Virus record (IMG/VR): IMGVR_UViG_3300020401_001763
Span: 4,952-68,951 of that record
Reading direction: 5' to 3' (one strand)
From: a virus
Length of the DNA stretch: 64,000 nucleotides
Position numbers and translations under genes: made by a program
Notes under the pieces: generated by a model
Seen by the model: only the letters and a program-made list of their open reading frames with translations
Database searches by the model: none
Told to the model about the DNA's origin: nothing
Part shown: in pieces, positions 1 to 64,000 of the stretch
Layout of the letters: each line of letters begins with the position of its first letter
Position numbering within the stretch: the stretch's first letter is position 1

Positions 1-645
1 TATGGTACTTTGAAAAAAGTCTATAATAGAGGAATGGCTGCTTGGAGAACTGGTCATAGACCAGGGACTACACCACAGCAATGGGGAATGGCTCGAGTCA
101 ACTCTTACATTGGTAAAGGTAAAGGTACTTATTACGGCGCAGATTCTGATCTAAGTGGTAAGGGCAAGAAGAAAAAAGAATCAGTAGGAGAGGAAGTAAA
201 ATATCCGCATATGATGTATGATCCAAAGACTGGAAAAGAAGTCAAAGCAAATACTCCAGCTGATCATGCTAAATTTGCGAAGATGGGATATACACATGAA
301 AAACCATCTATGAAAAAAGAAGCGCTCGATCAGAAAGATAAGAAAACACTGATGAAAGTTGCTAAGAAACTTAAAGGTGCAAGTGCCAAGCATGCAAATC
401 AGTCAAAAGCTATCATGAAAGACATAGAAGATCAGAAAGAAGCTATGTCTCCAGCAGATAAAGCAGCGCATGATAGAGCCATTGCGGCATTTAAAGCTAG
501 AGGCGGAAAGATTAAAAAACTTCCACCAGGGAAAGCTCAAGGTTATCACGGTAAATCAGATCCAGCATCCGGAATGAAAGGTATGATGGATAAGGGTGAC
601 ACCAAAGATTTCAAAAAAAATAAGTTCGTAAGGAGTATGAAATGA
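1..645 (+). CDS. Lys-rich hypothetical protein, 5'-partial; putative internal head protein
   Basis: Frame is open from base 1. The AAWRTGHRPG..QQWGMARVNS motif recalls marine T4-like phage proteins; Glu-delimited basic modules. Confidence 0.6.
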   Translation, partial: YGTLKKVYNRGMAAWRTGHRPGTTPQQWGMARVNSYIGKGKGTYYGADSDLSGKGKKKKESVGEEVKYPHMMYDPKTGKEVKANTPADHAKFAKMGYTHEKPSMKKEALDQKDKKTLMKVAKKLKGASAKHANQSKAIMKDIEDQKEAMSPADKAAHDRAIAAFKARGGKIKKLPPGKAQGYHGKSDPASGMKGMMDKGDTKDFKKNKFVRSMK

Positions 646-857
646 TATATGACTTTCACACTTTCAGACAAAAGGGTCCTATAAGCGAAGCTACCGACGT
701 TTATGACAAAGATGGAATTCAAATTACTAGAACTGCTTTGAAAGGCGGTGTTGGTTTTCAAATTAACTACGGTGAAAGAGGTAGGTATATTCAAGTTCTT
801 AAAAAGGATATGAATAAGATCATGAAAGCAATGCAAACAGCAATGAAAGCAAGATAG
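642..857 (+). CDS. small hypothetical protein, putative internal head protein
   Basis: ATGA overlap with the previous ORF; N-terminal DFHTF..ISEA resembles a capsid-targeting leader. Confidence 0.55.
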   Translation: MIYDFHTFRQKGPISEATDVYDKDGIQITRTALKGGVGFQINYGERGRYIQVLKKDMNKIMKAMQTAMKAR

Positions 858-858
858 T

Positions 859-1773
859 ATGCCATTAGGAAAAAACGCAACAGCCGGAGACTACGTAAAA
901 GACTTTAGAAAGTCTAAGGCTCCACAGTTTAAAGGTAAGTCTAAAGAAAAAAGACATAAGATGGCTATTGCTGCTTATCTCGATAAACGCGATAGTCAAG
1001 ACGAAGCCAAATTAGCTGGTAATAATCTAAAACTCTTTTCTCAGTTGAACAGAGATAAAAAGGTAGATGAACTGTCTATGAAACTAAAGACCAAGGCTAA
1101 ATTCGCTCGAGCCGTAAGAGGTCCAAGTAAAAAGGCAATGCCTGATATATTCAGAACTACTGGAAAGAGAGCAAAAGAAATATCTAAAAAAGCTGATATA
1201 CTCGTAACTATGAAAAGAGCTAAAGAAAGAGACGAAAGAAGAAAACGTCTAGGTCTAAAACCAGTAGGAGAATCCTCATCTTTTGCTGTAGATATTAAAG
1301 GTCTTCCAACTATGTACATGGACGGAATGACTTCTAATGAAATAAAACAAAAGTTGCGTAAGATTATCAAACAGCCTTCTATGATACAGGCCGTTGATAG
1401 AATACAAAAGTCTAAAGTTAAAAAGATCTTTAGAGACAAAGGTCAAGGAAGAGAACAGATAGATGCTAATTATAAGTATGACTATGGTTCTCCAGAATCT
1501 ATTAGACTCATGAAAAAAATTACTCCGGGTGAAAAAATTAAAGAAGGTGTGAGAGGAAAAACAGACGCGCCAAAAGGACCAGAGTCTTATGAAGCGCAAT
1601 ATAAAAGAAGATTAGTTAAAACCACAGATCCTGAACATAAAGAAAAAGGTTATAAGTACAGAATTAAAGGTAAGAAGAATAGTTCACTTACTAAAAAGCT
1701 GTATAAGTCTAAACCTGATCAGGCTGAGTTTAACAAACAAATGAGAAGGATTGCAGGTCATGAGTTTGGATAA
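859..1773 (+). CDS. Lys/Arg-rich hypothetical protein, putative internal head protein
   Basis: 304 aa ORF, very basic; DFRKSKAPQFKGKS..MAIAAY module. Confidence 0.6.
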   Translation: MPLGKNATAGDYVKDFRKSKAPQFKGKSKEKRHKMAIAAYLDKRDSQDEAKLAGNNLKLFSQLNRDKKVDELSMKLKTKAKFARAVRGPSKKAMPDIFRTTGKRAKEISKKADILVTMKRAKERDERRKRLGLKPVGESSSFAVDIKGLPTMYMDGMTSNEIKQKLRKIIKQPSMIQAVDRIQKSKVKKIFRDKGQGREQIDANYKYDYGSPESIRLMKKITPGEKIKEGVRGKTDAPKGPESYEAQYKRRLVKTTDPEHKEKGYKYRIKGKKNSSLTKKLYKSKPDQAEFNKQMRRIAGHEFG

Positions 1774-2119
1774 ATTTAAAACTTTTAGAGAAGAATGTAT
1801 AGATGACGATTGCGAATGTTTTGATCTCTACGAAGATTTAGAGTTAGAAGAAGCCGAATATAAAGGTAGAAAAGTAACTCTTAATAATCCATCTCGATCT
1901 AATGATGGAAAGAAAAAGTTTTATGTGTATGTAAAAAATGACAAGGGTAATGTTATTAAGTTAGGATTTGGCGATCCAAATATGGAAATAAAAAGAGACG
2001 ATCCGGCGAGAAGAAAGTCTTTTAGAGCTAGACATAACTGTGATAACCCAGGTCCAAAATATAAAGCAAGATATTGGTCTTGTTATCAGTGGAGAGCAGG
2101 AGCAAAGGTAGATAATTAA
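1760..2119 (+). CDS. conserved T4-like marine phage protein
   Basis: LEEAEYKGRKVTLN...GFGDPNMEIKRDDPARRKSFRARHNC...ARYWSC motif; ATG at 1760 chosen as start. Confidence 0.7.
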   Translation: MSLDKFKTFREECIDDDCECFDLYEDLELEEAEYKGRKVTLNNPSRSNDGKKKFYVYVKNDKGNVIKLGFGDPNMEIKRDDPARRKSFRARHNCDNPGPKYKARYWSCYQWRAGAKVDN

Positions 2120-2562
2120 TGGCGACAAAAGTGAATGAGAACACTGAATTGTCTATGCCAATCCGTAATTTAATAGCAATGGTGGTTGGCGCAGCAATCG
2201 GTACATGGGCATACTTTGGTATCATAGAAAGACTGAATAATTTAGAAAATAAGTTTCAAATTCAAGATGCTGACGTTGGTATGAATACAGAGTTTAGAAT
2301 CAAATGGCCAAGAGGAGAAATGGGTTCCTTACCAGCTGATTCAGAACAGTTTATGTTGATTGAACATTTGTCTGGAGAGTTAGAAAAATTAGCAACTCAG
2401 ATAGAAGATGGACAAGCACCGTACGATCAACAACAACAATTGACATTGAACTTTTATAAGGACAGAATTGAAGCTTTAGAAACTGAGATTAAATCAATAC
2501 GTAAGGACATGATGGACATGGTCCACGATATGAACGGGATGAAAAAGCACAATGGTCATTAA
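2119..2562 (+). CDS. membrane-anchored coiled-coil hypothetical protein
   Basis: N-terminal hydrophobic helix LIAMVVGAAIGTWAYFGII; TAATG coupling. Confidence 0.6.
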   Translation: MATKVNENTELSMPIRNLIAMVVGAAIGTWAYFGIIERLNNLENKFQIQDADVGMNTEFRIKWPRGEMGSLPADSEQFMLIEHLSGELEKLATQIEDGQAPYDQQQQLTLNFYKDRIEALETEIKSIRKDMMDMVHDMNGMKKHNGH

Positions 2563-2773
2563 AACGATGACACTCTTACTTTACTTAGGAGGCGGTATCA
2601 TAGAACATACCGGACCTATGTCTATGTCAGAGTGTCTTAAAATGAAAAGAACTATTGAAAGACACGGCTGGAAAGACAGAAAAGATACTAGATATTCTTG
2701 TGAAAAGAAAAAAGTTGAAGTTGATGTAGGTCCAGACGGAAAAGAATTTATTGTAAGAATTGTTGAGGAATAA
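2552..2773 (+). CDS. small hypothetical protein (possible signal peptide, 2 Cys)
   Basis: 73 aa ORF in the operon. Confidence 0.5.
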   Translation: MVIKTMTLLLYLGGGIIEHTGPMSMSECLKMKRTIERHGWKDRKDTRYSCEKKKVEVDVGPDGKEFIVRIVEE

Positions 2774-2910
2774 TGCCGACTAAATTTAGAAGTGTTTCAA
2801 TACATGAACCGACTATAAAAGGAACTTCTATTGGAAGAAAGCCAATTAAGTCGACCATGAATAAAAGTAAGAGGCGCTCTTTTAAAAAGTATAGAGGGCA
2901 AGGCAAGTAA
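2773..2910 (+). CDS. small basic protein (45 aa, ends KKYRGQGK); not in ORF track
   Basis: Manual translation MPTKFRSVSIHEPTIKGTSIGRKPIKSTMNKSKRRSFKKYRGQGK; TAATG coupling at both ends. Confidence 0.65.
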   Translation: MPTKFRSVSIHEPTIKGTSIGRKPIKSTMNKSKRRSFKKYRGQGK

Positions 2911-3206
2911 TGGAACTAAAACAGGAAATGACGATAACTATGGAACATAGACTAGATAAGATCGAGGAGAAACTCGACAAGTTAGCGGATGCTATGATAG
3001 CTATGGCTCGAGCAGAAGAGAAAATTATAGCGTTGCAAGACGACCATGAAAACATGAGAGAGCGGCTAAATAAGTTATCGGTAAAACTTGACGATATTCA
3101 AAGAACTGTTGATGATAATTCAAGAACAGTTAAACTTATAAATAAGATTGGAATGGCAGTCATAGTGGCTGCTGTCGGCGCGTACGTTGCGCATATGTGG
3201 ATGTAA
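2910..3206 (+). CDS. coiled-coil protein with C-terminal transmembrane helix
   Basis: Heptad pattern followed by IGMAVIVAAVGAYVAHMWM. Confidence 0.6.
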   Translation: MELKQEMTITMEHRLDKIEEKLDKLADAMIAMARAEEKIIALQDDHENMRERLNKLSVKLDDIQRTVDDNSRTVKLINKIGMAVIVAAVGAYVAHMWM

Positions 3207-3218
3207 AAGGAGAATCAA

Positions 3219-3785
3219 ATGGAAGAAGGTTTTAAATACCATATACCAGAAGAGATTCCAGCAAATGAAAGAACCGCCTTTCATGGCGCAGCGGCAGCAG
3301 CGGCTAAAAGCGGAAAAAAGAAATTTAATTTTGGTGGAAAAACTCATCCGGTCACTATGAAAAAAGATACCGCTAATGCTATAACATCTAGCAAACATCA
3401 TAACAAAGATGACAAAATGAAGAAAGAAAGTACTATGACTTTTAGAGAAAAGCTAATTGCAGTACTCGAAGGAGATAGAAAAGCTCATTATAAGAGTGCC
3501 ACTCCACCAGAGGAATATGACGAAAAATCAAAATCATCTAAAGGTGCTATGGACATGATGAAGAACCGTACAGATGCTGTTACCGTTGATGGTAATAAAG
3601 CAGCAGAAGTTACGGCAAAGAACGCAGCAGCTAAAGTACCTGCAAAAAAGATGAGAAGTAATGATAATAATAAAGGGGATATGAAAATTATTCCTAGTGC
3701 CACTCCTATGAAAGGCATGAAGAAAACAATGGAAGCTTACATGAGTATGAAAGGAAAAACTGATGGCGAAGATACAACCTCCTAA
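3219..3785 (+). CDS. Lys-rich hypothetical protein, putative internal head protein
   Basis: AGGAG SD; TATAAATA at 3137-3144; AAAAKSGKKKFNFGGKTHPV module. Confidence 0.6.
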   Translation: MEEGFKYHIPEEIPANERTAFHGAAAAAAKSGKKKFNFGGKTHPVTMKKDTANAITSSKHHNKDDKMKKESTMTFREKLIAVLEGDRKAHYKSATPPEEYDEKSKSSKGAMDMMKNRTDAVTVDGNKAAEVTAKNAAAKVPAKKMRSNDNNKGDMKIIPSATPMKGMKKTMEAYMSMKGKTDGEDTTS

Positions 3786-4035
3786 GTGGGCACCAAACGC
3801 GCATCCAACACCGACCGGTTGGAAGAACGTTGCTACAGGTGAACTATTAATTTCTCAACCAATTTCTCAACAGCAAATTGATGAGTATTTTGAAGTTCCA
3901 AAGCCAAAGAAGAAAAAAGTTAAAGTTCTTAGAGAGGCTCCTGTAACTACAGAAGAGGCTGAAGCCGAGCTTATGCAAGATCAGAGTATTCTTACAGAAG
4001 ACGATGGTCTACCAAGTGACGTGGAGCGAAACTGA
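3763..4035 (+). CDS. hypothetical protein
   Basis: 90 aa ORF, PPKWAPNAHPTPTGW motif. Confidence 0.55.
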   Translation: MAKIQPPKWAPNAHPTPTGWKNVATGELLISQPISQQQIDEYFEVPKPKKKKVKVLREAPVTTEEAEAELMQDQSILTEDDGLPSDVERN

Positions 4036-4059
4036 TTCTGAATCTTAATATATACTTTT

Positions 4060-4428
4060 ATGTTAAGATTTAAAGAATTAAATGAGAAGAATCTCTTTCT
4101 CTATGCAGCTAGGCATTATAGAAATCCTAAATTTGCTGATGCTGATGAGTTTTATGAAGACCTTAAGAGATTCAAATATATTAAAAGATTATTGAATCGT
4201 TATATCGAGTCTGATGAATTATCGGAAAGACTGGTATTAAATCATTTGATAGTAGTGTTTAACGTATTTGGAATTGAAGCTGCTTTAAAAATATTAGAAT
4301 TAAAGTTAGAGGACAAACACTGGCCAATTATAAAACCGTTCTTAATATTTTTAAAGTATATTAAGAACGAAGAATACACTGGAATTACAATGGACCCTAA
4401 CGTTGTGGATATTTTAAGGAAGATATAA
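4060..4428 (+). CDS. conserved T4-like (cyanophage-type) hypothetical protein
   Basis: ELNEKNLFLYAARHY.NP...EFYEDLKRFKYIKRLL motif. Confidence 0.7.
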   Translation: MLRFKELNEKNLFLYAARHYRNPKFADADEFYEDLKRFKYIKRLLNRYIESDELSERLVLNHLIVVFNVFGIEAALKILELKLEDKHWPIIKPFLIFLKYIKNEEYTGITMDPNVVDILRKI

Positions 4429-5015
4429 TGGGTATCGTAAAAAGAGCGGCAGATATAGCATACACTTTCAGGTTCATACGAATGCTCGTTTTGGACTGGA
4501 AAGATTGGGACGCTTATAAGCAAGGTATCATAGACGAGAATGGAAAGAGAATAAAAACAGTGAAATTGGATAGCGATGAAAAAAAGTCTTCTTATACTCC
4601 TTTTATTCGCTTGTGCGCTAACATCAAGAGGCTCCTTTCAAAAATTCCAGGGGGAGGAAGTAAACTCGGATCTTTTGCGGCCGCGCTCTTTCTCATTAAA
4701 GAAAAATACGGATTCACGGACAAGAACTTAAAAGACATCTGTGAAAAAGTAAACGTCGACGTACTTGATTTTCTAAATGAAAGTAACGAATGGTTTATGT
4801 TAGAAAATAAACAAATATCTCCTGGGATATATAAAGTTCATAATCCTAAACTACTTAATACTACTTGTGATGAACTGGTTTGGCCTAAAGACCAAATTAG
4901 AATAGAAGAAGAATGTTTTCCTATTGGTGATGTATTTGGCGTAGATATTTACGAAGCTATACATATGAAAACACAACAAAGAATTTATATTGCTTTGAGC
5001 GAGATATACAAATGA
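4428..5015 (+). CDS. conserved T4-like hypothetical protein
   Basis: YTFRFIRMLV..W..WDAYKQGIIDENGK motif. Confidence 0.7.
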   Translation: MGIVKRAADIAYTFRFIRMLVLDWKDWDAYKQGIIDENGKRIKTVKLDSDEKKSSYTPFIRLCANIKRLLSKIPGGGSKLGSFAAALFLIKEKYGFTDKNLKDICEKVNVDVLDFLNESNEWFMLENKQISPGIYKVHNPKLLNTTCDELVWPKDQIRIEEECFPIGDVFGVDIYEAIHMKTQQRIYIALSEIYK

Positions 5016-5299
5016 AGATATTCGCCGCAGTTAGATGTCCACCGGGATATAAGTACGATGAAAAGTCTAAATCATGTGTACCAAAAAATTATTCTAGAGT
5101 AGCTAAACTTGGCTACCCTAGATACGGCTTTGGAGGTGGTAAATCTTCGTCGCAAAAGAATGGTAATGGTACCAATGGTAATGGTAACGGAAATGGCAAT
5201 GGTAACGGCGGAAATGGAAATGGTAATGGTAACGGTGGAAATGGAAATGGTGGCGGAAACGGCGGTGGAAACGGCGGAGGAAATGGTGGAGGCCAATGA
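5012..5299 (+). CDS. Gly/Asn low-complexity protein with N-terminal CPPG..C motif
   Basis: C-terminal (NG)n/(GGGN)n tract; ATGA overlaps at both ends. Confidence 0.6.
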   Translation: MKIFAAVRCPPGYKYDEKSKSCVPKNYSRVAKLGYPRYGFGGGKSSSQKNGNGTNGNGNGNGNGNGGNGNGNGNGGNGNGGGNGGGNGGGNGGGQ

Positions 5300-6081
5300 G
5301 AGTCGCAGGTAGACAAAAAGGAGCTAAAATAAAACCATATACACATGTGGTTGTAAATCCTAATGCACCAAAATCAAGGTATACTTTTAGCATGCATAGT
5401 TCAGAAGCAGGAGCAAAGAAAGCGGCTAAAAAATATTCACCATTAGTAGGAGATGACTTAAAAGTCGTTAAACAATCTGGTAGAAGTCCAAGTACCGACA
5501 TGTTTGAAGCTACAAAAAGAATACCAAGAAAAAAAGGACAGCCTGCCGGATCTGATAAACACAGTGATCTGTACACAGATGAAAACCCGAAAGGAACAAT
5601 ACATGGTCTTAAATTTGCTACAGTCGAAGACGCGAAAGCGTCGGTCGCGAAAATTAAAAACTCAGGAAAAAAACACGCCCACAAAATTCAAGCTGCCATC
5701 GCCATGGAACAAAGAGCTAGAGTTATGGGAAAGACCGGACCTGCCGCGGTTTATCGAAAGTACATAAACCAAATGAAGAAGAAGACAAAACAAATGCAAA
5801 AAGAAGACATACAAGAAGGTAGACCAGGGTTGTGGGATAACATCCGCAAGCGTAGAGCGTCTGGAAAACGTATGAGAAAGAAGGGTGAAAAAGGAGCTCC
5901 TTCACCAGAGGCAATGGCAAGAGCCAGTGCTGCCAGTGAAGAGATGACTACTACCGCTTCCATACCGAATCCGATCGATACGTCTATGGGACCTAAATTT
6001 ACGACAACTAATGTTATGGATAGAAGGAAAAAGAAAAGACCTGCTTTACTTAAAAGGTTTTCTCAATATATCTCAAAATGA
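5296..6081 (+). CDS. Lys-rich multi-module protein, putative internal head protein
   Basis: RIPRKKGQPAGSDKHSDLYTDENPKGTIHGL and GLWDNIRKRR modules separated by Glu sites. Confidence 0.6.
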   Translation: MRVAGRQKGAKIKPYTHVVVNPNAPKSRYTFSMHSSEAGAKKAAKKYSPLVGDDLKVVKQSGRSPSTDMFEATKRIPRKKGQPAGSDKHSDLYTDENPKGTIHGLKFATVEDAKASVAKIKNSGKKHAHKIQAAIAMEQRARVMGKTGPAAVYRKYINQMKKKTKQMQKEDIQEGRPGLWDNIRKRRASGKRMRKKGEKGAPSPEAMARASAASEEMTTTASIPNPIDTSMGPKFTTTNVMDRRKKKRPALLKRFSQYISK

Positions 6082-6581
6082 TTCGTATATATTTAGCTCT
6101 GGCAATGTTTGCTATCATAGGTAGCTTGGCTTATGGTGCCAAGTACTATTATGATAGTACCCAAAATAAAATAGCAATATTAACTAAAAATAATGCTAAC
6201 TTGAAAGTTGCAGTAGATACTGCAGAAGCAAGTTTAAAGCTCGCAAAAGAAGAACAAATAAAGATGAGTGAGCTTAATAATAAACTACAGAATGATCTCC
6301 AAAAAGCAGAAAAATATGGAGATAGTTTAAGAAGTAAACTAGCTCAACTTAATCTAGTAAAAGACGCATTGACAGATGCTAAAAATTTAGAAGGAAGAAT
6401 GAATGGCGCAACAGCCAAAATATGGCGAGAGATTATGGGTGATACTGGTGGTGATTCTAACCGGCCTAATCCTAACTGGTTGCAGCGGTCTGAGACAACC
6501 GACGGAAATAAAGACGGTGACAAAGATCGAAAAGATAACGATACCAGTAGTACCGAAGCCGAAACCAGTTCAACTCAATGA
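6078..6581 (+). CDS. inner-membrane spanin (Rz/i-spanin-like)
   Basis: N-terminal TM helix, long coiled coil, overlapped by a lipoprotein gene. Confidence 0.65.
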   Translation: MIRIYLALAMFAIIGSLAYGAKYYYDSTQNKIAILTKNNANLKVAVDTAEASLKLAKEEQIKMSELNNKLQNDLQKAEKYGDSLRSKLAQLNLVKDALTDAKNLEGRMNGATAKIWREIMGDTGGDSNRPNPNWLQRSETTDGNKDGDKDRKDNDTSSTEAETSSTQ

Positions 6582-6807
6582 CGTAAGAGTCTACGTCGTT
6601 AACGCCGACATATATGAAGAGTTTGTAAAAGAGTTTACTGAAGAATATGGTGAACTTGCTTTTGTTGCCTTGTCCATGAAAGATTATGAAAATTTAGCTT
6701 TAAATATAGCTGAATTGAGAAGATATATAAATCAACAGAAACAAATTATAGTTTATTACGAAGAAGCTGTAACAGAGGAGAAAAAGAATGATGGACCTAA
6801 CAATTAG
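6403..6807 (+). CDS. outer-membrane spanin lipoprotein (Rz1/o-spanin-like)
   Basis: Hydrophobic signal with lipobox LTGC, Pro-rich segment, overlaps the i-spanin 3' end in the +1 frame. Confidence 0.65.
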   Translation: MAQQPKYGERLWVILVVILTGLILTGCSGLRQPTEIKTVTKIEKITIPVVPKPKPVQLNDVRVYVVNADIYEEFVKEFTEEYGELAFVALSMKDYENLALNIAELRRYINQQKQIIVYYEEAVTEEKKNDGPNN

Positions 6808-7381
6808 TCTGGCCACTCAATTTTGGCCAATGACTGTTTTTATTATTCTGGTACTTATCGGCTTTATTATTAACCTATTTGATAGAAGAATGGCAGACTA
6901 CAGAGTCAACTTTAAATATAAAGAGATGCCACAAATGAAACCAATTCCTATTCCAACTAAAGGAAAAGGCTTTTGGAAAGCTATATTTCTATGGGTCTTT
7001 GGAACAAGACATTGGATCGTAGCAAAAGACTTTGTCTATTGGATGAATGGACAACAATACGTAATTCCAAAAGGATTTCAATTCGATGGAGCGAGTGTAC
7101 CAAAATTCTTAGCTCAATTTTTGTCTCCTGTTGGTGTGTTACTTATTGGCGGACTAATACATGACTATGGTTATAAGTATGAAACGTTACTACTAAAAAG
7201 TAATAGAACTATTGGAAAAAAGACTCAAAAGTGGATGGATCAAACATTCAGAGATATTAATATAGAAGTTAATGGTTTTTATCTCTTAAACCAACTAGCT
7301 TATTGGGCCTTAAGACTCGGTGGTTGGGTTGCTTGGAATAAGCATCGAAAAGTTGGCGCTCAGATACCAGGGTTAGACTAA
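6788..7381 (+). CDS. DUF1353-family protein with N-terminal TM
   Basis: IPKGFQFDGASVP and LIHDYGY motifs. Confidence 0.7.
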   Translation: MMDLTISLATQFWPMTVFIILVLIGFIINLFDRRMADYRVNFKYKEMPQMKPIPIPTKGKGFWKAIFLWVFGTRHWIVAKDFVYWMNGQQYVIPKGFQFDGASVPKFLAQFLSPVGVLLIGGLIHDYGYKYETLLLKSNRTIGKKTQKWMDQTFRDINIEVNGFYLLNQLAYWALRLGGWVAWNKHRKVGAQIPGLD

Positions 7382-7776
7382 TGTATGAATATAGATGCAA
7401 GTTAGTTAAAGTAATCGATGGAGATACGATAGACGTCGATATCGATCTAGGATTTGGAGTATGGTTAAAAAAAGAAAGAGTTAGATTAGTTGGCATAGAT
7501 ACACCAGAATCGAGAACACGAGATCTGGAAGAAAAAAAGTATGGATTAGCCGCTAAAGAATTTCTTATTAAATGGACTGGTGCAGGAGAACTTAGGCTTA
7601 AAACTCAAAAAGACAAGACTGGAAAATTTGGTAGGATACTAGGAGAGCTGTGGACGTTTGACACTAACATTAATCAAAAAATGATTGAAGAACATCATGC
7701 AGTTGCTTATGAAGGACAATCTAAAGAAGAGATTGAAGAACAACATTTAGCTAATAGAGAAAGGGTAAAATTATGA
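7381..7776 (+). CDS. thermonuclease (SNase-like)
   Basis: VIDGDTIDV, RVRLVGIDTPE and GKFGRILG motifs. Confidence 0.85.
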   Translation: MYEYRCKLVKVIDGDTIDVDIDLGFGVWLKKERVRLVGIDTPESRTRDLEEKKYGLAAKEFLIKWTGAGELRLKTQKDKTGKFGRILGELWTFDTNINQKMIEEHHAVAYEGQSKEEIEEQHLANRERVKL

Positions 7777-7988
7777 AAGCAGGCGAACAGCTTATTTACG
7801 CAGCTAAAAAACAAGCAGAAGGCGAGCTTGAAGTTCACAAAGCAAATATTGAGGTATATAAAACAATGCCAGCAGGTATTGGTGAACACTCAGATATCAC
7901 AGAGGCCGTTATCGCAGAACTAGATAAAATGTCAGCGGCCTATGATCGAATAGAGATGATAGACAAATATTTCTCTTTAAAAGAATAA
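7773..7988 (+). CDS. conserved small phage protein
   Basis: HKANIEVY...GIGEHSDI motif. Confidence 0.65.
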   Translation: MKAGEQLIYAAKKQAEGELEVHKANIEVYKTMPAGIGEHSDITEAVIAELDKMSAAYDRIEMIDKYFSLKE

Positions 7989-8006
7989 AAAACTTTACTA
8001 ATGTGG

Positions 8007-8046
8007 TTAAAAAGGGGTTTACAAAGATCCCTTTTTAATATATAAT
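8007..8046 (+). promoter_or_regulatory. sigma70-type promoter for RNR, embedded in a terminator-like hairpin
   Basis: TTTACA 8018-8023, 17 nt spacer, TATAAT 8041-8046; inverted repeat TTAAAAAGGG (8007-8016)/CCCTTTTTAA (8029-8038). Confidence 0.7.
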
Positions 8047-8082
8047 AGTTACAATACAAAAAAATCAGAAAAGGTAAAAGCC

Positions 8083-10296
8083 ATGCAACAATTTGTTGAC
8101 ACAAGAGAGTTTTTGTCTCAGACTAAGTTTTATGACGGCTATTCAAGATTCAAGGAATCAGATAATAGATATGAAACTTGGGATGAGGCTGTAGACCGTG
8201 TTATTGATATGCACGATGAAAACTACAAAAATTTAGATAATGAATTAACCCCGTTTTTAGAAGAAGCAAGAACCGCTTATAAAGAGCAACGAGTACTAGG
8301 AGCGCAACGTGCTCTTCAGTTCGGCGGCGAGCAATTGATGAAGCATCAAATGAGAATGTACAATTGTACGTCATCATACGTAGATAGACCTGAGTTCTTT
8401 GGCGAAGTTTTTTATATTCTATTATGTGGTGCAGGTGCTGGTTTCTCAGTACAAAAACATCACGTTAAAAAACTACCAAAGGTTCAGATCAGAACTAAGC
8501 AGGCTAAAGGATGGGTAGTAGAAGATTCAATCGAAGGTTGGGCAGACGCATTAGATGTACTTATGGCGTCTTATTTTGTAAATGGAGGTAAACATCCAGA
8601 TTACGCCGGCCGAAGAGTATTCTTCGATCTTACTCAAGTAAGACCAAAAGGTGCTAAAATATCTGGTGGTTTTAAAGCCCCAGGGCCTGAAGGTTTACGT
8701 AGATCGCTCGATAAAATAGAACACTTACTTCAAGGTATTGTACTAGAATCAAAAGAACCAATTGCATTAAGACCTATTGACGTTTATGACATAGCCATGC
8801 ATGCTGCAGATGCAGTATTGTCTGGTGGTGTAAGACGTTCGGCTACAATTTGTTTATTCTCTCCAGATGACGAAGAGATGATGAATGCAAAAACTGGCAA
8901 TTGGTTTATGGAAAATCCTCAAAGAGGAAGATCTAATAATTCAGCTGTTATCGTAAGAGATAAGACTACTCCAGAACAATTTGGAAAAATTATGGAATCA
9001 GTCAAGCAGTTTGGAGAACCCGGATTTGTCTTTGTTGAATCTACAGAGCATACAACTAATCCATGCGTAGAAATTGGCATGTTTCCTAAGTTAGGAAATA
9101 AATCAGGCTGGCAAGGTTGTAATCTTACAGAAATCAACGGAGGCATGTGCAATACCGAGGAAGACTTTTATAAGGCATGCCGCGCAGCGTCTATCCTCGG
9201 TACCCTACAAGCAGGGTACACTGACTTCAAGTTTTTAACTAAGACTTCGAAGCAGATATTCGATAGAGAAGCGCTACTTGGCGTTTCTATAACTGGGTGG
9301 ATGAATAATCCTACTATTTTGTTTAACGCAAACGTCCTTAAAAAAGGAGCTGAGATTGTTAAGGCAGTAAATAGAGAAGTTGCTGCAATCATTGGAATCA
9401 ATCCAGCAGCTAGAACCACTTGTGTTAAGCCAAGTGGTAACGCATCGGTCTTGTTACAAACCGCGTCTGGAATACATGCAGAACATTCTCCAATGTATAT
9501 CAGAAATGTTCAAATGAATAAAGAATCAGAAATTACTCAGGCGATAACTAGAACTAATCCTTACATGGTTGAAGAATCTGTATGGTCTTCAACTGGTAGT
9601 GATGTCGTAGTTTCATTTCCTATTTTACCTAACAAAGGTTCTAAGTATAAAGAAGAACTTCTTGGAATCAAGCACTTAGAACTCGTAAAGAAAGCTCAAA
9701 AGTACTGGGTAGAAACTGGAACTAATGAAGATCTTTGTGCTGACCCTGGAATTAGACATAACGTATCTAATACTATTATCGTAGATGATTGGGATGAAGT
9801 AGAAAAATACGTATTTGAAAATAGAGGTTCTTTTGCCGGCATATCTTTCTTGGCTATGACAGGTGATAAAGACTATAACCAAGCTCCAAACACCGCAGTT
9901 CCGACCGCAAACGAAATGGTCAAAGATTATGGTAATGCGGCCGTGTTTGCATCTGGAATGGTAGTTGACGCTCTTAAAGTGTTTCCTAATTTATGGGATG
10001 CCATATCGACAGCTCATGGATTTGGACTAGATCTTTCAGTTGAATCTTCAGAAAACTCTTCTAGAAAAGATTGGATAAGAAGGTTTGAAAACTTTTCTAA
10101 TAATTATTTAGATGGTGATATGAAAAAAGCTGATTATTGTTTAAAAGATGCTTATCTTCTCCACAAATGGAATAAGATTCAATCACATTTAAAACAAGTT
10201 GATTGGAAAACGGATTTAACAGAAAAGAAGTATACAGATGTCGACACTCTCGGAGCGCAGGCGTGCGCGGGTGGCGCGTGTGAGATCGATTTCTAG
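8083..10296 (+). CDS. nrdJ: class II (adenosylcobalamin-dependent) ribonucleotide reductase, monomeric RTPR type
   Basis: MYNC, GGVRRSA, TNPCVEI, GCNLTEI and TTCVKPSG motifs; C-terminal CAGGAC pair; no adjacent nrdB. Confidence 0.85.
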   Translation: MQQFVDTREFLSQTKFYDGYSRFKESDNRYETWDEAVDRVIDMHDENYKNLDNELTPFLEEARTAYKEQRVLGAQRALQFGGEQLMKHQMRMYNCTSSYVDRPEFFGEVFYILLCGAGAGFSVQKHHVKKLPKVQIRTKQAKGWVVEDSIEGWADALDVLMASYFVNGGKHPDYAGRRVFFDLTQVRPKGAKISGGFKAPGPEGLRRSLDKIEHLLQGIVLESKEPIALRPIDVYDIAMHAADAVLSGGVRRSATICLFSPDDEEMMNAKTGNWFMENPQRGRSNNSAVIVRDKTTPEQFGKIMESVKQFGEPGFVFVESTEHTTNPCVEIGMFPKLGNKSGWQGCNLTEINGGMCNTEEDFYKACRAASILGTLQAGYTDFKFLTKTSKQIFDREALLGVSITGWMNNPTILFNANVLKKGAEIVKAVNREVAAIIGINPAARTTCVKPSGNASVLLQTASGIHAEHSPMYIRNVQMNKESEITQAITRTNPYMVEESVWSSTGSDVVVSFPILPNKGSKYKEELLGIKHLELVKKAQKYWVETGTNEDLCADPGIRHNVSNTIIVDDWDEVEKYVFENRGSFAGISFLAMTGDKDYNQAPNTAVPTANEMVKDYGNAAVFASGMVVDALKVFPNLWDAISTAHGFGLDLSVESSENSSRKDWIRRFENFSNNYLDGDMKKADYCLKDAYLLHKWNKIQSHLKQVDWKTDLTEKKYTDVDTLGAQACAGGACEIDF

Positions 10297-10453
10297 TGTT
10301 CCTTCACCGTGCATTAAAGTATGCAAGTTGGAAAATGGTTATTGTGTTGGATGTTTTAGAACACAAGATGAAATTAGAGATTGGTTTACTGCCACCGATA
10401 CAGATAAATTGCGAATCCTTGAAAGGATAAATAATGAAGCAATACATAGTTGA
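10238..10453 (+). CDS. DUF1289-family Cys-rich protein (true start probably GTG at about 10271-10280)
   Basis: SPCIKVC...CVGCFRTQDEIRDW motif. Confidence 0.75.
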   Translation: MSTLSERRRARVARVRSISSVPSPCIKVCKLENGYCVGCFRTQDEIRDWFTATDTDKLRILERINNEAIHS

Positions 10454-10583
10454 GTGTGAAGAATGTTCGAACACGACTTACGTTGAAAATGAAAGTAATG
10501 ATTCTATAGAGTTCTGTCCAGTATGTGGCAGACGAGCAGAAGTAGAAGAGAGAAAAGCAGACTTTGACTGGCAAGAGGAATAA
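10434..10583 (+). CDS. small zinc-ribbon protein (49 aa); not in ORF track
   Basis: MKQYIVECEECSNTTYVENESNDSIEFCPVCGRR...; two CxxC motifs; TAATG coupling. Confidence 0.7.
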   Translation: MKQYIVECEECSNTTYVENESNDSIEFCPVCGRRAEVEERKADFDWQEE

Positions 10584-11221
10584 TGGCATACTTAGTACAC
10601 CCACTACCACCCGAACAAATATTTGTTAGAAAAGAATATCTTTATGACTTACAAAGAGGTCATGGAGAATACACCCCAGGGATCTGGATATCAGTAAAAT
10701 CAACACAGTACAAAGCTCTTTACTTTGAAACTTTGTTGACAGAATATGGAGCACTTTATGATAAACTTCCTCTCTCGGCCTTCGTCTGGAAAACTGATCA
10801 CGGCGATCTTCCTCTCGATGTTTTGCAGCTTTGGGATTGCTTTGATTATCATCTCACTGTAATAGAAAAACCAATTCTTGCAAGATGCGAATTCTTTGGT
10901 AAAGATAAAAACATGCACCCAGGCGAATATATGTTTACTATAGATAACGCTCATTCGGATAGATCGATCTTAGATATAAACTTTAGTGAAGATGATCCGG
11001 AACATAAAAGTTTTAATATCATAAAGCTAGACAACGGTCAGTTTGCAGCTCAGCCAAACAATAGAGTAATTTGGAGAGATTCAAGTCTTATTCCAGATAA
11101 ACTATTGCAGCCTGATTTTAAAGTGTGCACTCAAAACTATACAGTTGAAACAGAACCTAAATGGTCTGTAGGTCATACTGATGAGTGGCAATATAAGACA
11201 CGCGAAGAGGCTGATAAATAA
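10583..11221 (+). CDS. conserved marine phage hypothetical protein
   Basis: VRKEYLYD...HGE, GALYDKLPLSAF, LQLWDCF and NGQFAAQPNNR motifs. Confidence 0.7.
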   Translation: MAYLVHPLPPEQIFVRKEYLYDLQRGHGEYTPGIWISVKSTQYKALYFETLLTEYGALYDKLPLSAFVWKTDHGDLPLDVLQLWDCFDYHLTVIEKPILARCEFFGKDKNMHPGEYMFTIDNAHSDRSILDINFSEDDPEHKSFNIIKLDNGQFAAQPNNRVIWRDSSLIPDKLLQPDFKVCTQNYTVETEPKWSVGHTDEWQYKTREEADK

Positions 11222-11225
11222 ATGC

Positions 11226-11627
11226 ATGTGGTATTATAATAATGAACCTTTTGAGACTGCACCAGAAGAATACCAAGGATTTGTCTACGTCATCACAGAA
11301 CTGGATACGAACAAAAAGTATCTCGGTAAAAAGAACTTCTGGCGGCCGAAGGTATTACCAAAAAATTCAAAGAGATCTAGAAGGGTACGCACCAGAGTGG
11401 AATCCGATTGGAGACTATACTTTGGCTCGAATAAAGAATTACGGTGTCTCGTTGAAGAACGAGGCGAAACAAACTACAGAAGAGAAATCATCAAACTCTG
11501 TAGAACAAAAGGAGAAATGTCTTACTTTGAAGCAAAAGCTCAGTTCGATAATGACGTCCTTTTTTCAGACGAATGGTACAACGAATTCATAGGTTGTAAA
11601 ATACATTCCCGACATTTAAAAAAATAA
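11226..11627 (+). CDS. GIY-YIG-like nuclease
   Basis: GFVYVIT...KKYLGKK, ESDW..YFGS and YNEFI motifs; ATG 11226 preferred. Confidence 0.6.
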   Translation: MWYYNNEPFETAPEEYQGFVYVITELDTNKKYLGKKNFWRPKVLPKNSKRSRRVRTRVESDWRLYFGSNKELRCLVEERGETNYRREIIKLCRTKGEMSYFEAKAQFDNDVLFSDEWYNEFIGCKIHSRHLKK

Positions 11628-11629
11628 AA

Positions 11630-11680
11630 TCACATCAAAGTGATTTTTTTGTTTACAAACACTAATTTTTAGTATATAAT
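11630..11680 (+). promoter_or_regulatory. early promoter with upstream TCAC-N6-GTGA box
   Basis: TCAC 11630-33, GTGA 11640-43, TTTACA 11652-57, 17 nt spacer, TATAAT 11675-80. Confidence 0.75.
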
Positions 11681-11713
11681 AGTTATATACAATTGAAAAG
11701 GAGTAGTTTTGTT

Positions 11714-12040
11714 ATGGGTATTTTTATTGGAAAGCACGGTAGGTCTAATAGCTTCGTCGGAAGATTTGATCCTACTAATCCCTCAGATATAAGAGAATAT
11801 GAATTAGTAAAAGCTATCGTAAGATCAGTTAACGCTAGCAGTAAAAGAAAATTTAGAGTCTGCAAAAGAGGTAGAAAACCAGTTTATGGATATGAATGGG
11901 GTGGCAACCCTAAAGGCGGAATAAAGAACGCTAAACTCTGGGATGTTTATATCTACAGAAAATCTCTACCGTATAACGTTGAGATGCAATTAAATATTAT
12001 TTCAAACTATCCAGATCCAACATGGAGCGAATACTCATGA
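11714..12040 (+). CDS. early hypothetical protein
   Basis: AGGAG SD at 11699; ATG 11714; follows the promoter. Confidence 0.6.
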   Translation: MGIFIGKHGRSNSFVGRFDPTNPSDIREYELVKAIVRSVNASSKRKFRVCKRGRKPVYGYEWGGNPKGGIKNAKLWDVYIYRKSLPYNVEMQLNIISNYPDPTWSEYS

Positions 12041-12891
12041 TTATTATGGACTACAGTGGCATTGCACTAGCAAGCATTATTATCAATAAGACGTTTGAAG
12101 AATCTCTCATTCGTCACATGATACTAAACTCTATTAGAATGTACAGGTCTCGATATGTTGACGAATATGGCGAGATAGTATTGGCCTGTGATGGTCCTAA
12201 TAACTGGCGTAGGTCAGCATTTCCACAGTATAAAGCTAATAGAAAAAAAGGTAGGGACGAGTCTACTTTTGACTGGAATGAAGCTTTCAGAATCTTACAT
12301 CTTGTAAGAGAAGAGATCAAAGAAAACTTTCCATATAAAGTCATTCATATAGATCAATGTGAAGCTGACGATATTATTGGTACATTAGTCGATCTTAAAT
12401 CAGATGTACCAATTAATCCAGAACCTATCATGATTGTTTCATCAGATAGAGATTTTGTACAGCTACAAAGGTTTCCAAACGTAAAACAATATTCTCCTAT
12501 CTTGAAGAAAGAGGTTGTGGAATCTAATCCTAGATTGTTCTTACAAACTCATATTATTAAGGGTGACAAAGGAGATGGTGTACCAAATATCTTGTCAGAA
12601 GATAATGTATTTGTCGAAGGGTTTAGACAAACTCCTATGTCTAAAAAGAAGATAGATAATATTATTGAAGATTTAGACGATGGAGAATTGCTGTACGCAG
12701 CTTCTTGGTATAGGAACTATTGTAGAAATAAAAAATTGATAGATCTTACCGAAACTCCTAACGATCTAAAACGTCAGATTATAAATAGTTTTGAGGAACA
12801 AGATCCATGGCCAAACAAAGGTAACGTTTTTCCATATCTAGTTTCGAAAAATTGTAATGAATTGATAAAAAGTGTACAGGAGTTTGTATGA
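12037..12891 (+). CDS. rnh: T4-type RNase H (5'-3' exonuclease)
   Basis: LACD..NWRR..FPQYKANRKK, EADDIIG, IVSSDRDFVQL and KGDKGDGVPNI motifs. Confidence 0.9.
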   Translation: MIIMDYSGIALASIIINKTFEESLIRHMILNSIRMYRSRYVDEYGEIVLACDGPNNWRRSAFPQYKANRKKGRDESTFDWNEAFRILHLVREEIKENFPYKVIHIDQCEADDIIGTLVDLKSDVPINPEPIMIVSSDRDFVQLQRFPNVKQYSPILKKEVVESNPRLFLQTHIIKGDKGDGVPNILSEDNVFVEGFRQTPMSKKKIDNIIEDLDDGELLYAASWYRNYCRNKKLIDLTETPNDLKRQIINSFEEQDPWPNKGNVFPYLVSKNCNELIKSVQEFV

Positions 12892-13307
12892 TGAAACAGT
12901 ATGTTTTTGAAGTTATCGAAGAAGCTGCCAAACAGCGCAGTCGAGATGATAAAGTAAAAGTCTTAAAATCAAACGAGACTTGGGCATTGAAGGATATTAT
13001 ACGAGGCTCAATGGATTCTAAAGTAGAATGGAACTTACCTGAAGGTTCCCCACCATATCAAGCATCCGCAGCTCATAACCACCCCACAAATCTTCTAAGA
13101 GAAAATTCTAAGTTTAAATATTTTGTGAAAGGTGGCCCTGGGGATAAAATGCCGAAATATAAAAGAGAACAAATTTTTATAGGTATGCTTGAAGGTGTAC
13201 ATCCTGAAGATGCTAAGCTTGTCGTCTCAATGATTAACAAGAAAAAATTAACAGGCATTACACGCCCGGTTGTAGAGGAGGCTTTTCCAGGGTTGCTTAA
13301 AGACTGA
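12888..13307 (+). CDS. conserved T4-like hypothetical protein
   Basis: WNLPEGSPPY, KREQIFIGMLEGVHPEDA and VVEEAFPGL motifs. Confidence 0.7.
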   Translation: MMKQYVFEVIEEAAKQRSRDDKVKVLKSNETWALKDIIRGSMDSKVEWNLPEGSPPYQASAAHNHPTNLLRENSKFKYFVKGGPGDKMPKYKREQIFIGMLEGVHPEDAKLVVSMINKKKLTGITRPVVEEAFPGLLKD

Positions 13308-13330
13308 CTCTATTTCCAGAAAGGACAAGA

Positions 13331-13507
13331 ATGGTACTTGCACAACTTGAAAGATTACAAAAAGATTCCAGCGATTTAGAACTTTACGCTCTTAAACTTA
13401 AAAAGAGAGGAAGAATACAACAAATGGAAAACATCTTAAAGAAAAGAGATTATGTAAGGGAAAAAATCAAGTTGATAAAAAGTCCGGAGGTTCAATATTC
13501 TACTTAG
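13331..13507 (+). CDS. small basic hypothetical protein (58 aa); not in ORF track
   Basis: MVLAQLERLQKDSSDLELYALKLKKRGR...; AAGGA SD. Confidence 0.6.
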   Translation: MVLAQLERLQKDSSDLELYALKLKKRGRIQQMENILKKRDYVREKIKLIKSPEVQYST

Positions 13508-13522
13508 TTAAAAAAATAAACG

Positions 13523-13551
13523 TTTACAATCATTGAATAATATGATACTAT
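13523..13551 (+). promoter_or_regulatory. sigma70-type promoter
   Basis: TTTACA 13523-28, 17 nt spacer, TGnTACTAT ending 13551. Confidence 0.6.
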
Positions 13552-13573
13552 ATAATGATAATAAGGAATTGAT

Positions 13574-14146
13574 ATGAATATTTTTATACTTCATGAAGAT
13601 CCAGTCGTTGCGGCTCAGATGCTTTGTGACAGGCACGTTCCTAAAATGATCGTAGAGTCTGCACAAATGTTAAGCACGGCCCACAGGCTACTAGATGGTA
13701 TACCCGAAAAAAGACCATCAAAGTCAGGAAAGACTATACAAACTTATTACGCGTTTGGAGACGAACGCGATAAATTGTATTATGCCGCTGTTCATAAACA
13801 TCATCCTTGTACCACATGGACTATGGAATCTTCTCAAAATTACAAATGGCATTATAAACATTTTTACGCCATGGGGCAAGAGTTTACTTATAGAAGAGAA
13901 AAGTCTCATAAGACTATCGAATTGCTAGGTAAGTTGTTATCTAAAATTCCAGAAAATATACCACATGGTCCTCTTACTCCGTTTGCTCAAGCGATGTCGC
14001 ACTATCCTATGTGTAAGGTAGAAGGCGATGCAGTAAAAGCATATCGTAATTATTATCACGTGGCTAAAGACTTTGCCGTTTGGGAATGGAAAAGACCAGC
14101 GCCTAGCTGGTGGGAGGGATATAAAGGTGCCAGTTTATACAGTTAG
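13574..14146 (+). CDS. pyrimidine-dimer DNA glycosylase-like (DenV-related) protein
   Basis: MNIFIL..DP..AAQ..CDRHV.KMIVESAQMLSTAH, HPCT.W and AYRNYY motifs. Confidence 0.75.
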   Translation: MNIFILHEDPVVAAQMLCDRHVPKMIVESAQMLSTAHRLLDGIPEKRPSKSGKTIQTYYAFGDERDKLYYAAVHKHHPCTTWTMESSQNYKWHYKHFYAMGQEFTYRREKSHKTIELLGKLLSKIPENIPHGPLTPFAQAMSHYPMCKVEGDAVKAYRNYYHVAKDFAVWEWKRPAPSWWEGYKGASLYS

Positions 14147-14357
14147 AAAAAAAGATGGAGAAGAAGAGTGGGATATAATGTGTTCTCACGAAGAAGCAAA
14201 ACAAGCATGTGAAGAATACGGTCTTGTTATAGTTCCTAAATTTCCTGCAATAGTTTCTGGTACAGGAAGTTTGTTATCTAAAACAGACAATGGATGGAAA
14301 GACAATCTTAAGAGAATCAAATCAGGAGCTGGAAAAGGTAATACTATAAAAGTATGA
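14127..14357 (+). CDS. FmdB-like small protein
   Basis: GTG start MPVYTV..., DNGWKDNLKRIK motif; directly upstream of phoH. Confidence 0.55.
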   Translation: MPVYTVRKKDGEEEWDIMCSHEEAKQACEEYGLVIVPKFPAIVSGTGSLLSKTDNGWKDNLKRIKSGAGKGNTIKV

Positions 14358-15034
14358 GCAAGCAATCTGTAAAATTTGAAGATCTGATAGAGATAGAACC
14401 TATAACTGTAAATCAAGTTAAAGCATTTGACGCGTGGTCTGACGGAGACCATCTGGTTCTAGCTGGTTCTGCAGGAACTGGTAAAACTTTCATAGCGTTA
14501 TACTTAGCGTTACAATCTGTTCTAGAACCATATACGTCATTTAATAAAGTGGTGTTAGTTAGATCGGTCGTACCAACACGAGAAGTTGGATATTTACCCG
14601 GCGATATTGGAGAAAAAGTAGAACCGTTTGAAGCACCATATAAAAATATATGCTTAGAATTATTTAGCGATACAAATTCTACTTACAATAAACTTATAAA
14701 TAGTCATCAGATGGTATTTAATACCACATCTTTTATTCGTGGAATAACTATAGACAATGCAATAGTCGTAGTAGACGAAATGCAAAACCTTAATTTTCAC
14801 GAGTTGGATTCTGTAATAACACGTGTAGGACGCGATTGCAGAATAATCTTTTCTGGAGATTATCATCAATCGGACTTTAAGGACTCGTACGAAAGAGATG
14901 GAATACAGAGATTCTTAAGAATAGTCGAGCAACTAAAGAACTTTAGTGTAATCACGTTCGGATGGGACGATATTGTAAGATCTGACTTTTTAAGAGATTA
15001 CATCATGACAAAAGAAATGTTAGGAGTAAAATGA
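14354..15034 (+). CDS. phoH: PhoH-family ATPase
   Basis: GSAGTGKT Walker A, GYLPG, SFIRG, VVDEMQN, GDYHQSD and DIVRS motifs. Confidence 0.92.
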   Translation: MSKQSVKFEDLIEIEPITVNQVKAFDAWSDGDHLVLAGSAGTGKTFIALYLALQSVLEPYTSFNKVVLVRSVVPTREVGYLPGDIGEKVEPFEAPYKNICLELFSDTNSTYNKLINSHQMVFNTTSFIRGITIDNAIVVVDEMQNLNFHELDSVITRVGRDCRIIFSGDYHQSDFKDSYERDGIQRFLRIVEQLKNFSVITFGWDDIVRSDFLRDYIMTKEMLGVK

Positions 15035-15303
15035 TGATGAATTGGTTTATAGTAGTAACATTCGTTCTAGCTAATCCAATACAAGAGATGCGAAACATGT
15101 ATGTCTTTACACAACCACAATTTGTATCACTAGAGCAATGCATTGGATATGTTGAACAAAATAAAAATAGAATCTTTTACATAGCGGCAGATTCTTACAA
15201 GTTTCAGAAAAAGCCTGAAACTATATACTGCGCACCACAAAATGTACTAGGTGAAATGATTAAAGAAGGATTTGCAGTAAAGAGAAATGAAAAGAGTATT
15301 TGA
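15031..15303 (+). CDS. hypothetical protein with signal peptide
   Basis: Hydrophobic N-terminus, two Cys. Confidence 0.5.
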   Translation: MMMNWFIVVTFVLANPIQEMRNMYVFTQPQFVSLEQCIGYVEQNKNRIFYIAADSYKFQKKPETIYCAPQNVLGEMIKEGFAVKRNEKSI

Positions 15304-15964
15304 GCATGAAAAAATTGATGTTGGATATAATGACTTGGACGCAGACACGACCGATACTGGTAGGACATACACTGCTCCTGATGGTTCTTCTTATCCTAGC
15401 ATTACCACAGTTCTTGGAGTATTAAGTGAAGACGCAATACGTGCATGGCGAGAAAGAGTTGGCGAGGACGAAGCTAATAAGATTAGCGGCAGAGCTAGTA
15501 ATCGCGGTACTCGTGTACATAGCATTGTCGAGCGGTATTTAAAGAATGAAGATACAACAGACAATCTCCCTCATATTAGGCAAAGTCTTGAAAACTTGCG
15601 GCCAATTCTTGATAAATCTATCGGGAAAATCTTTGGCCTCGAAGTTGCTCTTTATAGTAATCATCTTGGTGTTGCTGGTCGTTGCGATTGCATAGCCGAG
15701 TTTGATGGAGTACCTTCAATAGTAGATTTTAAGACTTCTAAAAGAATTAAAAAGAAAAACAAGATACACAGCTATTTCGCTCAAGCAGCAGCATATGCTA
15801 TAATGTTTGAAGAGCGAACCGGAATGGCCATACCTAACTTGGTCATAGTCATGGATGTAGACCATGAAAAACCCTTGGTGTTTAGAGAACATCGAGACAA
15901 TTGGATAAAACTTTTAACGGAGACAATAGATGAGTATCGCAGAAGAAAGATGTTCGGACACTAA
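15287..15964 (+). CDS. PD-(D/E)xK exonuclease
   Basis: YPSITTVL, RGTRVH, AGRCDC, IVDFKTS and Q..AYA.M motifs. Confidence 0.85.
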   Translation: MKRVFEHEKIDVGYNDLDADTTDTGRTYTAPDGSSYPSITTVLGVLSEDAIRAWRERVGEDEANKISGRASNRGTRVHSIVERYLKNEDTTDNLPHIRQSLENLRPILDKSIGKIFGLEVALYSNHLGVAGRCDCIAEFDGVPSIVDFKTSKRIKKKNKIHSYFAQAAAYAIMFEERTGMAIPNLVIVMDVDHEKPLVFREHRDNWIKLLTETIDEYRRRKMFGH

Positions 15965-15965
15965 C

Positions 15966-16193
15966 ATGGCTTTAACACAAGTCATTCAGTTAAGAAACGA
16001 ATTTGAAGATCTAACAAGAGGGTATAATATGCCTGAAGGATCTAGTATAGATAATATTGAGTGGTTCATAGAAAATGGCCATAGGTCAAATTCTCTTCGT
16101 AATGGATTTGCAGATGCAATGAAGATAGCGCGTAGAATTAAGGAGTACTATTATGGCAGCTCAAAAAAGACTAGAAAAAGGAAGCGTCTATGA
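15966..16193 (+). CDS. hypothetical protein
   Basis: ATG at 15966, just after the exonuclease stop. Confidence 0.55.
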   Translation: MALTQVIQLRNEFEDLTRGYNMPEGSSIDNIEWFIENGHRSNSLRNGFADAMKIARRIKEYYYGSSKKTRKRKRL

Positions 16194-16515
16194 AAAATAT
16201 GATGTAGATGGCGATGGAGTCGTAAGTGACGAAGAACTAGACGTGGAAAGAAGAATGATTGAACTTGAAGACCTCAGGTCTGACATGGAGAATGAAGATA
16301 AAAAGCAAGACGCCCAAAGAAACATGGCTTGGTTTGCTCTTGGTGGCATGCTACTTTATCCTGCTTTTGTTATTACTGCAACGTTATTTAAACTTGATAA
16401 TGCTGCAAAAATATTAGGAGACATGGCCGCAGTATACTTTGTATCAGTAGCCGCAATTGTAGCAGCATTTTATGGTAAAGAGGCAATCACACAAAAGAAA
16501 GTAGATAAAAAATAA
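16153..16515 (+). CDS. EF-hand-loop membrane protein (2 TM)
   Basis: 12-residue loop DVDGDGVVSDEE; two hydrophobic helices; GGAG SD. Confidence 0.6.
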   Translation: MAAQKRLEKGSVYEKYDVDGDGVVSDEELDVERRMIELEDLRSDMENEDKKQDAQRNMAWFALGGMLLYPAFVITATLFKLDNAAKILGDMAAVYFVSVAAIVAAFYGKEAITQKKVDKK

Positions 16516-17090
16516 TGAAACTACATAAGTATGAAAATTATGACGAATATGTAAAGGAGCAGACTCAGGCTAACGTAGCTAAGTTAAAAAATGTTTGGGT
16601 AAGAGAAAACGCTATTCAAAAAGTAGTATCTTACAAACCTTTTGCTTCTAGCATATTGTGTCATGGAACTAGAAATGGTAGGGAACTCGAGTATTTTAAA
16701 AAGTTTCTACCTCATGCAGAAGTCGTTGGAACTGAAATATCTCATACAGCTACTCAGTTTAAGAACACCGTTCAACACGACTTCCATGAGGTTAGAGAAG
16801 ACTTTGTTGGTAAGTTTGATATTGTTTATTCAAATTCTTTTGATCACGCATATGATCCAAGCAAAGCTATTTTAGCTTGGAAAGATCAACTTACAACAGA
16901 TGGAGTACTAGTTATCGAACTCATGACAGGAGTTGAGAATATATCCAGACCAGTAGATCCACTTGAAATTAACTACGAAGAATTTAAAGAACTTGCTGAA
17001 AAAAATGGATTGAGAGTACTTGAAAAAAATATCATGCACAGACAAATGTCTGGAGCGAAAAATAGTATTATGGTGGCTTTGAAAAAATGA
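16515..17090 (+). CDS. class I SAM-dependent methyltransferase-like protein
   Basis: ILCHGTRNG (motif I variant), VVGTEIS, FDIVYSNSFDH and LTTDGVLVI motifs. Confidence 0.7.
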   Translation: MKLHKYENYDEYVKEQTQANVAKLKNVWVRENAIQKVVSYKPFASSILCHGTRNGRELEYFKKFLPHAEVVGTEISHTATQFKNTVQHDFHEVREDFVGKFDIVYSNSFDHAYDPSKAILAWKDQLTTDGVLVIELMTGVENISRPVDPLEINYEEFKELAEKNGLRVLEKNIMHRQMSGAKNSIMVALKK

Positions 17091-17917
17091 CTAAAAGATT
17101 AATATATCAGGTGTACACTGGCAAAAGATCTAAACTTTATGATCATTGCACAGCTTCTGTTAAAGCGTACGCTGAAGATATTAACGAGAAAGAATCTCCT
17201 AACAATAGGGTTGACTATATAATTCAAACTCAACCTATTATGAAGATTAAACCTGATGTGTTTGCTACAAATAGAAGTAAAGAATCTTATGAAAAGTATG
17301 GAGGATTCTTACCGATATATGAAAAAGAAAATGCTTTTAACTATTGGGATCGTTACGATCAAATAGCTATCATAGATGCTGACGTTTGGATAAGGCCAGG
17401 GACTGAAAATATATTTAACGTTATGAATCATGAAACGGAATTTGCTGGAATGGCAGAGAGAACAGCTCCAATTTTGCCATGGTATAAAGAAAAACTAATA
17501 GGTTATACTAGAATGCAATATTCTTCTTTAACCGATGTTGATTGGCGATGGAACGAATCCGGTGCTCATTTTTATAATATGGGCGTGATGCTATTAAATA
17601 GACATATAGTTCAGTATTTAAAAGGTAAAAGTAAAAGATACGAAACTGGTAGAGAATTTATTGAAAGACCAGAGTTTAAAAGATTTGTTGATGGACTTGG
17701 AGCTTGGAAGTGGAGTACCGATCAAACACTTTTAAATTACTGGGTCAAAAAAGAAAAAATGGAACAACAAGAATTAAGTTGGAAATGGAATGCACTGTAT
17801 ACTGCAATCTCTAATGAAGACGCTAAGAAGGCTTACTTCGTACATTTCTTTCTTAAAGACAAATTGCCTAATAGAGGCGAAGACGTAGAAAAGCTTATGG
17901 AGGACGTAAATGAATAG
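17087..17917 (+). CDS. GT-A glycosyltransferase (GT8-like)
   Basis: IIDAD DxD, YNMGVMLL, DQTLLNY, KWNA and FVHF motifs. Confidence 0.75.
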   Translation: MTKRLIYQVYTGKRSKLYDHCTASVKAYAEDINEKESPNNRVDYIIQTQPIMKIKPDVFATNRSKESYEKYGGFLPIYEKENAFNYWDRYDQIAIIDADVWIRPGTENIFNVMNHETEFAGMAERTAPILPWYKEKLIGYTRMQYSSLTDVDWRWNESGAHFYNMGVMLLNRHIVQYLKGKSKRYETGREFIERPEFKRFVDGLGAWKWSTDQTLLNYWVKKEKMEQQELSWKWNALYTAISNEDAKKAYFVHFFLKDKLPNRGEDVEKLMEDVNE

Positions 17918-18989
17918 GTACCATGTAACATACGAGGTTGATGGTCCAGACATACCAAAGATTGCTCATGAAATAGCCATTGGTCAAAGTATTGGTAATC
18001 CAAATATTAGATCTGAGATAGAAAATTCAGATAATATTAAAGAGATGGCAGCTGAAATCGTAAGCATTGATGGCAATGAGGTTGTGATTTCATTTCCTAA
18101 TAAAGCATTTAATTGGCCAAACATCAATCAACTTATGTGTATTATTATGGGTGGACATACTGATATTATGGGAGTTGATAGATGTAGAGTTTTAGATATT
18201 AGTATTGAAGTCCCAGTCAAAAAGCCAGTATTAGGAATGTCAGGCTTGAAAAAAAGAACTGGTGCCGAAGAAAGGCCACTATTTGGAGCTATTGTAAAAC
18301 CAAAGTCAGGACTTACAAAAGATCAGCTTACTGAAATAGTAAAGCAAATGATGGACGGTGGAGCTGATTTTATTAAAGAAGACGAGATCATGGCAGACAA
18401 TTCATACCTGCCACTTCATGAAAGAGTAGAAGCAATTGAAACACTTAAAACAACTTGTGACTGGAAAGGATTCTACGCTTATTGCATAAACGCAGATCCG
18501 TTAGATCTCATTGCTAACTTAAAGATAATTGATTATCATACAGGTCTAAAAGAAAATGTAATGGGAGGTGTTCATATCAACTTTTGGTCTGGCCTAGGTG
18601 CATACACCTCTGCTAGAGATATGAATATTCCATGTCACTATCAAAGATCTGGAATTAGAATCTTAACAGATCCGAGTAATAAATACTCGATAGCTTGGCC
18701 AGTCTTAGCTAAGTTAGGCTGTATGGCTGGAGTAGATAGTATGCACGTAGGAATGCTAGGTGGATATTATCCTGAAGGAGAGAGCGAGGAAGAAACTCTC
18801 ACGGCGATTGACATATGCAAACAACACAATACAATCCCATCGCTAAGTTGTGGAATGAATCCCGTGCTCGCTCAAGAAATACGAGAGAGAATTGGTAATG
18901 ACTTTATGGCCTCAATAGGAGGCTGGCTCCATACTGGAGAAACTATATACGAAAAAGTATATGAAATGAGAAAGAGTCTTGATTCATAA
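17910..18989 (+). CDS. RuBisCO-like protein (form IV/RLP)
   Basis: RPLFGAIVKPKSGL, GGADFIKEDE, HYQRSG, GVDSMHVG, PSLSCG and SIGGW motifs in RuBisCO large-subunit order. Confidence 0.85.
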   Translation: MNRYHVTYEVDGPDIPKIAHEIAIGQSIGNPNIRSEIENSDNIKEMAAEIVSIDGNEVVISFPNKAFNWPNINQLMCIIMGGHTDIMGVDRCRVLDISIEVPVKKPVLGMSGLKKRTGAEERPLFGAIVKPKSGLTKDQLTEIVKQMMDGGADFIKEDEIMADNSYLPLHERVEAIETLKTTCDWKGFYAYCINADPLDLIANLKIIDYHTGLKENVMGGVHINFWSGLGAYTSARDMNIPCHYQRSGIRILTDPSNKYSIAWPVLAKLGCMAGVDSMHVGMLGGYYPEGESEEETLTAIDICKQHNTIPSLSCGMNPVLAQEIRERIGNDFMASIGGWLHTGETIYEKVYEMRKSLDS

Positions 18990-19032
18990 TCCTATACAAC
19001 GTGATGATTTAATTGAAGTGAAAGGTAAGACT

Positions 19033-19770
19033 ATGAGTTTAAAACTAATTATGCCAATGGCCGGCAATGGTCAAAGATTCTTCGACGCAGGCTATAATAG
19101 GCCAAAGCCCTTGATTGATATTAAGGGTAAGCCGATGTTTAAAAGAGTAATCGATAATCTTGGAATGGACGTTGATCCTGTTTGTATAGTAAGGCAAGAT
19201 CATGTAACTGACTACGAGATAGATAAGAGAATTATCGAGCATCAGCCAAATGCTAAGATCATTATTACTCCTGGGCTAACTGAAGGTGCAGCTTGTACGG
19301 TAAGATTAGCTACTAGTTTATTTAATAGTGAACCTATGATGGTTGCAAATTGTGATCAGCTTATGGTTTGGGACGACCTTGGATTTAATGGCCTGTGCGC
19401 TAGTGAAAAATTCAAAGGTGGAATTATTCCTACTTTTATTCCTAAGCATGAAGAGCCTATTCATAGTTACGTAAGAGTAGATGAAAATAACGAAGTACTT
19501 GAACTAGCAGAAAAGAAACTAATATCTAATATAGCTACTGTTGGAGTTTACTACTTTGGTAGCGAATCTGAATGGTGCGCGGCTCATGCCAAGCAAATGG
19601 ATAACGATGATAGAACTAATGGAGAGTTCTATCTCGCTCCAACTTATAATTATATTTCGCATCCAGTTGGAATATACCCTGTCGATCATATGATCGGCAT
19701 GGGTACACCAGAAGAACTAGATGCTTTAGTTGAAAGCGAATGGATGGAAAGGTTAGACGAAATATCATGA
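19033..19770 (+). CDS. sugar-phosphate nucleotidyltransferase (BcbE-like GT-A fold)
   Basis: IMPMAGNGQRFFDAGYNRPKPLIDI, TEGAACTV, NCDQ, AEKKLIS, NGEFYLAP and MGTPEEL motifs. Confidence 0.8.
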   Translation: MSLKLIMPMAGNGQRFFDAGYNRPKPLIDIKGKPMFKRVIDNLGMDVDPVCIVRQDHVTDYEIDKRIIEHQPNAKIIITPGLTEGAACTVRLATSLFNSEPMMVANCDQLMVWDDLGFNGLCASEKFKGGIIPTFIPKHEEPIHSYVRVDENNEVLELAEKKLISNIATVGVYYFGSESEWCAAHAKQMDNDDRTNGEFYLAPTYNYISHPVGIYPVDHMIGMGTPEELDALVESEWMERLDEIS

Positions 19771-20498
19771 AAATAGCTGTGTGCATATCAGGAGTTCCTA
19801 GAGGAAAAGTTAGAAGAAACATTGAACATTTAGAAATGGCCTTTGAAGGCGCTGATTTCTTTTATGCTACATGGAATGAAACTAGTAATGGAATATCTGA
19901 AAGCCTTGGAGCTTCCACATATCCAGAACCTAAGATGCATTATAATCCATGGAGTGAATGTGTTACAATATGTAAAGCTCCAAAATATAAAGCTTACAAA
20001 GAAGACTTCTTAAGAAAAGGTCCACTATCTACTAAAAAGAAACTTCTCAATGCTACTAAACAAATCTTAGCTCATGCTTATCAGGTAGAAGATTTGCCAG
20101 AAGAATATGATATGATTGTCAGAGCTAGATGGGATACGTTCACGTCTATAAAGGTTGACTTCGAAAAATATTTACAAGATTCTTATAATAATCAACAGGC
20201 CATAGGTTTTGCTATAAGAGGCAGTAGATGGATAGACGTAAATAAATTTAGAGATATAGACCATATGTACATAGACGAAAATACAGATAAAAGTTGGAGT
20301 AGAGATTGGTCTTACTGGCTAAACGATAATTTGATACTACATCCTAGAAAAATATTTGATCCGGTCAGAGTCAAGTTACTTCATAGAATGAAAGGCCTTT
20401 TGCCTTGTGAGTTTGGTTGGTATCAAGTACTAAGCAATAATGATAACCACCATTGTGTGTATGGTGGAGCCGCTATCGAAAGATTTGTAGATAGATAA
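19767..20498 (+). CDS. putative glycosyl/phospho-transferase-like protein of glycan loci
   Basis: MKIAVCISG..R start and YDMIVRARWD motif, typical of glycan-cluster hypothetical proteins. Confidence 0.5.
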   Translation: MKIAVCISGVPRGKVRRNIEHLEMAFEGADFFYATWNETSNGISESLGASTYPEPKMHYNPWSECVTICKAPKYKAYKEDFLRKGPLSTKKKLLNATKQILAHAYQVEDLPEEYDMIVRARWDTFTSIKVDFEKYLQDSYNNQQAIGFAIRGSRWIDVNKFRDIDHMYIDENTDKSWSRDWSYWLNDNLILHPRKIFDPVRVKLLHRMKGLLPCEFGWYQVLSNNDNHHCVYGGAAIERFVDR

Positions 20499-20909
20499 AT
20501 GCTCGACACGCTGTTTAAGAGATACAAATCTAAAAGACCTCATGTTTATTACTATGAGAGAGAATTATTTAAGCACAAAATATACCCTGTAAATTTACTA
20601 CAAGTAGGAATGGACACCACACTACAAGTTTGGCTTAAGTACTTACAAAACGCAAACATATATTGTATCGATAGCTTTAATAATTCACAACCAGCTAATT
20701 ATAGTTTTTTAGATGAGAAAAGATTATTTTGGTCAAGATGTAATCCTAGTGATAGAAAATCAGTAGATAAGATTATGAAAGAAGTATGGAACAAACCAAG
20801 ATTTGACATCATTATAGATAATACTAACAACTTTGAAAATCTTAAAAGATATTGTATTGGAAAATACTACGCAGAGAAAAAAGATGAAGTCATTTGCCAT
20901 AGTTGTTAA
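20499..20909 (+). CDS. short, degenerate O-methyltransferase-like protein
   Basis: LLQVGM, W..YL.NANIYCID and FDIIIDN resemble class I MTase motifs, but only 136 aa. Confidence 0.45.
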   Translation: MLDTLFKRYKSKRPHVYYYERELFKHKIYPVNLLQVGMDTTLQVWLKYLQNANIYCIDSFNNSQPANYSFLDEKRLFWSRCNPSDRKSVDKIMKEVWNKPRFDIIIDNTNNFENLKRYCIGKYYAEKKDEVICHSC

Positions 20910-21585
20910 AGACAACAAGATATCAGAAGCTGGATTTGAAGAGCTTAAAAGAACGTGGGGATCTTACGGATACGAGTACTCTTCACTTGAAAAACATTAT
21001 GCGACTCCTCTAGATAAAGTTGAAGGTTACTGCGCTGGAAATGGATTAGTGTGGAATTATCCATGGGAAGGCGAAGTACTAGATATAAAAAGCGGACTTA
21101 CTAAAAAAGCGTATCCAACTACGAACAGACTAGCAAGAATATCTTGTTTTATGAGTCATTGGTATCTTTGGCAAAAGTGTATAAAATTAGATGAAATGAT
21201 TTTAATATTTGAGCATGATGCCAAACTTATAAAACAGTTACCTAGTGTAAGGACTTTTCATCGGTCTACATTTGATATTATTGGTATTAATGATCCTTCT
21301 ATGGCTACTAGAAAATCTAAACTGTATCACGATTTAATTCTTAAAAATCCAGAAAAGATTCAGCCAGTTCCAACTATAGACGAAGTGCATGTGCCACAAG
21401 GATTAGCTGGTAATTCTGCTTATGTGATAAAACCATCTGGAGCTAAGAAGATGATTGAACTTACAAAAGAACATGGAATGTGGCCAAACGATGCACTTAT
21501 GTGTAAACAACTAATATCTACATTAGGTGTTACACGAAACTTTTACTCTACAATTCAAGGATTGAGGTCAACGACAACACTATGA
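20884..21585 (+). CDS. glycosyltransferase family 25-like
   Basis: SCFMSHWYLWQKC, LIFEHDA and AYVIKPSGAKK motifs. Confidence 0.75.
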   Translation: MKSFAIVVKDNKISEAGFEELKRTWGSYGYEYSSLEKHYATPLDKVEGYCAGNGLVWNYPWEGEVLDIKSGLTKKAYPTTNRLARISCFMSHWYLWQKCIKLDEMILIFEHDAKLIKQLPSVRTFHRSTFDIIGINDPSMATRKSKLYHDLILKNPEKIQPVPTIDEVHVPQGLAGNSAYVIKPSGAKKMIELTKEHGMWPNDALMCKQLISTLGVTRNFYSTIQGLRSTTTL

Positions 21586-22232
21586 CAAATTACTATGTAA
21601 TCACTATGATGGACAACAAAAGATCTACTCAGGTCGCGAGAAGATGTATTGAAAGTGGAAAGAAGCTTGGATATAATATATTAATGTTTAAAGCTTTTAC
21701 ACCAGATAACTGCAATCCAGAAGAAGTGGCGATCTATAATGATTTACCACTAAAAGGATTTGAAGAAAAATATAGCAGAACTGGAAACTGTATATCTGGA
21801 TTTTTAAGTCATTTTCATCTATGGAAACTTACTGTGGCTAATAACACTCCAACTTTTATATTTGAACACGATGCAGTGATTCTCAATAAACTTCCAGACA
21901 TTACTAATTACGATATCTTATCGGTTGGAAAGCCTTCCTATGGAAACTTTAACATTCCAACTTTCTTAGGTGAAGGTCCACTAACTTCAAAAAGGTACTT
22001 CCCTGGCGCTCATGGATACAGAGTAACACCAAAAGGCGCACAAATGTTAATTGATGAAGCTAAACATACAGCTGGTCCTACTGACGTGTTTATTCACGTA
22101 GATAAATTTCAGTATCATTTAGGAGAAACTTATCCATGGTCAGTAGAAGCTAACGACTCATTTACTACGATTCAAAGACAAGAAGGCTGTTTAGCAAAAC
22201 ATAATTATGGTGAAACTTATGAAATTATATGA
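21582..22232 (+). CDS. glycosyltransferase family 25-like
   Basis: FLSHFHLW, FIFEHDA and GYRVTPKGA motifs; paralog of the previous gene. Confidence 0.75.
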   Translation: MTNYYVITMMDNKRSTQVARRCIESGKKLGYNILMFKAFTPDNCNPEEVAIYNDLPLKGFEEKYSRTGNCISGFLSHFHLWKLTVANNTPTFIFEHDAVILNKLPDITNYDILSVGKPSYGNFNIPTFLGEGPLTSKRYFPGAHGYRVTPKGAQMLIDEAKHTAGPTDVFIHVDKFQYHLGETYPWSVEANDSFTTIQRQEGCLAKHNYGETYEII

Positions 22233-22857
22233 TGAAGCTTTCGTCACTGGTTGCGATAAAGGACACGAATGGATTCTTCCATGGTTCTTAAATAATTACA
22301 AACAACATGTTAATGTACCATTAGTGTTTGCTAACTTTGGTTTAACTGAAGAAGGCTTAAACCTTGTTAAAGATCATGCTCATGCAATCATGGACTTAAC
22401 TTCAGCAGAAGAAAAAGGCTGGTTTAAAAAACCATTATCTATGCTAAAGTGTCCGGCAAAGAAGACTGTTTGGATAGATACCGACTGTCAGATTAAAGAA
22501 GACGTATCCGATATATTTGATCTTATTGAAGAAGGTAAACTTTATATGGTAGAAGATAAACCATGGACTCAAAGGCGAGGAGAGGTTTGGCATAACTCCG
22601 GTGTGGTTGGTTTCGTAGGCAAGCCACCGATACTATATCAATGGGTAAAAGCTGTAAAAGAAAATCCTACGGTAGGAGATCAAGAAACTTTACATTCGAT
22701 ACTTAATCCTATAACTAAGATCGGTAACATCGCTGACTTGCCTAATAGATATAATGTTATGAGGTTACAAGTTGAACACGATAGTTACAAAGGACCGGTA
22801 AGTATAATGCATTGGACCGGTCGAAAAGGTAAAGATAGAATTAGGAATATGTTATGA
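22207..22857 (+). CDS. GT-A glycosyltransferase (GT8-like)
   Basis: WFKKP, WIDTD, NSGVV, GDQE and HWTG.KGK motifs. Confidence 0.7.
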   Translation: MVKLMKLYDEAFVTGCDKGHEWILPWFLNNYKQHVNVPLVFANFGLTEEGLNLVKDHAHAIMDLTSAEEKGWFKKPLSMLKCPAKKTVWIDTDCQIKEDVSDIFDLIEEGKLYMVEDKPWTQRRGEVWHNSGVVGFVGKPPILYQWVKAVKENPTVGDQETLHSILNPITKIGNIADLPNRYNVMRLQVEHDSYKGPVSIMHWTGRKGKDRIRNML

Positions 22858-23474
22858 AGAAAGTTGTACACGTAATTGGTAACGGCGACCAAGCATCTTT
22901 ATTTCACAAAGAACATCGGACTGGAATGAAACTAACATGTAATATTCCACCATGGCCAGTAGCTGGAGCTTATGGTACTATCATGGTAGATTTTAAAATG
23001 ATGAGAGCGTTACATGAAGGTTCACTTACTATCCCTGGCGATTGGATATTAGGAATGAGACCGAAGATATGGATGGATCAACAACCATCTTTCTTTATTA
23101 AGCATTCTCATCAAGTTAAAGAATTTTATACAGTTCTTCCAAAATACGTCGCAAACTATACAGATTTTAATTGTGGTCATATGGCAGTACACTACGCCGC
23201 AAATAAAGTTAAAGCAGAAGAAATACATTTATACGGATTTGATTCTATATTTGATTTTAATCTAAGAAGCTGTTCTGATTTTTATCTTGGATCTGATAGA
23301 GGTAATATGAACACAAATAGATTAGCTAATAACTGGAGACCAGTATGGCAAAACATGTTTAAAGAGTTTCCAGACACTACTTTTGTTCTACATCACATAC
23401 ACGATGCGATAAAGTTTCAAGTTCCTGATAACGTTGAAGTAATAACTTATTCTAGTAAGGCCGTAATGACTTAA
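22854..23474 (+). CDS. putative glycosyltransferase-like protein (GT29/MAF-like Rossmann motifs)
   Basis: VHVIGNG near the N-terminus and IHLYGFD motif. Confidence 0.45.
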   Translation: MKKVVHVIGNGDQASLFHKEHRTGMKLTCNIPPWPVAGAYGTIMVDFKMMRALHEGSLTIPGDWILGMRPKIWMDQQPSFFIKHSHQVKEFYTVLPKYVANYTDFNCGHMAVHYAANKVKAEEIHLYGFDSIFDFNLRSCSDFYLGSDRGNMNTNRLANNWRPVWQNMFKEFPDTTFVLHHIHDAIKFQVPDNVEVITYSSKAVMT

Positions 23475-23482
23475 AAAAAAAT

Positions 23483-23533
23483 TCACTTTGAGGTGATTTT
23501 TTTGTTTACATTCTTGTTTTTTTATGGTATAAT
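23483..23533 (+). promoter_or_regulatory. early promoter with upstream TCAC-N6-GTGA box
   Basis: TCAC 23483-86, GTGA 23493-96, TTTACA 23505-10, 17 nt spacer, TGnTATAAT ending 23533. Confidence 0.75.
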
Positions 23534-23560
23534 ATAACTATAAAATGAAGAGGACACAAG

Positions 23561-23971
23561 ATGTTAATAGTTAATGTACAAGGCGGAACAGCACAGAAAA
23601 GGCAACTAGCCGAAGACCTTTGTTATTTTGTAGCACAAAGGTACAAGTTCTCTCCAAAAAAAGAAATAGAAATAGATGTCAACATCAAGAGTATTGATGG
23701 TGCACAGGGTTTTTGTATGGACTGTGATGATGGTCTATATGAGATAGAAATAGATAACAAAATTACTGGTGACGATTTTATTACATGTGTACTACACGAA
23801 CTAGTACACGTCAAGCAGTACGTTAAGAAAGAACTACACGATTGTGGTTGCGTTCAAATGTACAAAAAGGTGGCTTACGAAACTGATATGAATTATCTTG
23901 ATAAGCCATGGGAAAAAGAAGCATATAAAATGCAAGAAGTATTATTGGAGGAGTATAAAAATGCTAGCTGA
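23561..23971 (+). CDS. zincin-like metallopeptidase
   Basis: HELVHVKQ and PWEKEAY motifs. Confidence 0.75.
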   Translation: MLIVNVQGGTAQKRQLAEDLCYFVAQRYKFSPKKEIEIDVNIKSIDGAQGFCMDCDDGLYEIEIDNKITGDDFITCVLHELVHVKQYVKKELHDCGCVQMYKKVAYETDMNYLDKPWEKEAYKMQEVLLEEYKNAS

Positions 23972-24176
23972 AGGAGCAACAGAATACGGTTACAGAGGAC
24001 TGGCCGAGATAGAACTCTTAAAAAAACAAATAGCTGAGGATACTAAAGAAAAGTACACGCTATACAAGCGTATCAAAGAGTTAACTGAATTACTGGAAGA
24101 GCATAAAAAGATAAATCAAGCTTTGAAAGCTGAATTACCACAAAATGTAATTGAAAAAATAATTCAAAAAAAGTGA
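23961..24176 (+). CDS. small coiled-coil protein
   Basis: GGAGG SD; ATG 23961. Confidence 0.55.
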   Translation: MLAEGATEYGYRGLAEIELLKKQIAEDTKEKYTLYKRIKELTELLEEHKKINQALKAELPQNVIEKIIQKK

Positions 24177-24214
24177 AAAAAGTCCTTTACATTTGCTTAA
24201 AAGTATGGTATAAT
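24173..24214 (+). promoter_or_regulatory. early promoter (near-duplicate of 25688-25729)
   Basis: GTGAAAAAAGTCC, TTTACA 24186-91, 17 nt spacer, TGnTATAAT ending 24214. Confidence 0.75.
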
Positions 24215-24289
24215 ATATCTATAAAATGGAAAAAGAAATGAAAACAAAAGTGGAGAAAATCAATGACATAGCGAAGGTAACCGGCAGGA

Positions 24290-24440
24290 TGTGTGATGGA
24301 CAACGAGATGACGAGAAGCACATCGGGATTTACAGGTACGGAACTACCCAGGGAATCAGCGGCGGAGTATAAAACGTTCCCCTCCTTACTATGGGGCCGA
24401 TAGGTCGGTAAGGAGGATGGTATTGACAACGGCCCCAAAG
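24290..24440 (+). ncRNA. candidate structured RNA with pseudoknot
   Basis: GC-rich stretch; CCTCCTTAC 24381-89 pairs with GTAAGGAGG 24408-16; loop TGGGGCCG 24392-99 pairs with CGGCCCCA 24430-37. Confidence 0.5.
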
Positions 24441-24469
24441 AATTTATAAGCGAAACTGAGGAGTACATT

Positions 24470-24673
24470 ATGAAAATTTTAAAAGCAATCAAAGATATTA
24501 AATTTGACAATGGAGTTTCCGAGCCCATTGTCATGGCTTCTGCAGCTGGTTGGTACGTAGGTGCAATCGATAATAGTGAAGGCTTTATTCAGCCTTACGA
24601 TAGATACACCGGCTACTATGCCACTTCTGGCGAAGCCGAAACAGTTTTGGACGGGCATTTTAGCAATGCCTAG
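24470..24673 (+). CDS. small hypothetical protein
   Basis: GAGGAG SD; SAAGWYVG and PYDR.TGYY motifs. Confidence 0.65.
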   Translation: MKILKAIKDIKFDNGVSEPIVMASAAGWYVGAIDNSEGFIQPYDRYTGYYATSGEAETVLDGHFSNA

Positions 24674-24881
24674 TCCATCCGAACTACAAGCAATGACGCC
24701 GCTATTTCTTCAACTCCTCTTCTTCGCGGTAGCTGGCGCATTGCTCGTAGGCACTTTCGTATCGATCGTCGGTTTGATGTATCGATACGCTCTTTTTATA
24801 GTATTAGTGCTGTTAGTATTCGTCAGCATTAACTATGGAATTATTGATATAAATAAGTTAATACAGGGAGTTGGCGTATGA
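24666..24881 (+). CDS. small membrane protein
   Basis: ATG 24666; two hydrophobic helices. Confidence 0.55.
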   Translation: MPSPSELQAMTPLFLQLLFFAVAGALLVGTFVSIVGLMYRYALFIVLVLLVFVSINYGIIDINKLIQGVGV

Positions 24882-25033
24882 TTAGGTGGTTTGATTATAT
24901 GATCATAGCACCGTTCGCTTACGTGCTATCAAAATCATTTATTATTGGAGCTTATGACTTTACTATTATTTCATATTTGCTCTATGTGGTCTATTGTGTG
25001 AAAAGAAAATCATGGGAAGGTAAAAAAGTATGA
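24878..25033 (+). CDS. small membrane protein (51 aa); not in ORF track
   Basis: GGAG SD; ATGA overlaps on both sides; MIRWFDYMIIAPF... Confidence 0.5.
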   Translation: MIRWFDYMIIAPFAYVLSKSFIIGAYDFTIISYLLYVVYCVKRKSWEGKKV

Positions 25034-25389
25034 CTATGCATCTAATGCCAGTTTATTATAATAATAATAACAGCAAAAAACGTAAACCTTTTCGAAAGCC
25101 AGGGTGGCAAAAAGCTCAGGCCGAACATGACGCTTGGCTAAAAAAGCGTGGTGTTCATCCTAGTCAACTTAAAAACAAAGAGAAGTCTAGTGGCAACCGT
25201 ATTCCGGACTATTCATCAGATCGTAAGAGCGTCCCGACGTCGAACTATGTCGGTCCAATCGAAGGCCGTAAAGCAGCAAAAGTCTACAGTGGTGACTACA
25301 TCGTCGGCATCGCAACCATGCACAAATCAAACGCAGTCCCTGTTGGAAGAGGCGATGACGTCAAGTCGTACGCTAAAATGAGAAGGTAA
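25030..25389 (+). CDS. conserved T4-like hypothetical protein
   Basis: YSG..IVGIATMHKSNAVPV motif. Confidence 0.7.
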   Translation: MTMHLMPVYYNNNNSKKRKPFRKPGWQKAQAEHDAWLKKRGVHPSQLKNKEKSSGNRIPDYSSDRKSVPTSNYVGPIEGRKAAKVYSGDYIVGIATMHKSNAVPVGRGDDVKSYAKMRR

Positions 25390-25395
25390 CAATTT

Positions 25396-25471
<76 letters not shown>

Positions 25472-25487
25472 ATTATGGAGAAGAGGA

Positions 25488-25691
25488 ATGGAACTATTTT
25501 TAGTAGCTACACTTTGGATGATAGCTAATAAAGAGTTTGTCGTAACCGCAAGCAAACAAGTTGACGATGGTTACAAGTGGCATAAGGTAGAATGCAGAAA
25601 ACCAGACGAAAATATACCCCATGTTAAAATAAAATCCCCAAACGGAAGAGAATATATTTGCTTAAAGCTAAAAAAAATCACCTTGAAGTGA
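25488..25691 (+). CDS. small hypothetical protein
   Basis: ATG 25488 downstream of the tRNA. Confidence 0.5.
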   Translation: MELFLVATLWMIANKEFVVTASKQVDDGYKWHKVECRKPDENIPHVKIKSPNGREYICLKLKKITLK

Positions 25692-25729
25692 AAAAAGTCC
25701 TTTACATTTGCTCAAAAGTATGATAGAAT
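25678..25729 (+). promoter_or_regulatory. early promoter with upstream TCAC-N6-GTGA box
   Basis: TCAC 25678-81, GTGA 25688-91, TTTACA 25701-06, 17 nt spacer, TGnTAGAAT ending 25729. Confidence 0.75.
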
Positions 25730-25760
25730 ATACTTATAAAATAAAAAATGAGGAGTTGTT

Positions 25761-25952
25761 ATGGATATGAATATGTTAGTAGATATGTTAGCTAGGATGA
25801 CAGCTGTAGAAAAAGTACAGTTTGTCGAAAAGCTTTGTGATACGCATCCTAATTTAGCTTTTGAAATCAGTAACTCAATTGAGGTTACTATGATGGATAA
25901 AGTCTTTTTGGAAAACGAAAAGAAAGTACAGGCTGCGAGGCAAGTAGTATGA
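25761..25952 (+). CDS. small hypothetical protein
   Basis: GAGGAG SD; follows the promoter. Confidence 0.6.
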   Translation: MDMNMLVDMLARMTAVEKVQFVEKLCDTHPNLAFEISNSIEVTMMDKVFLENEKKVQAARQVV

Positions 25953-26191
25953 AAAATCCTATAGCAAAATATCTAATGTGTTCTTATGCTTACTATGAGC
26001 AAGGTGATCCACTTATAACGGATCAAGAGTTTGACGAGTTAGCTAAGTACATATTAGCTAATTATGATAATATAGAACATATGCACAAGCATCTTGTGAC
26101 TATAGGTGATTTGGAAGCTGGTACTTACTTAGGTAAATATCCAGCAATGGTTAAAGGCGCAGTTGGAAGTTATAGAAGGGGAGAAAGATAA
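25949..26191 (+). CDS. stand-alone NAD-dependent DNA ligase subdomain Ia-like protein
   Basis: YAYYEQGDPLITDQEFDEL resembles the LigA YY..D.P.ISD.EYD.L motif. Confidence 0.6.
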   Translation: MKNPIAKYLMCSYAYYEQGDPLITDQEFDELAKYILANYDNIEHMHKHLVTIGDLEAGTYLGKYPAMVKGAVGSYRRGER

Positions 26192-27330
26192 TGGGACTCA
26201 CAGCACTAAAAGGTAAAAAATCAAAAAAGAAAATAGCAAGAGCAAAGGTTCGTACTGGTGCGAATGCCGCTCCAATTGAACAAGGTTTAGAAAGTGTACA
26301 ATATTACTTTCAAAACGAAGTATCTCGTAAAGATGCTATTGAACAAGTAAAGACATATGTCAAAAATACTTTCAGTAAGCAAGAGGCAAGATACATCTTG
26401 TCAAATCCTGAATATAAACTCTTACCAAGTTACTATTCAGCAGCTACTGCTTTCTTTATCAATAGTAATCTTCAAGACGATAAGTTACCTTATTGGCAAG
26501 AAGCTTTACAAAAGCGTATGACAGATATTATCGAATCTGGTAAAGTACTCTATAATGAAAAGCAAAAGGCTAAGAAAGATAGTGCTAATGTCATTACACT
26601 ATCTCCTGCTCAAAGATTGCAGAAAAAGATTAGTAATACAATTATGCAAGATCTACTCGAACTCGAAGACGATTGGATCGACGGAAAAGAATCTACTATC
26701 AATCTATATGATAGGTTCAAGTTCCATGGCTTGGCAGGCTCCGCTACACTGCCAGTTCGTGGGGTGGTTGAGGGCTGGTTGCTAGATTATGAAGATGCCT
26801 ACCATAAAAGATGTGACCAAGCAGTTGAAGGGTATTCTCACTTGAAGAGATCAGAACTCAACCGCCGTATTAAAGCGTGTAATGATATGTTATCAGATCT
26901 TGATAGCATCAAAGCAGCGACTAAGGCAAGTAGAACTATAAAGGTTAAAAGACCTAAGTCTGCAGATAAGCAAGTCGCTAAAGTTAAATTTAAAAAAGAA
27001 GATAATGACTTTAAAGTCGTGTCTATCAATCCAGTTCAAATTGTTGGTAAGACTAGGTTGTATACCTTTAATGCCAAACATAGAGAACTCAGTATGTTCT
27101 ATACCGATAAACCAAGTGGATTTGAAATATCAGGTTCAACTATAAAGTACTTCGATAAAGAACAAAGTATTAAGGTTAGGTTAAGAAAGCCAATGGATAT
27201 ATTGCCATTGATTCTCGATAAGACTCCTAATCAAATACAAAAAGAGTTATCAAACCTTTCGGTAAAGGTTAACACTCCTAATGGTAGACTCAATGAGGAA
27301 ACATTATTGTTAAGAGTGCTTGATAAATGA
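26191..27330 (+). CDS. conserved T4-like hypothetical protein
   Basis: DQAVEGYSHL, SINP..IVG, RLRKP and PNGRLNE motifs; upstream of gp33. Confidence 0.7.
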   Translation: MGLTALKGKKSKKKIARAKVRTGANAAPIEQGLESVQYYFQNEVSRKDAIEQVKTYVKNTFSKQEARYILSNPEYKLLPSYYSAATAFFINSNLQDDKLPYWQEALQKRMTDIIESGKVLYNEKQKAKKDSANVITLSPAQRLQKKISNTIMQDLLELEDDWIDGKESTINLYDRFKFHGLAGSATLPVRGVVEGWLLDYEDAYHKRCDQAVEGYSHLKRSELNRRIKACNDMLSDLDSIKAATKASRTIKVKRPKSADKQVAKVKFKKEDNDFKVVSINPVQIVGKTRLYTFNAKHRELSMFYTDKPSGFEISGSTIKYFDKEQSIKVRLRKPMDILPLILDKTPNQIQKELSNLSVKVNTPNGRLNEETLLLRVLDK

Positions 27331-27575
27331 GTAATAAATTAGAAGACCAGTTTTTGACTAAGTCAAAATTCACTAAACTTATCGAAGCTACAGTGAGTGA
27401 TAAACATATACCTTACATGGATGCTATTCTCGATGTATGTCAAAAGAATGAAATCGAAATAGAAGACATTAAGAAGTTTATATCGCCTGTAATAAAAGAT
27501 AAGTTAGAGGCAGAAGCGATGGAATTGAATTTCTTACCGAAAAAAAATTCAATCGACTCATCGTTATTTGAGTAG
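27327..27575 (+). CDS. 33: late transcription coactivator gp33
   Basis: YMDAILDVC....IEIEDI.K.IS..IKDKLEAEAMELNFL motif; adjacent to gp32. Confidence 0.85.
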   Translation: MSNKLEDQFLTKSKFTKLIEATVSDKHIPYMDAILDVCQKNEIEIEDIKKFISPVIKDKLEAEAMELNFLPKKNSIDSSLFE

Positions 27576-27594
27576 ATGCTTATATATAATATAG

Positions 27595-27685
27595 GTAACT
27601 TTGTATCGCTATGATGTTGGCAGGGTTACATTAATATACAGCGTAATATTTCAGTTAATACTTCAGTAAATAAGGAGACAATACT
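27595..27685 (+). promoter_or_regulatory. putative gp32 translational autoregulatory leader
   Basis: Stem GTAACTTTG/CAGGGTTAC, possible pseudoknot CGCT/AGCG, AT-rich repeats before the TAAGGAG SD. Confidence 0.4.
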
Positions 27686-28570
27686 ATGTCATTCGAAACT
27701 CTAAAGCGCAATCGCGGCGCAAACATCAATAAAATTATTCAGGCAGCAGAATCCGCAAATGGTGGAGAAACTAAGTCCTATGCAGATGATAGGATTTGGA
27801 AACCTACAGTTGATAAGGCGGGTAACGGTTATGCTGTTATCAGATTCTTGCCTGGGAAAGACGGAGAGATTCCATTTGTTAGATATTGGGACCATGGATT
27901 TAAAGGTCCAACCGGTATGTGGTATATTGAAAACTCTCTAACTTCTATTGGTCAAAGTGATCCAGTAGGAGAACTTAACTCTAAGCTTTGGAATTCTGGT
28001 ATCGAATCAGATAAAGAAAAAGCCCGGGCTCAAAAACGTAGACTTCATTATGTTACAAACATCTATGTAGCAAATGATCCTTCAGCTCCTCATAACGAAG
28101 GTAAGGTATTTCTATATAAGTTTGGTAAGAAGATCTTTGATAAGATTTATGATCTTATGAATCCAGCATTTGCAGATGAAAAGCCAATCGATCCATTTGA
28201 TATGTGGGAAGGTGCAGACTTTAAACTTAAGATTAGAAATGTTGAAGGTTATAGAAACTACGACAAGTCTGAGTTTACTAGTCCTACTCAACTATTAGAT
28301 GGTAATGAAGATCAGTTGAAGACTGTATACGAAGGTATGCATGACTTAACAGAGTTTACCAATCCAAAGAACTATAAGACATATGATGAACTTAAAACTA
28401 AGTTGATGAGAGTTCTTGGTGAGGAAGCTACAGCTGGTGCTTACACCGTTAAGGAAGAGATTCAAATTAATGAACCTGTTCCAGCCATTGAACCGGTTTC
28501 TGCCGCTGAAATGGATGATGAGGCTCAGGATACTATGTCTTACTTTGCAAAGTTAGCAAAAGAAGACTAA
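27686..28570 (+). CDS. 32: single-stranded DNA-binding protein gp32
   Basis: DDRIWKP..DKAGNGYAVIRFLP, WYIENSLT, KFGKKIFDKI and YRNYDKSEF motifs; acidic tail. Confidence 0.95.
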   Translation: MSFETLKRNRGANINKIIQAAESANGGETKSYADDRIWKPTVDKAGNGYAVIRFLPGKDGEIPFVRYWDHGFKGPTGMWYIENSLTSIGQSDPVGELNSKLWNSGIESDKEKARAQKRRLHYVTNIYVANDPSAPHNEGKVFLYKFGKKIFDKIYDLMNPAFADEKPIDPFDMWEGADFKLKIRNVEGYRNYDKSEFTSPTQLLDGNEDQLKTVYEGMHDLTEFTNPKNYKTYDELKTKLMRVLGEEATAGAYTVKEEIQINEPVPAIEPVSAAEMDDEAQDTMSYFAKLAKED

Positions 28571-30448
28571 TTACATTATACCTGCAGCTACAAGATAAGG
28601 GTCTGCGGTGTCTACACCGGGGCCCTTATTCATTAGTGTAGTACCTCCAACCTTTACACTACGATCAGAAGCGTCGACGTTTCCTCCAGTGTTAACACTT
28701 ACATTACCACCAGTTCCTCCGCCACTTGTTCCAGATCCACTTGATAAAGTTGGTGGTTCAACACTCCCTGGTTTTACGGTAGTCTTTCCAAGTACAAAGT
28801 TAACTTTTTCTACCGTTTCTACGAGTTTGTCTATATTAAGATTTGGATTTAAGATACCACCTGAACCTTTTGGTCCAAAGTCTACTTCTTTCATACCATC
28901 AAAATAACCTGATCCAGCCTTACCACCATTAGCCATAACATTAAGTAAGTCATAACTTGATGATAGACTACTCGCTATATTTTGTATACTTCTTTTAAAG
29001 TTTGTTACTTTTAAATTTTGTAATGACTCAAATGACTTTCCAAAATTAACGAGAGCATTTCCCATTAAGTCTAAGCTCTTTATCATTTGTACGTCTAAGT
29101 CTTTTAATGGTGATAAAGAATCTACTATTGCAGCTATCTGACCTTTTCTTCTCTTATCTTGGTTAGCCTCCATGTTAGTGCCAAACAAAAAGTTAATTAC
29201 TTTTGTAGCACCTTCCATTATACTATCAGTTATAGCACCTAGGCCAGCCGATCCAAAAAACTTTAACATCGCAGGTCCTACACCAGACAATGCACTTACT
29301 TTATCTCCAATATTCGAATCGAGTTTTCCAAGTTCACCTAGAGCTTCTGCCATATTCTTCATAATGACTTTAAGGCCGCCTCCAGTTACTCCCATCTTGT
29401 TGAAGAGATCACCTACACCAGCCAAAGCTCCGAAGAAGCCAGCTACACCAGCACCAATCAATGTCATACCAATTGAAGCCATACCAGCTAATGGCGCACC
29501 AAATAATCCTAGTGCAGCGCCAGTTCCCATGAATGCACCTAGTGCTTTTAAACTATCTGGTGAAAAAGCATTAAGCGCTTCTGCTACGTTCTTCATCATG
29601 GTCGTAATAGCAGAACCATCTACGTTTAGTAATTGAGTTAGCTTATCACCTACACCTAAAGCTGTAAAGAATCCAGCGATACCAGCTCCAATAGCTGTAA
29701 TTCCAACGGCCGCTTTTGCCGCCTTACCTACACCAAATAAAGCTGCAAGCGCTCCACCACCTGCCATAAGACCACCAAGCTTTACCAAACCTTCATTTGA
29801 AAGAGAACCTAATGCCTCACCAAAATTCTTTAAGAACGCAGATATATTCTTTCCACCGCCACTATCCATCATTTCCATAGCTTTATCAGATGCGGCTAAA
29901 GCCGTAAAGAAACCAGCTATTCCAGCTCCCATAAGAGCTATTCCTGCTCCAGCACTAAATCCCTTACCAAGTGCTCCAAATATAGCACCGGTCGCTAGAA
30001 CCGCGCCAATGGCCTTCAGACCATTACCACCAAGACCTTCAAGGCCTTCACCTAAGTTAATCAATAATTTTTTAAGATTGTCACCACCACCAAACTTTTG
30101 CATGATAGCTTCGGCTCCAGCAAGTCCCATAAAGAAAGCGCCAACACCTGCACCTGCCGCTCCTATACCAATTCCTGCTCCACCAAGTATTGCTCCTAGA
30201 CCTTTACCACCTAAGAAACCACCAAGGCCTGACATGATACCACCGCCACCAGATTTTTTACCACCTCTGGCTTGTGCTGCTGCAGCGGTATTGGATCCTT
30301 TTTCTCTGCCTTCTTCTAGTTTTCTTCTAGCTTCATTGGCAAAATAAGCACCAAACATGTTTTCAAGACCGGCGATACCAGCATTGATATCGACATTAGT
30401 CTGGTTGTTTTCTTTAAGCTGTTCAATTACGTCTACTAGTCTAGCCAT
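28571..30448 (-). CDS. tape measure / baseplate hub protein (gp29-like)
   Basis: 625 aa, Gly/Ala-rich with repeated GAGIAGFF.AL units; downstream of gp26/gp51. Confidence 0.6.
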   Translation of the reverse strand: MARLVDVIEQLKENNQTNVDINAGIAGLENMFGAYFANEARRKLEEGREKGSNTAAAAQARGGKKSGGGGIMSGLGGFLGGKGLGAILGGAGIGIGAAGAGVGAFFMGLAGAEAIMQKFGGGDNLKKLLINLGEGLEGLGGNGLKAIGAVLATGAIFGALGKGFSAGAGIALMGAGIAGFFTALAASDKAMEMMDSGGGKNISAFLKNFGEALGSLSNEGLVKLGGLMAGGGALAALFGVGKAAKAAVGITAIGAGIAGFFTALGVGDKLTQLLNVDGSAITTMMKNVAEALNAFSPDSLKALGAFMGTGAALGLFGAPLAGMASIGMTLIGAGVAGFFGALAGVGDLFNKMGVTGGGLKVIMKNMAEALGELGKLDSNIGDKVSALSGVGPAMLKFFGSAGLGAITDSIMEGATKVINFLFGTNMEANQDKRRKGQIAAIVDSLSPLKDLDVQMIKSLDLMGNALVNFGKSFESLQNLKVTNFKRSIQNIASSLSSSYDLLNVMANGGKAGSGYFDGMKEVDFGPKGSGGILNPNLNIDKLVETVEKVNFVLGKTTVKPGSVEPPTLSSGSGTSGGGTGGNVSVNTGGNVDASDRSVKVGGTTLMNKGPGVDTADPYLVAAGIM

Positions 30449-30632
30449 TTCCCTGTCTCTGTTTTAGTTCTTCTTCTTTAATTAAGTCAACTAACATTCC
30501 AACATATACTTCTTTTTCCCACGGTATCAAATTGTCTATCTCACTAAGCGAATACTTATGGTGTTGCATTAAATCAAAATTTGTTTTATAATACGCATGC
30601 AACGACGTATGAGATAGACTAATTATAAAAAA
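30441..30632 (-). CDS. 51: baseplate hub assembly catalyst gp51-like ORF; probably reached by -1 frameshift from gp26 (first ATG at 30569)
   Basis: Manual translation ..SLSHTSLHAYYKTNFDLMQHHKYSLSEIDNLIPWEKEVYVGML..; not in ORF track. Confidence 0.75.
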   Translation of the reverse strand, partial: FFIISLSHTSLHAYYKTNFDLMQHHKYSLSEIDNLIPWEKEVYVGMLVDLIKEEELKQRQGNG

Positions 30633-31336
30633 CTTTGCAGGCCCTCCAACACTACGGTGTTTTTCTTCTTACATTTACCACATTCATAATTTACGTCATA
30701 AGTAAGTTTTGGAATCTTTTCAACGTATTCCCTAACCTTACCAAACTGTTCTTGAGTCATAGACTCTAAAAATTCTTGAAACTCTTCGTGAGAAGTTTCA
30801 TTCATATCGATTCTTTCTTCATCTGTCATTACAGACATAACTGATTCTTTAATCAAAGCAAAAGCCTGTTCAGTCTTGTCAAATCCAATTGCCTTTTCGT
30901 TTTTCATCATAGACATAAAAGTCGGGTGCTGCATTTCTAGCACTATATTATCTGTGATCTTAACTTCATTACTATCGGTCTGACCTTTCATTTCAATCTT
31001 ACTTAAATCGATAGTTACTTCTGTCTCATGTTGATCTTCGCACTTATCACATTTAAGTAATACTTTAGTTGTCTCACCAACTGACTTTGCTCTTATCTGT
31101 AAGAACAAGTACTCTATATCGTAGCCAGTTAGTTTTTTAGTATCTACTTCATCTAAGATACAAGCTGTTACAGCATCTAGCATAGCCATAGCAATTTGTT
31201 GAGGATCTTGAGATTCTAAAGCAATCAACATAACTTTTTCTTCTTTGACAAGAAAAGGTCTTACTGATACTTTTTTATTTAATGATGGTACCAAGATTTG
31301 ATACTTAGGTACGTTATTTAGTTTTGGCAGTGCCAT
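30623..31336 (-). CDS. 26: baseplate hub subunit/chaperone gp26-like
   Basis: MALPKL..P.Y, RPFLVKEEK, DIEYLFLQIRAKSVGE, two CxxC and LEGLQSF end. Confidence 0.85.
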   Translation of the reverse strand: MALPKLNNVPKYQILVPSLNKKVSVRPFLVKEEKVMLIALESQDPQQIAMAMLDAVTACILDEVDTKKLTGYDIEYLFLQIRAKSVGETTKVLLKCDKCEDQHETEVTIDLSKIEMKGQTDSNEVKITDNIVLEMQHPTFMSMMKNEKAIGFDKTEQAFALIKESVMSVMTDEERIDMNETSHEEFQEFLESMTQEQFGKVREYVEKIPKLTYDVNYECGKCKKKNTVVLEGLQSFL

Positions 31337-31349
31337 TTCATTTCACTCC

Positions 31350-31979
31350 TTAAAATAATGAGATTCCACCAAGAGGTGTTTGTATGTCCATATTAATAAA
31401 GTTCTGCACTCCACTGGCAACTCTCCAGTTAGTATATGCAAATGTAACGGTCAATTGGACTAGACCGTCAAGTTCGTTATTTAAGTCTACCTGACTAGTA
31501 TTTATTGGAAAAGCATCGATCAAATCTACGCTGTAAACTGAACCGCCTCCAAGTCCAAGGTTAAACCTAATAGGTCCTAGTTGTTTACTAAATCCTTTCA
31601 ATGGTTGCCTTAATTGATGGATTTGTACTGTCCTTGCGTATTCTTTCTTATAATTAGATTCCATACCGGTCTCATTTATTACTGATGAGCGCCAGTTATC
31701 AAAATATTTTTTAACTCCATAGTCATTCATAAGATAAAAAGTCATAGACACGTCGTCTACAGCATAGCCATAAGCCATCTTTTGAAACTCCATACCTATT
31801 CGTCTTTCGTTAGTTATGATAGTTTTTGCTGGTAAGCTGGCGTTGCTGCAAAGTATGTTAATGTTTCTAGTACTTTCACCAGCAAAAGTTCCGGGCAAAG
31901 TAACTAGAAATTTATTGTTTCTCGCAAAACCTAATTTAACCGAGGCTAAAGCTTTTAATTCATCTACACTAGTTGCCAT
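31350..31979 (-). CDS. tail tube initiator gp54-like (tail-tube fold)
   Basis: ARNNKF.V, C.NASLP, VSMTFY, YFDNW, DAFPI and LTVTFAY..W motifs; ATG 31979. Confidence 0.65.
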   Translation of the reverse strand: MATSVDELKALASVKLGFARNNKFLVTLPGTFAGESTRNINILCSNASLPAKTIITNERRIGMEFQKMAYGYAVDDVSMTFYLMNDYGVKKYFDNWRSSVINETGMESNYKKEYARTVQIHQLRQPLKGFSKQLGPIRFNLGLGGGSVYSVDLIDAFPINTSQVDLNNELDGLVQLTVTFAYTNWRVASGVQNFINMDIQTPLGGISLF

Positions 31980-32562
31980 TAGCAGCTCTCCTAGAATCAG
32001 AGTATATACTTCCTGCACTAGACTTTTTCCATGACGCGGTTGGAAGAAACGTAGCGATTTCCCATTCAGGCGCAGGCACTTCAGCAAATTTTGATTTTAC
32101 ATGACTAAGTAAGTAATGTTTAAAGCAAGGCTTAAAATATCTAAACTTTCGAGTGCCACTCAATAAACTATATGTCAATCTAAATTTGGTAGTGTTATCG
32201 TATTTTTTGTTATTAGTTATTTCTAGCAATCCATCTAAAAATTTAGCTCTTAATATAGGAGGAAGATAATGTAAGTTAACTCCATAGAATCCACCTTTAG
32301 CTGGTTCTACTGGAATTGTAAGTGGAAATGTATCGTAGTATGGCAGTTTATCTTTTGTCTTTGGATCGTAAAAAAACATAAACATTCCACCATAACTATG
32401 AGTACGAACTTGTTCTAATTCATCTTCTCTCATAAGCTGTTCACGATTTATTCTTGTTAGCCTTTGGATTCTTTTACGAAACCACTCTCGAGATTCAGCT
32501 GTACGTGGTGTGATACCAGCTCTAAATGCTTCTAGTTCTAGTTTTTGAAAGAGATTGCTCAT
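31969..32562 (-). CDS. 2: DNA end protector gp2
   Basis: FFYDPKTKDKLPYYDTFPL, GVNLHYLPP and PCFKHYL motifs. Confidence 0.9.
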   Translation of the reverse strand: MSNLFQKLELEAFRAGITPRTAESREWFRKRIQRLTRINREQLMREDELEQVRTHSYGGMFMFFYDPKTKDKLPYYDTFPLTIPVEPAKGGFYGVNLHYLPPILRAKFLDGLLEITNNKKYDNTTKFRLTYSLLSGTRKFRYFKPCFKHYLLSHVKSKFAEVPAPEWEIATFLPTASWKKSSAGSIYSDSRRAANGN

Positions 32563-32567
32563 ACTTC

Positions 32568-32575
32568 TATTTATA
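32568..32575 (-). promoter_or_regulatory. T4-type late promoter TATAAATA
   Basis: Exact gp55 consensus just upstream of gp2. Confidence 0.7.
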
Positions 32576-32576
32576 A

Positions 32577-33080
32577 CTATTTTTTGCGCTTTTTACGCCT
32601 GAATTGTTTTAATGGCCTATATGTACCTTTGAGCTTTCCAGGGACTGGTTTTTGCATAAGTTTCATTTCTTGTAAAGTTTTTTCAGTCCATATTTGAAAC
32701 TCCCATCCCCTATCTTTAGCAAATTCATTTGCGGCTTCCCACTTATTCATATTTTTTATATATGTTAAACCTTCACTTATGTACTGCTTAGTCTTTCTTT
32801 TACCTTCAGGTGGTCGTGTTTCTTTTTCTGGTTTTATCTCTACTAAGAGAGTTTTATCATCAAATACTATTTTCATGTCAACAAAATATCTGTGGTATTT
32901 CTTATCAACTTCATAAAAATACGGCACTATAACTTCTTCAGAACTCCAATTTCTTACCTTTGGATTATTATCGCACCACTGAAATACGGCCTTCTCCCAT
33001 AAAGACCTATATACTACTTTAGAGGCATCACCTTTGTACTTTTGTCTGTTCTTAACCTTATATAAGCCTGAATAAACCAT
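32577..33080 (-). CDS. 4: head completion nuclease gp4
   Basis: KYKGD...VYRSLWE, WSSEE, HRYFVD, EIKP and KWEAA motifs. Confidence 0.9.
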   Translation of the reverse strand: MVYSGLYKVKNRQKYKGDASKVVYRSLWEKAVFQWCDNNPKVRNWSSEEVIVPYFYEVDKKYHRYFVDMKIVFDDKTLLVEIKPEKETRPPEGKRKTKQYISEGLTYIKNMNKWEAANEFAKDRGWEFQIWTEKTLQEMKLMQKPVPGKLKGTYRPLKQFRRKKRKK

Positions 33081-33089
33081 GATTTTCGT

Positions 33090-33097
33090 TATAAATA
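33090..33097 (+). promoter_or_regulatory. T4-type late promoter TATAAATA
   Basis: Exact consensus upstream of the baseplate operon. Confidence 0.75.
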
Positions 33098-33136
33098 GAA
33101 AAATAATACTTAACTATATCTATAAGGAAAAAAAAT

Positions 33137-34471
33137 ATGCCAATGCTAGATTTTCCGGGAGCTAAGCTACAAAAGCTAGGTCCAAGTGGAGAAAAGATAG
33201 TTGCCAACGCCGTACCAGGGTTAGATGCTTTTGGTGGTGAAGGTCCTAAAATTAAAAACGTTCTATCTACCGCCACTTCAACAGTAGGTAATGAACTTTT
33301 AGCTTTTGCTCAATCATTACAAGGTCATGGTGAAGACTTAAAATATCCACTGGAAACTGGTAATCCAGCTTATCAGTCACGAGTAAAATTTCAAGTTTTT
33401 GAATTTAGAGCAAAGCAAGATGGTGTTACACAGAAATCTCATGTTAAACAACCGACTGACAATCTTGCTACCTCAGCAGGATCAGTAGATGGTATTGAAC
33501 ATGCTGAAGAATTTGCTGGATTAGGACCAGCAACTACGGCCTCTCAGAGTTTAAAAAGGCCAATGACACCTGATGAGGAAGATGAAGCATTGGAAGTAGC
33601 CGAAAGAGGTCTAGCACTTCAAACCGAAAAAGCTACGGCTGGAGCCTCAGCTGTAGAAGACTCTGTAACTGATACGGCCATAGGTAAAGCTGCCATAGCT
33701 GCAGTGTCGGGTGGATTAGACTTTCAACTTAAAAGAGACGAGCCAATCGTTGATCTGTATATGCCAATTTCTTTTAATTATGCTGATGGTGTACAATATG
33801 AAAACGCAAGTTTAGGAGCTTCAGGTGCTGTTTCGGAGGCTTTGATTAACGCAGGAGCTGATGTTGCTATGGGAGCCGGACAAGCAGTGGCGAACTTATA
33901 CAACGACGCCAAAGGTAGTTTCTTTGATCTACTAGACGGAAATATTGATCTAGCTTCTGACGCTTCGAGGTTTGGATTACAAAGAATAAACGAAATATTT
34001 AATCCAGTTACTGGAATCAAAAATGCTGTCACAGGCGCAACAAGAATGATTATCAATCCAAACGTAAGAGCTTTATTTAGAGGTGTTAATCTACGAGAAT
34101 TTGCGTTTCAATTTAAGTTCATTGCTGACTCTGCACAAGAAGCAGAACAAGTACGTAAGATAATCAAACACTTTAGAAAACAATTATATCCAGATACGTT
34201 TGGTGCATCATTTAATGTCGGTGGAACTACAGTAAATGCAGACGTTGGATTTAAGTTTCCACACGTATTTCAGATAAGTTTTCATCATAGAGGAAGTAGA
34301 AACTTAAAACTTCCAAAATTTAAGTATTGTTATTTAAGAAATGTCAATCACACTATTAATCCAACAGGTGGAGCATTACGTAGAGATGGACAGCCAAACG
34401 AAATAGATCTTACACTTAGCTTTGTAGAGTATAAGACACTAACAAAACAAGATATCGAACAAGGATTCTAA
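33137..34471 (+). CDS. 48: baseplate tail tube cap gp48-like
   Basis: LKYP, LYMP, NPN...LF.GV.LREF.FQFKF and IDLTLSFVE motifs. Confidence 0.75.
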   Translation: MPMLDFPGAKLQKLGPSGEKIVANAVPGLDAFGGEGPKIKNVLSTATSTVGNELLAFAQSLQGHGEDLKYPLETGNPAYQSRVKFQVFEFRAKQDGVTQKSHVKQPTDNLATSAGSVDGIEHAEEFAGLGPATTASQSLKRPMTPDEEDEALEVAERGLALQTEKATAGASAVEDSVTDTAIGKAAIAAVSGGLDFQLKRDEPIVDLYMPISFNYADGVQYENASLGASGAVSEALINAGADVAMGAGQAVANLYNDAKGSFFDLLDGNIDLASDASRFGLQRINEIFNPVTGIKNAVTGATRMIINPNVRALFRGVNLREFAFQFKFIADSAQEAEQVRKIIKHFRKQLYPDTFGASFNVGGTTVNADVGFKFPHVFQISFHHRGSRNLKLPKFKYCYLRNVNHTINPTGGALRRDGQPNEIDLTLSFVEYKTLTKQDIEQGF

Positions 34472-34472
34472 T

Positions 34473-35201
34473 ATGCTTTATTTTGAAGACTTTAAAACTT
34501 TACTATATAACTTTGGAAATGAAGTTGATCCAGTAGTATTTCAAGATATATCTAAGTACGCAGATGTAGTGGATCAGATTAAAGATAATCTAACGTTTTT
34601 TAATCTGCATTTTGTACAAGAAGGTTTCAGACCAGATCAAGTTTCAATACAACTGTATGGTACACCACTTTATTACTGGACTTTTTATCTTCTCAATGAT
34701 GATATTAGGCAGCAAGGTTGGCCATTAATCAGAGGCGAACTTGAAACATACACTAAAAAATTATTTCCAAACACGGTCTTAACTACAAGAAATGATATCG
34801 CATCAAAACTTAAAGTAGGACAAATTGCAACTGGAGTATCTTCTGGTGCAAGTGGTAAGATTATAAGAAGAAATCTTAATCTTGGCCAAATAGTAGTAGA
34901 AGGAACTGTAGGATTCAGAATTGGTGGAGAAAATATTAACTCAACAAATGCTGCTGGAGATCTTGAAACTATATTTGCGGTTTCTAGTGCAAATGAATAT
35001 CAATCAGAGTCTCATTACATCGATGGAAGTGGAACAATAGTAGATATAGATCCGCACGTAGGCCCGGGCGCGCTTCTCACTGGTAAAACTTTTGAAGAAG
35101 TATATTTTGATGTCAATGAGAGTTTACGTACTATAAAAATTATCAAGCCATCACTAATGAGCACAGTAATATCAGGTTATAAAAAAGCGATAAAGTCATA
35201 A
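34473..35201 (+). CDS. 53: baseplate wedge gp53-like
   Basis: YF..F, RPDQVS..LYG....YW..YLLND and NE..R.IKI motifs. Confidence 0.8.
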   Translation: MLYFEDFKTLLYNFGNEVDPVVFQDISKYADVVDQIKDNLTFFNLHFVQEGFRPDQVSIQLYGTPLYYWTFYLLNDDIRQQGWPLIRGELETYTKKLFPNTVLTTRNDIASKLKVGQIATGVSSGASGKIIRRNLNLGQIVVEGTVGFRIGGENINSTNAAGDLETIFAVSSANEYQSESHYIDGSGTIVDIDPHVGPGALLTGKTFEEVYFDVNESLRTIKIIKPSLMSTVISGYKKAIKS

Positions 35202-35202
35202 A

Positions 35203-36555
35203 ATGTCAAACACAGCATTAGCTCAACAACAAACTGACTTTCAAATTATAAGTGCAGTTATTTCGAGTGATAGAAGTCCGGTAGGAATTGATATCGCAAA
35301 AGTCATAAGTGACTTTGTAATTTATGAACATATAGAAAAGGCGTATCTTACGGCTAGATTTGTATTTTACGATCAAGAAAATATAGTTCAAGATATGGAC
35401 TTTCAAGGTGGAGAAAAATTAACACTTACACTACAACACTCTGAAGAAAGAATTACAGGAAACGATATAGAAAAAGTATTTCTTATCGATAAGATTGATA
35501 ACATATTTAAAGTGGACGAGAGAAATGAATCAGTTGTTATACACTGTATTGAATATCATGCTTTTGAATCTGCCGCTCAAAATATAAGTAAGTCATATTC
35601 CGGAGCTCCTTCGAAGATTATTAAAAAGATATTAAACGAATATTTAGATAAAGAATTACTCATAGATGATGTTGATGCTATAAATGATCTTAAAGTAATA
35701 ATACCAAATTTAGATCCAATTGAAGCTTGTAACTGGCTGAAAAAAAGAGTCTTATCTCAATCTGGTCTTCCTTTTTATCTTTATTCTGCTTTAGGCGTAA
35801 ATAACTTGGTACTAAAAAGTTTAGATAAGATGTTAACACAAACACCACTTAATTTAAATACACCCTACATATATGCACCGAGTGTAACCTCTAACGATGC
35901 AGGTAGTCAAAAATATTATCTTATAGAAAACTATGAATATAATAGTGGAGAAAAATTAATGCCATTAGTAATGGAAGGATTAGTAGGAGCTGAATATCAA
36001 TTTTTTAATACAATGACAGGAACTCCTACTAAGATTCATTTTGACGTTGATGAAGATCTATTTAGTCCACTGGTAGTAGACAATAAATTAGGCGCTCAAA
36101 ATACAAGATATAACTATGCACCTGGGTATAAAATTAAAGATAAGCCATTGAGCCAACTTGACTCTAGATCGATAACTCAAATATCATCGTCTGGAGCGTA
36201 CAAGCAACTTCAAGGTAGTTTTAAAAGTTATAACGATGAATCGGCATCTGGACAACATAGAAGAAAAGCCATTGGTGCTGCAGTAAAGAAATTTGTAACT
36301 AAGACTCCATTAAGAATTACTGTATCAGGCCGAGAGTTTTTAACTGGAGATGAAAACTATACCATTGGTAAAACAATACGAGTCTTGTTCTTAGATAACA
36401 CGCAAGAATCTGGAGAACAAAGACCAAAATACGATCAAAAAAAATCAGGTGATTACATTATATTTGCCACTGAACATATATTTAAAACAGAAAGATATGA
36501 CGTGAACTTGTTACTTGGTAAAGTAGCTTCTGTCGGAGAGGAGCCAATTACATGA
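35203..36555 (+). CDS. baseplate hub protein (gp27-like)
   Basis: Lies between gp53 and gp5; IYE.I, GGEK and SGDYII.A..H.F motifs. Confidence 0.55.
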   Translation: MSNTALAQQQTDFQIISAVISSDRSPVGIDIAKVISDFVIYEHIEKAYLTARFVFYDQENIVQDMDFQGGEKLTLTLQHSEERITGNDIEKVFLIDKIDNIFKVDERNESVVIHCIEYHAFESAAQNISKSYSGAPSKIIKKILNEYLDKELLIDDVDAINDLKVIIPNLDPIEACNWLKKRVLSQSGLPFYLYSALGVNNLVLKSLDKMLTQTPLNLNTPYIYAPSVTSNDAGSQKYYLIENYEYNSGEKLMPLVMEGLVGAEYQFFNTMTGTPTKIHFDVDEDLFSPLVVDNKLGAQNTRYNYAPGYKIKDKPLSQLDSRSITQISSSGAYKQLQGSFKSYNDESASGQHRRKAIGAAVKKFVTKTPLRITVSGREFLTGDENYTIGKTIRVLFLDNTQESGEQRPKYDQKKSGDYIIFATEHIFKTERYDVNLLLGKVASVGEEPIT

Positions 36556-37397
36556 GTTTTTATGGTGATCAAACTCGATGGTTTGTTGGCACGGTTGTTG
36601 ATGTCAATGATCCACTTAAACTAGATAGAGTGCGAGTTAGAATACACGGTGTTCATTCGTCTAATACAGTTGATATTCCTAACCAAGATTTACCATGGGC
36701 GCAGGTTAACATACCAGTTACTGAAGATGGAAGTTCTGGATTAGGTGCAAATTGTAATTTGAAGAATAGAGCACAAGTCTTCGGTATATTTTTAGACGGC
36801 AAAAATTCTCAACTTCCTCTAGTCTTAGGTTCAATACCTAAAATAGAATTAGATGACAATGAATTATCTGAACAATTAGATAAGGCTGATTCTTTAATAG
36901 ATATACAAATAACAGGAAATACTAATACTGAAAAAGCTTTTAATTTTTTCGTTTCAGAAGCTGGTGGTGGATTTACAGAGAAACAAGCTTGTGGAATGAT
37001 TGGTAATTTTATGGTAGAATCTGGTGCAAATGCTAATAATGGAGACTTAAATCCTTCAGCCAGATCTGGATTCGAAGATGAAAATAGTTTTGGAATCGCG
37101 CAATGGAATCCAGCAAAGGCAGCTGGAAATAGGTTTGGTCAATTAGTAGATTTTGCTAATCAAAGAAATTTAAATTATAGAGATATAGAAACACAACTTA
37201 AGTTTGTAAAGTTCGAACTAGAAACTACACCATACTTAGGTCTTGGTAAATTAAGAAAAACAAAAACAGTAAAAGAAGCAACTATAGTGTTTCAAGATAA
37301 GTATGAAAGACCAAATAAAGATTTAGCTCATACTAACCAAAGAGTAGCTTTTGCTAATGAGGTCTATAAAAAATTAGGTATAGGAGCAACGACGTAA
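36552..37397 (+). CDS. 5: gp5 N-terminal OB domain fused to a phage tail lysozyme domain
   Basis: WFVGTVVDVNDPLKLDRVRVRIHGVH..LPWA; then G.IGNFM.ES, GIAQW, QL.F...EL and F...YERP motifs. Confidence 0.8.
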   Translation: MSFYGDQTRWFVGTVVDVNDPLKLDRVRVRIHGVHSSNTVDIPNQDLPWAQVNIPVTEDGSSGLGANCNLKNRAQVFGIFLDGKNSQLPLVLGSIPKIELDDNELSEQLDKADSLIDIQITGNTNTEKAFNFFVSEAGGGFTEKQACGMIGNFMVESGANANNGDLNPSARSGFEDENSFGIAQWNPAKAAGNRFGQLVDFANQRNLNYRDIETQLKFVKFELETTPYLGLGKLRKTKTVKEATIVFQDKYERPNKDLAHTNQRVAFANEVYKKLGIGATT

Positions 37398-39599
37398 ATG
37401 GCGATTGAAGAAGGAAGAGGCAGATCGGTACAAATTCCGAACGACGTTAACGTTTTAGAAATCATACAAGTTACTGTATTTCAAAATCAAAGTTCTATCG
37501 GAAAAAGACTCTTTACTGGTCAATTTACTTTTAGCAATAATAAGGTAACTGTAAAAACAAAGAAGCCACAGTTTAAAATAAAAGTTGAATACGAAAAATC
37601 TGTATCTCGAGAAGAGTTTCAACAGTCAGTTCCTCCTGAGTTATTCAATGCGGTAACTAATATTGAGGCACAGATAAAACCTCAAATGTTAGCAACCGCT
37701 GAAAATGTAAAAGCCGAAAGAAGTTTACTTGAAGGTGCACCTATTAATAATATGGGCGAATCACTAGCAGGTATAAAAAGCTTGTTTGCAGGTGGAAAGC
37801 CTATAAAAGCTTTTAGAAAAAAAGCAGCACCGAGTGTATTGGAAGAAAATGCTGGTGAAGGCATTGGTGTAGTAACAAATGCACTAGCTAATGAAACTAA
37901 AACTTTATTTGGAGATACTGGAATACAACCAAAAGCTTTTCTAAAATCAGTAGTTGCAGATGGAAGTGCAAAAGCTCAACTTAGAACTTTTCAAAAAAAT
38001 TTAAATCTTAAACCAGAAAAAGCGAGACAGATATTAACTAAATTCAAACCAGCAACTGATAAACTATCAGCGTCAACTGGTAATATCTTAGAAAAAGCAA
38101 TGCAAAATTTTCAATCTGGTAGAAGTCCACAAAAACAAATAACAACACAAACTCAAAAAACTATAAAAGAAAAAACTAGTGAAATATTTAATCAAGGTGA
38201 TCCATTGAGTTCAGATATTTTTGGTAAAATATCGAAAGCGGCTGGAAGAAGTGGAACTAATATTCAAGCTGCTTTGGCCGCAGTAAAAACAAAAGGTGTA
38301 AAGCCTATCAATCCACTTAATGGTTTGCCAGATATTTCAGGTGACATTAAGAATAAGTTTGGTGCTTTAGCCCCAGGAGCTGTAGTTCCAGAAGGATTTA
38401 AAGAGCCACCAAATTTTATTGAAGGATTAGATTTTAAGACTGGAAAACCTAACTTTGATACTAATCTATCTAAGTTGATTGGTAAAAGTGAACTTACTGC
38501 TGACGCGATAACACCATCTTTTATTAAAGATCTACAACAGCATGCTGGTGGTTTTACTGGACTTACAACACCAAGTGATTATGCTTTTGAAGTTATTGAT
38601 GGATTTAATGAATTAAAAACAGACTTTGAAAATTCTCAAAGAGGAAAAGAAGATACAAAAAGATCTATAAGAACATTAGTTATAGGCTGGACTGCAAAAG
38701 TTTGGGGAGGACCAAAAGAAGTAAACGCGAAAAGATTACATGAATTATCCATTGAAGCTCAAAAGAACGCACTTGTAAAAGAATTTCAAAGTCAAGGTAA
38801 TTCTGCTAGTGATGCTGTTAAAAAAGCAGATACAAAGATGAAGAATAAACCATTTGATTTTGGATTACAAGCTCATTATGTTATTCTTACAAATGGATCT
38901 ATACAAAGAGGAAGACCTATAGACCTTACTAGATCTGAAACTATGTTTGATTTAGACGGTGTTCAACTTACTATTGTAGCTTCGGAAAAGCATCCGGTTA
39001 ACGCAGATCAACAAAGAGCGTTGGAAAACTTTACAAAATTATTTTATGAATCTTTTGAAGGTGCTAACGTGTTTGGAGATTACGAGTATGATTTAAGATA
39101 CTTAGGTCCTGGGATAGATGTTGAAGCTCTTAGAGAAAAGTTTAGTAAAGTAAATAATGTAGAGGACCCAACAAAAATAACTTCGTCACCTACTAAAAAA
39201 GAAGCTGCGTTTATCAAACCAAAGAAACTAGCAAAGCCAGCAGAAACTGCTTTTAATTCAAAGCGTAAATTTAGCTTTGATAAAGTGGCTCAAGACTTTG
39301 ATAAGATTAATCAAGTCGATGGCACTAAGATACAAAAAGACTTAGATGCGGCTATAGGTGAGATGAATACAGGCCTTGATAAAATTTCTAGTGATGACTT
39401 TGACTTACAAGCCGAAATAGAAAAAGCTAAAAATGCTCAGAATGGTTCTATTGGTAAGTTTAATTCTGATAATATCATCAAAAATAAAACAGCTGCCATC
39501 GATAAAGCTGCTGGAGCTTTTAATAGAAATATAAAAGACGTTGCAGGTAATAACAAAATAGCTAACACTATAGCAAACAAATTAGGATTTTTAAGATAA
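37398..39599 (+). CDS. large baseplate-associated protein with degenerate amidase-like domain
   Basis: AHYVILTNGSIQRGRP resembles Amidase_2; lies between the gp5 parts. Confidence 0.5.
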   Translation: MAIEEGRGRSVQIPNDVNVLEIIQVTVFQNQSSIGKRLFTGQFTFSNNKVTVKTKKPQFKIKVEYEKSVSREEFQQSVPPELFNAVTNIEAQIKPQMLATAENVKAERSLLEGAPINNMGESLAGIKSLFAGGKPIKAFRKKAAPSVLEENAGEGIGVVTNALANETKTLFGDTGIQPKAFLKSVVADGSAKAQLRTFQKNLNLKPEKARQILTKFKPATDKLSASTGNILEKAMQNFQSGRSPQKQITTQTQKTIKEKTSEIFNQGDPLSSDIFGKISKAAGRSGTNIQAALAAVKTKGVKPINPLNGLPDISGDIKNKFGALAPGAVVPEGFKEPPNFIEGLDFKTGKPNFDTNLSKLIGKSELTADAITPSFIKDLQQHAGGFTGLTTPSDYAFEVIDGFNELKTDFENSQRGKEDTKRSIRTLVIGWTAKVWGGPKEVNAKRLHELSIEAQKNALVKEFQSQGNSASDAVKKADTKMKNKPFDFGLQAHYVILTNGSIQRGRPIDLTRSETMFDLDGVQLTIVASEKHPVNADQQRALENFTKLFYESFEGANVFGDYEYDLRYLGPGIDVEALREKFSKVNNVEDPTKITSSPTKKEAAFIKPKKLAKPAETAFNSKRKFSFDKVAQDFDKINQVDGTKIQKDLDAAIGEMNTGLDKISSDDFDLQAEIEKAKNAQNGSIGKFNSDNIIKNKTAAIDKAAGAFNRNIKDVAGNNKIANTIANKLGFLR

Positions 39600-40993
39600 T
39601 GACAGAAATATTCGAAAATTTAGATCAAAATGTAAATCCAGCTAAATTAAGAGAATTAGAAAATGCTCAGCATGGCTATGAAGATCCTGAAGGTGTGTTT
39701 CCTAAGCCTGAATATCTTCAAGGATCTGGAGTAAACGACAAAGCAAGAGGCTCTAAAAGAACTAATGTATATTTAGGTGGAAGTGTTTCAGGTTTAGATT
39801 TAGAACTTGAATCTGAACCAGTGTCTGTATATCCAAACAATCAAGTTAAAGAAACAGCTTCTGGCCATATTATTGAATATGATGATACACCAAATGCTCA
39901 AAGAGTCATGATACGCCATAGAACAGGATCAGGCGTAGAGATGAGAGCAGATGGAACTGTCATTTATAGTTCTACAAAAAATACAGTAAGAGTTACTGCA
40001 GAAGACGAGAAAGTTATCGTAGATGGTGATGGTGAACTTCACTATAATGGTAACCTTAAATTAAAAGTTGCCGGAGATTTTGACATTGAAGTTGGTGGTG
40101 ACTTCAATATAAAAACTGACGGTGATTTAGAACAGACAGTAAAAAGAGGATTTATTCAAGAGATTGCTGGAAATCAAGAAATTGAAATTGTTGGTAGCAA
40201 AACTGAACAAATTGCCGGTACTAAATCAGAAGTAATACTTGGAGATAGATTTGAAACTATTAAAGGTAACGTAACACAGATAGTTGGATCTAACGTAACT
40301 CAAACTTACGGTGATACTTTAATCCTTACAGCAGAAAACGAAATAACACTTTCAACAAGAAGTGCTAATATCGCTTCTTCTTCTCTGTTAGTGGCAGGAG
40401 ACAGTGGAACTATTGGTGGAGAAGAAATGGTAGTATACGGAAAGACCGCTCATATTCCAAGAATTAACTCAACTGAAATGACTTCAACAACTTTTAGAGG
40501 CGATTTAGTTGGTACAGCCACTCAAGCAATTGATGCCAATCAATCGGCAAAAGCTTTAGTTGCAACTTCATTAGGTGCAGGTGCTGGTACTGGTGGACAT
40601 AGCGCAACTGATACTACAGCGACAAATAAGAATACTGTTCAAGTTACAAATGCTGTAGCTCAAGCTATATTAAACAATTCTCCAAAAGGGATAAGAAGAG
40701 TTGACGTTGATGATGGTAATTTCTTAAAAGATAAAATTGATCAAACTACAAATTATGGTGGCGTGTCAAAAACCTTGCTCACAACTAGAGAAGCAAGATC
40801 AAAGTTAAGGGACGCTAATAATTTAAATAATGAAGAGTTTATTGGAGCAATTTTATCTGAAGGTATAATATCTCCTGGGTTTGCTAACATAGCTCCTGGG
40901 AAAACTGGAAGAATAATTGGTAGTGAAAAGTCGCCTATGAGACCAGATCAACCGGTCGGTAGAGCAGCTACTACTTCAAAGTTATTTACATAA
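39599..40993 (+). CDS. gp5 C-terminal part (beta-helix needle)
   Basis: YPNNQVKETASGHIIEYDDTP..R..IRHRTG motif followed by V.G/I.G repeats. Confidence 0.8.
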   Translation: MTEIFENLDQNVNPAKLRELENAQHGYEDPEGVFPKPEYLQGSGVNDKARGSKRTNVYLGGSVSGLDLELESEPVSVYPNNQVKETASGHIIEYDDTPNAQRVMIRHRTGSGVEMRADGTVIYSSTKNTVRVTAEDEKVIVDGDGELHYNGNLKLKVAGDFDIEVGGDFNIKTDGDLEQTVKRGFIQEIAGNQEIEIVGSKTEQIAGTKSEVILGDRFETIKGNVTQIVGSNVTQTYGDTLILTAENEITLSTRSANIASSSLLVAGDSGTIGGEEMVVYGKTAHIPRINSTEMTSTTFRGDLVGTATQAIDANQSAKALVATSLGAGAGTGGHSATDTTATNKNTVQVTNAVAQAILNNSPKGIRRVDVDDGNFLKDKIDQTTNYGGVSKTLLTTREARSKLRDANNLNNEEFIGAILSEGIISPGFANIAPGKTGRIIGSEKSPMRPDQPVGRAATTSKLFT

Positions 40994-41005
40994 TTAGGTA
41001 AACGA

Positions 41006-41647
41006 ATGGCAAAAACATATAAGACTACATACTTTCCTGATCCAAAGTTTAATCCTTTGTTTCAAGAAGAGATAACTAGCAGAACTAGATTAGCGCCTGG
41101 GATTACTATGGCTACTTTTTTAGGAGGTCTTGGTGATCCAGTTACATTGACTCATATAATTGAAGATGACGATAGAATGCGATTAGCAAAACAATATGTG
41201 TTACAAGCTCGGGCTATGAAGGTAGTTAACTCTGCTACTTGTAGTAGAGAGTTTGCTAATCATAGATTGCAAGTCGTCGAAGGCTTATACCGGGCTGAGC
41301 CGGGTGAGACTCTTGATGTCAGTGATGGAATAAATTATTTAATGTCAAGAGGCCGTGCAGTAGTCTATGAACTCATAGACGAAAATGGTCAAGTAGATAA
41401 TGAAAAAACATTTGACTTAGCAATATATCTTAAAAACTTATTACAGTTTGATAAGTTAATATTAGATTACGATATCTATAATCCTGATGGAAGTTTAAAC
41501 GTTCAGTTGATATTGGTGATGCCAGAGATTATTCCTCCATGGACAGTAACTTATCAAAATGAAGTTGAAACCAGATTTAATAATTACGTGCAGTCTACTA
41601 ACGAACTAATGGAAATTTTAGATCCAAACGAAGAAATTTCGTTATAA
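41006..41647 (+). CDS. hypothetical protein, degenerate peptidase M15-like
   Basis: EGLYR, GRAV and FDKLILDY resemble the M15 scaffold, but the Zn ligands are missing. Confidence 0.4.
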   Translation: MAKTYKTTYFPDPKFNPLFQEEITSRTRLAPGITMATFLGGLGDPVTLTHIIEDDDRMRLAKQYVLQARAMKVVNSATCSREFANHRLQVVEGLYRAEPGETLDVSDGINYLMSRGRAVVYELIDENGQVDNEKTFDLAIYLKNLLQFDKLILDYDIYNPDGSLNVQLILVMPEIIPPWTVTYQNEVETRFNNYVQSTNELMEILDPNEEISL

Positions 41648-41650
41648 ATA
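41643..41650 (+). promoter_or_regulatory. T4-type late promoter TATAAATA
   Basis: Exact consensus upstream of gp25. Confidence 0.75.
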
Positions 41651-41668
41651 GACAATAAAGGAAATATA

Positions 41669-42112
41669 ATGCCAGCAAGAGCTTTTTCAATAGAAGATGG
41701 AAATCTTGGTAATAAAACCATAACTACGGCCAGAACCGTAGGTTATCAAGATATAGACCTGTCATTTACAAAGAAGCCTTCTGGAGATATTTTTAAAAAG
41801 AGTAACGCAGCGGCAGTAAAACAAGCTGTAAGAAATTTGTTACTTACAAATTTTGCAGAGAAACCTTTCTTGCCGAGATATGGTGGTGATTTAAATTCAA
41901 TGCTTTTTAGATTAAGCACTGATATTGATGATGATTCGCTAGAAGAGAGAATAATAAAGTCAATAGAAGACTTCGAACCTAGGGCAAAAGTACTTAACAT
42001 AAATAGTATCATAAGTCCAGACGAGAACGAAGTAAAAGTTACGGTGTTCTTTCAAGTTGTTAATACAGCTCAACAGGTGCAAGTGGAAGTTTCTTTAACG
42101 AGGTTAAGATAA
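41669..42112 (+). CDS. 25: baseplate wedge gp25
   Basis: YQDIDLSF, AVKQAVRNLLLTN..EKPF.P.YG and FEPR motifs. Confidence 0.9.
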   Translation: MPARAFSIEDGNLGNKTITTARTVGYQDIDLSFTKKPSGDIFKKSNAAAVKQAVRNLLLTNFAEKPFLPRYGGDLNSMLFRLSTDIDDDSLEERIIKSIEDFEPRAKVLNINSIISPDENEVKVTVFFQVVNTAQQVQVEVSLTRLR

Positions 42113-43942
42113 ATGGCAACAACAATTAAATCAACTCAATTAGATTTTGATACTATCAAAACTAAACTTAAAGACTTTCTTAAACAAAAAACAGAATTTG
42201 CTGATTACGATTTTGAAGCTTCTGGACTAAGTAATGTACTAGACGTTTTAGCTTATAACACACATTTCAATGGTCTTATTGGTAACTTTGCCTTAAATGA
42301 AAGCTTTTTAAATACAGCACAGCTTCGAAGTTCAATAGTTTCTCATGCTGAAGCTTTAGGATATGTTCCAAGATCTTACTCGTCTGCTCAAGCTAAACTT
42401 AACTTATCTCTTTCTGTGGCTTCGTCAACTAGACCAACTGCAATCACACTGCCAAGAAACACGCAGTTTACAACTTCAGTTGATGATGTTTCTTATACGT
42501 TTCAAACTCGAGAAAATTTTACGGCTTTAGATGATGGAGCAGGACTTTATCAGTTCTTAGATGGAAATGGTCAAACTGGTATTCCAGTATTCGAAGGACA
42601 AGAAAAAACAAAGACTTTCTTTGTTGGTGAAACTGGTGATTCACAAATTTACGTTATTCCAGATGTTACAATGGACACCACTACTATCAGAGTAAGAGTG
42701 TTTGCGACTGCATCATCAACGGCTTTTGATACTTATACTAATATTAATCAAGCGATAAGAATAACAAATACTTCTACACTCTTTCAAATAAAAGAAGTTC
42801 CAAATGGCTACTTTGAAGTAATATTTGGAGATGGTATATCTACTGGAAAAGCCCCAGAAGCTGGAAATAAAATTGTAATTGATTATCTATCTACTAAAGC
42901 TACAGCCGCTAACGGAGCTTCTTCGTTCTCGCCTACAACTACTATCACCGTAGATGGATCACCAATTAATTTAACTACCGTTACTGAAAGTAACGCATCA
43001 GGCGGAGCGTTTAAAGAAAGTATAGAATCAATAAGACAAAATGCTCCTATATCTTTCACGGCCCAAAGAAGACTCGTTACTGCAGAAGACTATACTGCTC
43101 AAATTTTGGCAAACTACGGTTCGTTCTTAGATGACGTAACTTCATTTGGCGGAGCTGATAATCAACCTCCTCAGTTTGGAAAAGTATTTGTTGGACTTAA
43201 GTTTAAATCCAATATCGCTGATGACACTCAACAGAACGTTAAAGATACTATAAGAACAGAACTTACAGATAACTTAGCCATAATGTCTATCGATACAGTT
43301 TTTGTCGATCCTATAACTACAAATGTTCAAATAAATACTACTTTTAACTTAGATCCAGACTTAACGAGTTCTACGTCTAAAACAGTTGAAAATCTAGTTC
43401 AAACGACTATTAATAACTTCTTCTCTACTAACTTAAATAAGTTTAACAAAGTGTTTAGAAGATCTAACTTATTAACTCAACTAGACGCTTTGGACGAAGC
43501 TATTCTTAACTCTAAGATGGATGTAAAACTTAATCAAACTTTTACTCCATCGGTAGGAGAAACACTTCAATATACTGTTAACTTTCCAGTGGCCATAGCC
43601 ACGCCAGATGATGTTAATCATACTTTGACTACTTCAAGATTTACTTTAAATGGGCAAACTTGTACCATTAAAAATCTTTTAAAGTCTACTAAATTACAAG
43701 TTTTTAATAATGATGGTGACGTTGTTGTAGATAATATAGGCTCATACGTAGGTGCTACTGGTACTGTTACTTTTACAGGATTTAATCCTTCTGCATTTGA
43801 AGGCTCTGGCATAAGAGTAGATATTACTCCAGCAAATCAAAATACAATAAGACCTCTACGTAATTATATTCTAGATATTGATAGAACATTATCAACTTCT
43901 AAAGCTCAACTAGATTTTCAGAATACGCAGGTAACATTATAA
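42113..43942 (+). CDS. 6: baseplate wedge gp6
   Basis: LDFD.IK..LK, DYDFEASGL..LDVLAYNTH, FGDG, ESIESIR.NAP and RLVTAEDY motifs. Confidence 0.92.
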   Translation: MATTIKSTQLDFDTIKTKLKDFLKQKTEFADYDFEASGLSNVLDVLAYNTHFNGLIGNFALNESFLNTAQLRSSIVSHAEALGYVPRSYSSAQAKLNLSLSVASSTRPTAITLPRNTQFTTSVDDVSYTFQTRENFTALDDGAGLYQFLDGNGQTGIPVFEGQEKTKTFFVGETGDSQIYVIPDVTMDTTTIRVRVFATASSTAFDTYTNINQAIRITNTSTLFQIKEVPNGYFEVIFGDGISTGKAPEAGNKIVIDYLSTKATAANGASSFSPTTTITVDGSPINLTTVTESNASGGAFKESIESIRQNAPISFTAQRRLVTAEDYTAQILANYGSFLDDVTSFGGADNQPPQFGKVFVGLKFKSNIADDTQQNVKDTIRTELTDNLAIMSIDTVFVDPITTNVQINTTFNLDPDLTSSTSKTVENLVQTTINNFFSTNLNKFNKVFRRSNLLTQLDALDEAILNSKMDVKLNQTFTPSVGETLQYTVNFPVAIATPDDVNHTLTTSRFTLNGQTCTIKNLLKSTKLQVFNNDGDVVVDNIGSYVGATGTVTFTGFNPSAFEGSGIRVDITPANQNTIRPLRNYILDIDRTLSTSKAQLDFQNTQVTL

Positions 43943-43943
43943 T

Positions 43944-44897
43944 ATGTCGCAAAATCCACATCTTAATAGAAGACCTAGAAGTTTTCAAGTAAGAAAAGTT
44001 AGAGAATCTCTTCCGGAGTATTTTACTGCTGATTTTCCAAAGCTCGTATCTTTCTTAGAAAATTATTATGAGTTTATGGATTCTGATGGTCCTCATGGAT
44101 TTGGAGAAGACAATAGAAGACTATTTGACACGCGTGACATACATGCGACGCAGACTCAGTTTTTAAACAATCTTGTATCAGAAATTGCTGGTGGCTTAAA
44201 AACTGGTGAAAACTTTTCTGACGTAAGATTTGCTCTTACAAGACTTGCTCAATTTGCTCAACATAAAGGAAGTAGATTTTCTATTGAAGAGTTTTTTAGA
44301 TTATTCTTTCAACAAGCTGCAGAAGTTGAATATCCTAAGAGACAGATATTTACGGTTGGAGAATCAGAGATTGGTACGGAATCTCTAAAATTTATACAAA
44401 ATGCTGAATTGTACCAGATCTTTTCGCTACTTATTAAAGTAGGTATAGATACTTCTCAGTGGAGTGAGTTATATAAAAAGTTTGTACATCCTGCAGGATT
44501 TTTCTTTGCAGGAGAAGTTATAGTTGAAAGAGAAGCAAGTTTAAGTCTTTCTGCTCCGTTAGTTGTATTAGATTCAGCTGTTGGACCGATATTGACTTCT
44601 GAAGCTTTATTATCTCCGGTTTCATCGTTTACTCAGATGACTGGATTAATTGATTCAGATGCTACAACATTTAGAGTAGGCTTAGACCAAATTGTAAGTG
44701 TATATCAAAATCTTTCGGCTCAACAAATTGATAAATTTTATTCTAATACTGCACAACTTATTGGAGTTAACTCGTTCAAGTTTGATGATAGTGACATCGG
44801 AGACAGCGCAGGTGCAGCAAGACCTGACTTCTCGCTAACTACAGAGACTATGGACAATGAAATGTTCACTAGATACACCAGTGATTCATCTTTCTAG
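43944..44897 (+). CDS. baseplate wedge protein (gp7-like, short)
   Basis: FLENYYEFM, KGS..S...FFRLFF and VHPAGF motifs. Confidence 0.65.
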   Translation: MSQNPHLNRRPRSFQVRKVRESLPEYFTADFPKLVSFLENYYEFMDSDGPHGFGEDNRRLFDTRDIHATQTQFLNNLVSEIAGGLKTGENFSDVRFALTRLAQFAQHKGSRFSIEEFFRLFFQQAAEVEYPKRQIFTVGESEIGTESLKFIQNAELYQIFSLLIKVGIDTSQWSELYKKFVHPAGFFFAGEVIVEREASLSLSAPLVVLDSAVGPILTSEALLSPVSSFTQMTGLIDSDATTFRVGLDQIVSVYQNLSAQQIDKFYSNTAQLIGVNSFKFDDSDIGDSAGAARPDFSLTTETMDNEMFTRYTSDSSF

Positions 44898-44905
44898 TAT
44901 AAATA
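44898..44905 (+). promoter_or_regulatory. T4-type late promoter TATAAATA
   Basis: Exact consensus upstream of the gp9-like gene. Confidence 0.75.
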
Positions 44906-44927
44906 GAACAATATATCAGGAATTAAA

Positions 44928-45869
44928 ATGACTAGGCAAAACATTAATATTGGTAGTTCAGCAAATGACGGTACAGGAGATACTCTTCGTACTGCTGGAA
45001 CTAAAATAAATCAAAATTTAATAGAACTATATACCAGACTTGGTGGAGACAGCGCTACGCTTTCAACCGGAGTATCGTTTACAGATAGTGCGGTTGTTTT
45101 TGAAGGAGCTTCCATAGATTCTCATGAAACGTTCTTGATAGCTACAGATCCTACAGCCGATAGAACGATAAGTCTACCAAATGCCACTGGTACTATAGTG
45201 TTAAAAGATACCACTGACACATTAACGAATAAGACGTTAACTGCACCAATTATATCAACTATTTCAAATACTGGTACGATTACGTTACCAACTTCTACTG
45301 ACACATTAGTAGGAAGAGCTACAGCAGACACTTTAACAAATAAAACCTTAACGTCACCTACAATTTATAGGCCTAAGATTCAGCAATCAATAATTGATTC
45401 AGCTGGAGCCACTATGATCAACCTAACTTCTACTTCAAGTGCTGTTAATAATTTAAAGATAACTAACCAAGTGTCTGGAAGTAATCCAACAGTTCAAGCT
45501 GAAGGAGCTGATACAAATATTAACTTAAAACTAAACGGGCAAGGAAAAGGTTCTGTAGAAGTATCTAAACTTGCTTATACTTCTGCCACAGAAACGGCAG
45601 ATGGAGCGGTAGATTCTGCAGCCTCTCTTATTATTTGTAATAAGTCTGGCTCGCTTGCATTAGCTTTAGGCCCAGGAACTACTGCAGGAGAATTTAAAAT
45701 TTTTACAAACATTGGAACCGGTACCGCAACAGTTACTCCGCATCCTTTTGCTCAAGGTACCTCTTTTGATGTAACACAGAATAATGCAACACAGTGTATA
45801 TGGAATGGAACCAGCTGGTTTATGCTAGCAGGCGCGGATTCAGCCGGCACTGGTGTAACAATTACGTAG
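44928..45869 (+). CDS. baseplate/tail-fibre connector (gp9/gp10-like N-terminus)
   Basis: QNINIG..ANDGTGDTLR.AG.KIN.N..ELY motif; TLTNKTLT repeats. Confidence 0.7.
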   Translation: MTRQNINIGSSANDGTGDTLRTAGTKINQNLIELYTRLGGDSATLSTGVSFTDSAVVFEGASIDSHETFLIATDPTADRTISLPNATGTIVLKDTTDTLTNKTLTAPIISTISNTGTITLPTSTDTLVGRATADTLTNKTLTSPTIYRPKIQQSIIDSAGATMINLTSTSSAVNNLKITNQVSGSNPTVQAEGADTNINLKLNGQGKGSVEVSKLAYTSATETADGAVDSAASLIICNKSGSLALALGPGTTAGEFKIFTNIGTGTATVTPHPFAQGTSFDVTQNNATQCIWNGTSWFMLAGADSAGTGVTIT

Positions 45870-45878
45870 AGATAAAAA

Positions 45879-47258
45879 ATGACAGCAATTATTACAGATC
45901 CTCTAAAAAGACAATTAACTCAAACTATTTTTAACGAGGTTACAGCTCAAACTGCTAGATACTACATCGGAATTGGTAGGTCGGAAGCGTGGGACAGTGC
46001 GGAGACTGTTCCAACTCCAATAGATAATCCAAGATCTATTAGAAATGCTCGAGCATCTATGCAGTCTATAAAAACAGCAGGAGACGTTACATTTACTATT
46101 CCTAGATATAACTGGTCTTCAGGCGCAATATATAATGGTTATGACGATAATCTTACAGAGATTCCAGCTACAAATCAATATTACGTTCTTACAGAAGATA
46201 ACCAAGTTTATATAGTACTTCAAGGTGGTAAAGATGCTAATGGTAATTCTACTGCTTCTACAGTAAAACCAACTGGAACTTCTGTAAAACCATTTAAAAC
46301 TGCAGATGGTTATGTATGGAAATTTTTATTTGCTCTTAGCGCAACAAGAGCAAGTAAGTTCTTATCAGCAAACTTTGTACCAGTAGAAAAAATATTAGAT
46401 TCTGCCGGTGGTGCAGGATTAAGTTCTTTAGAGGCACAACAGGCATCTGTTCAAGATGCTGCGTCAGCTGGTCAGATTATTGGAATCAACGTAACTGCAG
46501 GAGGAAGTGGCTATACTTCACCTCCAACTGTAACAATTGACGGAGATGGAAAAGCCGCGGCTGCCACAGCAACTGTTTCTGGTGGAGCAGTGGTAAAAAT
46601 TGAATTAGACTCAAGCGCAGACAGTGCTATAACCATGGGACACGGATATAATTTTGCTAGCGTGTCTATAACTGGCGGCGGTGGTGCTGGTGCAGTAGCA
46701 CGAGCAATCATTGGACCAGATAGCGGGATGGGCGCTGACTGTAGAAACGAACTTAAAGCTACTTCTCTTATGTTTAATACAAAACCAGCAGGAACAGAAA
46801 CAGGAGATTTTGTAGTAGGTAATGATTTTAGACAAATCGTACTTATGAGAAATCCAAGAAAAGGAACTGTAGATTCTGACTTTACGGCAGCTACTGGTAG
46901 AGTATTAAAGTTTTTACAAGTAACGAGCAACACAGACGCTGCAAACTTTACTGTTGACACTGAAATAACAGGTGGTTCAACTGGAGCTAAAGCTTATGTT
47001 GATGATATAGACAGTGATAAAGTATACTATCACCAATCAGAAGAGACTGGATTTAAACCTTTTCAAGAAGGCGAAGCTATATCTGGTGGTGGTAACTCGG
47101 CAAACTTAGTAGCAGTTGGTGTAGATGCAGACAGTGATGCATTTACAAGAGATGATGTCTTAAATACTAGTGGAGAGATATTATACATAGAAAATAGAGC
47201 ACCAGTAGTACGAGCGTCTAATCAAACAGAAGATATAAAAATTGTAGTAACACTATAA
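45879..47258 (+). CDS. 8: baseplate wedge gp8-like
   Basis: YIGIGR...W, PRYNWSSG..Y, DGYVWKFL and SGEILYIENR.P..R...QTEDIKIV motifs. Confidence 0.8.
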   Translation: MTAIITDPLKRQLTQTIFNEVTAQTARYYIGIGRSEAWDSAETVPTPIDNPRSIRNARASMQSIKTAGDVTFTIPRYNWSSGAIYNGYDDNLTEIPATNQYYVLTEDNQVYIVLQGGKDANGNSTASTVKPTGTSVKPFKTADGYVWKFLFALSATRASKFLSANFVPVEKILDSAGGAGLSSLEAQQASVQDAASAGQIIGINVTAGGSGYTSPPTVTIDGDGKAAAATATVSGGAVVKIELDSSADSAITMGHGYNFASVSITGGGGAGAVARAIIGPDSGMGADCRNELKATSLMFNTKPAGTETGDFVVGNDFRQIVLMRNPRKGTVDSDFTAATGRVLKFLQVTSNTDAANFTVDTEITGGSTGAKAYVDDIDSDKVYYHQSEETGFKPFQEGEAISGGGNSANLVAVGVDADSDAFTRDDVLNTSGEILYIENRAPVVRASNQTEDIKIVVTL

Positions 47259-47268
47259 GGCGAAAATA

Positions 47269-50200
47269 ATGGCGACAAATCTTACTAATACAACCTTTGC
47301 TACTACCTATAAAGATGATTTTGCGGACAGTGATAACTTTCACAGAATACTTTTTAATTCAGGTAGAGCACTTCAGGCAAGAGAACTAACTCAAAGCCAA
47401 ACTATCATGCAAAGAGAGATGCAGAGGTTTGGTGATAATATATTTAAAGAAGGAGCAGTTGTTCGACCGGGTGGTGCTAATATTAATCAAAAGTTTGAGT
47501 TTGTAAAACTTGACACTTCAATAAATACACTTCCAGCAGACATTAGTACACTAGTAGGTACTTCATTTACAGGTCAAACTTCTGGAGTAATTGCAAAAGT
47601 TCTTGAAGTAGTCGCAGCTTCAGGTAGTGATCCAGCAACGTTATATGTCCAATACACTAATACAAGTTCAGCTCTTGCTGGAACTTCCACTATTAGAATG
47701 ACTAACGGTGAAGATATTAATAATGGTAGTGATACACTTACAGTTCAAACTACTAATACTACTGCTAATCCAGCCACCGGTGTCGGTACGCAAGTAACTC
47801 TACTATCTGGTGTTTACTATGCCAGAGGACATTTTGTATTTACTCAAGATCAATCTAAAATTATATCAAAATACACAGATACTCCAGACGCAAACGTTGG
47901 ATTTAAAGTTGTAGAAGAAATTGTAACCGCTGCAGATAATACGGCTTTGTATGATAATCAAGGTAGTGTTCCAAACTTAGCTGCACCGGGAGCCGACAGA
48001 TACAGAATCAGATTAACTATAGCTCTTGACACAGAAGTAGATTCGGACGAAAATTTTGTAACCGTTGCCGTAGTTAAAAAAGGCGTGATATATAATGCGA
48101 TTAATGCTAATGATGCGTATAACGTGCCGAACGAAGTTGTAGCTAAAAGAATATTTGAAAACTCTGGAGACTATTTTGTAAAACCTTTTACAACTAGATT
48201 CGATTTAGACTCAGACAATACTAAACTTCAGCTAGTCGTAAGTGCTGGTACCGCAGTGGTCGATGGATTCAGAGCTTCTAGAACGTTCCCAACCACGTTA
48301 AGAATTAATAGATCAACTCAAACTACCACGATCAATAACGAAGTAGTTGCAGCTGATTATGGTAACTTCGTAATAGTCAATCCTAACGTAGATTCTGATA
48401 CTCAAGGTGTTCCTAATATAAACGTATTTCAAAAGCTTACACTAAAAAATGATTCAGATTTTCAAGGGACAACGATAGGTACGGCCAGAGTTAAAGCCAT
48501 TGACGAAGACGGTATTAACTTAAAATATAATTTGTTCGACGTAAAGATGAACGCTGGTCAAGCTTTTAGAAACGTAAAAAGTATTGGAACAAGTATAACT
48601 GATTACTTTAATCCTATATTAGAAAATAATAAAGCAGTAATCAAAGAAACTTCTAATAGTAGCAGTTTGTTTCTTCTACCTAGACCAAGACCGAAAGCGC
48701 TTACAGATATATCTTTAACTGTACAAGAAAGATTTGTCGCAGCCACTGATGGTGTCGGCACAGCCTCTATTTCGTTATCCGGAACCGGAGAAACTTTTGC
48801 AAATACCGACGATTGGATCATTGGTTCTGATAGTAATATCATATCACCAAGTACACTATTTGACAATCCATCGGTTGGTGGTGTTGGTACTCAATCGTCA
48901 ACAATAACCGGACTACCGGCAAATAAAACTTTAGAAATTCTTGCTTATGTTAATAAAGCTAATGCTTCAGTTAAAACAAAAACTCTTAGCACTAGATCTA
49001 TTAGTGTAGGTATTCAAACAGATGCTATCACAGGTAAACAGTTCTTGCCGTTAAATAGAGCTGATATATTTTCAGTTAACGAAGTTCTTAAAGATGGTGA
49101 TAGTAATATTAGTTACATAGACAGATTTACTCTTGATAATGGACAAAGAGATAATCACTATGACTTAGGAAGACTCGTACTTAAGGGTGGTCAATCTGCT
49201 CCGGCCGGCAGTGTGTTTATTAATTATCAACACTTCGAACACGGAGTGTCTGGAGACTTTTTTGCGATTAATTCTTACACCGGTCAAGTTAATTATGATC
49301 AGATTCCAAAGCACAGACTTTCTGATGGTAGAACTATTCCATTGAGAGATGTTTTAGACTTCAGACCAGTCATGGATTCTGATGGAGAATTCGCAGGTGG
49401 AATTGCAAGAGCTATCAAGCAACCTAGGACTAACACTTTAATTCAGGCTGACATAGAATACTTCTTAGCCACAGCAGGTAAACTTGTAATTGATAGGAAT
49501 GGTATCATAAGATTTATAAGAGGTAATCCAGCATTTTCACCTGTAACTCCGGACAAGCCAGATGGAACTCTAGGTTTATATGATATTAAACTTAACGCCA
49601 ATACCGGTAACGATTCAGATGTGGCTGTAAGAAAGATAGAGCACAAAAGATTTACTATGAAAGATATTGGATTCTTGGAAAAAAGAATCGATAAATTAGA
49701 AGAAGTAACCTCACTTAGCGCTCTTGAATTAGATACAAAACATTTTCAAGTTCTAGATTCTGCTGGAAATGATAGAACAAAAGGTGGATTCTTTATCGAT
49801 AACTTTACAACGCACTCTCTTTCAGCTATCGATCCTATTGAATATAGAGCGGCATTAGATCCTGTTGAGCATTGTATAAGACCTACATTTACAGAAGAAA
49901 ATATTAGACTTATATATGACTCAGCTCAATCTACAGGCGTTAGAAAGATTGGTGATAACATTTACTTAGAGCATGAAGAAATAGAATACATAAATCAAGA
50001 TTTAGCGAGTAAAGCTATCCAAATTAATCCTTTCTCAGTAGTAGTATATGAAGGAACCACTACACTTTCTCCTGCTTCAGACGAATGGAGAGACGTTAAT
50101 AGATTAGCTGATAAAACTGTCCCAGGTGGAACTAGACTTTCAACTAATCAAGCTTACAATTGGAATAACTGGTCATGGAACTGGGGTGGTATAGCTACAG

Positions 50201-51306
50201 AAAATCTTAAAGTTGGTTCTTCAACAGGAGCCATAGCAGGTACAGTAAACAGAGTTGTCAGTGAAGAAACAGTACTTGAACTTGTAGAAGATAGAGTTAC
50301 TCAAACAGCACTGTTACCGTTTATGAGATCAAGAAAAGTCTTCTTTAAAGTTCAAGGGATGAGACCAAATACTCGAGTGTTCCCTTTCTTTGATGGTACA
50401 CTTATATCTGATTTTACAAGATCAGAAGCTTTTCAGTTTTACTCAGATGCTACAGAAGATTTTGGTAATACTTTAAAAGGAGCAACTACTCATCCTGATG
50501 GATCTTCAACTCTTACCACTAATGGTGATGGCGAAATAACAGGTTCATTTATCGTGCCTAATAACGATAATATCAAGTTCAGAGTAGGACAAGTAGAATT
50601 TAAGATAATGGATATCAGCGCAAACAACGAAGCAGACGCTGCAGCGATAGCAAAAGCTCCATACTCTGCAAAAGGATTCTTAGATACTAAAGAAGCAACT
50701 TATCAATCTACTCGAGTACTTAACGTTCAAGGCGTAAGAATAAGAGATAACGCTAGGTATCAAGTTGATGACGGCGGAGACAATAACCACGGCAAAGGCA
50801 CTGTAATAAGCGATGCTAACTTAGTGACTGGTACTACTAATACATGGTCAAGCGATCCTAATGCTAATACTTATGGAAACTGGGCTAATGAATTTGCGGG
50901 TCTAGGTTCAGATCCATTGGATCCTTTTGGAGGTGCTGGGGCGCAGATCGATACTAATAACAACGACGCGCCTGATAATGGTACACATTGTTGTACAGCC
51001 GCTGAAAAGCGAGGAGATATGTCATTTACTGAAGTCAAAAAGTTAAGAGCTTGGCATAGAAAACAGTCTGTCATCTGGCAAGAAGGTTATGATATTTGGG
51101 GTAAGATAATAGCTGATAACTTAGTAGCAAAGTCACAATGGCAATCTGATAGAGTTAGAGATTTTTATGACAATAAGATCAATGGTAAGTACTCTATAGG
51201 AGCGCTTTACGCAGACATTGTTATTACTCCAATGTCGATGTTAATAGGAACATATCAGGTGATGAAGAAAAAATTTGAATTAAAGGATATAAGAAAATGG
51301 CAGTAA
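47269..51306 (+). CDS. VrlC/DUF4815-like virion structural protein, N-terminal part
   Basis: YKDDF....FHRILF..GRALQARELTQ.Q, APGADR, DFRP, RFTMKDIG.LEKRI..LE and INPF motifs. Confidence 0.8.
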   Translation: MATNLTNTTFATTYKDDFADSDNFHRILFNSGRALQARELTQSQTIMQREMQRFGDNIFKEGAVVRPGGANINQKFEFVKLDTSINTLPADISTLVGTSFTGQTSGVIAKVLEVVAASGSDPATLYVQYTNTSSALAGTSTIRMTNGEDINNGSDTLTVQTTNTTANPATGVGTQVTLLSGVYYARGHFVFTQDQSKIISKYTDTPDANVGFKVVEEIVTAADNTALYDNQGSVPNLAAPGADRYRIRLTIALDTEVDSDENFVTVAVVKKGVIYNAINANDAYNVPNEVVAKRIFENSGDYFVKPFTTRFDLDSDNTKLQLVVSAGTAVVDGFRASRTFPTTLRINRSTQTTTINNEVVAADYGNFVIVNPNVDSDTQGVPNINVFQKLTLKNDSDFQGTTIGTARVKAIDEDGINLKYNLFDVKMNAGQAFRNVKSIGTSITDYFNPILENNKAVIKETSNSSSLFLLPRPRPKALTDISLTVQERFVAATDGVGTASISLSGTGETFANTDDWIIGSDSNIISPSTLFDNPSVGGVGTQSSTITGLPANKTLEILAYVNKANASVKTKTLSTRSISVGIQTDAITGKQFLPLNRADIFSVNEVLKDGDSNISYIDRFTLDNGQRDNHYDLGRLVLKGGQSAPAGSVFINYQHFEHGVSGDFFAINSYTGQVNYDQIPKHRLSDGRTIPLRDVLDFRPVMDSDGEFAGGIARAIKQPRTNTLIQADIEYFLATAGKLVIDRNGIIRFIRGNPAFSPVTPDKPDGTLGLYDIKLNANTGNDSDVAVRKIEHKRFTMKDIGFLEKRIDKLEEVTSLSALELDTKHFQVLDSAGNDRTKGGFFIDNFTTHSLSAIDPIEYRAALDPVEHCIRPTFTEENIRLIYDSAQSTGVRKIGDNIYLEHEEIEYINQDLASKAIQINPFSVVVYEGTTTLSPASDEWRDVNRLADKTVPGGTRLSTNQAYNWNNWSWNWGGIATENLKVGSSTGAIAGTVNRVVSEETVLELVEDRVTQTALLPFMRSRKVFFKVQGMRPNTRVFPFFDGTLISDFTRSEAFQFYSDATEDFGNTLKGATTHPDGSSTLTTNGDGEITGSFIVPNNDNIKFRVGQVEFKIMDISANNEADAAAIAKAPYSAKGFLDTKEATYQSTRVLNVQGVRIRDNARYQVDDGGDNNHGKGTVISDANLVTGTTNTWSSDPNANTYGNWANEFAGLGSDPLDPFGGAGAQIDTNNNDAPDNGTHCCTAAEKRGDMSFTEVKKLRAWHRKQSVIWQEGYDIWGKIIADNLVAKSQWQSDRVRDFYDNKINGKYSIGALYADIVITPMSMLIGTYQVMKKKFELKDIRKWQ

Positions 51307-52877
51307 CCTCTCTAGGCTATCAAGTCAATAAGCAACCAATTGCGCAATCGTTTTACGTAGATGAACCACTTGGAGTCTACTGTACGAAAGTAGATTTATT
51401 CTTCGCTCAAAAAGATGCGGCTCTTCCTGTACAAATTCAAATAAGACCAATGGTTAATGGCTTTCCTTCCGGAAGTGATATTATTCCTGGGTCCACTGTA
51501 GTTTTACCATCTGGCTCAGTTAACGTCGATACAGTTGGTCCAGAGCTTACACCTACTACTTTTACTTTTCAAGAGCCAATATTTTTAAAAGGCACACAAG
51601 ATTATGCTTTAGTTGTAATTGCTGATTCTAAAGATTATCAAATTTATATAGCTGAGATTAATGAATTTACTTTTGGTTCTACTGAAAGAAGAGTAAATAA
51701 ACAACCAACATTAGGAAGTCTGTTTTATTCTCAGAATGGAGTTACATTCACTCCTGCGCAAAACCAAGATCTTTCTTTTAAACTATATCAAGCTAAATTT
51801 ACCAGAACTACTGGTAATATCGTACTTCATAATGCTTCGGTACCTAAGAAAAAACTAGTAAAAAATCCAGTCACTGTGACTTCAGGTAGTCAAGAAGTGA
51901 GAATAAGACATATTGGTCATGGCCTTGTAGTTGGAAATAAAGTAACTATTACTGGCGTAGATTCAGCTGGTGTTGGTGGCATATCAAAATCAAGTATTGA
52001 AGGCGCCAGAAGACCAATTACTAAAGTTGACTTTAGTGGTTACACGTTTAACGCAGATTCTGCTGCAGACTCAGATGCTATCGGAGGTGGTTCAGATATT
52101 TTAATTACAAAGAACATACCTTTCAGCATTTTATATCCACACGCTGCGGTATTGCAACCTAGAGGAACTCATGTTGCAGCTGGTGTTAAAACATCTACCG
52201 GTAAATCTTTTGCTGGATCGGAAACTGCTTTTCAAAAATTATCTGATTTTGAACCTATTAAACTTAATCAAAATAATCAGGCAGATAAAGTTTATGTCGT
52301 AGGTCATGATAGTGCTGAAGCCGAAGAGCTAGGCGCAGGTAATAAGTCTATGGACGTAAAAATTAACATAGCCACTGAAGATTCTAACGTTGCTCCTATG
52401 ATCGACATGCAAAGAATGTCAATGTCATTGATTGATAATATTATCGATAAGCAAGATTCATCAGCAACTAGTGGATTTAACGTGCCAATTTCTTTTGTCA
52501 ATGAAACTTCGGCCACTGGTGGTACTTCGGCGGCAAAACACTTAACTAAAATCGTTACACTAGCAGAAGAAGCAGTTGGACTAAAAATAATAGCCAGTGC
52601 CAATAAACCAAATGGAACAGACTTTCAGCTTTTCTTTAGAACAGCAACTTCTGATGAAATCATAACTGACAATGACTTTACTTTACTCGCGCCAGAAGCT
52701 AATATACCTACAGACGATAACCCAGGAAGATATAGAGAACATAGATTCTTGGCTGGAGGACAAAACGGTGCGTTACCTGGGTTTAGTAAGTTTCAGATCA
52801 AGATCGTCATGAGAAGTACTAACGCGGCCAAAGTGCCAAGGATTAAAGATTTAAGAATTATAGCATTGAGCGTATAA
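51297..52877 (+). CDS. VrlC/DUF4815-like virion structural protein, C-terminal part
   Basis: PIAQSFYV, GSLFYSQNG..T..Q.QDL.F and FQIKIVM......VPRIKDLRIIAL motifs. Confidence 0.8.
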   Translation: MAVTSLGYQVNKQPIAQSFYVDEPLGVYCTKVDLFFAQKDAALPVQIQIRPMVNGFPSGSDIIPGSTVVLPSGSVNVDTVGPELTPTTFTFQEPIFLKGTQDYALVVIADSKDYQIYIAEINEFTFGSTERRVNKQPTLGSLFYSQNGVTFTPAQNQDLSFKLYQAKFTRTTGNIVLHNASVPKKKLVKNPVTVTSGSQEVRIRHIGHGLVVGNKVTITGVDSAGVGGISKSSIEGARRPITKVDFSGYTFNADSAADSDAIGGGSDILITKNIPFSILYPHAAVLQPRGTHVAAGVKTSTGKSFAGSETAFQKLSDFEPIKLNQNNQADKVYVVGHDSAEAEELGAGNKSMDVKINIATEDSNVAPMIDMQRMSMSLIDNIIDKQDSSATSGFNVPISFVNETSATGGTSAAKHLTKIVTLAEEAVGLKIIASANKPNGTDFQLFFRTATSDEIITDNDFTLLAPEANIPTDDNPGRYREHRFLAGGQNGALPGFSKFQIKIVMRSTNAAKVPRIKDLRIIALSV

Positions 52878-52879
52878 TT

Positions 52880-53104
52880 ATGGCAAAAATTAAAGTTGAG
52901 AACCACCCTGGTTATGTTCGTGATACTCTTACAGGTGCTATTTTGAACACTAATGTAGAAGAAATTAGAGCGGCTAAAGCTAGAAAAGCTGCGAAAGAAA
53001 AAGAAAAAGAAGATATAAATAACTTAAAGAATGAAGTAAGTGATATAAAGCTTATGCTAAATACAATTATAGAGAAATTAGATGGCAGCAAGAACAACAG
53101 TTAA
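52880..53104 (+). CDS. small conserved protein following VrlC
   Basis: KVE.HPG.VRD..TGAILN motif and C-terminal coiled coil. Confidence 0.7.
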   Translation: MAKIKVENHPGYVRDTLTGAILNTNVEEIRAAKARKAAKEKEKEDINNLKNEVSDIKLMLNTIIEKLDGSKNNS

Positions 53105-53561
53105 TCTTACCGATCCAGTATCAACCTGGGTTACTAAGACAAATACCATATCCACTGACATAGGTGACAGAACGCAGTTCGACGCGCAGATTGTAGCAGG
53201 TAACGCCGATTCTAACTTAGTCGCGGCTATTAACTTTTCAATCAACAATGCTGGAACCGACTCGGCGGCTGTAATAATTCTCACGAGATCGAGTATATCC
53301 GCTATAGACTCTGGTGGTGATGGAGCTCTATCATACGACTCAGCAACTGGAGTTATAACATATAGGGGACCATCTTCAGCTGAAGTTAGAGCACACTTTC
53401 AAAAAGATAGTGCTAATGGAATTGCATTTGATTCATCAACTGGTAGATTCTCTATAGCACCTAACACTATTACCAGTGCAGACTTTAATAACGCAACAAC
53501 GCTAACTATTAAAGATGTAAATGGTACGACAGTAAAGACGATGTTTTCACCGGGTAGTTAA
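53082..53561 (+). CDS. short tail-fibre-like structural protein
   Basis: W..KTN, LV.AIN and LSYDSATGVITY fibre motifs. Confidence 0.6.
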   Translation: MAARTTVNLTDPVSTWVTKTNTISTDIGDRTQFDAQIVAGNADSNLVAAINFSINNAGTDSAAVIILTRSSISAIDSGGDGALSYDSATGVITYRGPSSAEVRAHFQKDSANGIAFDSSTGRFSIAPNTITSADFNNATTLTIKDVNGTTVKTMFSPGS

Positions 53562-53563
53562 AA

Positions 53564-54541
53564 ATGGCAGGACCACTTAAAATCACAGCAGATAATAATT
53601 TACAAGAAATGACTTCTGGAGAACAGGATTACATAGAACATGTTCTACTAGGAGACTTCGCTTCGGCAGATACTGGAGTTGGAACAGTTTCGGTTAACCC
53701 TGGAAGCACCACAGGACTTACTCTTATTGGAACTTTTACAGACACTAGAAGAACAGAAGCTGTAGGAACACATCCGGCAGCTGGAACTACAACCACTGTT
53801 AACACTTATAATTTTTATCAAGATCGTCAAACAGCCTCTGAAAGTATCTCAAATAGACCAGTTGAGTATGACGGATCTTCTATATCAGAACAAACTGACG
53901 CAACTATAGATCCTCTTTGGATTGACAGTACACAAGACAATTTAGTAGGAGCTGGACTAGGATCTTATGTTTTACAACCAAGCGCTCCTTCAGGTGGAAC
54001 GTGGACAGAAAAAGGAACTCTTACCAATACTATAATAGGTGGATCTAGTAATACTACTAAATTGTGGAGAAAAACAGTTGCAACTAGTGTTCCTACAACA
54101 GTAAGACCTCTTAAGTTAGCTTCTTCAAATGTCATTCAAGAGATGACAGATACAGAAATAAAACAATTCACTCCAAGGTTAAGAAATAAAATTAAAGCTG
54201 GAATAGGTCAGTATCAATTAGCTACTTCTGCTCCAGGGAGTGGTGGTACATGGGCTGCCGCTGGATCAGCTTTTACCGATACTAGAAGGCAAGTGTCGAA
54301 TCAAAGTTATTCTGGTAGTTATACTGGTACTTACTCTCAAAACTTTGCTGGAAGTTACACTGGTTATTACGCAAGATACCAAGCATATACCGGTTCTTAC
54401 TTAGGTAACTTTGCTGGAACTTACACTGGTTATTATACTGGTTATTTCTCTGGAACTTATACGGGTTCTTATACTGGAGCAACGGTGCAAAGTGCTACTG
54501 AAAATGTAGCTACTTTAACACTCTGGGTAAGAACAGCTTAA
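53564..54541 (+). CDS. structural protein with Y/F-x-G-x tetrapeptide repeat
   Basis: YSGSYTGTYSQNFAGSYTGY...YTGSYTG tract; duplicated QEMT/FTDTRR units. Confidence 0.6.
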   Translation: MAGPLKITADNNLQEMTSGEQDYIEHVLLGDFASADTGVGTVSVNPGSTTGLTLIGTFTDTRRTEAVGTHPAAGTTTTVNTYNFYQDRQTASESISNRPVEYDGSSISEQTDATIDPLWIDSTQDNLVGAGLGSYVLQPSAPSGGTWTEKGTLTNTIIGGSSNTTKLWRKTVATSVPTTVRPLKLASSNVIQEMTDTEIKQFTPRLRNKIKAGIGQYQLATSAPGSGGTWAAAGSAFTDTRRQVSNQSYSGSYTGTYSQNFAGSYTGYYARYQAYTGSYLGNFAGTYTGYYTGYFSGTYTGSYTGATVQSATENVATLTLWVRTA

Positions 54542-54575
54542 ATATATAATATTGTTAGATTATTAGGAGATATGA

Positions 54576-55019
54576 ATGGACTACACTCAACTTCCTCGCA
54601 CGATTAAACTTCCATATTGGACAAATGATCAAAAAGATCAAGTTGTATGCCAGTTTCACTATGAAGGTGGACCTATCAGTACTGTCTCTGTTTCAGATAC
54701 TGAAGAAGGTAATCCAGACTGGCATGAAATTATGGAAAAATTTACTATTGAAGAGATTGATAAGAATACCGAAGAACTCTTAGCAATAGAAAGAGAAAAA
54801 GAAAGAAAACAAAAAGAGCTTGCAGAAGATCAAGCTGCTCAAATGAAGTCAGATGTTCTTTACGAAGCAAAACTTGAAGCTTTTGAAATTCCAGAAATTA
54901 AAAATTCAAAGAATAGAAAATTAAAATCTTTGATACGTAAATCTAAAACTCTTGGAGAAATTCAAGCTTACACCGCCGTATTAGTTATGAAAGAGATGGA
55001 AAAGAGTGATGGAAAGTAA
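54576..55019 (+). CDS. hypothetical protein
   Basis: AGGAG SD; KL.AFEIPEIKNSKNR..K..IRKSK motif. Confidence 0.6.
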   Translation: MDYTQLPRTIKLPYWTNDQKDQVVCQFHYEGGPISTVSVSDTEEGNPDWHEIMEKFTIEEIDKNTEELLAIEREKERKQKELAEDQAAQMKSDVLYEAKLEAFEIPEIKNSKNRKLKSLIRKSKTLGEIQAYTAVLVMKEMEKSDGK

Positions 55020-55701
55020 TGGCTTTCTTTACGTAGCATCTCTTAATCCTATCTTCATATCAGCAGCCAGATATTCAGCAATAAGCTTAAAAGATCATTG
55101 GCCAGAAGCACACATCACTCTTTTTACTCATGAAGATTGGATAGAAGAAGATGATAAAAAAATATTTGATAGAATATGTACAGGCACTCCTAGACACGTA
55201 CGTGCAAAATTGTGGGCTTTAGATAAGACACCTTACGAATTAACGTGCTATATAGATTGCGATACACAAGTTCATAACGAAGATATTAAACATATATTTG
55301 AACAACACGACCCTGAAGCCAATATTAGCATGAGCCGCGCGCGAGCGTACGCGGCATCTATTGATGCTAAGTTTCCGGGTGGAGAATTGATAGATCACTG
55401 TGGATTGTTTTTATATGATAATAAGCCAAAGACATTAAATTTTATGAAAGAATGGTGGAATCAGTATAGATTACAAACTACTCCTTCAGAATGGGCTAAG
55501 TTCGATAAAGAATTATATCCAAATTATTTGCAACCATGGGATATGTTTTCTTTTTGGTGGCTGCAAAACAATACTGAACATAAAATAAAAAGATCATACT
55601 TTCCAGATCCTGACGCTAGATGGAATTTTATCTATACATATGATATAAAAGAACTGATGGGAAAATCTTGCGTAATATCACATAGGCCAGTTCCAAGATG
55701 A
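55006..55701 (+). CDS. GT-A glycosyltransferase-like
   Basis: GFLYVA, RAKLWAL..TPY...CYIDCD and RWN motifs. Confidence 0.65.
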   Translation: MMESNGFLYVASLNPIFISAARYSAISLKDHWPEAHITLFTHEDWIEEDDKKIFDRICTGTPRHVRAKLWALDKTPYELTCYIDCDTQVHNEDIKHIFEQHDPEANISMSRARAYAASIDAKFPGGELIDHCGLFLYDNKPKTLNFMKEWWNQYRLQTTPSEWAKFDKELYPNYLQPWDMFSFWWLQNNTEHKIKRSYFPDPDARWNFIYTYDIKELMGKSCVISHRPVPR

Positions 55702-56318
55702 AAAGCATAGAAATAAACAATGACGAGTTAAAACAAGCACTAGATGAAATTGGTGAATGGTTTAATACTTTCGACTTAGAGAATAACATTAAAATTTTTG
55801 GAGAAGAAGACACAAATGAGTATTATACTGAAGATGACTTTTTACAATTGCAACTAAATGATTTAGATCATGATGGTTTTGGAGCTACTATATCTTATGG
55901 AGTAGATCTTAACGCAAATAACATGATTTCAGCAGAAGTTAAGTCTCATGTTACTCGAATAGACGAATTGTTAAAGCCAGTATTATCAGCACCACATTGC
56001 CCAGTAAAAATGTACTATCCAAAAAATGGTTTTATGCATTGGCATAATAATCATAACGCACCAGGGTATAATATTCTGTTAACTTATACAAAAGAAGGAA
56101 AGGGTTTCTTTAGATATAGAGATCCACAAACAAAAACAACCGTGACTATGCACGACTCTCCTGGGTGGACAGCAAAAGTAGGTTACTATGGTTCTAATGA
56201 AGAACCAGATAAAGTTTACTGGCATTGCGCTCGAGCATATGAACCTAGACTTACTCTAGGATATATTATTCCACACGAAGAGATGTGGGAGATGATGTGT
56301 GAAGATATTCAAGAGTAA
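55698..56318 (+). CDS. 2OG-Fe(II) oxygenase-like protein
   Basis: YYP.NGFM.WHNN and WHCA....R.TL motifs. Confidence 0.55.
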   Translation: MKSIEINNDELKQALDEIGEWFNTFDLENNIKIFGEEDTNEYYTEDDFLQLQLNDLDHDGFGATISYGVDLNANNMISAEVKSHVTRIDELLKPVLSAPHCPVKMYYPKNGFMHWHNNHNAPGYNILLTYTKEGKGFFRYRDPQTKTTVTMHDSPGWTAKVGYYGSNEEPDKVYWHCARAYEPRLTLGYIIPHEEMWEMMCEDIQE

Positions 56319-57064
56319 TATTGCTTAAACTCCTCGTACATCCAGTCTTCTGAAGGACCGTTAAATATACAAATTAGCATTTCTGGATGATGGTGCAACA
56401 CAACGTTATCAAATGGTATACCTTCAAAATCGTACCTTTTTACTTGATTTTTAAATGCTTTACCTTTATGGAAATCTGTTTCATCAACGCCATTAATTCT
56501 AGAGTATATTAATCTTTTAGGAAAAAAACTTAAAGGCATGTTTTCATGGAATAAAAATCTATCGATTCCTTTGTACTTAGTCATAAAAAAATCTGGATTT
56601 GAATCAAAGTGATTCCAAATGTATCCTAAGGATTTATTCTTCCAAAGCAACACGCTTGAGTTAGCATACATATCCCACTTTTCTTTAAACTTAGGAGAAC
56701 TTCCATCAGTTACTTTATCTCTCTTCCAGTAAGCTCGTATCATAGTAAGATTGTCTCTTAATTGTTCTTTAATAAAATTGTCTAGATTGTTTTGTATAAC
56801 TACATCTAAATCAAAAAAGAGATTAATGTCACCTGTGTCAATGAAATCTTCTTGGAACATACATAACTTATTCCAGTAGCCTTCATAGTAATCTTCTGTA
56901 GTTATTGGAATTACTTTAATCTTTTTGTCTATATCAGAAGAGTCGTCTGTATAACAATAAAAATTAAATGATATAGATATATTAATAGAACACATATAAA
57001 GTAGACGGTTAACCCAGTCTGCAGAATATTTTGTTCCCCACTTGACACATATTATATTAAGCAT
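56309..57064 (-). CDS. glycosyltransferase-like protein
   Basis: IICVKWGTKY, FYCYTDD, WNKL, FFDLDVVI and NSSV motifs; late promoter at 57070-57077 on the minus strand. Confidence 0.7.
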   Translation of the reverse strand: MLNIICVKWGTKYSADWVNRLLYMCSINISISFNFYCYTDDSSDIDKKIKVIPITTEDYYEGYWNKLCMFQEDFIDTGDINLFFDLDVVIQNNLDNFIKEQLRDNLTMIRAYWKRDKVTDGSSPKFKEKWDMYANSSVLLWKNKSLGYIWNHFDSNPDFFMTKYKGIDRFLFHENMPLSFFPKRLIYSRINGVDETDFHKGKAFKNQVKRYDFEGIPFDNVVLHHHPEMLICIFNGPSEDWMYEEFKQYYS

Positions 57065-57076
57065 GGAGTTATTTAT

Positions 57077-57688
57077 ATGAAATTTGGTATAGATCCCGCA
57101 ACAGCAACTGTGATAAAGAGATATCCGCACAGAGCTGAAGACTTAGTTAAATCTTTTAGTGATAGACAAGTTATATGTAAGCACTGGCTAGCAGAAGAAC
57201 TTGACAAAATTATAAAGCGTGGAATAAAAAAAGACAGACCTGATAAGAGAATATACGTAGCCGGCTGTTGGTATGGAAATGTATTAGTACCTTTAATAAC
57301 TGACATGTTTCCTGATTGTGACATTAGAATGCATGATATAAATGAGCAAGTGATAAAAATAGTTAAAAATATTTACTTTCCAGATTTAGACCAGTTGAAG
57401 GCTTCTGTGCTTGATAGCCAACACTTTAGTTACAATGACACTTTAATTAATACATCTTGTGAACATATGAAACCATTAAAGTGTACTTCTGGAACTTTAA
57501 TGATATTACAAAGTAATGATTACACTCATGACAAAGATGGAACAGCAATAAACGATCATATCAATTGTGTCAAAGACGTTGACGAATTAATAGCACAATA
57601 TAAAATGCGAGAGGATAAAATCTTTTATAAAGGCGAAAAAGATTTTGTAACTTATAAAAGATTTATGGCAATAGGATTAAGAAAATGA
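57077..57688 (+). CDS. SAM-dependent methyltransferase-like protein
   Basis: K.WL..EL, AGCWYG, INTSCEHM, LQSN and RFMAIG motifs. Confidence 0.6.
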   Translation: MKFGIDPATATVIKRYPHRAEDLVKSFSDRQVICKHWLAEELDKIIKRGIKKDRPDKRIYVAGCWYGNVLVPLITDMFPDCDIRMHDINEQVIKIVKNIYFPDLDQLKASVLDSQHFSYNDTLINTSCEHMKPLKCTSGTLMILQSNDYTHDKDGTAINDHINCVKDVDELIAQYKMREDKIFYKGEKDFVTYKRFMAIGLRK

Positions 57689-58344
57689 TAGAAAAGTGGA
57701 AAGAATGGTGTAATGAAAAATTATCTTACGAAGGTAAAGCTAGAAAAATAGGATTATTAGTATCTGGCGGAGCAGATTCAGCCATGGCTTTATACGTGTT
57801 ATCAAAACACATACTGGATTGCGATAAAGACAAAATATTCAGTAAGTCAATTATAGTACCTATGCATGGATGGGATCAAAGAAGAATTAATGTATATTCT
57901 CCTGACTCAGCAAAAGATGTAATTAAAGTAGTAAAAAAACTGATACCAGAAGCTCCTATAAAAAACTTACAGATCTGTGGTTATTATAAAGAAAAAGGAG
58001 AAGAAAAAGCTAAGTATCATAATCCATTTGCTTACATGTTAGTAAAAGAAAATATAATCGATGTTTATTATTCTGGAAGTACAAAACAACCAGAAGAACA
58101 CGTAATGAAAAAACTAAAAATGGAAGATTTGAAAAGAACCGAAGACCTACAACGTAAAAAAGGCCCTATGGGTTCTTACACTAAGAGAGAACTAGCGTTG
58201 CTTTACAAAGATTATGGACTTATGGAAGATTTATTTCCAGTAACAGTATCTTGTATAGGTGACGCACCACAACCTTGCAAAAATTGTTGGTGGTGCTTAG
58301 AAAAATATGATGCGTTTGGAATGTATGATGGTGGTGTCAAATGA
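57685..58344 (+). CDS. QueC-like PP-loop ATPase
   Basis: LLVSGGADSA PP-loop; T.SC......C..CWWC.EK Zn cluster. Confidence 0.65.
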   Translation: MIEKWKEWCNEKLSYEGKARKIGLLVSGGADSAMALYVLSKHILDCDKDKIFSKSIIVPMHGWDQRRINVYSPDSAKDVIKVVKKLIPEAPIKNLQICGYYKEKGEEKAKYHNPFAYMLVKENIIDVYYSGSTKQPEEHVMKKLKMEDLKRTEDLQRKKGPMGSYTKRELALLYKDYGLMEDLFPVTVSCIGDAPQPCKNCWWCLEKYDAFGMYDGGVK

Positions 58345-59087
58345 TCCACATATTAACTTTGAAAGTTGGTGATAAGTATAGTTCTCAATATATTAACAAT
58401 CTTTATAGAGGTATTAAGAAAAATACTACGGTAGAGTTTAAAATGTATTGTTATACAGAAGATCCAAAAGACATAGTTGATGACGTAGAAATTATTGAAT
58501 TGGCTAATCCAAATTTACTAAAGTTGCAATGGCATAAAATACAATTTCATTCTAAAAATTTTGCTGGAATTAAAAATGGAGAAAGATGTTTGATACTTGA
58601 CATCGATTGGATCATTACTGGTAATTTAGATGATATACTGAGTTTTGATATTAAATCTGGTCATTTTGGTTGTTTTGAAAGATGGTGGTCAAACCGACTC
58701 GAATGGTGTAGTATAAACGGTGGTTTTCAAATGTACAGAATGGGAGATACAGAGTATCTTCATAGAATATTTTTTGCTGATGCTGAATACTGGCAAGAGA
58801 GATTTATTAAGTTAGGAGAAGCTGAACCACCGGTTAATGGAGAACAAAATTTTGTAGATCTAATAATTGGACCAGAAAGATATTGGTTTCCAAAACAATG
58901 GTTTGCCAAGTATCATGAGCCAGAAATGAAAAAGATCGAAAAAAATTGGATAAAAAGAGTAAGTCCTAATCCATTGTTAATAGATGGTGAGTGGGATGAC
59001 GATATTAAGATGATTCATTTTTCAAATGCAAAAAACATTATAGAAAATTCTAACGAGTCTTGGATTAAAGAGTTCTGGTCAGGTTAA
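58341..59087 (+). CDS. glycosyltransferase-like protein (paralog of 56309-57064)
   Basis: LKVGDKY, CYTED, WHKI, LDID, NGG, GEQNF and IHF motifs. Confidence 0.7.
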   Translation: MIHILTLKVGDKYSSQYINNLYRGIKKNTTVEFKMYCYTEDPKDIVDDVEIIELANPNLLKLQWHKIQFHSKNFAGIKNGERCLILDIDWIITGNLDDILSFDIKSGHFGCFERWWSNRLEWCSINGGFQMYRMGDTEYLHRIFFADAEYWQERFIKLGEAEPPVNGEQNFVDLIIGPERYWFPKQWFAKYHEPEMKKIEKNWIKRVSPNPLLIDGEWDDDIKMIHFSNAKNIIENSNESWIKEFWSG

Positions 59088-59805
59088 AGTCATGTTCTGC
59101 ATGATACCACTTTTCTGGTCTCCATCTAATGTTTTGACTATCTTGTTCTGTACTTACCCATTTAGGACTTGGTGGAAGAATGTGCGGTGCATTCTTATAA
59201 TCTCCGTATCTAGATGACTTAAGTAATCTAAAACATATATTGTTATCTAAAGCCATTTTTTTAGCTTTTTCTATCTCATGTTCATTATGTTTAAAAACTA
59301 TGAATTGCCACTCTACCATCATGTTTCTTCTTCCAGCTTCTACCATTGCGTTAAAAGACTGTTCAAAACTTCCATTAACTCTGTATATTTCATGTGTTTG
59401 TTGGCTTGCTCCGTCGACTCCAAATACCCAATTAGTAAATAATCTTTGAGTTAAATCAAAAGCTTTATTCCACCAATCCATTGATTTGCCACTTCCATTA
59501 GTAGCTATTGTTACTACATGATTAGGGCATTGTTGTTTTCTTATTTCAAGTAATCTTAAAAAATTTTTATGATATATCGGATCACTAAGCTGACCACAAA
59601 AATTTAATCGCTTAAAAAATTTTATTATCTTATTATAAGCTTCATAAGATAGATCTTGAGAACTTTTTACTTTTGACTTAGCATTACCTCGCTGTCTCAT
59701 ACAAAAAGGACACTGTAGTTTACATCTAAGTGTAGTATCAATGTTGACATTAGCAGAAGTTCTTTGAGCTGTAATATAGTCACTGTAAAATTTATCGAAA
59801 TTCAT
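59065..59805 (-). CDS. radical SAM protein
   Basis: CKLQCPFC (CxxxCxxC), CGQLSDP, ATNGS, YRVNG and WQFIVFKHNEHEI motifs. Confidence 0.85.
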   Translation of the reverse strand: MNFDKFYSDYITAQRTSANVNIDTTLRCKLQCPFCMRQRGNAKSKVKSSQDLSYEAYNKIIKFFKRLNFCGQLSDPIYHKNFLRLLEIRKQQCPNHVVTIATNGSGKSMDWWNKAFDLTQRLFTNWVFGVDGASQQTHEIYRVNGSFEQSFNAMVEAGRRNMMVEWQFIVFKHNEHEIEKAKKMALDNNICFRLLKSSRYGDYKNAPHILPPSPKWVSTEQDSQNIRWRPEKWYHAEHDFNLTRTL

Positions 59806-60136
59806 TGCCAGCTCCTTCAGGTAATGCTTTCGAACATTTTGTCTTACATCTTTCTGGAGCGTCGTATGGAGCTTCTAACAGAACTCTGTGAAAATGTTTC
59901 CACTCTTCTGAATTTACTATATCGTCTATAGTATCATTATTTTCAATTTTTAAATGTTCTCTTCTCATGTAAGTTATGCCATTTATTTCATTATCTCTAT
60001 CAGTCATGTCTAGCCAACAACACGGAAGTAAAAAATCATCAGCAGAAACTGCTAGTCCTTTAACACTATTGTTTTTTATAGTATCACCATCTTCATTTTT
60101 CCAATAAGGATGGCACCTTGGGTATAACTTTTTCAT
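59792..60136 (-). CDS. stand-alone SPASM/twitch-like Fe-S domain protein
   Basis: LLPCCW, IDDIVNS and CKTKC motifs; immediately upstream of the radical SAM gene. Confidence 0.6.
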   Translation of the reverse strand: MKKLYPRCHPYWKNEDGDTIKNNSVKGLAVSADDFLLPCCWLDMTDRDNEINGITYMRREHLKIENNDTIDDIVNSEEWKHFHRVLLEAPYDAPERCKTKCSKALPEGAGNEFR

Positions 60137-60145
60137 GATACTATA

Positions 60146-60197
60146 TATAAATAGCTTATAAATAGTATTACGATAAGAGTTTAAGATCGTATAAATA
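60146..60197 (+). promoter_or_regulatory. three tandem late promoters TATAAATAG
   Basis: Exact copies at 60146, 60157 and 60190. Confidence 0.75.
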
Positions 60198-60225
60198 GAT
60201 TAAAGAATCGTATGGAATTTGTTTA

Positions 60226-60576
60226 ATGGCACAGTTCGAAGAAATCACTATAGATCAAGGGGCGGATGCGACTATCCAACTCGAATTAATTAACCAAGAT
60301 GGATCGGCTAAAAATTTAGTTAACCACGCAATAGCAGCTAAATTAAAAAAAAATTATAGTGATAGTAGCGGAGAAGCCACTGCTTTCACTACCGCAGTAA
60401 CCGATGCTTCTTCTGGGCTGGCAAGTTTATCGTTAACAAATACTCAAACTGATTCTTTGAAAGCAGGTAGATACGTCTACGATGTCGAACTATCTTTTGT
60501 AGACAGCGGAGGTGCTACCATTATTGAAAGAGTTTTAGAGGGTAGAATTACAGTAACCCCATCAGTAACGAGGTAG
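60226..60576 (+). CDS. conserved T4-like virion protein (Ig/BppU-like)
   Basis: IDQGAD, LSLT..QT..LKAGRYVYDV and RVLEG.ITVTPSVT motifs. Confidence 0.7.
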   Translation: MAQFEEITIDQGADATIQLELINQDGSAKNLVNHAIAAKLKKNYSDSSGEATAFTTAVTDASSGLASLSLTNTQTDSLKAGRYVYDVELSFVDSGGATIIERVLEGRITVTPSVTR

Positions 60577-60578
60577 AG

Positions 60579-60833
60579 ATGGTAAAGGTTGGAGTTAGCG
60601 GCGTAACTGTTAAAAGTGTAAAGGCGGCCGGAGTAAGAACGGTAGTCAAAAGAGTTACGGTTGGTAAACCATTAAAGAATGTCTCATCCGGTGCTTTCAA
60701 CATAGATAATCTAGGTGGAGTAAACACAACAACAAAAACAGATGGAGCCGCATTGATATTTAATACCACAACTGGTGATTTTGAAGCTACCACACAATTA
60801 GAAAAACAAACGGTTAATGGAGGCCACTTCTAA
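60579..60833 (+). CDS. small structural protein
   Basis: DGA.L.FN...G.F motif, ends in NGG.F. Confidence 0.55.
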   Translation: MVKVGVSGVTVKSVKAAGVRTVVKRVTVGKPLKNVSSGAFNIDNLGGVNTTTKTDGAALIFNTTTGDFEATTQLEKQTVNGGHF

Positions 60834-62329
60834 TGGCATCAACAATAAGAATTAAAAGATCGGGTAGTAGCGGATCACCTTCCAGTCTAAGACAAGGTGA
60901 ACTCGCGTATTCGTATTCTAGTGGAACCGGCGGTAATAGACTATACATTGGTACTGGAACTGAAGATTCTACTGGAGCGGCAGCCTCGATAGATCAAATT
61001 GGCGGTAAATATTTTACCGACTTACTTGATCATACCCCAGGGACACTAACTGCATCGAGTGGTATTATCACGGATGCATCTAGTAAAATTGATAATCTTA
61101 AAGTCGACAATCTCGACCTTAATGGAAACACACTAAGTACTACGAATACTAATGGCGACCTCATACTCGATCCTAACGGAGCTGGTAAAGTTGATGTCAA
61201 CACCTCCATTATTTCAAACGTCACAGATCCTGCAAGTGCTCAAGACGCCGCCACTAAAAATTACGTAGATACTAACTTAAATAACAAGACATTAGATCTC
61301 GCATCAGATTCTGGTACAACACATTCTCTTAGTCTTTTAAACTCTGACCTGACTCTTACAGGTGGAGCTGGAATAGACACATTTGTCAATAGACATGCTA
61401 TAAGAATTAATATAACAGAAACTGGAGTAACAGCTGGAAGTTATGGTTCAGCCACTCAGATCCCAACATTTACAGTCAATGGTAGAGGTCAACTTACAGC
61501 AGCTGGTGTAGCGAACGTAGCCACACAGTTAGCTATCACTGGCGATGCCGGTGGAGTAGATTCAGTTGACTTACTGACAGATACACTTACGTTCCAAGGT
61601 GGTACTAATATAAACACCGTTATCGCCGATAACAGAGTAGTAACACACTTAGACTCAAACGTAACTGGATTATCTTCTTTAACAGTCGATAACTTAAAGT
61701 TAGATGGTAACACATTAAGTACCACTGACAGTTCTGGATTCTTATATATTAATCCATTTCCTGTTGGAGACTCCGGTGAAGTTGTAATCCTTGGTAACTT
61801 AAAAGTTGAAGGTACAACAACCACAGTTAATTCAACAACCGTTTCAATAAACGATAAGAACTTAGTACTAGCTGATTCAGCAGCAGACTCCGCTGAAGCT
61901 AATGACGCTGGTATTACGATAAATGGTCCACCAATAAAGCCGACTATCTTATATAAGTCGACAACAGATACTTGGGAACTTAGCAAGAAATTTACTACAC
62001 CATCTGCATCAGTTCCTAACCTTATCGATAATTATAACACAGACCATCTAGGTGAAGGTTCTACAAATCTATACTTTACTAATGAAAGAGTAGACGATCG
62101 ATTAAACAACCTCTTACTAGCAGGTGAAGGAATCGATCTTACATATGATGATGCTGGAAACAGTCTAACAATTGCTGGAGAACTTGCTTCATTAACTAAC
62201 CCAGGTGTTGCTTCATTTGGTGGTTACGCTGATGGAGATTCTGCTGGTGCAACTGGAACTTTAAGACAGTTCCAAGTTTCAGCTGCTGGTAACGTTTGGA
62301 TTGCGGCCATTGACGGAGGCACATACTAA
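60833..62329 (+). CDS. tail-fibre-like structural protein
   Basis: IRIKRS..LRQGELAY, IGG.YFT, DAATKNYVD, GNL.V.GTTTTVNST and EG.TNLYFT motifs; ends IDGGTY. Confidence 0.75.
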   Translation: MASTIRIKRSGSSGSPSSLRQGELAYSYSSGTGGNRLYIGTGTEDSTGAAASIDQIGGKYFTDLLDHTPGTLTASSGIITDASSKIDNLKVDNLDLNGNTLSTTNTNGDLILDPNGAGKVDVNTSIISNVTDPASAQDAATKNYVDTNLNNKTLDLASDSGTTHSLSLLNSDLTLTGGAGIDTFVNRHAIRINITETGVTAGSYGSATQIPTFTVNGRGQLTAAGVANVATQLAITGDAGGVDSVDLLTDTLTFQGGTNINTVIADNRVVTHLDSNVTGLSSLTVDNLKLDGNTLSTTDSSGFLYINPFPVGDSGEVVILGNLKVEGTTTTVNSTTVSINDKNLVLADSAADSAEANDAGITINGPPIKPTILYKSTTDTWELSKKFTTPSASVPNLIDNYNTDHLGEGSTNLYFTNERVDDRLNNLLLAGEGIDLTYDDAGNSLTIAGELASLTNPGVASFGGYADGDSAGATGTLRQFQVSAAGNVWIAAIDGGTY

Positions 62330-62334
62330 TATTT

Positions 62335-62370
62335 GATGCCTGAGTTATTACTCGTATGGCGTCCTTTTTT
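62335..62370 (+). terminator. putative intrinsic terminator
   Basis: GATGCC...GGCGTC stem with inner GAG/CTC pairs, followed by CTTTTTT. Confidence 0.45.
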
Positions 62371-62381
62371 AAGGGTTGACG

Positions 62382-64000
62382 ATGACGTCTATTAAACTAA
62401 AGAAGTCTTCCGTTGCTGGGAAGATTCCTACCGATTCAGATCTCGCGCACGGCGAACTTGCCATCAACTTCCAAGATGGTAAGCTTTTCTACAAAGATGC
62501 TTCAAATAATGTCAAAGCGTTTATAGATTCAGCTGCGGTTGGCTCTTTAATTACCGCTGGGCAAGGGCTAGACTCTGATGGAGTTAAGTCTGTTCACTTT
62601 GGTGATAACGAAAAACTTACGTTCGGTAATGATAGTGATTTTAAAATATTTCACGATGGTACTAGAACCATACTACATGATGAAGGCACTGGTGAAATTC
62701 AGGTTCGCACAAGTCAGTTCAGAATTAGAAACCCCGGCAACACTGAAACACTTGCTAAATTTGTACAAGATGGAGCGGTAGAACTATTTCATGGAATGAG
62801 CGGTTCAGCTGCCGAAAAGAAATTTGAAACAACATCTAAAGGAATAGACGTAACTGGTAGGGTTTCAATACCAGATGGTAGTCAAACTCAAAATAATCTT
62901 GTACTTGGAAATGATAGTGACTTTTTTATATATCATTCTGGACAAACAGTTATTGCAAATAAAAATGGTTCAGGTCCTATAAAAATACAAGGTAAATTTG
63001 GTGAGCAAAGTATTGTAGCAAATCAAGATGGTGCAGTTGAACTTTATGAAGATGGTAGTAAAAAGTTTGAAACCACTGATTCCGGCGTAAACATAACTGG
63101 CAACTTAAGAATTAACAACGCTCCAGCAGACTTTGGACTTGACTCGACAAACGTAATTAATATAATAGATTCTGACTACGTGCTTAACAGATCTGGAATA
63201 TCTATACCAGTATTAAGCGAAGATTCAAGCTTAGCGTTTAATCAAAGACTATCTTTTCAAGCTCAAACTACATCTGGAGTTCTAGAAGTACAGCCAAGGA
63301 TGTCTGTGCTGGATTCTGCTGGTACAGAAACTTTAGTTAACGTTAATTTTGTTGGAGGTGGAGGAACAGATTCTGCCGCAGTAATTGCTCTTATAGATTC
63401 CGCGTACGTACAAGCAAGAGAAACACCATTTCCTGATTCTGCAACATTTAATCAAATCAATATACCAGATGGTGGATTAACAGGTAATAGAATAAATGTT
63501 GGTACTCATGATGACTTAAAAATATATCATAGTGGAACTCATAGTTTTATAAGAGAGGTTGGTACTGGTCATCTTTATATAACAACTAATGGTGACTTTA
63601 TACATTTAGGCAATGGTGGAGCGCTACAATCTGGAAAATTTTCACCGGCTGGCGCAGCAGAACTTTTTTATAATGGTGCCAGAAAATTTCAAACTACAGA
63701 CTCTGGTGCAACAGTAACTGGTTCTATTACTGCTGACTCTGCAGTACTTCCAACGATATTCTTAGACTCTGACGGATATGCCGATAGACCACATATCAGT
63801 AGAACTGGCGGATCTGGTTATACTAAAAATATTCCTCAAATTACCACTACCGCTGGTACTTTAGGAATTGGTCCAGCTAATAGTGCATTCTCACATTTTA
63901 TTACTGACAGAGCTAAATATTACTTTAATAAGAGAATAAATGTAGATGAAGGTATCATAACATCGTATGACGAAGATCTTCAACTACAGAGAGTAAATGT
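62382..64000 (+). CDS. tail fibre protein, 3'-partial; not in ORF track
   Basis: Manual translation MTSIKLKKSSVAGKIPTDSDLAHGELAINFQDGKLFYKD...; repeated G.D.D..I.H and GAVELY..G.KKFETT..G modules; no stop seen. Confidence 0.8.
   Translation, partial: MTSIKLKKSSVAGKIPTDSDLAHGELAINFQDGKLFYKDASNNVKAFIDSAAVGSLITAGQGLDSDGVKSVHFGDNEKLTFGNDSDFKIFHDGTRTILHDEGTGEIQVRTSQFRIRNPGNTETLAKFVQDGAVELFHGMSGSAAEKKFETTSKGIDVTGRVSIPDGSQTQNNLVLGNDSDFFIYHSGQTVIANKNGSGPIKIQGKFGEQSIVANQDGAVELYEDGSKKFETTDSGVNITGNLRINNAPADFGLDSTNVINIIDSDYVLNRSGISIPVLSEDSSLAFNQRLSFQAQTTSGVLEVQPRMSVLDSAGTETLVNVNFVGGGGTDSAAVIALIDSAYVQARETPFPDSATFNQINIPDGGLTGNRINVGTHDDLKIYHSGTHSFIREVGTGHLYITTNGDFIHLGNGGALQSGKFSPAGAAELFYNGARKFQTTDSGATVTGSITADSAVLPTIFLDSDGYADRPHISRTGGSGYTKNIPQITTTAGTLGIGPANSAFSHFITDRAKYYFNKRINVDEGIITSYDEDLQLQRVN

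Follow-up and report, generated by a model that had tools for sequence, protein, structure and literature searches.

An apparently undescribed, doubly pseudoknotted RNA family with a 5′ mini-ORF in large, AT-rich marine phages

Introduction

The early leaders of phages are the first contact of the virus with the transcription, translation, and RNA-decay machines of its host, and to our knowledge very few phage leader RNAs are understood (put, nut, and the gene 32 operator). The put RNA consists of two hairpins and is not known to have pseudoknots or a mini-ORF. In the IncI-alpha/IncB repY–repZ system, translation of a leader ORF and its termination are coupled to the formation of a pseudoknot that governs the downstream gene; the leader peptide has ∼29 codons and ends at the regulated ribosome binding site (RBS). 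In the shunt of the CaMV 35S leader, which belongs to eukaryotic scanning, a very short ORF ends a few nucleotides short of the base of a compact structure, and the expressed ORF lies just beyond it. The flavivirus xrRNA is a three-way junction in which the apical loop of an arm pairs with a strand 3′ of the closing helix, and a hairpin follows. The put RNA of phage HK022 acts in cis on early phage genes, where the nascent RNA suppresses both pausing and termination (PMC9378689). In the LEE1 leader of EHEC (∼170 nt), the next gene requires a translated AUG-AAA-UAG minigene to be expressed optimally, and both the translation and the placement of the minigene matter for that gene (PMC3262186). 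The T4 gene 32 operator is an H-type pseudoknot located a few tens of nucleotides upstream of the RBS of a phage gene (PMC10690425).

The element described here lies in a 64,000-nucleotide stretch of viral DNA (the window, by which we mean the whole stretch analyzed) and joins a very short ORF to a pseudoknotted fold (Table 1). Like the CaMV 35S leader, it has a very short ORF that stops shortly before the base of a fold, with a gene just beyond; its downstream genes, however, have their own Shine-Dalgarno (SD) sequence, and in two members their own promoter. Unlike the leader ORF of repY–repZ, that of the element has two codons and ends on the 5′ side of its fold. The element and the flavivirus xrRNA have a common topology, but the element is twice the size, shows no sequence likeness, and has no Rfam xrRNA match, and the ring-forming pairing between the 5′ strand and the junction of xrRNA has no supported counterpart in it. 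A three-way junction and two pseudoknots set the element apart from put as described above. In some respects the two are alike, the element and HK022 putL/putR being cis-encoded, promoter-proximal folded RNAs that head phage early operons and occur once or twice per genome (PMC9378689). The LEE1 leader likewise contains an AUG, one sense codon, and UAG, but no conserved pseudoknotted fold is reported for it (PMC3262186), and the mini-ORF of the element, known here from sequence alone, lies at the 5′ end, ∼200 nt upstream of the next start codon. Whereas the T4 gene 32 operator is tied to one autoregulated gene, the element has a varied downstream gene, a second domain, and a mini-ORF. No described equivalent was found in the literature, a comparison that covers the main-text passages of PMC10690425, in which the family is not mentioned, as distinct from that paper's list of 8,495 IMG/VR candidates.

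Table 1. Features of the element and its flanks in the window
Feature	Position	Strand	Remark
Sigma-70-type promoter TTTACA, 17 nt, TGgTATAAT	24186–24214	+	11/12 matches, TG present
Mini-ORF Shine-Dalgarno GGAG	24252–24255	+	7 nt upstream of AUG; read in sequence
Two-codon mini-ORF AUG ACA UAG	24263–24271	+	
Helix Ha 5′ strand CCGGC	24281–24285	+	closes three-way junction; partner 24361–24365
Helix Hb 5′ strand GAUGUGU	24288–24294	+	partner 24318–24324
Helix Hb 3′ strand GCACAUC	24318–24324	+	
Helix P 5′ strand GAUUU	24327–24331	+	partner 24353–24357; from mutual-information scan
Hairpin Hc GGUA/UACC, loop C-GGAAC	24335–24348	+	
Pseudoknot PKd 5′ strand GGAAC (loop of Hc)	24340–24344	+	partner 24376–24380
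Helix P 3′ strand GAAUC	24353–24357	+	
Helix Ha 3′ strand GGCGG	24361–24365	+	
Pseudoknot PKd 3′ strand GUUCC	24376–24380	+	directly adjoins stem 1
Hairpin He (stem 1 of the first-pass annotation)	24381–24416	+	24381–24390 pairs with 24407–24416
Pseudoknot PKf 5′ strand UGGGGCCG, in He loop	24392–24399	+	partner 24430–24437
Pseudoknot PKf 3′ strand CGGCCCCA	24430–24437	+	3′ end of fold
Shine-Dalgarno GAGGAG of downstream gene	24458–24463	+	
First gene past the element (67 aa), without a known family	24470–24673	+	

Family and Distribution

The family was gathered with two DNA patterns and a covariance model. Pattern scans of viral contigs returned 54 stretches, two of them by chance, and 99 stretches, and a scan of prokaryote assemblies returned four true and two chance stretches. 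The covariance model (R1) matched 77 of the 79 sources at an E value of 1e-8 or better, with one match each; the two sources that it missed are the chance pattern matches. The family comprises ∼100 marine viral contigs, which hold ∼70 distinct versions, always in a single copy per record. The window has one copy, as do all five large records, including a complete phage genome of 328,292 bp. The DNA sources are marine metagenomes from several studies. Collectively, these comparisons show that the element is real; it belongs to an apparently undescribed RNA family that large, AT-rich marine phages carry in single copy.

The novelty that the first-pass annotation had proposed is borne out with respect to Rfam. 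At the gathering threshold, Rfam 15 gave a sole match in the whole 64 kb, a tRNA at 25396–25468. When matches with E values up to 10 were admitted for 24100–24560, three appeared, with 10.8–18.8 bits against gathering scores of 43–80, and none lay meaningfully on the fold; the families covered include pRNA, xrRNA, HDV-like, glmS, RNase P, tmRNA, and riboswitches. In blastn against 50,697 phage records, a 2-kb stretch matched through the tRNA alone, and three family members gave no match except one of 32 nt (E 0.2) in a Caulobacter phage, which was taken as chance; thus, these records point to no cultured host. Some members lie in contigs that carry MAG labels (Flavobacteriales, Balneola, Marinovum, and an archaeon). 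A host assignment from these labels was rejected, the loci having 36–41% G+C, and the contigs are taken as phage DNA binned by mistake. Contigs from all four RNA libraries (three studies) cover the element or close relatives, and this cover is a weak hint of expression, such contigs being unable to show transcription, RNA ends, or strand; neither gaps in the cover nor contig depths are informative.

Fold and Covariation

For the window on its own, the signal is modest. The minimum free energy (MFE) of 24215–24470 is not better than that of shuffles (z 0.11), as computed with a folding program that is blind to pseudoknots, and a stem with ≥9 pairs together with a loop-tail pairing with ≥8 arose in 14/3000 dinucleotide shuffles of the window segment. 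The comparative data are decisive. They lead to a revised fold in which the closing helix Ha encloses a three-way junction (Ha, Hb, P/Hc), the loop of Hc pairs with the 3′ tail to form a first pseudoknot (PKd), and He/PKf forms an H-type pseudoknot immediately 3′ of PKd. In a structure-blind MAFFT alignment, 88.3% of cells are paired in this fold vs 68.0% in shuffles, a level that none of 500 shuffles reached and that compares with 22–45% in slid controls. In the model alignment of 69 distinct sequences, 95.0% of cells are paired (73.7% in shuffles) and 18 of the 26 pairs change on both sides; no shuffle among 500 matched the percentage paired or the covariation score, and 3/500 matched the count of pairs changing on both sides. 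Because of the G-U pairs, the plus strand is the RNA strand.

Helix by helix, the pairing is kept while its letters change. Ha, which in the window itself has one G-G mismatch, is paired in 98.2% of cells with changes on both sides in all five pairs (CCGAC/GUCGG, CCACC/GGUGG, AAGGU/ACCUU, and others). Hb, which spans alignment helices 2 and 3, is paired in 81% and 92% of cells, with two-sided changes in each of its seven pairs; toward the distal end this arm varies in length. The patterns used to gather the sequences fix part of P and Hc, and with that constraint 38 of the 69 sequences have G-C and the other 31 have A-U at the P pair 24328/24356, with zero mismatch, the remaining four pairs of P are invariant, and Hc is paired in 97.8% of cells with two of four pairs changing on both sides. 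PKd, which was absent from the model that produced the alignment, is paired in 99.1% of cells, and three of its five pairs change on both sides (GGUAG/CUACC, GGUUG/CAACC, GGUAC/GUAUC, and others). Many unpaired nucleotides of the fold are invariant across the family.

The first-pass annotation had named five helices, and compensatory change retains four of them: GATGTGT/GCACATC (24288–24294/24318–24324), now Hb; GGTA/TACC (24335–24338/24345–24348), now Hc; and, in the 3′ domain, stem 1 and its loop-tail pairing, both of which covary. The fifth, GGGAA/UUCCC (24351–24355/24377–24381), had to be given up: the complementary letters are present and 80.6% of cells are paired, but covariation is zero, one pair is unpaired in 43/69 sequences, and it is the loop of Hc with which these 3′ letters covary. 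It is replaced by PKd (GGAAC/GUUCC) and the short helix P (GRUUU/GAAYC). Two further pairings were tried and rejected. An xrRNA-like pairing of the 5′ flank with the junction (GUAA/UUAC) is paired in 96% of cells, but its sole varying position is mismatched in 11/69 sequences and there is no covariation; a pairing of the mini-ORF letters with a conserved GAUGU after stem 1 was rejected by eye, since no compensating change accompanies the variant mini-ORFs of L088, L123, and L131.

In the window, stem 1 (He) is made of CCTCCTTAC (24381–24389) and GTAAGGAGG (24408–24416), nine perfect pairs with a possible tenth, T-G pair, and its loop segment TGGGGCCG (24392–24399) pairs with CGGCCCCA, exactly where the annotation had placed them. 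For the 3′ domain, the classes were aligned too inconsistently by MAFFT to allow pair counts, and an anchored finder was used together with shuffles, a control that was applied because the finder is structure-seeking. At the He/PKf site, a stem of at least 8 pairs with a loop-tail pairing of at least 5 was found in 63/65 distinct versions, compared with 990/6500 shuffles (15%). He has 33 distinct stem sequences, with several pair types at each position after the first; elsewhere in the family the stem reads CGCUUUUAC/GUAAAAGCG, CUAGCCUUACC/GGUAAGGUUAG, CGGUACAGA/UCUGUACUG, and others. PKf has 26 distinct sequences, e.g., GAGGGGC/GCCCCUC, GGGGCGG/CCGCCCC, and UGAUC/GAUCA. The site thus has the anatomy of an H-type pseudoknot, a hairpin loop that pairs with a 3′ strand, with both helices kept in relatives.

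A Shine-Dalgarno Sequence and a Mini-ORF at the 5′ Edge

At the 5′ edge of the element lie an SD sequence and a mini-ORF, which the first-pass annotation had overlooked. The mini-ORF is present in all 61 distinct 5′ flanks, and 57 of them were scored as having four or more consecutive SD-like letters at the expected distance. In the other four, the TAA class, the scoring took an ATG further downstream as its anchor, and the SD read by eye is AAGGAG (three versions) or AAGGA (L097), 8–9 nt upstream of the ATG. The mini-ORF is ATG ACA TAG in 52 of the 61 versions, ATG TTG TAG and ATG TTA TAG in one each, ATG GAT TAC GGA TAG in two, ATG AAA GAA CCA TAG in one, and ATG (C/A)GG CGA TAA in four. All six codon variants (two, three, or four sense codons with the AUG) keep the AUG, the frame, and the stop, so that an SD-preceded AUG is followed by one to three sense codons and a stop, the sequence make-up of a leader minigene. 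TAG, the stop in 57/61 mini-ORFs, is yet the rarest stop among the long ORFs of the window (8/63). The AUG lies 25–51 nt downstream of the −10 box, so the transcript has the RBS at its 5′ end. Among the 57 TAG versions, the mini-ORF stops 9–10 nt upstream of Ha, whereas in the TAA class the distance is just 5 nt, so the geometry of ribosome and fold is not uniform. The sequence AUGACAUAG recurs in 52/61, a conservation well beyond the needs of translation, and may have an additional structural role.

Promoter Position and Downstream Genes

A strong early promoter ahead of a pseudoknotted RNA had been proposed, and both the comparison and the strong sigma-70-type match in the window uphold this arrangement. 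Of the distinct members, 50/61 have a promoter-like site no more than 100 nt ahead of the mini-ORF, vs 127/1220 control windows. By script, the next start codon lies 13–32 nt past the fold in 53/58 scored versions (range 5–114), some of the short distances arising where a TTG was picked ahead of the real ATG. The downstream genes vary by group, with at least three different gene sets, all without assigned function. Relatives of the 67-aa gene occur at 31 viral loci and the RNA at just five of these, so this gene can do without the RNA. L116 and L140 have a second strong promoter 3′ of the RNA, which argues against translational control of the next gene as a universal role. The module is self-contained: it is single-copy and promoter-proximal, and its downstream genes are variable.

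A long ORF runs from the first AUG across the whole element in 21 distinct members; its length is 243, 249, 252, or 258 nt, and its TAG overlaps the start codon of the next gene. The 48-codon ORF of the window (24226–24372), which ends 8 nt upstream of stem 1 and which the annotation had pointed out, is not conserved in the family.

Discussion

We favor, with a probability of roughly 40%, the reading that 24252–24437 of the window is a self-contained, ribosome-engaging early-leader module that acts on its own transcript. From 5′ to 3′, such a module would present an accessible, A-rich 5′ end with the SD sequence, the mini-ORF, a 9-nt spacer, and the three-way junction locked by PKd, with He/PKf probably stacked directly on it. 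A ribosome would load at the 5′-terminal SD and AUG, advance one codon, and reach the stop, where its leading edge would abut the closing helix Ha. Together with the compact fold, this ribosome, whether docked or terminating, would then act in cis on the early transcript to which both are attached, by shielding its 5′ end or by setting the use of the message that follows. Translation of the mini-ORF, the abutting of ribosome and fold, and any effect on stability or downstream expression are what we infer from the family-wide conservation of fold, SD, start, frame, and stop and from the promoter-proximal, single-copy position. This conserved design suggests that a ribosome may have to dock against the fold for function. 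A role as generic stabilizer fits poorly with one copy per genome, and the invariant unpaired nucleotides suggest a specific partner (ligand, protein, or RNA polymerase), none of which is named by the ribosome-engaging reading. The proposal of a ribosome decoy in the first-pass annotation survives in altered form, as the SD and two-codon mini-ORF at the 5′ edge and not through stem 1.

A bolder form of this reading, to which we give little credence, is that of a ribosome-docking RNA, in which the SD and two-codon ORF would park a terminating 70S ribosome (UAG, RF1-dependent) against a mechanically resistant, xrRNA-like fold with two pseudoknots, the complex being the functional unit. Either the ribosome would be handed over across the fold to a start site beyond, a prokaryotic counterpart of viral shunting, or a long-lived ribosome and the fold would together form a 5′ cap that renders the early transcript immune to host decay that depends on the 5′ end. 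We know of no description of such an RNA in bacteria or phages.

The family merits study for its six covarying helices and two pseudoknots, its wide distribution in marine viromes, its single copy in genomes that reach 328 kb, and its physical fusion to a conserved mini-gene for ribosome loading. Should the ribosome belong to the mechanism, this would be a new mode of cooperation between RNA structure and translation, and a compact part for stabilizing or timing synthetic transcripts. Even if the element were put-like or a sensor, it would be a well-defined new family, ready for Rfam and structural work.

It is possible, though unlikely, that the element is a stable RNA that acts in trans (a decoy or anti-defense RNA, a component of an RNP, or a pRNA-like assembly RNA), the ribosome on the mini-ORF merely protecting or localizing it. 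Such a role would agree with the single copy per genome and with L116 and L140, where the RNA lies between two strong promoters and the next gene is therefore independent of it, and adapter-ended inserts of RNA libraries that cover 24238–24379 (run X17) or end at 24376 (run X15) are a weak hint of short stable fragments, contigs being unable to show RNA ends. No terminator follows the fold, however, a gene starts 13–32 nt later in 53/58 scored versions, and no partner gene is constantly adjacent.

It is doubtful that the element is a put-like processive antiterminator, whose nascent fold would bind its own RNA polymerase and allow read-through of pause or stop signals in a long early operon. 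The promoter-proximal position in 50/61, the single copy per genome, and the independence from the identity of the next gene are all expected of such an RNA; hairpins lie 3′ of the RNA in L098, L116, and L140, and the unpaired nucleotides that never vary would be well suited to contact with a protein surface. This reading leaves the SD and mini-ORF unexplained, however, and no terminator-like site was found on the plus strand of the window at 24470–25700; moreover, put is made of two simple hairpins of ∼70 nt and is not known to form pseudoknots. We hold a sensor, whether riboswitch or protein operator, to be equally doubtful; its junction would bind a metabolite or an early protein of phage or host and thereby set the expression of the operon. 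Aptamers are usually built in this way, around a junction that is rich in invariant nucleotides and held by a loop-tail pseudoknot; the element is single-copy, and its aptamer-like core is conserved with covariation, as in riboswitches. Against this, there is no conserved expression platform and, in the window, no terminator-like site after the fold; the downstream SD lies 9–25 nt past the fold with no conserved sequestering partner in the spacers inspected; no Rfam riboswitch matches; and the varied downstream genes, which show no association with a single pathway, suggest no ligand.

A small protein encoded across the region (48 codons in the window, 80–85 in relatives) is very improbable in spite of the 21 members with an ORF through the whole element that ends on a TAG overlapping the next start: variable columns at codon positions 1/2/3 number 36/37/42 and 21/25/30, without a coding signature, synonymous-only columns are 7 and 8 vs 51 and 38 with an amino-acid change, any ORF spans at least 80% of the core in just 28/65 versions, the start codon is missing in most classes, an SD is lacking, neither Pfam nor PHROG gives a match, and the compensatory changes in six helices are of the RNA type. 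Just as improbable is stem 1 as an anti-SD/SD pair that serves as ribosome decoy or as switch of the downstream RBS. As a family feature, the anti-SD/SD make-up seen in the window is already contradicted by the comparison, in which CCTCC/GGAGG occurs in only 4/33 distinct stems; the helix is kept and the letters are not, so that the 16S-like and SD-like letters are incidental to the lineage of the window. In that lineage, the MFE fold pairs CCUCCUU (24381–24387) with the real SD region of the next gene, and not with 24410–24416, and a lineage-specific alternative pairing is thus possible.

A single-copy family of phage leader RNAs

The element belongs to a family of phage RNAs that lie once per genome, close behind a promoter, and that join a common fold to a mini-ORF. 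Taken by itself within the window, the element region is statistically unremarkable: G+C is ~50% over 24250–24450 versus 36% for the whole window, the nested MFE has z = 0.11, and 14 of 3000 dinucleotide shuffles yield a stem of at least 9 pairs with a loop–tail pairing of at least 8. The letters of stem 1, of its loop pairing and of the further helices named in the first-pass annotation are all present in the window. That annotation recognized no family for the RNA, and Rfam agrees, returning only a tRNA for the whole window at the gathering threshold, with no match at the element, and no family for it over 24100–24560 at E up to 10.

Features of the element and its surroundings in the window
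Feature	Coordinates	Strand	Basis
Promoter-like site TTTACA-17-TGgTATAAT	24186–24214	+	promoter scan
Further promoter-like sites of the same make, TTTACA-17-TGnTA(T/G)AAT	23505–23533; 25701–25729		
48-codon ORF	24226–24372	+	ORF listing
SD GGAG	24252–24255	+	
Mini-ORF AUG ACA UAG	24263–24271	+	
Further complementary stretches	24288–94/24318–24; 24335–38/24345–48; 24351–55/24377–81	+	read in window sequence
Stem 1 (He)	24381–89 with 24408–16	+	read in window sequence
Stem-1 loop pairing (PKf)	24392–99 with 24430–37	+	read in window sequence
Small membrane protein (MPSPSE...)	24669–24881		
Basic protein	25030–25389		
tRNA-Arg(TCT)	25396–25471		
80-aa protein	25949–26191		

The window, which belongs to a linear IMG/VR record of 68,951 bp (estimated completeness 41%), has genes that include baseplate, ribonucleotide reductase and DUF4815, and its closest cultured relative shows a protein identity of only 35%; blastn against cultured phage records found the element in none. 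Relatives of the 67-aa gene that follows the element occur at 31 viral loci, only five of which carry the element (four near-identical, and one diverged, L007, with compensatory changes in every helix relative to the window); at the other 26 a promoter lies directly 5′ of the gene. Two DNA search patterns built on the conserved single-stranded blocks matched 54 and 99 stretches, respectively, among viral contigs (2 of the 54 by chance); in prokaryote assemblies there were 6 matches, 2 of them by chance. With UUUACA left free, a third pattern matched 34 stretches, every one previously found and every one containing UUUACA. R1, a covariance model for the 5′ domain, found one copy in each of 77 of the 79 sources, and the two sources that it missed were chance pattern matches; its single match in the window scored 127.7 bits, with runners-up at 18.4 and 16.9 bits. 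Copy number is likewise one in each of five large records, one of which is a complete genome of 328,292 bp that has terminal repeats. Median G+C of the loci is 34%.

The RNA is also found on contigs binned into bacterial and archaeal metagenome-assembled genomes (MAGs): L138 (a Balneola MAG), whose R1 score of 127.7 bits equals that of the window, L136, L139 and L140. The MAG labels were rejected as host evidence, as the G+C of these contigs (36–41%) fits that of other family loci (30–44%), and we take them to be phage contigs misassigned to MAGs.

Covariation defines two linked pseudoknotted domains

The 5′ domain is a three-way junction closed by helix Ha and formed by Hb and P; P carries Hc, and the Hc loop forms PKd with the strand immediately 3′ of Ha. 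Stem 1 (He) begins at the very next nucleotide and, through its loop, forms an H-type pseudoknot (PKf). As a first test, 68 distinct 5′ domains were aligned by MAFFT without regard to structure; 88.3% of cells were paired versus 68.0 ± 0.8% when shuffled (reached by 0/500 shuffles) and 22–45% with slid partners. A mutual-information scan revealed one further covarying pair, 24328/24356 (G–C in 38, A–U in 31, unpaired in none), which defined helix P (GRUUU/GAAYC). In a second test, a model-based alignment of 69 distinct rows and 26 pairs in the full 5′ domain, biased toward the helices in the model (Ha, Hb and Hc), 95.0% of cells were paired versus 73.7% in shuffles, with both-side changes in 18 of the 26 pairs and a covariation score of 0.564 versus 0.195. 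Neither the paired fraction nor the covariation score was reached by any of 500 shuffles, and the both-side-change count was reached by three; slid controls were 21–46% paired. P and PKd, which lie outside the model, paired in 100% and 99.1% of cells, respectively; the search pattern fixed part of P and Hc, with covarying positions left free or restricted only to R/Y. Frequent G–U pairs establish the + strand as the RNA strand.

For the 3′ domain, an anchored finder requiring a stem of at least 8 pairs and a loop–tail pairing of at least 5 detected the pseudoknot in 63 of 65 distinct versions versus 990 of 6500 shuffles, and a stricter 9 + 7 criterion in 51 of 65 versus 116 of 6500; L041 and L113 form the hairpin only. 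Both pairings proposed in the first-pass annotation, stem 1 and loop–tail, thus covary, with 33 different stem and 26 different pseudoknot sequences. Its GGGAA/UUCCC helix did not survive comparison: there is no covariation, one pair is unpaired in 43 of 69 rows, and the 3′ strand covaries instead with the loop of Hc.

A mini-ORF and ribosome-binding site at the 5′ edge

All 61 distinct 5′ flanks hold a mini-ORF: ATG ACA TAG in 52 versions, ATG TTG TAG, ATG TTA TAG and ATG AAA GAA CCA TAG in one each, ATG GAT TAC GGA TAG in two and ATG (C/A)GG CGA TAA in four. Versions differ in mini-ORF length by multiples of three, with the SD shifting along with the AUG. In 57 flanks an SD-like run, four letters or longer and spaced as expected, was scored; in the four TAA-class flanks, where the script had anchored on a later ATG, the printed flanks read AAGGAG or AAGGA 8–9 nt 5′ of the ATG. 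The stop lies 9–10 nt 5′ of Ha in the TAG classes and 5 nt in the TAA class, and TAG is the rarest stop of the window's long + strand ORFs (8/63). Upstream, 50 of 61 versions have a promoter-like site no more than 100 nt away, versus 127 of 1220 control windows. Since the −10 box of this site ends 25–34 nt before the AUG in short leaders and 46–51 nt in the window's class (one script value is 7 nt), the ribosome-binding site is located 5′-terminally on the transcript. By textbook ribosome footprints, a ribosome with ACA in its P site and UAG in its A site would have its mRNA entry channel ending approximately at the start of Ha.

Possible functions of the leader

The analysis demonstrates the family with its fold and mini-ORF, the occurrence once per genome and the placement close to a promoter, whereas all functional readings are inferences. 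We put at roughly 0.4 the probability that the element is a self-contained, ribosome-engaging leader acting in cis. A ribosome would load at the 5′-terminal binding site, stop after one codon and sit against the fold; ribosome and fold together would affect the early transcript in cis, by shielding its 5′ end or by determining how the following message is used. Among tested systems, the AUG-AAA-UAG minigene in the leader of EHEC LEE1 (PMC3262186) comes nearest.

The element or close relatives are covered by contigs in each of the four RNA libraries examined (three studies), one insert spanning 24238–24379 (142 nt, adapters on both sides) and a second ending at 24376; this is a weak hint of expression, as contigs cannot prove transcription or RNA ends. 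That the RNA acts instead in trans seems unlikely. Still less probable, and about equally so, are a put-like antiterminator, the promoter/terminator scan of the window having found no terminator-like site after the fold, and a sensor of a ligand or protein. The SD/anti-SD switch suggested in the first-pass annotation can be largely set aside: CCTCC/GGAGG occurs in only 4 of 33 stem-1 variants, so this make-up is accidental to the window's lineage, and in the window's phage alone it is possible that stem 1 pairs alternatively with the real downstream SD.

A protein-coding gene is just as improbable. The 48-codon ORF singled out in the same annotation is no family feature; it is the cut-down form of an 80–85-codon ORF (243, 249, 252 or 258 nt) that in 21 distinct members, at L038-type and L089-type loci, runs from a promoter-proximal AUG through the whole RNA and ends on a TAG overlapping the next gene's start codon. 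This overlay ORF has no SD, is missing from most classes and bears no coding signature, with variable columns at codon positions 1/2/3 numbering 36/37/42 and 21/25/30, and with 7 and 8 synonymous-only columns versus 51 and 38 with amino-acid change. We take this ORF to be a side effect of conservation at the RNA level; in one subclade, read-through translation may conceivably be under weak selection.

The literature searched contained no published description of the family. An IMG/VR screen (PMC10690425) gives 8,495 candidates of mean length 67 nt, which may include the family or parts of it.

Downstream genes and neighboring elements

The next start codon follows the fold by 13–32 nt in 53 of 58 versions scored by script (range 5–114, a few short values being TTG-start artefacts), usually with a strong SD. 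Around half of the 82 loci continue with the small membrane protein and then the basic protein, a second group opens with an MSEE... protein, and further loci differ from both; L116 and L140 have an additional strong promoter between the RNA and the next gene. Given these differing gene sets and the additional promoter, the conserved unit is the module made up of promoter, SD, mini-ORF and fold.

Only one of the window's three promoter units contains the RNA, and the tRNA-Arg(TCT) closes that same promoter-to-promoter unit; by eye, L107 also has a tRNA-like sequence 3′ of the RNA's first small gene. The 80-aa protein, which comprises only the N-terminal NAD+-binding Ia domain of NAD-dependent DNA ligase (PF22745, E 6.7e-7), recurs 3′ of the RNA in 34 of 82 loci. 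A conserved, G+C-rich, ORF-free stretch of ~200 nt lies 3′ of the RNA in L070 (− strand, about 110–330 nt after TTTACA) and at the same place in L114 (+ strand); it contains the long-range complementarity CACAGAGAGG ... CCTCTCTGTG and may be a second structured RNA. L095 has an extra non-coding insert of ~100 nt, about 20–130 nt after the fold and before the next gene. L008, a relative without the RNA, has a perfect hairpin, AGCCCAGAGATG ... CATCTCTGG, about 120–150 nt 5′ of the 67-aa gene; the hairpin is flanked by the coiled-coil gene upstream and by the promoter.
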